Origin: an uncultured virus (IMG/VR IMGVR_UViG_3300022853_000024)
Taxonomy: Duplodnaviria; Heunggongvirae; Uroviricota; Caudoviricetes
DNA length: 20,000 nt
IMG/VR virus record: IMGVR_UViG_3300022853_000024
Direction: 5' to 3' (one strand)
Shown here: positions 1 through 20,000 of the stretch, in pieces
Position numbering within the stretch: position 1 is the first letter of the stretch
Layout: every line of letters starts with the position of its first letter
The notes under the pieces: model-generated
The model's database searches: none
Seen by the model: only the letters and a program-made list of their open reading frames with translations
Told to the model about the DNA's origin: nothing
Program-made: the position numbers and the translations under genes

Positions 1-675
1 TAAAGAAATTGTGTTATCAATAACAATGTCATTAAGTCCTGTCATACTTTTTATTTCAACATCTCCCCAACGTTGACTGTTGGAACCTATATCATAAGTT
101 CCGGTAACATCTGGAATTAAATCTGATTCTATATCACCATTAAAACTTAAAGTATCTTCTGGACCATCACCGCCTATAAAAATATTTCCATCAAAAGAAA
201 TATCTCCTGTGGCATGAATATTTCCTGTTGTGTTTAGGTCTGATAGAATGATCACTTTACCTGTTGTTGCTACTCCACCGCCTGCACCAGGTCCTGGTTG
301 AAATCTAATATCCTCACCATTGTGTGCTCTTATTCCACTGTTAGTAAATGCTAAATTACCTGTGCGTAATTCAGTCATTTGGAAATTAGTACCAGCAATC
401 ATGTTGATTGGACCTGTCAAAGTTGAAAATGTGTCTGTTGGTCCGTCTATACCAATGTTTCCAATTGAGGCCGAGTTGGTGGCAATTAAATTGCCTCTGT
501 AAATGGCATCGCCAGATACTAGTAATTCTCTTGTGGGGGCATCATCTTTGATACCTATTCTGCCATTGATAACATCAATGTATAATAAGTCCGTTTCAAA
601 AGCCAAATCCGACGTTCTTGTAAGATTTTCTTTTAATAATGGTCCTGATATTCTACCTACATTGGTTACTGCCAT
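1..675 (-). CDS. Virion structural protein (tail fibre/baseplate-associated, Gly/Thr/Asn-rich), runs off the left edge of the window
   Basis: Not in the ORF track. ATG at 675 after AAGGAG; reads MAVTNVGRISGPLLKENLTRTSDLAFETDLLYIDVINGRIGIK...DLIPDVTGTYDIGSNSQRW with no stop to position 1. Composition and the P-x-x-x-x-x-YDIGS-x-x-x-RW motif are typical of phage tail-fibre-like proteins. Confidence 0.7.
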   Translation of the reverse strand, partial: MAVTNVGRISGPLLKENLTRTSDLAFETDLLYIDVINGRIGIKDDAPTRELLVSGDAIYRGNLIATNSASIGNIGIDGPTDTFSTLTGPINMIAGTNFQMTELRTGNLAFTNSGIRAHNGEDIRFQPGPGAGGGVATTGKVIILSDLNTTGNIHATGDISFDGNIFIGGDGPEDTLSFNGDIESDLIPDVTGTYDIGSNSQRWGDVEIKSMTGLNDIVIDNTISL

Positions 676-690
676 AGCACTCCTTTTTTA

Positions 691-698
691 GTATTTAT
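691..698 (-). promoter_or_regulatory. T4-type late promoter (ATAAATAC)
   Basis: Minus strand reads CAATAAATACTAAAAAAGGAGTGCTATG; resembles the gp55-recognised TATAAATA, and the TAAATA core recurs before other late genes. Confidence 0.65.
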
Positions 699-716
699 TG
701 AAATTTGGTAAAGGAA

Positions 717-1514
717 TTATTTGTCAAAGTTGTGTAAAACAGTGACTGGCTTACCTGTGGGAACTGATGTTCCGAATGTTATGTATTGCCCTGACGGATA
801 AGATAGTCCTGTAACTGAACTTTTTCCATCCATATTGAATGTGTTTCCACCAACTGAGTTTGCTTCAGTATTCAACAAAGTGTTTACACTTAAATGGCTG
901 GGTGTTACTGCTGTTACTGTGAATGTTCCGTTGTTTGTGGCTGACCCTGTGACAACAACAGATTGCCCAACATGGTAACCTTTAGATTGCCAGTCAATCA
1001 GTACAGGATTACTGCTTACAAAAGCACCAACGCCTGTTGCACTGTAATTTGCCACAGCACTTATGGTGTTGCTGTTAACATCACATGGATTTTGTGTTAA
1101 TGTGTAGTTGGTATTTGGAATCTGTAAAACATTTTCCACCATCACTAAAATATTTTCAGATGCTGTTGGATATCCTAATCCTGATCCAAATCCATCATTA
1201 AGAATTCCAAAGTTTACTTCTGTGTCATCACCGTTACTTAAATTTTGTACCACAATATTTTGTGGTTCTGATAATCTAAACTGTTTCCATACTGGAGCAC
1301 CGCCACCTAACGACTCATACACTTCAAGTTGTCTCAGTGTTGTGTTGAATCTCAATTGTCCTTCAATTGGTGTAACAGGACGTTGTACTTGAGTTCCTTT
1401 TGGAACTAAAAATGCACCTGTTGATTGTGCTTCAATTGTTTCGTACTGAGTGTATATTAAACCTTTACCGTTTAATAATCTTTTATTAGTGGATTGACGT
1501 TTTAGATATCTCAT
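717..1514 (-). CDS. Virion structural protein (putative tail/baseplate), 265 aa
   Basis: N-terminal VPKGTQVQRP...GQLRFNTT...LEVY motif common in phage structural proteins; start overlaps upstream stop (TAATG). Confidence 0.6.
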   Translation of the reverse strand: MRYLKRQSTNKRLLNGKGLIYTQYETIEAQSTGAFLVPKGTQVQRPVTPIEGQLRFNTTLRQLEVYESLGGGAPVWKQFRLSEPQNIVVQNLSNGDDTEVNFGILNDGFGSGLGYPTASENILVMVENVLQIPNTNYTLTQNPCDVNSNTISAVANYSATGVGAFVSSNPVLIDWQSKGYHVGQSVVVTGSATNNGTFTVTAVTPSHLSVNTLLNTEANSVGGNTFNMDGKSSVTGLSYPSGQYITFGTSVPTGKPVTVLHNFDK

Positions 1515-1840
1515 TACACCTCCAAGTAACTGACTACAACTGATAAGTTGTTAGCACCTGATTGAGCAACTTTGATAACGTCACCTGCACCCAACACTAT
1601 TTTTTCTGAATCTAGTGTGAATGTTTCTGCTCCTGGTAATAATGCACTGTTCACTATCATAGATTGGTTTGCAACGTAGGCTCCAGTTACAGCATACAAA
1701 GTGAAATTACTATCTTCTCCACCTGTAGCATCTTCTGGACCAACATTTGTGATCAATATAGATGTAACAGCATAACTTTTACCTGCAGGTACTGTGAGAA
1801 CATCTTGTGTTCCATTTACGTTTGCGTTTGTTATTGCCAT
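1514..1840 (-). CDS. Small beta-rich virion protein, 108 aa
   Basis: AAGGAGAAACAATG RBS; TVPAGK...KIVLGAGDVIKV...VVSYLEV pattern seen in small structural proteins of T4-like phages. Confidence 0.6.
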   Translation of the reverse strand: MAITNANVNGTQDVLTVPAGKSYAVTSILITNVGPEDATGGEDSNFTLYAVTGAYVANQSMIVNSALLPGAETFTLDSEKIVLGAGDVIKVAQSGANNLSVVVSYLEV

Positions 1841-1850
1841 TGTTTCTCCT

Positions 1851-2864
1851 TTAAAAAATTAATCCGAAAAGTAGTGCTCTATTCTTGCTGATCACTTCTC
1901 CTCTTGTGTCATTTGTATTTACAAAATATAATCCTGTATCTCCGCCAGATGGTGTTTTTGCATACAATTTAACGCCGTTGGCGTCATATAACGGGTCTAT
2001 TGCCGCATCTTGCACACTTGGTCTATTGCCAATCACAAAGGAATCATTTGCCCTTACAGACCCTGTTCCTGGTGCTACCAATTCTAAATCTTCATTGGAA
2101 TTAAGACTGCTGATCTTGTCGCCTTCAATTCTGATACTGCCAATATCTGTTGTTTGTTGATATAATTCAAATCTAGTGGGTTCCCATAGTCCAACCAAAG
2201 TGTTATCAATTTTGATTTCAATTTTTGATGTGTTGCCTGATGAACTGTTGTCTGTGATTTTAACTTCTGTGTCACCATCAACAATTCTTGGAAACGCCGC
2301 ACCAATCACAACAGCATTGATTTCGTCGTCAACATATTTTTTGTTTGGAATATCGTTGTCGTCATTCATTCTGCTGATATAATTTGCTGGAGCAATACTG
2401 GCACCTAATCTCAATGTGCCTGTTCCGCCTGGCTCAAAATAAATTGCATTGTTGTTGTTGATGTTGGCAACTCTTAATGCCAGTATATCATTTCCGTCTG
2501 CTGAAGAAATTTTGTATGAACCATAACCAGGTCCTTGTAAGTTTGGTCCTTGTGACACTGTCTGTGTGCTTGGATTATTCCATGCAATAGATTCATCATA
2601 AATCATTTGCACACCAGTGAGTGATCCTCTGTCTACTCTAACACCTGCTGTGCCTTCTCCAACACCTGCACCTGCTTCGTTTTTGTTAAGTTCAATTATG
2701 TTGTCTTCGATTGCTAAATTTGTTGTGTTTACTGTTGTTGTTTCGCCTTCGATACGCAAGTCACCAGTAACTCTAGTAAGTGCAGACTCCAACGTGATTT
2801 CGTTGCTGGCATCTGCTACCTTAATTTTGTAACTACCCGATTCTAAATAAACTGTTTTTGCCAT
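1851..2864 (-). CDS. Virion structural protein (tail-associated), 337 aa
   Basis: VTGDLRIEGETTTVNTTNLAIEDNIIELN...AGVRVDRG motif typical of T4-like tail/fibre proteins; located in a structural cluster. Confidence 0.6.
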   Translation of the reverse strand: MAKTVYLESGSYKIKVADASNEITLESALTRVTGDLRIEGETTTVNTTNLAIEDNIIELNKNEAGAGVGEGTAGVRVDRGSLTGVQMIYDESIAWNNPSTQTVSQGPNLQGPGYGSYKISSADGNDILALRVANINNNNAIYFEPGGTGTLRLGASIAPANYISRMNDDNDIPNKKYVDDEINAVVIGAAFPRIVDGDTEVKITDNSSSGNTSKIEIKIDNTLVGLWEPTRFELYQQTTDIGSIRIEGDKISSLNSNEDLELVAPGTGSVRANDSFVIGNRPSVQDAAIDPLYDANGVKLYAKTPSGGDTGLYFVNTNDTRGEVISKNRALLFGLIF

Positions 2865-2875
2865 AGTTTTTATAA

Positions 2876-2901
2876 TTTAGGGAGTGTTGCCACTCCCTAA
2901 A
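2876..2901 (-). terminator. 11-bp hairpin with GCAA (GNRA) loop; weak terminator or stabilising stem
   Basis: Minus strand TTTAGGGAGTG-GCAA-CACTCCCTAAA is a perfect inverted repeat in the intergenic gap; followed only by TTAT, so no strong U-tract. Confidence 0.55.
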
Positions 2902-2913
2902 CTGTATTCTATC

Positions 2914-3546
2914 TTAAGTTGCTTGAGCGTCAACAACAATGTTGCCTGCGCCTACTGCCGCTTTAGTTGCCACACCAGCACTACCGTATGCAGTAAAGCC
3001 TATACTATCAATTCCTGTTAATTCGAATGTGTTAGTTGCTTTGTTTGCTACTGTGTATGCAGTTTCAAGGTTAAGCTCAACCATGCCAACTACGCCACGG
3101 ATAGATACTTTATCTCCGTTGCTGAAGCCGTGTCCAGTTGCTGTGATAACACATGGATCTGCCTGTGTTGCACCTGAAATAACTTTTTCAACTGCATCAG
3201 ATAAACCGTCAGCATCTCTAGTCCATACGTGTCTAGTTGCGCCTTCAAGTTGCATTTTTCTGTTGTACAGTTTAGTAACTTGTTTTGTAACACCGTCACT
3301 GTCAGTTACGTTAATGCAAAATTCGCCTGCGCCTAAAGCACCAGCACCTACACCACCGATTGACTTGTTTACAAGTGTACAAGTTTCTGTTTTTGATCCA
3401 TCAGTTACAATAAATTTGTTTGTTGATCTTTGTGACACAATATGTGATTCAGTAGTAATTTCTCCACCTGCCGCGAATTTAACCGCAGTTACTTGAAGTT
3501 TACCTGCTCCATCACCAATGTGTTTTTTGTTAATTGGTCTTCCCAT
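2914..3546 (-). CDS. Putative virion (head decoration/neck) protein with C-terminal FCCH-like beta domain, 210 aa
   Basis: AGGAGAAACAAAATG RBS; C-terminal ATQADPCVITATGHGFSNGDKVSIRGVVGMVELN...ATNTFEL resembles the phage domain often labelled 'ubiquitin-activating enzyme E1 FCCH'. Confidence 0.55.
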   Translation of the reverse strand: MGRPINKKHIGDGAGKLQVTAVKFAAGGEITTESHIVSQRSTNKFIVTDGSKTETCTLVNKSIGGVGAGALGAGEFCINVTDSDGVTKQVTKLYNRKMQLEGATRHVWTRDADGLSDAVEKVISGATQADPCVITATGHGFSNGDKVSIRGVVGMVELNLETAYTVANKATNTFELTGIDSIGFTAYGSAGVATKAAVGAGNIVVDAQAT

Positions 3547-3561
3547 TTTGTTTCTCCTGTT

Positions 3562-3611
3562 GACGTTCTAGGTCTACGGGGTTGATTCCCCATAAGTCCA
3601 GCCGAAACTGG
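3562..3611 (-). promoter_or_regulatory. Structured 5' leader (two or three adjacent hairpins) of the 210-aa gene
   Basis: Minus strand CCAGT-TTCG-GCTGG, then TTATGGGG-AATCAA-CCCCGTAG, then GAC-CTAGAAC-GTC, directly before the RBS. Confidence 0.55.
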
Positions 3612-3633
3612 CCCAAAACAATTGTTTATAGAA

Positions 3634-3641
3634 GTATTTAT
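3634..3641 (-). promoter_or_regulatory. T4-type late promoter (ATAAATAC)
   Basis: Minus strand CGATAAATACTTC, overlapping the stop codon of the upstream ORF and ~90 nt before a structural gene. Confidence 0.6.
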
Positions 3642-3910
3642 CGTTTGCTGAGTGATGCTATCAGTTCTACTTTTGAGAATTTTTTTGCTAGATCGATGGC
3701 TTCTATGAGCACAGAACTGGCTTCTTCTAGGTATCTATCTTTCTTGGTTCTACGGTAATCTATCAAAATAGTGGTGTATTCATCATACATTTTGTTCAGA
3801 GTGTTTTCTAATTTTTTGATATCGTTGATGAATATGCCATGACTGGTCTTCCATACTTGCAGTCTGTCCATGTATTCTTTGAATTCTAATAATATTTTTT
3901 CGTGTTCCAT
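3638..3910 (-). CDS. Hypothetical helical protein, ~90 aa
   Basis: ATG at 3910 lies 1 nt after the hemB stop (TGA T ATG), a more plausible start than the TTG at 3928; charged, helical-looking sequence. Confidence 0.65.
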   Translation of the reverse strand: MEHEKILLEFKEYMDRLQVWKTSHGIFINDIKKLENTLNKMYDEYTTILIDYRRTKKDRYLEEASSVLIEAIDLAKKFSKVELIASLSKR

Positions 3911-3911
3911 A

Positions 3912-4715
3912 TCAATCCAATTGACCAATCAAGTCTCTGGCTCCGTATGTTACTAAAAATTTTGCACCTGCTGATTTATACACTTTGGATATTTCAATCT
4001 GGTGTTGCAGTGTGGGCAATCCTTTGTATTCATCTCCCACTTGATACACTCCAACCGGAATGTAAGATCCTGCATTTATCATGCTTAAATTATGTAAACT
4101 GTGTTGTCCTGGTTTCAGCAACAAGTAATCTGCTTTTTGTTTTTTGTATTGATTGGCTGTGGCAATCATGCCCCAATCATTGTCAACAGGCAGTTGGTAT
4201 GTTCTGCTGGTGGTGGGTGTGCTGTCTGCTAGATCTCTAAAAGAACTGTAAAACACACTGCGGTATTTTACATATGCCATCACTTCACTGTGAGTTTCTG
4301 ATTTTAAATTTTGAACTGTGCGTTCTCCCATGTCTGAAGGAGCCAATATGTCTGCACCTGCAGATTTTAATTTCTTACCCAAATCAATCAACAGTGCTTC
4401 ACTGGTGTCTGGTTTGTCCATCACTCTACAATGCCCATCTGGTAAAGAGGCACACAAGCACACATCCACAATCAGTTGTATGTTGGGAAATTTTGTTTTT
4501 ATTTGATTTACAATTCTTTGATTAAAACTCCAATCAGGAGTCCAAGATTTATGTTCTGGTGTTATGAACAGCAAGAAACTGTCTACACCTTTGTCTATGT
4601 CTTTTTGAATTCTGTCTTCTATTAAGGATTCGGACCAACTGCTGTTATCAGCACCTAATCCAGCCGTTTCTGTTCTGCCTTTTTCGTTGACAAACAATGG
4701 CTGGATTAAGTCCAT
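3912..4715 (-). CDS. hemB: Delta-aminolevulinic acid dehydratase / porphobilinogen synthase, 267 aa
   Basis: Motifs in correct order: DLIQPLFV; Zn site DVCLCASLPDGHC; AGADILAPSDM; first Schiff-base Lys in AYVKYRSVFYSSFRD; RTYQL; second Lys in ADYLLLKP; YQVGDEY; AGAKFLVTY. Start placed at ATG 4715, just after the lipoprotein stop. Confidence 0.9.
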   Translation of the reverse strand: MDLIQPLFVNEKGRTETAGLGADNSSWSESLIEDRIQKDIDKGVDSFLLFITPEHKSWTPDWSFNQRIVNQIKTKFPNIQLIVDVCLCASLPDGHCRVMDKPDTSEALLIDLGKKLKSAGADILAPSDMGERTVQNLKSETHSEVMAYVKYRSVFYSSFRDLADSTPTTSRTYQLPVDNDWGMIATANQYKKQKADYLLLKPGQHSLHNLSMINAGSYIPVGVYQVGDEYKGLPTLQHQIEISKVYKSAGAKFLVTYGARDLIGQLD

Positions 4716-4719
4716 ATGA

Positions 4720-4923
4720 TTACTTCTCTTCTTTTTTAGGAAGTGCCGCACACTGTTCTTCGTCTGCTGGCAGACCAGTGTTTTTATCATAGATCCAAAC
4801 ATACGAATAAGTGATGTTGTCATCAGTCATTGAACATTTTTTTCCAAATGATACTCTTGGTTCTTTAATAGAACAAGCAGATACTATGAAGAAAGATAAT
4901 ATTATTATTGCAATACTTTTCAT
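4720..4923 (-). CDS. Small lipoprotein, 67 aa
   Basis: ATG 4923 with AAGGA RBS; MK + hydrophobic stretch + lipobox VSA-C17; two further Cys in the mature part. Confidence 0.8.
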   Translation of the reverse strand: MKSIAIIILSFFIVSACSIKEPRVSFGKKCSMTDDNITYSYVWIYDKNTGLPADEEQCAALPKKEEK

Positions 4924-4951
4924 TTTAGTCCTTGTTAGTGTTTCCTCGTTA

Positions 4952-4980
4952 ATTATACTACATTTTGGTATAAAAGTCAA
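4952..4980 (-). promoter_or_regulatory. Sigma70-type (early/host RNAP) promoter for the lipoprotein-hemB cassette
   Basis: Minus strand TTGACT-N17-TATAAT (TTGACT TTTATACCAAAATGTAG TATAAT). Confidence 0.85.
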
Positions 4981-5000
4981 GTCCTGAACATTCAGTCAAT

Positions 5001-5025
5001 AAAAAAGGGGGCCGAAGCCCCCTTT
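5001..5025 (-). terminator. Rho-independent terminator after the major capsid gene
   Basis: Minus strand GGGGGC-TTCG-GCCCCC-TTTTTT; cUUCGg tetraloop typical of T4-like terminators. Confidence 0.92.
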
Positions 5026-5048
5026 AATATGTAAGTGTTTACTGTTGA

Positions 5049-6221
5049 TTATGCAAACGAAATGTTTGACATAGTAACTTTACCAACATAGTCCCCAGCA
5101 TTTCCTAGTGAAGATGCTGTGTTGTTTAACTCTACATAACCATATCTAGTCATGAAAGAAACAACTGGTTCAAAAGTTGATGGGTCAAGCACAACACCGC
5201 TAGACATTAACGGAATGTATGGGCAATAGAACGCCGCCGCATCTGCTTCAGATGAGCCTTTGTATCCTACCAATACAGACGTATCGTCTGCCGCATATGT
5301 GTCAACATATACTTTCATTGCACTGTTTAAAGTTCCAACCATCTTTTGGTTAGTTGGTGCTTCAAAAGAACCTTCAGTTGTTCTTGCGAACGCTGAAGTT
5401 GTTGCAGATTGAAGTACAGTTAAAGCCTGTGGTGATACCACAGCCCAGTTTCCTGCGCCTCTTCTTGTTCTTTGTGCAATTTTATTTGCTGTTCTGTTGA
5501 TTAACACAGCCAATGCCGCATGTTCATCGCCTACAAAAGTTGCAGTTCCTGATACAGCCGCTTGGTTAAATGTTTCTTCATCAGCCGCTAAAGCTCTTAA
5601 TGAGTTGATGACTTCTTGGTCGATTTCAGCAGTAATTTCTTGTGCTAATGCCGCCATGATTTCAGCCTCTACATCAATACCTTGTTGAGCTTGTGCGTCT
5701 TGAGCAGATTCAAATGTCCATCTTGCTTGTAACTTTCTGCTTTTTGCTTCAACAGTTTGTTTCAAGATTTGGATTGACATTGCTCTACCACCACTACCTT
5801 CTTTAGTGGCTGTTGCGTCTGCATTACCATTTGGATCTGCTACATCGTTACCTGAATAACCTTGTGCAATTGCAAATGGTGATAATGCTTCAGCCCCTGC
5901 CGCTAGTCCGCCGCCTGATGTTGCCGCTTCTGCATATCTTACTCTTAGTGTGTGGATTTGTCCAACTGGGCCAGTCATTGGTTGTACTCCAACCAATTCG
6001 TTAGCAATTACAGTAGGCATAACCCTTCTGATCACGGGTAGGATCACTCTGTTTAGAGTTGCAACGTTACCGGCAGATGTAGCACCTGCTGTTGCCGACT
6101 CTGAAAGATACTGTCTAGTATTTTCCAAAGTTGTAGCCATAACTGCTTTTTTATTTCCAGTTAGGCCTTCTAGTAACGCACTCTTTGTATCCTGCCAGCG
6201 AGTTTCTGTTAGTTCTGACAT
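5049..6221 (-). CDS. gp23: Major capsid protein (T4 gp23-like), 390 aa
   Basis: LPVIRRVMPTVIANELVGVQPMTGPVGQIHTLRVRY, VEAKSRKLQARWT, EITAEIDQE, FYCPYIPL, FMTRYG motifs; follows protease and scaffold; strong RBS and terminator. Confidence 0.96.
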   Translation of the reverse strand: MSELTETRWQDTKSALLEGLTGNKKAVMATTLENTRQYLSESATAGATSAGNVATLNRVILPVIRRVMPTVIANELVGVQPMTGPVGQIHTLRVRYAEAATSGGGLAAGAEALSPFAIAQGYSGNDVADPNGNADATATKEGSGGRAMSIQILKQTVEAKSRKLQARWTFESAQDAQAQQGIDVEAEIMAALAQEITAEIDQEVINSLRALAADEETFNQAAVSGTATFVGDEHAALAVLINRTANKIAQRTRRGAGNWAVVSPQALTVLQSATTSAFARTTEGSFEAPTNQKMVGTLNSAMKVYVDTYAADDTSVLVGYKGSSEADAAAFYCPYIPLMSSGVVLDPSTFEPVVSFMTRYGYVELNNTASSLGNAGDYVGKVTMSNISFA

Positions 6222-6242
6222 TGTGTTTTTCTCCTTTGTTTT

Positions 6243-7331
6243 TTATATACCAGCAAGTCTTCTAATATCAACGATGTTGCTATTGAATTGACTGCTGTTT
6301 ACAATGTTAATTTGTTTATCGCCTGTTACTTCTGTGCCTTCATTTATAGCCTGTTTTTTCGCTGGAGTCCTACCGTTTAGAACAGATGGTATGTACTTTT
6401 CGAATTGCTTTCGTAAAGCACCCGTCTGCACACTCTCCAGTAGATTGTTCATTATTTCTTTTTGTTCTGTGTTCAATGGGTGTGTTAACTCATTGATTAC
6501 GTTACTTCTCTCTGCCGCTTCTTTAATTGTAGCAATTTCTAATTCTTTTGCTTCAATTACTTTTTGCTTCTCATTGACAGTCTTCATCGCTTCTTCTGCC
6601 TGTAGTTTCGAAATGTCCACTACCTTCATAAGTTTTGCTGTTTCACTTTTTTCATTCAAGAACGATTGTGAATATTCTTGTTGATAAGATTCAAACAGTC
6701 TGCGACCAAAGTCGTTTTTGCGAGCCGCTTCAATGTCTTCTTTTAATGAACTGATCTCTGACTTAAGAGTTTTGCTCACTATTTCTGACACTTTACTAGC
6801 ACCTTTTTTCACAAAGTTACTTCTAACTTTTTCAAAATGTGCTTTTGCTTCTCTGATAAGACGTACTTTTGTTTCAGCAACGTCTTGTTTGTCTTTTTGA
6901 AATTCTGCAATTTCTTTAGACAGAGCTTCTACCACAAATTCCTCAAGTTTGACAAAATTTTCTGCCATAACTTTTTGGTCTGCGTATAGTTCAGCAACTT
7001 CGCCTTTAAGTTTTTCAAAAACAAACGATTTTAACTTTTCTGCGTGTTCACCGATTTGAGTAGCATACTTAACTCTCTCTTCAGCAAGTGCTTTCTTGTC
7101 GTCTGCGAACTCTGCCATTTCTGCTTCGAGTCTTTCAGATACCATTTTATCAACAGCGTCTGTTAAATTTGCTTTGTCGTGTTCATACTTCTCTGCAAAT
7201 TCTTTACGAAGATCAGCAGTGGCAGAAAGTTTGTTTTCTTCAACTTTCTGGTTCCATGCGGATTCTATTTCTGCTCTGATCTCTTCGGAAATACCGTTAT
7301 TTTCAAAAAGTGATTTCAGTGCTTCTAACAT
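6243..7331 (-). CDS. gp22: Prohead core scaffolding protein (gp22-like), ~362 aa
   Basis: Glu/Lys-rich coiled-coil protein between protease and capsid; start at ATG 7331 after AGGAGAAAAAGA rather than 7364. Confidence 0.85.
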   Translation of the reverse strand: MLEALKSLFENNGISEEIRAEIESAWNQKVEENKLSATADLRKEFAEKYEHDKANLTDAVDKMVSERLEAEMAEFADDKKALAEERVKYATQIGEHAEKLKSFVFEKLKGEVAELYADQKVMAENFVKLEEFVVEALSKEIAEFQKDKQDVAETKVRLIREAKAHFEKVRSNFVKKGASKVSEIVSKTLKSEISSLKEDIEAARKNDFGRRLFESYQQEYSQSFLNEKSETAKLMKVVDISKLQAEEAMKTVNEKQKVIEAKELEIATIKEAAERSNVINELTHPLNTEQKEIMNNLLESVQTGALRKQFEKYIPSVLNGRTPAKKQAINEGTEVTGDKQINIVNSSQFNSNIVDIRRLAGI

Positions 7332-7341
7332 TCTTTTTCTC

Positions 7342-7965
7342 CTATTTAGATTGGAGTTTTCCAATTATGTTTATTAGTTGTTCTTTTAGATATTTTTGTG
7401 CCTTTGTGTCCCTTGCTGAGTTAAATGCTTTTAAACCACCCTTTGTGTTCATTAGATGCTCGTATATTGGCTCAGGATATGCTCCCGGTGCCGATGGTTG
7501 TGCAACGATATCTACTGTGATGATTTCAAAATCTGATACATGTCCGGATCCGTCTTCTTTAACATTACCGGAACCCCTACTGGACACACCAAGTTTAACT
7601 CCGCTTTCCAGCATTGTTTTAACTAGTTGTCCCATAGGAGTCGGTAACACTTTTAATTTTCCGTATCCGTTTGGTCCGTCCATCCACATTTCATTTACCA
7701 TGTGGCTGACACGGTCAAGGTTAATATTAAGTCCTTCAGGATGATCCACTTCGCCCAACACCGAGTATCCACCAGTGACTTGATCGTTAAGTGTGCTGAC
7801 AGCCCTCTGGATTTCGTTAACAGGATACACTCTCTGGTTGGCGTTTTTAACACCTCCCTGAATGCAGATTCCCTTCATGTAAAGGGATTTACCGTTGTGT
7901 TCGTCCTTAGTCTCAACGACTATTCCCGCCTGGTCAAAAGTCAGCGTCTCACGTAATGATAACAT
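7342..7965 (-). CDS. gp21: Prohead protease (gp21-like), 207 aa
   Basis: KNANQRVYP, LGEVDHP (catalytic His), TPMGQLV, LGVSSRGSG (catalytic Ser), DIVAQPSAPGA. Confidence 0.95.
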   Translation of the reverse strand: MLSLRETLTFDQAGIVVETKDEHNGKSLYMKGICIQGGVKNANQRVYPVNEIQRAVSTLNDQVTGGYSVLGEVDHPEGLNINLDRVSHMVNEMWMDGPNGYGKLKVLPTPMGQLVKTMLESGVKLGVSSRGSGNVKEDGSGHVSDFEIITVDIVAQPSAPGAYPEPIYEHLMNTKGGLKAFNSARDTKAQKYLKEQLINIIGKLQSK

Positions 7966-7987
7966 CCGTTTTCCTTATACTACCTTA

Positions 7988-8932
7988 TTAACTGCCAATT
8001 ATCGACTTTGCAGAAGTATCATCTTCTGTGCTAGTCTTGGCCTTTGGTGCCGCAACAGGTTTCGCTTTAGCGCCTGGTACATTAATGTTACCTGCGTTGT
8101 CTTCTTTTGGAGCAGGTGCTTTACCACCTGTTTCCTCACCGCCTTTAGCGATGTTAGAAGCCGTTCCGCCCATATCATTTTTGCCAGCAACTGGTGATTT
8201 AGAGTTATCTGAACCATCTGTATGCGTTACGCCTACTTTGTTCACATATTCTCTAATTTCTTCACTTGCTGTTTTTGGCACTGCTGTTTCTACTGCTGGT
8301 TGTTCACCAAGTTCAGGAGCAACTGCGATTGCAGTTTCACCTTCTGCTGATTGATCTACAAAGGCTTCGTCTTCTTTTTCTTCGCCGTTGTCTTCTGCGT
8401 CGTCGCCTTCTGCGTCGTCGCTTTTGTCCTCATCGCCCATCATTTTTTCAAATTCGGCTTTAAGGTCATCAATAGCATCTTCTAGGTCAACTACTCTGTC
8501 TTCGATTTCTTCTTCACCTTTTTCAGAGTCGTCGCCGTTATCTTCATCACCTGTAGGTGCTGGCATTCCGATGTCAGCAACCATATCGTCTGTTGCGTCT
8601 CCACCGTGTGCTTCTACTGGTGCAATTTCTGTGTTTTCGATATCTAATAAAGATTCGTCTGTTGTTTCTTCATCTTTTGATGCTTCATCAACTGCATCAT
8701 CTTCTTTAGACTCATCTTTTGATGCTTCGTCAACTGCGTCGTCATCTTTTTTAGATTCGTCTTCTTTTGAAGTTTCTTCTACTTCGATATCTTTGATATC
8801 ATTTTCTAAAAGACCTTCATAGATTGATCTTGATTTTTCCACAACGATATCATGGAAAATTTCTTCTGCCGCTGTTCTATCGTCAGCGACTAATTTTTCA
8901 AGCATTTGCTCGAATTTACTTTTATCTGACAT
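7988..8932 (-). CDS. Highly acidic prohead core/internal protein, 314 aa
   Basis: Asp/Glu-rich low-complexity protein immediately upstream of the protease, positionally like T4 gp67/gp68; AGGAGAAAACAATG RBS. Confidence 0.65.
   Translation of the reverse strand: MSDKSKFEQMLEKLVADDRTAAEEIFHDIVVEKSRSIYEGLLENDIKDIEVEETSKEDESKKDDDAVDEASKDESKEDDAVDEASKDEETTDESLLDIENTEIAPVEAHGGDATDDMVADIGMPAPTGDEDNGDDSEKGEEEIEDRVVDLEDAIDDLKAEFEKMMGDEDKSDDAEGDDAEDNGEEKEDEAFVDQSAEGETAIAVAPELGEQPAVETAVPKTASEEIREYVNKVGVTHTDGSDNSKSPVAGKNDMGGTASNIAKGGEETGGKAPAPKEDNAGNINVPGAKAKPVAAPKAKTSTEDDTSAKSIIGS
8670..8756. repeat. Tandem 42/45-nt imperfect repeat in the acidic core gene
   Basis: tcatcttttgatgcttc(a/g)tcaactgc(a/g)tc... 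starts at 8670 and 8712; encodes DDAVDEASKDE twice. Confidence 0.85.
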
Positions 8933-8996
8933 TGTTTTCTCCTATTAACTGTTAATGGTAACCATAAACATTGTCTATGGTAAGACTGTCATGTAT

Positions 8997-9003
8997 TATT
9001 TAA
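8997..9003 (-). promoter_or_regulatory. T4-type late promoter (TTAAATA) for the core-protease-scaffold-capsid operon
   Basis: Minus strand TGTTAAATAATAC in the intergenic gap, ~65 nt before ATG 8932. Confidence 0.55.
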
Positions 9004-9061
9004 CAAATAGGTATAAAAACGGGTAGATAATGGTCCGATATGGACTTGTTTGACGCAGATT

Positions 9062-9649
9062 CTACAAATGAAAGCGTCTTTTAAATTCTTGCACTGTGAT
9101 TTCACTATAATTTGTGAACTTCTTAAGGTCTTTGGCCTCAAACACACTAGTGCCTTCTGGTACTACTCGTATATATCTCTTTAGTGGATTTTTCTGTAGG
9201 ATAATGCTGGTTTGTCTGTTCCAATTGCCGTGGTATGTGGCAGTGTCTGCATTCTTTTTGTAGTTGGGTGTGTCGCCAAATATGTTGTTCAACTTGCCTT
9301 CACTGGTGCCTGTGAAGTCGAAACCCAATAAAAATATCAATGGATGCATGTTTTTAGATGCCAACCACAGTGCTGTGGGTCCAGATGACCATCCTAGACT
9401 GGGTTCAAAAAAGTTTAACCCTGGATACTTTTTATATGCTCTGTTTGGATTGGTCCACACAGGAATTTTCAACTGAGCACCTGCTGTGCAGATTTCATTG
9501 ATCATTTTGGCATCCACTGCCACTAGATAGTTAGGAGTATATGTTCTATAAACAGCATTGCAGGCATATACTTTGCCAAATTGTTGTAAGGGGTCTAAAG
9601 GAATTGGTTTACGACTGAGACCATTGCCTAATACAAAAGCAATAGACAT
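9062..9649 (-). CDS. Glycosyltransferase-like protein (DUF115/Maf/CstII-type nucleotide-binding fold), 195 aa
   Basis: AFVLGNGLSR, VYACNA, LVAVD, WSSGPTAL and IFLLGFD motifs in the order seen in sialyltransferase-like/DUF115 proteins. Confidence 0.55.
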   Translation of the reverse strand: MSIAFVLGNGLSRKPIPLDPLQQFGKVYACNAVYRTYTPNYLVAVDAKMINEICTAGAQLKIPVWTNPNRAYKKYPGLNFFEPSLGWSSGPTALWLASKNMHPLIFLLGFDFTGTSEGKLNNIFGDTPNYKKNADTATYHGNWNRQTSIILQKNPLKRYIRVVPEGTSVFEAKDLKKFTNYSEITVQEFKRRFHL

Positions 9650-9652
9650 TTA

Positions 9653-9886
9653 TTACATTTCCGGTTGGTTGGCGTACATCTGCCTCACAAATTCCAACTC
9701 TTTTTCTTGTTCTTCTTTGTGGAATTCTCCGGCTTTTCTTGCTTTGTTGATCTGTTTCAACGAAAGTCTAGTTTTACGTGTGTCACCCAATGACATCACA
9801 GACTGGTCTTCTGAAGCATCATACTGTTTCTGCTCTCCAGGCTCTGTTGTGATTTGATCGTAATAAAAAAGTTCACGTAATATCAT
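9653..9886 (-). CDS. Hypothetical head-module protein, 77 aa
   Basis: ORF right after the portal gene with its own TATAAATA promoter; basic core DTRKTRLSLKQINKARK. Confidence 0.7.
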   Translation of the reverse strand: MILRELFYYDQITTEPGEQKQYDASEDQSVMSLGDTRKTRLSLKQINKARKAGEFHKEEQEKELEFVRQMYANQPEM

Positions 9887-9891
9887 AAAAT

Positions 9892-9899
9892 TATTTATA
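9892..9899 (-). promoter_or_regulatory. Exact T4 late promoter consensus TATAAATA
   Basis: Plus strand tatttata at 9892-9899, between the portal stop and the next ATG. Confidence 0.75.
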
Positions 9900-9900
9900 C

Positions 9901-11619
9901 CTATGTGTTGGAAGTTGGTGTTCCGCCACCTGGTGCTCCTGCTGGCGATGGTGCTTCCTCTTCTCCTGGAGCAGTTGGATCTTCTGTTGGCTCTGCCGCA
10001 TCTAAATCTGCTTGTATACCTGCTGTGCTGACTCCTGCACTTCTTAATTCAGTTGCTGAAGTGGTTGGTTTACCTGACATAGTTTCATCATTTTCTTCTC
10101 TCCACATTCTTTCGTTTTCTGCCATCTCTTCTGGGGATAATCCTAAGAATCTTGACAGAGCATAACGTTTGCTTACAAACGGCACTGTTGCTATTTGTGA
10201 GTATGTGGAAATTCTGTTGTTGTCTACTTCTGCTTGTCTGTAAGAAGCAAAGTTCATTGGCGGCTGAAACTTGATATCAAACATTGCTATATCAATATTC
10301 ACACCTTTTTCTAATAGATACCGTTTAAACTCTTGATTGAATTCGTCTGATACTAAATTTTGTAGTCTTTCACAGTATTTGTTAAATCTTAATTCTTGAA
10401 TGTATGCTGTTCCCACTCTACCATCGTTGAAACTGCTTTGAGAATCATCTGCACCTGTTGGCAAATATGAACTGGGAATTCTTAAACCTCTTAACAATTT
10501 GTTTGTGAAGTACTTCAAGTCATCAATTTCTCCTAGGTTTGTACCACCCGGTAATGTTTCTACTTTAGATCCTCTTCCTTCTGCTGTTTGCGGAAAGAAA
10601 TAGTCTTCATTAATCGATAGTGGATTGTATGCAGAGTCCACAACATTTGCTCCACCACCTGTGGATGAAGGAATACGTCTTTGATGGATTTCAGTCTTAA
10701 CTCGTTCCACAAATTGCATTGCCAAATGACTTGGCATATTACCTACATCGATGTAAAACACTCTTCTTTCAGGTGCTCTTTGTACTCTGTAGATTATGAT
10801 TGCGTCTTCTAATAATTCTTTTTGTTTGTAAACTTTAAAAATACTCTCCAACAGTGAATTACCAAATGGATAGTTGTTGTCCAGTCCTTCTGATAAACTT
10901 AAATGCACAACGTGTTCTGCATCAACAGAAATTTCTCTTTGTCCTGTGCCAAATCTTGTTCCTGGAGAGTCTTGATTCACACTTCCGCCAGTTGCTCCTC
11001 TTACTCCGCCAGTCAAATATCCTGAGCCGCCACCTGTTACATTGCCTGTTGTCTGATGAGGTGTTGTTGCCACAAGATTTTTAAAATTAAAGTTAATATC
11101 TTTTATAACATATTGCTCAGGAATTTTACCTGTGCTTTCGTTTACAATTATTTTAGTTACTTTTGATGGATCAACATGAAACATTTTCTTTGTTTCTGGA
11201 TCTCTAATAAAAAATGCATCACCATACTTGAACACATTACGCAGGATCTTAAACACACGTTTAGAAAAATCGTTCATTTTGCACCATTGGTGCAGATATT
11301 GTTCTATGATTTGTATTTCTGTGTTGGTTGCTTTCTGATTGTATTCAAATTTAAAAGGTGTGTTGTTTTGTGTGTTGTTTTGTGTGCAAAATTCTGCTAG
11401 GATATCCAATGCGGCATTCACTTCTGAATCCATATCCATCACATTGTATTGTCCGTAACGTTCAACTCTGTTAGGTGCACCGCTGTAAACATCTGGAAGA
11501 AATGATGAGTAATTTGTTTTGGCTGGTCCAGCCGTTCCACCTTTTCCACCCAATGGTGAATTCATTCCGCTTGTACCATTACCGAGTGGCACTTCTGTAA
11601 AATATTTTTTCCAACTCAT
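9901..11619 (-). CDS. gp20: Portal vertex protein (gp20-like), 572 aa
   Basis: LLEDAIIIYRVQRAPERRVFYIDVGNMP, EDYFFP, GRGSKVETLPGGTNLGEIDDLKYF, LRIPSSYL, ELRFNKY are hallmark gp20 motifs. Confidence 0.96.
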   Translation of the reverse strand: MSWKKYFTEVPLGNGTSGMNSPLGGKGGTAGPAKTNYSSFLPDVYSGAPNRVERYGQYNVMDMDSEVNAALDILAEFCTQNNTQNNTPFKFEYNQKATNTEIQIIEQYLHQWCKMNDFSKRVFKILRNVFKYGDAFFIRDPETKKMFHVDPSKVTKIIVNESTGKIPEQYVIKDINFNFKNLVATTPHQTTGNVTGGGSGYLTGGVRGATGGSVNQDSPGTRFGTGQREISVDAEHVVHLSLSEGLDNNYPFGNSLLESIFKVYKQKELLEDAIIIYRVQRAPERRVFYIDVGNMPSHLAMQFVERVKTEIHQRRIPSSTGGGANVVDSAYNPLSINEDYFFPQTAEGRGSKVETLPGGTNLGEIDDLKYFTNKLLRGLRIPSSYLPTGADDSQSSFNDGRVGTAYIQELRFNKYCERLQNLVSDEFNQEFKRYLLEKGVNIDIAMFDIKFQPPMNFASYRQAEVDNNRISTYSQIATVPFVSKRYALSRFLGLSPEEMAENERMWREENDETMSGKPTTSATELRSAGVSTAGIQADLDAAEPTEDPTAPGEEEAPSPAGAPGGGTPTSNT

Positions 11620-13769
11620 TATACTGTATCTGTCATTTCTGTTGTTGCTTGAGATGTTATTCTGCTGTAACGATTGTTATCACTCATTGCCATCAAAATT
11701 TGTTCCATAGTGTTATTTAACTGATCCAATTTATCTCCTGTTGTGGATGCGGATGCTGTTGTTGTTCCCATCATTCCACTTCTTAAACTTGTCATTGCCG
11801 TTCCTAAATTTTCTATACTGTTAGCATACATGTCTATTTTGCTTTTGTCAAGCTCATCTAGTGTTTTATTCAAGTTTTTGGCAAAGTTTTCTGATCCTCC
11901 ACCGAAAATCCTGCTCATAAAGCCACCAACAGTACCGACGGCACTGCCTGCTCCCATGGCAACCATTGCGCCTGACAGAGCCAAAGTGCCTTTGGCAACC
12001 TGTACTAAATTACCGCCATCCACTTCACCTACACTTTTTAATCCATCAGCAAACTTTGTTAATGCTCCGCCCATTAAGAAAGTTGCCGCGGCAACACCTG
12101 CTCCTATTGCCGTGATTGCCAATCCTAAATTCGCCGCACCTAGTAGAGTCGCTGGATTTGCCATTGCTGTCAAACCACTTGCTAATCCTTTTAATCCGCC
12201 ACCCATGCCGGCTAGTAAACCTCCACCGCCTGCACCAGTTTTTCCTAAAATAGATTTCGTTCCACCTCCCGGTCCGCCTCCTGTTAGATAACTTGAAACT
12301 CCTGTGACGGCTTTCTTGGCGGCAAATGCAGTCAATGCCGCCGCCGCTAGACCTACCGCAATGTATAGTCCTCCCATTGCCACTTTGCCAGTTGTTGACA
12401 ACTCATCGAACCAATCGTTAAATTTCGTTCCTAAATCATTTAATGTGGTTGCAATAAAAGATTTAGGACCAATTATGCTTGCCAAGCCACCTATAATAAT
12501 ATCAACTCCTTGTTGGAATGGAGTCAATAATTTTTGAAATTTTGAACGCAAGTTTTCACTGGCATTCTGAAATTGTTTTGCACCTTTAGTGCTTGCCGCT
12601 CTTGCTTCTTGTTCTGCTATGATGGCACTTGTACTTTGTCCTAAGAATTTTCTAAATTTTACAGAATCTGCCGCAACATTGAAAAATTCATTGCCCACAC
12701 CTAGTTGAGTAGCAATTAATTTTTTCTGACCTGCGTCCATGTTGGCAATGCTTTCACCGTTACGTGCCAGTGCTTGAATGAACTGATCACTTGCGCCAGG
12801 CACACCATCTCTCAATGCCGACACTGCTTCACGTACACCTTCCACAGCAAATATACCAACTTGTTCTCCACCTTCTGGAAATCCTTTTGCTAACAATCCT
12901 GTAACAGCACTCACCATTTCTGGTGCCGCCGCTTTGACCCTTACCATGGTTGCTTCTATTTCACTGTTTGAAATCAAACGCAACTCTCTAGCATCTGCCA
13001 CTGCTTGTAATTCATCTTTCACTTGATCTCTTTGCAATCCAGTCAATCTTGACAATTGGTCCAATCTCAATAGATATTCTTGCGAGCCTGCAACCAACTG
13101 TGAATTACTCATTGATTGAGATCTACCCAGAGTAGTCTGTAAGTCTAGATAATCAGCAAAGCCTTCTGTGATGTCTTCCATAGAAAATCCAAGACCTGCG
13201 ATTGTTTTTCTGAAATCACTCTGTAATAGTGATGTCATTATTGTGTTGAATCTTCTTGCACCTTCGTTTGCACTACCGCCAAAACCAGCAAGTGATGTGT
13301 TGGCACTCATTAATGCCTGGGCTAATCTTGTCATGTCTATTCCGGCGTCGCCTGCTATACGTCTGAAATCGCTGACTGTTTGTGTTGTGTTGGCTCCTAT
13401 CTCTGCCAAGTTTCTGAAAGTGTCAACGTTTTCAAATACTCTTGCCGCTAGGTCGGCTGTGAATTGTAAAAATACTTTGTTTAATCCTGTGGTGCTTTGT
13501 GATAGAACACCAAATCCACCAACCAATCCGTCTGCACCTTTGGTTAATGATTCAAAGCCGGCTCCTGCCGCACCTAAAACTTTTTTGAATACAACAACTG
13601 ATTTGCTGGTTTTCTTGGTTTCTTCTGTGAACTCACGTTGAGCACCACTGTTACTGCTACCGCCGCCAGACCCACCCAAAGCCTTCAGTATTTTTTTGGC
13701 AGTGTCTTCGCTGGCAATTCCCCCATTGCCATCTGTTTTTTCTAAAAGTTCTTCAATCGTCATTGCCAT
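11619..13769 (-). CDS. Tape-measure-like / tail length determinator protein, 716 aa
   Basis: Long Ala/Gly/Leu-rich helical protein with hydrophobic segments in the C-terminal half; adjacent to a hub/chaperone gene; stop overlaps portal start (TAATG). Confidence 0.65.
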   Translation of the reverse strand: MAMTIEELLEKTDGNGGIASEDTAKKILKALGGSGGGSSNSGAQREFTEETKKTSKSVVVFKKVLGAAGAGFESLTKGADGLVGGFGVLSQSTTGLNKVFLQFTADLAARVFENVDTFRNLAEIGANTTQTVSDFRRIAGDAGIDMTRLAQALMSANTSLAGFGGSANEGARRFNTIMTSLLQSDFRKTIAGLGFSMEDITEGFADYLDLQTTLGRSQSMSNSQLVAGSQEYLLRLDQLSRLTGLQRDQVKDELQAVADARELRLISNSEIEATMVRVKAAAPEMVSAVTGLLAKGFPEGGEQVGIFAVEGVREAVSALRDGVPGASDQFIQALARNGESIANMDAGQKKLIATQLGVGNEFFNVAADSVKFRKFLGQSTSAIIAEQEARAASTKGAKQFQNASENLRSKFQKLLTPFQQGVDIIIGGLASIIGPKSFIATTLNDLGTKFNDWFDELSTTGKVAMGGLYIAVGLAAAALTAFAAKKAVTGVSSYLTGGGPGGGTKSILGKTGAGGGGLLAGMGGGLKGLASGLTAMANPATLLGAANLGLAITAIGAGVAAATFLMGGALTKFADGLKSVGEVDGGNLVQVAKGTLALSGAMVAMGAGSAVGTVGGFMSRIFGGGSENFAKNLNKTLDELDKSKIDMYANSIENLGTAMTSLRSGMMGTTTASASTTGDKLDQLNNTMEQILMAMSDNNRYSRITSQATTEMTDTV

Positions 13770-13797
13770 TATGTAATACCAAAATCCTTGTTACTTG

Positions 13798-13845
13798 TAT
13801 TTAATGCCAATCATTAAGTACGCACTTATCTATCATTACTAAATA
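13798..13845. promoter_or_regulatory. Divergent late promoters: TTAAATA (minus, 13798-13804) and TAAATA (plus, 13840-13845)
   Basis: TAAATA cores on opposite strands in the AT-rich gap between the tape-measure-like and hub genes; a further minus-strand ATAAATAC lies at 13882-13889. Confidence 0.55.
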
Positions 13846-13899
13846 TGTGTATATTAAGAATAACATAATTTAAGTTTTTTAGTATTTATGGAGAACAAA

Positions 13900-14766
13900 A
13901 TGACAGATTCACAACCAGGACAGAATGTAAATCCTTTAAAGAAGTATTACAGACAGCCCAAGCAGTTTGTAAAATTGCCAAGTGGTTATAAATTCTATTC
14001 TGAAGGATCTATTCAAGTTCCTGAATCAGGAGAAGTTGCTGTGTATCCTATGACAGCCAAAGACGAACTGTTGTTAAAAACTCCAGACGCTTTGCTGAAT
14101 GGCGAAGCAACAGTATCAGTGATACAGAGTTGTATACCATCAATTAAGAATGCATGGGAAATGCCTTCGATAGATTGCGATGCGGCATTGATGACTATCA
14201 GAATGGCCACATACGGAACCAGCATGACTGTGGCAATCAAAGTGCCAGGCACATCAATTGAAAAAGACTTAGTATTAAATTTACAGGATAGTTTGTCTTC
14301 AATCTTGTCAGCACAATACAATGATACATTTTTTTACCAAAACATGGAAGTAAAAACAAAACCTTTAACCTACAAAGAGTTCACTCATAGTGCAATTCAA
14401 ACATTCGAACAGCAAAGAATTCAAAAGATTGTGGATGATACAGAAATGAATGATGAGGAAAAAATAGCACAGTTCCAAAAAACTTTTAAAAAATTAACCA
14501 ATTTAAGTATAGGCATGGTGGCTAACACAATAGCATCAATCACTGTGGATGGCGAGACTGTATCAGATATAAAACAAATCGCAGAGTTTTTGGATAATAC
14601 TGACAAACAATTTTTCAGTTCCATTATGGAGCATTTAGAAAAAAATAGAGAAGCATTTCAATTAAAACCTCAAAAAGCAACTTCCACAGAAGAAGAAATT
14701 AAGAACGGAGCACCTGCCGAATACACAATACCTATAGCATTTGATTCAGCAAATTTTTTCGTATAA
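13900..14766 (+). CDS. Baseplate hub subunit / tail assembly chaperone (gp26-like), ~288 aa
   Basis: NPLKKYYRQPK..VKLPS, VYPMTAKDELLL, SIDCDAALMTIRMATYG and C-terminal NFF resemble T4-like gp26-family proteins; ATG 13900 has a GGAG RBS (ATG 13888 does not). Confidence 0.7.
   Translation: MTDSQPGQNVNPLKKYYRQPKQFVKLPSGYKFYSEGSIQVPESGEVAVYPMTAKDELLLKTPDALLNGEATVSVIQSCIPSIKNAWEMPSIDCDAALMTIRMATYGTSMTVAIKVPGTSIEKDLVLNLQDSLSSILSAQYNDTFFYQNMEVKTKPLTYKEFTHSAIQTFEQQRIQKIVDDTEMNDEEKIAQFQKTFKKLTNLSIGMVANTIASITVDGETVSDIKQIAEFLDNTDKQFFSSIMEHLEKNREAFQLKPQKATSTEEEIKNGAPAEYTIPIAFDSANFFV
14751..14760 (+). other. Putative -1 programmed ribosomal frameshift site
   Basis: In-frame A AAT TTT TTC holds two overlapping X XXY YYZ heptamers just before the stop; the -1 frame is open to 14990. 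Confidence 0.7.
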
Positions 14767-14813
14767 AGATCGCAACACTGCCGAGTTCTGACATTATCAA
14801 ACTCACAACAGAT

Positions 14814-14990
14814 ATGGAAGGCGAAATCAAAAATTTCAAATCTGATCTATTCAAATTGGCATGGTTCATGCGTGGATCGATTACACTAGATGAAATGTAT
14901 GCCACCTGCCATGAAGATAGAGAAGTGATGGGCGGCGTGATCAAAGAAAACCTAGACACTGCCAAAAAAACAGGACAACCGTTCTTTTAA
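14814..14990 (+). CDS. gp51-like baseplate hub assembly segment (58 aa from ATG; probably the C-terminus of a frameshift fusion from 14760)
   Basis: Below the ORF-track cutoff. MEGEIKNFKSDLFKLAWFMRGSITLDEMYATCHEDREVMGGVIKENLDTAKKTGQPFF; no RBS before ATG; frame open back to 14745. Confidence 0.65.
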   Translation: MEGEIKNFKSDLFKLAWFMRGSITLDEMYATCHEDREVMGGVIKENLDTAKKTGQPFF

Positions 14991-15079
14991 CACATCACAC
15001 ACTATATAAAGTATAAAAAAATACACACACACGGTGTCTAAAACCAAATAGCACCATTTAATCAATGACACAGTCGTTC

Positions 15080-15085
15080 TAAATA
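15080..15085 (+). promoter_or_regulatory. Late promoter core TAAATA before the HemD-like gene
   Basis: CTAAATA then 8 nt then ATG 15094; no Shine-Dalgarno sequence. Confidence 0.5.
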
Positions 15086-15093
15086 ATTCACAT

Positions 15094-15663
15094 ATGCAAA
15101 TTTACACACAAATTGTGCGACCCCAAGAGCTGGATGAAGACGACCTCTGGATTCCCTGTCTTAAAACTGCCACCGTTGAACACTCTCCTGCAGATGCACA
15201 AGCACTGATCATCACCCACATCGAAGCCATCAATCATTATGCACACAGTCTGTCAGAACTGTTGGAACAAAAAGTGTATGCGGTGGGATCCAAGACTTAT
15301 AACCGCCTTGTGGCGGCGGGCTTCGCAGAAAATAATATTCATTGGCGACACACAGCCAACGATTTAAAACTGCGTTCCAAAAACACAGGCCCACTCACTT
15401 GGCTCCACGGAGACAAGTACGCCAGAGATTTTCGTGCCATACCAGAAGTTACTGCCATACAGACTTACGAATCGAAACCAGATCCTTCAGCCATCAAACA
15501 GATATTGAAATTGGAACCAGATGTTGTTCATGTGTATTCGGAATCAGTATTAAAAGAATTAGAGATTAGAAACTGGAGTCACACCAAGTTGAAACACGTT
15601 GCGTCAGCGGAACCAGATGTCAGTGTGTGGTTGGATTGTGAATCATTTGATCCTAATGTTTAA
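15094..15663 (+). CDS. hemD: Uroporphyrinogen-III synthase (HemD)-like protein, 189 aa
   Basis: HemD-like elements in order: WIPCLKT, ALIITHIEAI (cf. IFTSxNAV), VYAVGSKTYNRLVAAGF (cf. xAVGxxTAxxLxxxG), TANDL, LTWLHG, AIQTYES, VVHVYSESV. Shorter than cellular HemD. Confidence 0.6.
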   Translation: MQIYTQIVRPQELDEDDLWIPCLKTATVEHSPADAQALIITHIEAINHYAHSLSELLEQKVYAVGSKTYNRLVAAGFAENNIHWRHTANDLKLRSKNTGPLTWLHGDKYARDFRAIPEVTAIQTYESKPDPSAIKQILKLEPDVVHVYSESVLKELEIRNWSHTKLKHVASAEPDVSVWLDCESFDPNV

Positions 15664-16040
15664 GAACGACTCACGTCGTTCTGCTTTTCGCTTGTGCTCA
15701 AGCATTTAAGCAATTACATAACGAAGTTATGTTGTCATCATGCAGACAGTTGATCCATACTTCACCCAGTAACGGGAAAAGTATGTAGACATCATGCGAG
15801 ACTAGCCTGCCATTTTGTGAGAGGAACTTTTGTGCGGAAGCGGTAACCCGTCAACTCCCTATTCCAGACTTCATCAGTCACGGTCAACTGCGGCACCCTT
15901 CACAAACAAAGTGAGCAGTTGTGATGTTGTATCTTTTTCACAGAGCATCTTCTTTTATGCCTTTAGTAAGCACTTTCCTTGCAACTCAGGATTCACCATT
16001 ATGTTTCAAATGCATTTCCTGGATCTACGATCAGTTGTGT
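15663..16040 (-). ncRNA. Candidate large structured non-coding element (ncRNA or structured DNA) downstream of the GIY-YIG gene
   Basis: ~380 nt with no credible ORF, ~43% GC by hand count, and at least seven stems; terminal hairpin has a GNRA loop (GTGA) on the minus strand. Confidence 0.55.
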
Positions 16041-16042
16041 TG

Positions 16043-16477
16043 CTATATTGCCTTGTTGTAATTTTTAAGTTCTTCTTTTAGGATTCTTGAACCACCAACT
16101 CTTACATTGATGATACCGTTGTAGTATTCGTCGGATTCTAATACTCGTCTTTCGAATTGTTCCCGAGCTTCGAGATAACTCATTACGCCTCTAGTTTTGC
16201 AAATGTACAATATTTCTCTTGTAAACTTGTCTTCGCCTAATTCTGCCACGTCAGCATTCAGATGATCTGAGGAACCCCAATATTCTTTCCAGTCAGATTC
16301 AACTTTGCTTCTACGTTTGTTTATCCTGCCTTTAAGTGGCGGACGTGTCTTCTTGAATTTTGCTAATTTTTTACCCACATACCGTTTACCATTGGTTGTG
16401 TTTGTGATCAAATACACAAATCCTTCACAGTCTTCCGGCAATGTTTGAATGGGTTTACCCTGATAAGTCCATGGCAT
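16043..16477 (-). CDS. GIY-YIG family endonuclease (stand-alone catalytic domain), 144 aa
   Basis: GFVYLITNTTNGKRYVGKK (GIY...YIG variant), YWGSS, FTREIL, conserved Glu in YLEAREQ and YYN. Confidence 0.8.
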   Translation of the reverse strand: MPWTYQGKPIQTLPEDCEGFVYLITNTTNGKRYVGKKLAKFKKTRPPLKGRINKRRSKVESDWKEYWGSSDHLNADVAELGEDKFTREILYICKTRGVMSYLEAREQFERRVLESDEYYNGIINVRVGGSRILKEELKNYNKAI

Positions 16478-16484
16478 ATGGACA

Positions 16485-16490
16485 TACTTA
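16485..16490 (-). promoter_or_regulatory. Possible late promoter variant TAAGTA
   Basis: GTAAGTA 7 nt upstream of the GIY-YIG ATG, which lacks an RBS. Confidence 0.35.
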
Positions 16491-16494
16491 CTGA

Positions 16495-16713
16495 TTATTT
16501 TTTTCGCTGTTGCTGTTTGTGGATCTTGGACACTTTATATTGTTCTTCTAGCTCTTTACGTCTAAGACGTGCCAAAATTCTAATTTCTGCCAGTGCCAAT
16601 CTAGCGGCAACTTTTGTGGCAAGGCTTTGCCTCTTGGCAAACAACTCGTTTGCTTTAAAATACGCCATGTATGCTTGGGTCAGTTTGTCGTGAGTATCAT
16701 CTTGAATGGTCAT
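16495..16713 (-). CDS. Small basic protein, possibly histone H1-like (Hc1-type) DNA-binding protein, 72 aa
   Basis: ATG 16713 overlaps the end of gp46; YFKANELFAKRQSLATKVAARLALAEIRILARLRRKELEE resembles the Hc1 pattern. Confidence 0.5.
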   Translation of the reverse strand: MTIQDDTHDKLTQAYMAYFKANELFAKRQSLATKVAARLALAEIRILARLRRKELEEQYKVSKIHKQQQRKK

Positions 16714-18481
16714 TTGTTTCCACATCGTTGGCATATGCTGTGAAGCCGTTTTCTTTAACAACTCTAAGCACGTTGTTCACTCTGCCCATTAATTCATCTT
16801 TATGAGATATCAAAAATATGTTTTTGCCTGATTCTCTGCTCATTTTTTTTAGAATAGCCAAACTGCTTTCAACTCCTGCTGAATCCATACCAGAATCTAT
16901 CAATTCATCTAAAAACAACAAGTTAATTTTTTGATACAAGTTTTCCCATACATCTCTAAAAGCAAAACTTAAACCTAAAATTAATCTATTTCTTTCACCT
17001 CTACTCAGATTGTCAAAGTCTAGTTCTTGTCCCAGTTGAGTGATCTCCACACTTAAATCATTTTTAAATGTGACCAAGTGTGGAAGACCCAATTGATCCA
17101 AGTAGTGAGTTAACCTGTTGTTCAAAAAGGTTAAGTTTTGATCAATTATTTTTTTCCTTATGAAGGAATCTTTGTTTGTTAACAGTTTGTGTAAAAATTC
17201 TTGATGTTCTTTTAATTTTTGCAGTGTATTTGCTGTGTCCCAATCTATTTTTTGTACTGCTTGATTTTTTAATTCATCTATTTGATCTAGATATGGATTA
17301 GCATCTTCTTTTTTGTTAACAAGTGCTGTGTTGATTGATTCCACATATTGTCTGTGATCATATACTTCTTTTATGGTATCATAGTATGTGTCGGGTCTTT
17401 GATCCAAATCGCCCACTGCTTCGATGTCTTTTACAGTTTGTTCCAATTGTTGTGCTAATTCCATCACATAACTGTTGGATTCTCCATATTCTTCTTCCAA
17501 AGTTTTCTGCATTTGTTCTATTTTATCTTGAGGCAGATCCTGACCACAAGCATAACAAGTGGCTTTGTGATTAAGTTTTTCTAGATCATCATACAATTTT
17601 TTTGCTGTCTTATCTGCTTGTTCGATGGTCGATTCCAAACCAGCTCTGTCTTTTTGCAATTGTTTTAACGCATCGTTCAGTTTTGTCCAATCTTCAAATT
17701 TTTGATGTGCTTCTAATTCTTTATCAATGTCTACACTTTCTAACTCTTTTAAGTTTTTTTCTAATTTTTCTATGTCTGTGGTGTTCTGATTTTGCCAAGC
17801 ACTGCTTTTGTTGTTTAAACTGTGAATTGTTTCTTCTACTTTTTCATTGCTAATTTTTAAACCTTCTAAACGTGCTGTTTCCAGTGCTATGTCTTCTTTT
17901 GAACGTTTGATGTGTGTTTTTAAGATGTCTGCTTTCTCAGACAACAACTGAATTCCTAATAGTTGTTCAATTATTTCTTGTTGTTCATTGTTGTGTAAAC
18001 TTAAAAAAGGTTGAGTGTATGTGTTCAAAGCCACAATGTGTTTGAACATTTTTGGATTCATTCCAATCATTCTGTTTAGGTCTTCTTGTGTTTTACGTGA
18101 ATCGCCTTGACTGACATCTGATAATTCTTGCTCTTGATCGTCTATGTAATATTTCATTACATTAGGTTTTCTTCCACGCTCCACTCTGTAATTTACACCA
18201 TCTTTTTCAAATGCTATTGTGACCAACATAGCCTTGCCGTTGGTTTTGTTCACTAGGTTGTCTTTACGTATCTTGGTAAGTGCTTCACCATACAATGCGT
18301 AACTCAGTGCATTAACAATGGTGGTTTTACCTGTACCATTACGTGACCCTGCATCATCACCTCCCATGTCTAAGTTTTCACCCAACACCAATGTTAACAA
18401 TTTTTGTTGAAAGTCTATTGCTTGGGTTTGATTACCCACACTCATAAAGTTTTTTACAGTAAGTGTTTTAATCAGTATCAT
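16697..18481 (-). CDS. gp46: Recombination endonuclease ATPase subunit (gp46, Rad50/SbcC-like), 594 aa
   Basis: KNFMSVGN, Walker A NGTGKTT, coiled coil with CYAC zinc hook, signature LSRGE, Walker B LLFLDE, ISH. Confidence 0.95.
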   Translation of the reverse strand: MILIKTLTVKNFMSVGNQTQAIDFQQKLLTLVLGENLDMGGDDAGSRNGTGKTTIVNALSYALYGEALTKIRKDNLVNKTNGKAMLVTIAFEKDGVNYRVERGRKPNVMKYYIDDQEQELSDVSQGDSRKTQEDLNRMIGMNPKMFKHIVALNTYTQPFLSLHNNEQQEIIEQLLGIQLLSEKADILKTHIKRSKEDIALETARLEGLKISNEKVEETIHSLNNKSSAWQNQNTTDIEKLEKNLKELESVDIDKELEAHQKFEDWTKLNDALKQLQKDRAGLESTIEQADKTAKKLYDDLEKLNHKATCYACGQDLPQDKIEQMQKTLEEEYGESNSYVMELAQQLEQTVKDIEAVGDLDQRPDTYYDTIKEVYDHRQYVESINTALVNKKEDANPYLDQIDELKNQAVQKIDWDTANTLQKLKEHQEFLHKLLTNKDSFIRKKIIDQNLTFLNNRLTHYLDQLGLPHLVTFKNDLSVEITQLGQELDFDNLSRGERNRLILGLSFAFRDVWENLYQKINLLFLDELIDSGMDSAGVESSLAILKKMSRESGKNIFLISHKDELMGRVNNVLRVVKENGFTAYANDVETNDHSR

Positions 18482-19487
18482 TGTTTAAATCTCTATATAT
18501 TTTAAGCAAAACAGATTTATCAAATGCATCAGACTCAATTGTTTCAATTTCTTTAGAGACAATTTGATCCACACTTTCAAATTTTGTGATATCAAGTTCT
18601 GTGTTTATTTCTTCTTCTTGTTTGCTTGGGATTAATGTCATTTCTCTACAATTATATTCCTTCATAAAAGTCTCTTTGATATAACTGGCTTCTTCAAAAC
18701 TGATGTCTATGTCTAATGTAACTCGTAGATGCATCTTCTTTTTCATAATTTCTTTGGTTTTGTCCAACAGTGTGCTTAATTTTACATTTCTGTACTTGGG
18801 ACAATTATCCCAGTTGAAATAAACAGGCTCTGTGCCATGTTCTAATATCATCATGCCTCGGTCATCGTCATCGACATCTGCATAATTGTGTGGAAAAGGA
18901 TTGCCCAAATAATGAATATTGTTTTTGACCTGTCTTTTATGAAAGTGTCCAGAGAACACATACTCTTGTTTTTTGAAATCGCTCGCTCGTAACTCTCCTG
19001 TGTCAGGCATTTCCACCATTGCGTTCATAAAGAAGTTGGGTAATTCAAAGTGACCAAACATATATTTGCATTCCATGTTGCCAACTTTTTTCCATTCATT
19101 GTCTATTAACCACGGCACTAATATAGTGTCACCTATTTTTGTAATTTTGTTAACCATGGTAATTCCTGGAATAAATCTGCCAAATTCTACAGATTGTATA
19201 TCTCTGCTGTCTTTGTAATATAAATCATGATTGCCTGGAAAAAAATAAAAGTTATCAAATGCTTTTCCTAATTTTTCTAAACATCTTATGGAAGCATCCA
19301 TAGTGGTTATGTTCACACTGTTTCTGTTGTGATGCCAGTCACCACAAAATAATCCTGTTTCACATCCGTGTTTTTTTGCTAACTCGATATACCAATCAAC
19401 GAATTCCTCACAGTCATCGTTGTGTAATTTAGAATTGGATTTCAATCCGAAATGAATATCGGTGAAAACTGCTAATTTTTTGAACAA
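18468..19487 (-). CDS. gp47: Recombination endonuclease nuclease subunit (gp47, Mre11/SbcD-like), 339 aa
   Basis: Metallophosphoesterase motifs DIHFG, GDWHH, GNHD, GHFE, SGHFH; TTG start with AGGAG RBS; adjacent to gp46. Confidence 0.95.
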   Translation of the reverse strand: MFKKLAVFTDIHFGLKSNSKLHNDDCEEFVDWYIELAKKHGCETGLFCGDWHHNRNSVNITTMDASIRCLEKLGKAFDNFYFFPGNHDLYYKDSRDIQSVEFGRFIPGITMVNKITKIGDTILVPWLIDNEWKKVGNMECKYMFGHFELPNFFMNAMVEMPDTGELRASDFKKQEYVFSGHFHKRQVKNNIHYLGNPFPHNYADVDDDDRGMMILEHGTEPVYFNWDNCPKYRNVKLSTLLDKTKEIMKKKMHLRVTLDIDISFEEASYIKETFMKEYNCREMTLIPSKQEEEINTELDITKFESVDQIVSKEIETIESDAFDKSVLLKIYRDLNNDTD

Positions 19488-19508
19488 AATAATCTCCTAC
19501 TTTTCTTA

Positions 19509-19537
19509 AGAATACACGAAAGTGTTGTATTTGTCAA
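19509..19537 (-). promoter_or_regulatory. Sigma70-type promoter for gp47-gp46
   Basis: Minus strand TTGACA-N17-TATTCT. Confidence 0.7.
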
Positions 19538-20000
19538 CTACTTTTTTGTTTTTTTGCTAACTTTGGTTTTTGCCGCTGATTTTGGTGCACCCGTATCGCC
19601 CGAAGTCTGTCTACTCATACTGGGCATCATGTTGTTAATTTCCAAAATATCATCTCTTATGTTTTGATTACGTTTTTCGATATTAATAATTCTAACAAAT
19701 GAGTTTGTAACTGCCGCTGTGTAGTAAGCAAACGGATTGTCTGATTTTGATTCATCAAACTGTAAACCAATCTGAGCCAATTGCAGTATGGCTTGTCCTT
19801 GCATTTCGTCATTATAAGTGTAACCTCTCACATTACCTCTGGTGCCATAACGTTCACACAGTTTCATCCACATTCTTGCCAGTTCATTTGTGGCTCTGCC
19901 AGTGTCTTTATCGAATTTGCCGTTTTCCATTCCACCCTGCCAATGACTTTTGCCCACACATATTAGGTTGCCTTTTTTGTCATACTTCCAATGTTGGAAT
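19538..20000 (-). CDS. gp55: Late-transcription sigma factor (gp55-like), 5' end outside the window
   Basis: RGYTYNDEM, FDESKSDNPFAYYT, NSFVRIINIEK motifs; frame open to the window edge; T4 gene order 55-47-46. Confidence 0.88.
   Translation of the reverse strand, partial: FQHWKYDKKGNLICVGKSHWQGGMENGKFDKDTGRATNELARMWMKLCERYGTRGNVRGYTYNDEMQGQAILQLAQIGLQFDESKSDNPFAYYTAAVTNSFVRIINIEKRNQNIRDDILEINNMMPSMSRQTSGDTGAPKSAAKTKVSKKTKK

What the first reader, a model, noticed from the sequence alone, without database searches (positions are those of the whole stretch)
15663..16477. Large structured non-coding element coupled to a minimal GIY-YIG nuclease
Seen: in a gene-dense genome, ~380 nt right after the GIY-YIG stop has no credible ORF and is ~43% GC by hand count (15661-16020) versus ~21% in the 13801-13880 intergenic stretch. 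Stems (plus coordinates): AGAACGAC/GTCGTTCT 15663-15682 (GTGA GNRA loop on minus), TGCTT/AAGCA 15682-15704, ACATAAC/GTTATGT 15716-15732, CATACTT..CCC/GGG..AAGTATG 15756-15785, an imperfect stem around 15822-15860, GACT/AGTC 15867-15879, CAACTGC/GCAGTTG 15885-15921 enclosing TCAC/GTGA, CAGGA/TCCTG 15987-16021. Known: Seg/I-TevI-type GIY-YIG homing endonucleases have an appended DNA-binding domain, which this 144-aa protein lacks; it instead has a basic insert (KKLAKFKKTRPPLKGRINKRRSK). Inference: nuclease and RNA may form a ribonucleoprotein (RNA-guided or RNA-regulated), or the element is a structured replication/packaging site nicked by the nuclease. I cannot match it to a known RNA class.
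Basis: partly seen in the sequence, partly recalled or inferred. Interest (0 to 1): 0.85.

Follow-up and report, generated by a model that had tools for sequence, protein, structure and literature searches.

The report
Conserved pseudoknotted RNA beside phage nuclease
A roughly 330-380-base folded RNA of no known family sits directly after a small nuclease gene in a group of giant marine T4-like phages, and its shape is strongly preserved although its job is unknown.

Summary
The 379-nt gap 15664-16042 is non-coding and more conserved than both flanking genes. On 44 non-redundant homologues a 66-pair structure is 93.1% paired, against 38-46% in slid controls. 43 pairs change on both sides, and two pseudoknots covary. 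The RNA reads on the minus strand, the nuclease's sense: conserved G.U pairs, GNRA loops, and 170 G.U against 53 A.C cells. Rfam (three searches) and ARAGORN find nothing.

Wherever enough flank was held, a small nuclease gene precedes the RNA: 131 GIY-YIG and 7 an unrelated PD-(D/E)XK enzyme, none empty (138 usable loci; the two sets overlap). Three results argue against an RNA-guided complex:
- The nuclease fold is swapped in seven loci.
- Phage Melnitz carries a 74%-identical GIY-YIG, basic segment included, but no detectable RNA.
- No guide-like segment was found.

Best reading: a new structured phage RNA made at the 3' end of the gp47-gp46-nuclease unit and acting on its own, function unknown. 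Transcription is only weakly shown, from unstranded metatranscriptome contigs. Strand and ends still need stranded reads.

The parts
15716..16043 (-). Core of the structured RNA (5' end near 16043, read 16043 to 15716 on the minus strand)
   Evidence: Conserved in 104 of 138 loci. On alignment A1, 93.1% of cells in a 66-pair structure are paired. No Rfam match.
15981..16043 (-). 5' domain closed by helix P1. GCAAC (16039-16043, overlapping the nuclease stop codon UAG) pairs with GUUGC (15981-15985). Inside lie hairpin GAUC/GAUC (16022-25 with 16029-32) and helix CAGGA/UCCUG (16017-21 with 15987-91).
   Evidence: P1 is 100% paired, with one compensatory G-C to A-U change in 2 rows. AUAGCAAC is conserved even where the nuclease stop lies 10-30 nt upstream. 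The inner helices covary within and between groups by reading.
15957..15973 (-). Hairpin Pd (GUGCU/GGCAU) with a conserved U.G closing pair
   Evidence: U.G in 42 of 42 rows that have letters. The outer pair is A-U in 21 rows, G-C in 20.
15923..15949 (-). Hairpin Pf (GAUG/CAUC) with a near-invariant loop, CUCUGUGAAAAAGAUACAA
   Evidence: Pairs 135-160 and 136-159 change on both sides in 23 and 20 of 44 rows. The loop bases are invariant.
15885..15921 (-). Hairpin Pg (CAACUGC/GCAGUUG plus CAC/GUG). Its loop carries the 5' strand of pseudoknot PK1 (15900-15906).
   Evidence: All 9 counted pairs change on both sides.
15814..15820 (-). 3' strand of pseudoknot PK1 (UCACAAA), pairing with 15900-15906 (UUUGUGA)
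   Evidence: 7 pairs, 94.5% paired, 6 with changes on both sides, up to five pair types at one position.
15876..15881 (-). 5' strand of pseudoknot PK2 (GUGACU), pairing with 15843-15848 in the loop of Pi1
Evidence: 6 pairs, 100% paired in 44 rows, 4 pairs with changes on both sides.
15823..15865 (-). Helix Ph (GGAA 15862-65 with UUCC 15823-26) enclosing helix Pi1 (GGGA 15856-59 with UUCC 15836-39, conserved G.U). A variable hairpin is inserted here in relatives.
   Evidence: Ph is 99.4% paired and all 4 pairs covary. Pi1 is 100% paired, with G.U in 38 of 44 rows. The inserted hairpins carry GCAA or GAAA loops on the minus strand.
15790..15796 (-). First CAUGAUG motif (CATCATG on the + strand)
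   Evidence: CAUGA is invariant in 44 rows. The paired motif also led to the more distant group C.
15757..15784 (-). Hairpin Pj (AUACUU..CCC/GGG..AAGUAU)
   Evidence: 95.1% paired. GAGA or GCAA loops on the minus strand in relatives.
15736..15756 (-). Near-invariant unpaired stretch GGAUCAACUGUCUGCAUGAUG, including the second CAUGAUG motif (15736-15742)
   Evidence: Invariant columns. Used as the search pattern.
15716..15732 (-). Hairpin H3 (ACAUAAC/GUUAUGU)
   Evidence: 94.6% paired, 4 of 6 pairs change on both sides.
15682..15704 (.). Hairpin H2 (UGCUU..GC-loop-GC..AAGCA). On the minus strand it has tandem G.A pairs and a GNRA loop in relatives. It is deleted in some relatives.
   Evidence: GUAA, GAAA and GUGA loops on the minus strand. 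Absent in L032, L030, L036 and L026.
15663..15682 (+). Hairpin H1 followed by a U-rich tail: an intrinsic terminator for the hemD-like gene on the + strand, and possibly also the 3' limit of the minus-strand RNA
   Evidence: Called terminator-like on the + strand. 6 of 7 pairs change on both sides.
16043..16477 (-). 144-aa minimal GIY-YIG nuclease gene, immediately 5' of the RNA
   Evidence: PF19835 E 3.6e-37. The model's nearest solved fold is the I-TevI catalytic domain (1LN0/1MK0, prob 0.92/0.87, E 0.23-0.32, weak). It is 77-94% identical across phages whose gp46 falls to 57%.
15094..15663 (+). Convergent hemD-like gene; not part of the element
   Evidence: PF02602 E 3e-05, below the curated cut-off. 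Beside the RNA in only 28 of 73 usable metagenome loci.
16495..19487 (-). Upstream genes of the same strand: orf88 (16495-16761), gp46/Rad50-like (16697-18481), gp47/Mre11-like (18468-19487)
   Evidence: Synteny.

Best explanation
The gap encodes a structured RNA of a family not yet described. It is about 330 nt in this phage (16043 to about 15716), and up to about 380 nt if hairpins H2 and H1 belong to it. Distant relatives carry about 500 nt.

Shown: it reads on the minus strand, the same sense as gp47, gp46, orf88 and the small nuclease gene, and begins at the nuclease stop codon. Its fold has a 5' domain closed by helix P1, several hairpins, and a core held by two covarying pseudoknots (PK1, PK2). 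Stretches of near-invariant unpaired sequence run between them: two CAUGAUG motifs, GAAGUAUGG, UAGGGRGUU and GCUCUGWGAAAAAG.

Inferred: it is made as the 3' end of the gp47-gp46-nuclease transcript, or from a start at the end of the nuclease gene. It then acts as a stable RNA in its own right, and the invariant unpaired motifs are contact sites for a protein or RNA partner still to be found. The nuclease next to it is a conserved, vertically inherited gene of the recombination and DNA-degradation module. Its adjacency reflects a fixed operon position more probably than RNA guidance.
For: Conservation
- The element is 84-100% identical in loci where the hemD-like protein is only 61% identical.
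- Four-fold sites of GIY-YIG and gp46 between the window and groups B and C differ at 0.54-0.65 and 0.59-0.61. That is near saturation, so the RNA's invariant blocks reflect selection.

Structure
- On 44 representatives below 98.5% identity, 93.1% of cells pair against 38-46% for slid partners.
- 43 of 66 pairs change on both sides, against 10-20 in the slid controls.
- The covariation score is 0.443 against 0.06-0.10, and 0 of 500 shuffles reach it.
- PK1 and PK2 are 94.5% and 100% paired.

Strand
- In my helix count on the minus strand there are 170 G.U cells and 53 A.C cells.
- G.U pairs are conserved in Pd (42 of 42) and Pi1 (38 of 44).
- GNRA loops (GAGA, GCAA, GAAA, GUAA, GUGA) appear on the minus strand.
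- RNAalifold gives -130.8 on minus against -116.2 on plus (45 sequences), and -204.5 against -195.6 for group C (15 sequences).

Not coding, not a known family
- for coding.
- Rfam found nothing at gathering or E-value thresholds for groups A, B and C.
- ARAGORN found nothing.

Expression
- Contigs from 4 metatranscriptome runs of 4 studies cover the element.
- One contig spans 15692-16296, joining the RNA to the nuclease 3' end.
- One 301-nt contig, 15746-16046, has depth 20.5 against 3.2 for the hemD-like contig.

Independence from the nuclease
- The slot holds a PD-(D/E)XK gene in 7 usable loci.
- Melnitz has the GIY-YIG at 74% identity without the RNA.
Against: - No strand-specific or end-mapping data exist. 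The contigs carry no strand and could include DNA carry-over.
- The only terminator-like site at the element's end is oriented for the + strand, and no minus-strand terminator was called.
- No promoter was identified.
- A nuclease gene sits directly upstream in 138 of 138 usable loci, even though the downstream neighbour varies. That is stronger than simple synteny predicts, and this reading does not explain it.
- I drew the structure from the same sequences it was counted on, and the rows are related. Both the shuffle and the slide controls therefore flatter it.
- The 3' third, between PK1 and H3, is not resolved.
- The function is inferred from form alone.
Confidence: 0.55

Rival explanations
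1. The RNA and the adjacent small nuclease work together. The RNA would guide, activate, tether or restrain a nuclease that has no DNA-binding domain of its own, as an RNP analogous to omega-RNA or HEARO systems.
For: - A nuclease gene lies directly upstream in 138 of 138 usable RNA-selected loci: 69+62 GIY-YIG and 4+3 PD-(D/E)XK, none empty (the two sets overlap).
- 68 of 68 usable GIY-selected loci carry the RNA.
- The downstream neighbour is not conserved: hemD-like in 28, other in 45.
- The GIY-YIG lacks an appended binding domain. It has an invariant basic segment that the model leaves disordered, with pLDDT under 50 at residues 43-47 and 51-59.
- In the L026 lineage the nuclease and RNA moved together. 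Four-fold divergence is 0.24 for GIY against 0.59 for gp46.
Against: - Two unrelated nuclease folds precede the same RNA.
- Melnitz keeps a 74%-identical GIY-YIG, basic segment included, with no RNA found by blastn or by two nhmmer profiles. The control worked: the A1 profile finds 15 of 15 group C sequences.
- The proteins are single-domain and 140-180 aa.
- No hypervariable guide-like end was seen; the variable parts are covarying hairpins and an A/U-rich linker.
- There are no transposon ends, and no copies elsewhere in the 57.7-kb record.
Confidence: 0.2
2. The element is a cis-acting 3' untranslated structure of the gp47-gp46-nuclease mRNA. It would protect the transcript from 3' exonucleases or tune expression of a potentially toxic nuclease, and would not act in trans.
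For: - It starts at or within 30 nt of the nuclease stop codon in all groups.
- One RNA-library contig bridges the nuclease 3' end and the element (15692-16296).
- No separate promoter was found.
Against: - 330-500 nt with two pseudoknots and long invariant unpaired motifs is far more than mRNA protection needs.
- Helix P1 overlaps the stop codon only in the window's group. Elsewhere the stop lies upstream.
- The same element follows two unrelated genes.
Confidence: 0.15
3. The nuclease genes are free-standing homing endonucleases that settled next to a highly conserved RNA gene because it offers an invariant cleavage target. From memory, SegB does this in the T4 tRNA cluster. Adjacency would then be parasitic, not functional.
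For: - The protein matches the SegE GIY-YIG family (PF19835).
- Its nearest solved fold is the I-TevI catalytic domain (weak E).
- Two unrelated nuclease families occupy one insertion point.
- The L026 lineage shows lateral exchange of the nuclease-RNA block.
Against: - No empty site and no decayed copy in 138 usable loci.
- Synonymous divergence of GIY-YIG equals that of gp46 between groups while its protein stays about 82% identical. That indicates long vertical descent under purifying selection, not recent spread.
- There is no DNA-binding domain to give site specificity.
Confidence: 0.1
4. It is a DNA-level structure (origin, packaging or nicking site), or a very divergent member of a known RNA class such as tmRNA, RNase P RNA or a group I intron.
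For: - The size (about 350-380 nt) resembles tmRNA or RNase P RNA.
- GIY-YIG genes are common in phage group I introns (recalled).
- The element lies at the junction of two convergent gene blocks.
Against: - Rfam found nothing even at E up to 10 on a 1.3-kb slice, nor for groups B and C.
- ARAGORN found no tmRNA or tRNA.
- There is no exon on the minus strand downstream: the hemD-like gene runs the other way up to 15663.
- The pseudoknot topology found here is not the group I P3/P7 pattern (topology recalled).
- Strand-specific G.U pairs and GNRA loops argue for RNA rather than duplex or single-stranded DNA.
Confidence: 0.05

Closest known systems
HEARO RNA / IscB omega-RNA (nuclease-associated structured RNA; recalled, in Rfam)
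   Same: A structured RNA of a few hundred nucleotides with a pseudoknot, always found beside a nuclease gene.
   Different: No Rfam match. The RNA lies 3' of the gene, not 5'. The proteins are 140-180-aa single-domain GIY-YIG or PD-(D/E)XK enzymes, not RuvC/HNH. No transposon ends and no guide segment were seen.
GOLLD and ROOL: large orphan structured RNAs common in phages and prophages (recalled; for 10.1101/2024.12.08.627333 I saw only the search listing and the start of the abstract)
   Same: Phage-borne, several hundred nucleotides, many covarying helices and pseudoknots, function unknown.
   Different: No sequence or structure match (Rfam calls). Smaller. Linked to a nuclease gene rather than to tRNA genes. 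Confined so far to marine T4-like giant phages: 0 hits to the RNA's 28-nt pattern in one genome for each of 185,579 bacterial and archaeal species.
Seg-type free-standing GIY-YIG homing endonucleases of T4 (SegE; SegB in the tRNA cluster; recalled)
   Same: The nuclease matches the SegE GIY-YIG domain and sits next to a conserved RNA gene in a T4-like phage.
   Different: It lacks the C-terminal DNA-binding part (144 aa, domain 3-123). It is present in every usable locus, with saturated synonymous divergence. That is unlike a sporadic selfish gene.
I-TevI catalytic domain (PDB 1LN0, 1MK0)
   Same: Best structural match of the predicted model: prob 0.92 and 0.87, TM normalised by target 0.62 and 0.59.
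   Different: The match is weak (E 0.23-0.32, 21-25% identity) and the model is moderate (mean pLDDT 73.3). There is no intron around the gene and no linker or DNA-binding domain.
Intrinsic terminator between convergent genes
   Same: H1 (15663-15682) is a G+C-rich hairpin with a U-rich tail on the + strand, right after the hemD-like stop.
   Different: It accounts for only about 20 of the 379 nt.

Membership tests
Any Rfam 15 family (including tmRNA, RNase P RNA, group I/II introns, riboswitches, HEARO, GOLLD, ROOL, IMES) | Score at or above the family's gathering threshold with its covariance model | tested here: not met
   0 matches in the whole window. At E up to 10 on 15400-16700 only chance-level rows appeared: P8 at 19.3 bits against 60. 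Nothing relevant in 7 loci of groups A, B and C.
tmRNA | tRNA-like domain with acceptor and T arm, plus a tag reading frame | tested here: not met
   ARAGORN found 0 genes in the window and in 8 related loci.
Group I intron carrying a GIY-YIG gene | Flanking exons on the same strand that join into one gene | tested here: not met
   On the minus strand the element is followed only by the antisense of the hemD-like gene. orf88 and the nuclease have their own stops.
Structured non-coding RNA (generic) | Compensatory base changes that keep helices, beyond controls | tested here: met
   43 of 66 pairs change on both sides. 93.1% of cells pair against 38-46% slid. 0 of 500 shuffles reach the score.
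Structured non-coding RNA (generic) | Transcribed, with defined strand and ends | tested here: inconclusive
   Contigs of 4 RNA libraries cover it, but without strand or ends. The strand is inferred from G.U pairs and GNRA loops only.
RNA-guided nuclease system (omega-RNA / CRISPR-like) | A variable guide segment next to a conserved scaffold | tested here: not met
   Variable parts are covarying hairpins, insertions and an A/U-rich linker between H3 and H2. No candidate target was searched for.
RNA-guided nuclease system (omega-RNA / CRISPR-like) | Protein and RNA always co-occur | tested here: inconclusive
   The RNA has an upstream nuclease in 138 of 138 usable loci. The nuclease fold is swapped in 7 of them, and Melnitz has the GIY-YIG without the RNA.
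RNA-guided nuclease system (omega-RNA / CRISPR-like) | Physical binding of protein to RNA | not testable with these tools
   The complex predictor takes proteins and small ligands only.
SegE-type GIY-YIG domain (PF19835) | Profile match above the curated cut-off | tested here: met
   127.8 bits against a cut-off of 25, residues 3-123 on profile positions 1-123 of 123.
Homing endonuclease (functional sense) | Sporadic presence or absence among close relatives; appended DNA-binding domain | tested here: not met
   0 empty sites in 138 usable loci. The protein ends about 20 residues after the catalytic domain.
T4 endonuclease II (DenA)-like minimal GIY-YIG | Sequence or fold likeness to the solved T4 enzyme | tested here: not met
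   phmmer against PDB chains gave 0 matches at E up to 1. The T4 enzyme is not among the listed Foldseek rows. Only the position next to nrdB in Melnitz recalls T4, and the T4 gene order is from memory.

The most novel reading that the evidence does not exclude
The RNA is the nucleic-acid-recognising or regulating subunit of a minimal nuclease RNP. A 140-180-aa GIY-YIG or PD-(D/E)XK catalytic module with no DNA-binding domain would be recruited or gated by a 330-500-nt pseudoknotted RNA encoded immediately 3' of it. This would be a phage-borne RNA-directed nuclease unrelated to Cas, IscB or TnpB. The strict adjacency across two nuclease folds would then mean that the RNA, not the protein, is the constant partner.
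Probability: 0.12. Interest if true: 0.95.

Novelty: new variant of a known kind. Interest (0 to 1): 0.62.

Why it matters
Large structured RNAs with complex folds are rare. Almost every one studied has turned out to be a ribozyme, an RNP scaffold or a self-assembling particle. This one is well suited to follow-up:
- It is abundant in marine viral and metagenome assemblies.
- Its core with two pseudoknots is well defined.
- It comes in four sequence groups, three of them alignable (A, B, D), which gives natural covariation.
- It sits in giant T4-like phages that also carry heme-pathway genes.
- Its unbroken linkage to a small nuclease gene, across a swap of nuclease fold, is unexplained. That makes a concrete question testable: does a phage use a structured RNA together with a minimal nuclease, or is this a separate stable RNA of the recombination module?

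Tried and rejected
Readings of the RNA
- Group I intron: an R-like UUCACAGA and a GACUA/UAGUC 'P7' seen by eye did not covary, and no exons exist.
- tmRNA or T-arm reading of GCGG-loop-CCGC-CAACUCC: that hairpin (Pi2) never covaries. Its loop instead pairs with 15876-81 as PK2.
- Hammerhead core CUGAUGA at 15870-76: present only in the window's sequence type.
- Cobalamin-like GGUGAAUCC: confined to the window's group, and no Rfam hit.
- A 22-codon ORF running from the first AUGAUG to past the second: it stops after two codons in group B.
- Hairpins around each CAUGAUG, CAUG/CAUG pairing and AUGG/CUAU pairing: all invariant or inconsistent, so left unresolved.

The nuclease
- DenA-like reading of the GIY-YIG: not supported by PDB sequence or fold searches.

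Searches that led nowhere
- A loose pattern scan returned mostly unrelated DNA; only 19 of 121 loci held the element. It did reveal the PD-(D/E)XK group.
- blastn against 50,697 phage records found only the nuclease gene of four Melnitz records. Megablast of the whole window found nothing.
- The RNA pattern has 0 hits in one genome for each of 185,579 bacterial and archaeal species.
- Literature searches gave no description of this RNA. The 8,495 candidate RNAs predicted from IMG/VR in PMC10690425 may include it. I saw passages of the text, but the two zip supplements and one spreadsheet could not be searched.

Reads and single-sequence folding
- Laid metatranscriptome contigs give no strand, start or end. 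Parts without cover mean nothing.
- Single-sequence folding z-scores were unremarkable.
Full report
**Setting.** The window comes from an uncultured marine T4-like phage.
- It encodes a gp20 portal, gp23 capsid protein, gp21 protease, a baseplate protein, gp46/gp47 (Rad50/Mre11-like), a HemB and a hemD-like protein.
- The nearest held record is a 57.7-kb fragment that CheckV rates 16% complete.
- Contigs carrying the same locus reach 200 kb.
- The capsid protein is closest, at 65-69%, to those of giant phages such as PA5oct.

**The observation.** The stretch 15664-16042 lies between two convergent genes: the hemD-like ORF (15094-15663, +) and a 144-aa GIY-YIG ORF (16043-16477, -).
- The only sizeable ORF in the gap stays open in 3 of 44 homologues.
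- Folding the single sequence is unremarkable, with z -1.6 and -1.8. On its own the sequence proves nothing.

**Conservation.** I used the two flanking proteins to fetch 138 IMG/VR loci.
- blastn and an nhmmer profile find the element in 104 of the 138.
- It stays about 84% identical in loci where the hemD-like protein is only 61% identical.
- In a 34-sequence alignment it is more conserved than the ends of both flanking genes.
- Four groups emerged:
  - A: window-like.
  - B: about 68% identical, with no hemD-like neighbour.
  - C: about 500 nt, found through two CAUGAUG motifs 58-59 nt apart. The A1 profile later recognised 15 of 15 group C sequences.
  - D: see "Link to the nuclease" below.
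- Between the window and groups B and C, four-fold degenerate sites of GIY-YIG (0.54-0.65 different) and gp46 (0.59-0.61) are near saturation. The invariant blocks of the RNA therefore reflect selection.

**Sequences used for the structure.** Of 240 nhmmer hits, 213 had full flanks, 73 were distinct, and 44 representatives below 98.5% identity were kept. Group C was left out of this alignment. L001, identical to the window, was replaced by the window reference. These 44 were aligned on the minus strand as A1.

**Structure.** A first hand-drawn structure gave 90.8% paired cells. A scan for further stacks showed two things. The hairpin GCGG/CCGC never covaries.

With that second pseudoknot and a 5' closing helix, the 66-pair structure performs as follows:

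| Measure | Structure | Partners slid by 1-3 columns |
|---|---|---|
| Cells paired | 93.1% | 38-46% |
| Pairs changed on both sides | 43 of 66 | 10-20 |
| Covariation score | 0.443 | 0.06-0.10 |

None of 500 shuffles reaches the observed percentage paired, the number of pairs or cells changed on both sides, or the covariation score. The count of further pair types is no better than shuffled (388 of 500).
- PK1 (15900-06 with 15814-20) shows up to five pair types at one position.
- PK2 (15876-81 with 15843-48) pairs in 44 of 44 rows.

Caveats: I derived the structure from these same related sequences. Several peripheral helices are misaligned between groups. The stretch between PK1 and H3, which holds the two CAUGAUG motifs, is unresolved.

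**Strand.** The RNA reads on the minus strand.
- My helix count has 170 G.U cells against 53 A.C cells.
- G.U pairs are conserved in Pd (42 of 42) and Pi1 (38 of 44).
- Hairpin loops on this strand are GNRA: GAGA, GCAA, GAAA, GUAA, GUGA.
- RNAalifold favours it: -130.8 against -116.2, with L072 and L001 dropped, and -204.5 against -195.6 for group C.
- One hairpin (H3) has G..A loops on the plus strand, which I regard as chance.
- H1 is a plus-strand intrinsic terminator for the hemD-like gene. No minus-strand terminator was called, so the 3' end is open.

**Identity.**
- Rfam 15 gives nothing for the window, for a 1.3-kb slice at E up to 10, or for seven loci of groups A-C.
- ARAGORN finds nothing.
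- No homologue is seen in 50,697 phage records beyond the nuclease gene of phage Melnitz.
- The RNA's 28-nt pattern has 0 hits in one genome for each of 185,579 bacterial and archaeal species.
- Three literature searches found no description.
- A catalogue of 8,495 unnamed candidates from IMG/VR (PMC10690425) could contain it. I read passages only, and its large supplements could not be searched.

**Link to the nuclease.** I selected loci by a 28-nt RNA pattern, independent of the protein.

| Set | Stretches | Usable (at least 900 nt upstream) | GIY-YIG upstream | Other nuclease upstream | None |
|---|---|---|---|---|---|
| Metagenomes | 91 | 65 | 62 | 3 | 0 |

- The two sets share contigs and are not independent.
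- The other nuclease is a 180-aa ORF matching PF24608, a phage PD-(D/E)XK endonuclease (E 4.5e-28). This is group D.
- The downstream neighbour varies: hemD-like in 28, other in 45, and 18 loci too short to tell.
- Conversely, 68 of 68 GIY-selected loci with at least 450 nt downstream hold the RNA; 12 of 80 were too short.

Three results argue against an obligate complex.
- The fold is swapped in group D.
- Melnitz, a complete 141.5-kb genome, has a GIY-YIG 74% identical (100 of 135 residues), including the basic segment. No RNA is found there by blastn or by two profiles.
- The basic segment lies inside the Pfam domain and is invariant in 14 of 14 homologues.

The GIY-YIG model (pLDDT 73.3) is nearest the I-TevI catalytic domain, weakly.

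Equal synonymous divergence of GIY-YIG and gp46, with about 82% against about 60% protein identity, points to vertical descent under strong constraint. The L026 lineage is an exception: there the nuclease and RNA were exchanged together.

**Expression.** Thirteen RNA-labelled runs hold part of the 2-kb stretch. In four laid runs from four studies, contigs cover the element.
- One contig spans 15692-16296.
- One 301-nt contig, 15746-16046, has depth 20.5 against 3.2 for the hemD-like contig.
- These contigs show neither strand nor ends, and DNA carry-over is possible.

**Verdict.** This is a real structured RNA of an undescribed family, on the nuclease's strand. It most likely acts as a stable RNA in its own right at the end of the recombination-gene unit. 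Its unbroken linkage to a small nuclease remains the most interesting unexplained feature. It keeps an RNA-nuclease partnership alive at perhaps one chance in five to eight.

Noticed in passing
L207:1817-2359 (-) and the same slot in L208, L270, L271, L283, L295, L401, L405, L451: In one lineage the GIY-YIG gene before the RNA is replaced by a 180-aa PD-(D/E)XK endonuclease (PF24608; phrog_244, named there as a RusA-like resolvase). This is a non-homologous swap at the same position.
   Followed up: partly
window 3912-4823 (-) and 15094-15663 (+): A HemB (ALAD, PF00490, E 8.7e-43) and a weak hemD-like gene (PF02602, E 3e-05, below the cut-off) sit among structural genes.
   Followed up: no
L025, L026, L029 (IMG/VR loci): Mosaic lineage. 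The GIY-YIG (89% identity; four-fold divergence 0.24) and the RNA are window-like, while gp46 (72%; 0.59) and the hemD-like protein (42%) are distant. The nuclease-RNA block was exchanged laterally. These loci also carry an extra hairpin after H1.
   Followed up: partly
L139 (Melnitz MZ577097.1, record 30449-30889): The Melnitz homologue of the GIY-YIG is annotated as hypothetical. It lies two genes from the ribonucleotide reductase small subunit. From memory this recalls the nrdB-denA arrangement of T4. No fold or sequence support for a DenA relationship was found.
   Followed up: partly
window 16495-16761 (-): An 88-aa lysine/arginine-rich ORF starts with TTG, 65 nt inside the end of gp46, and ends 17 nt before the nuclease gene. 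Only its first 50 or so residues are conserved in distant groups, and it has no family match.
   Followed up: no
window 2914-3546 (-): A 210-aa ORF matches the ubiquitin-activating-enzyme E1 FCCH domain (PF16190, E 3e-11) and a phage major tail protein family (phrog_584). This is an odd pairing.
   Followed up: no
window 11619-13769 (-): A 716-aa ORF next to the portal gene has no Pfam or PHROG match at the thresholds used.
   Followed up: no
window 15736-15742 and 15790-15796, with their flanks: The two CAUGAUG motifs sit in two similar units of about 28 nt (AUGG .. AUCU.RCAUGAUG), each following the 3' strand of a helix. This looks like an internal duplication. Its pairing could not be settled.
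   Followed up: partly
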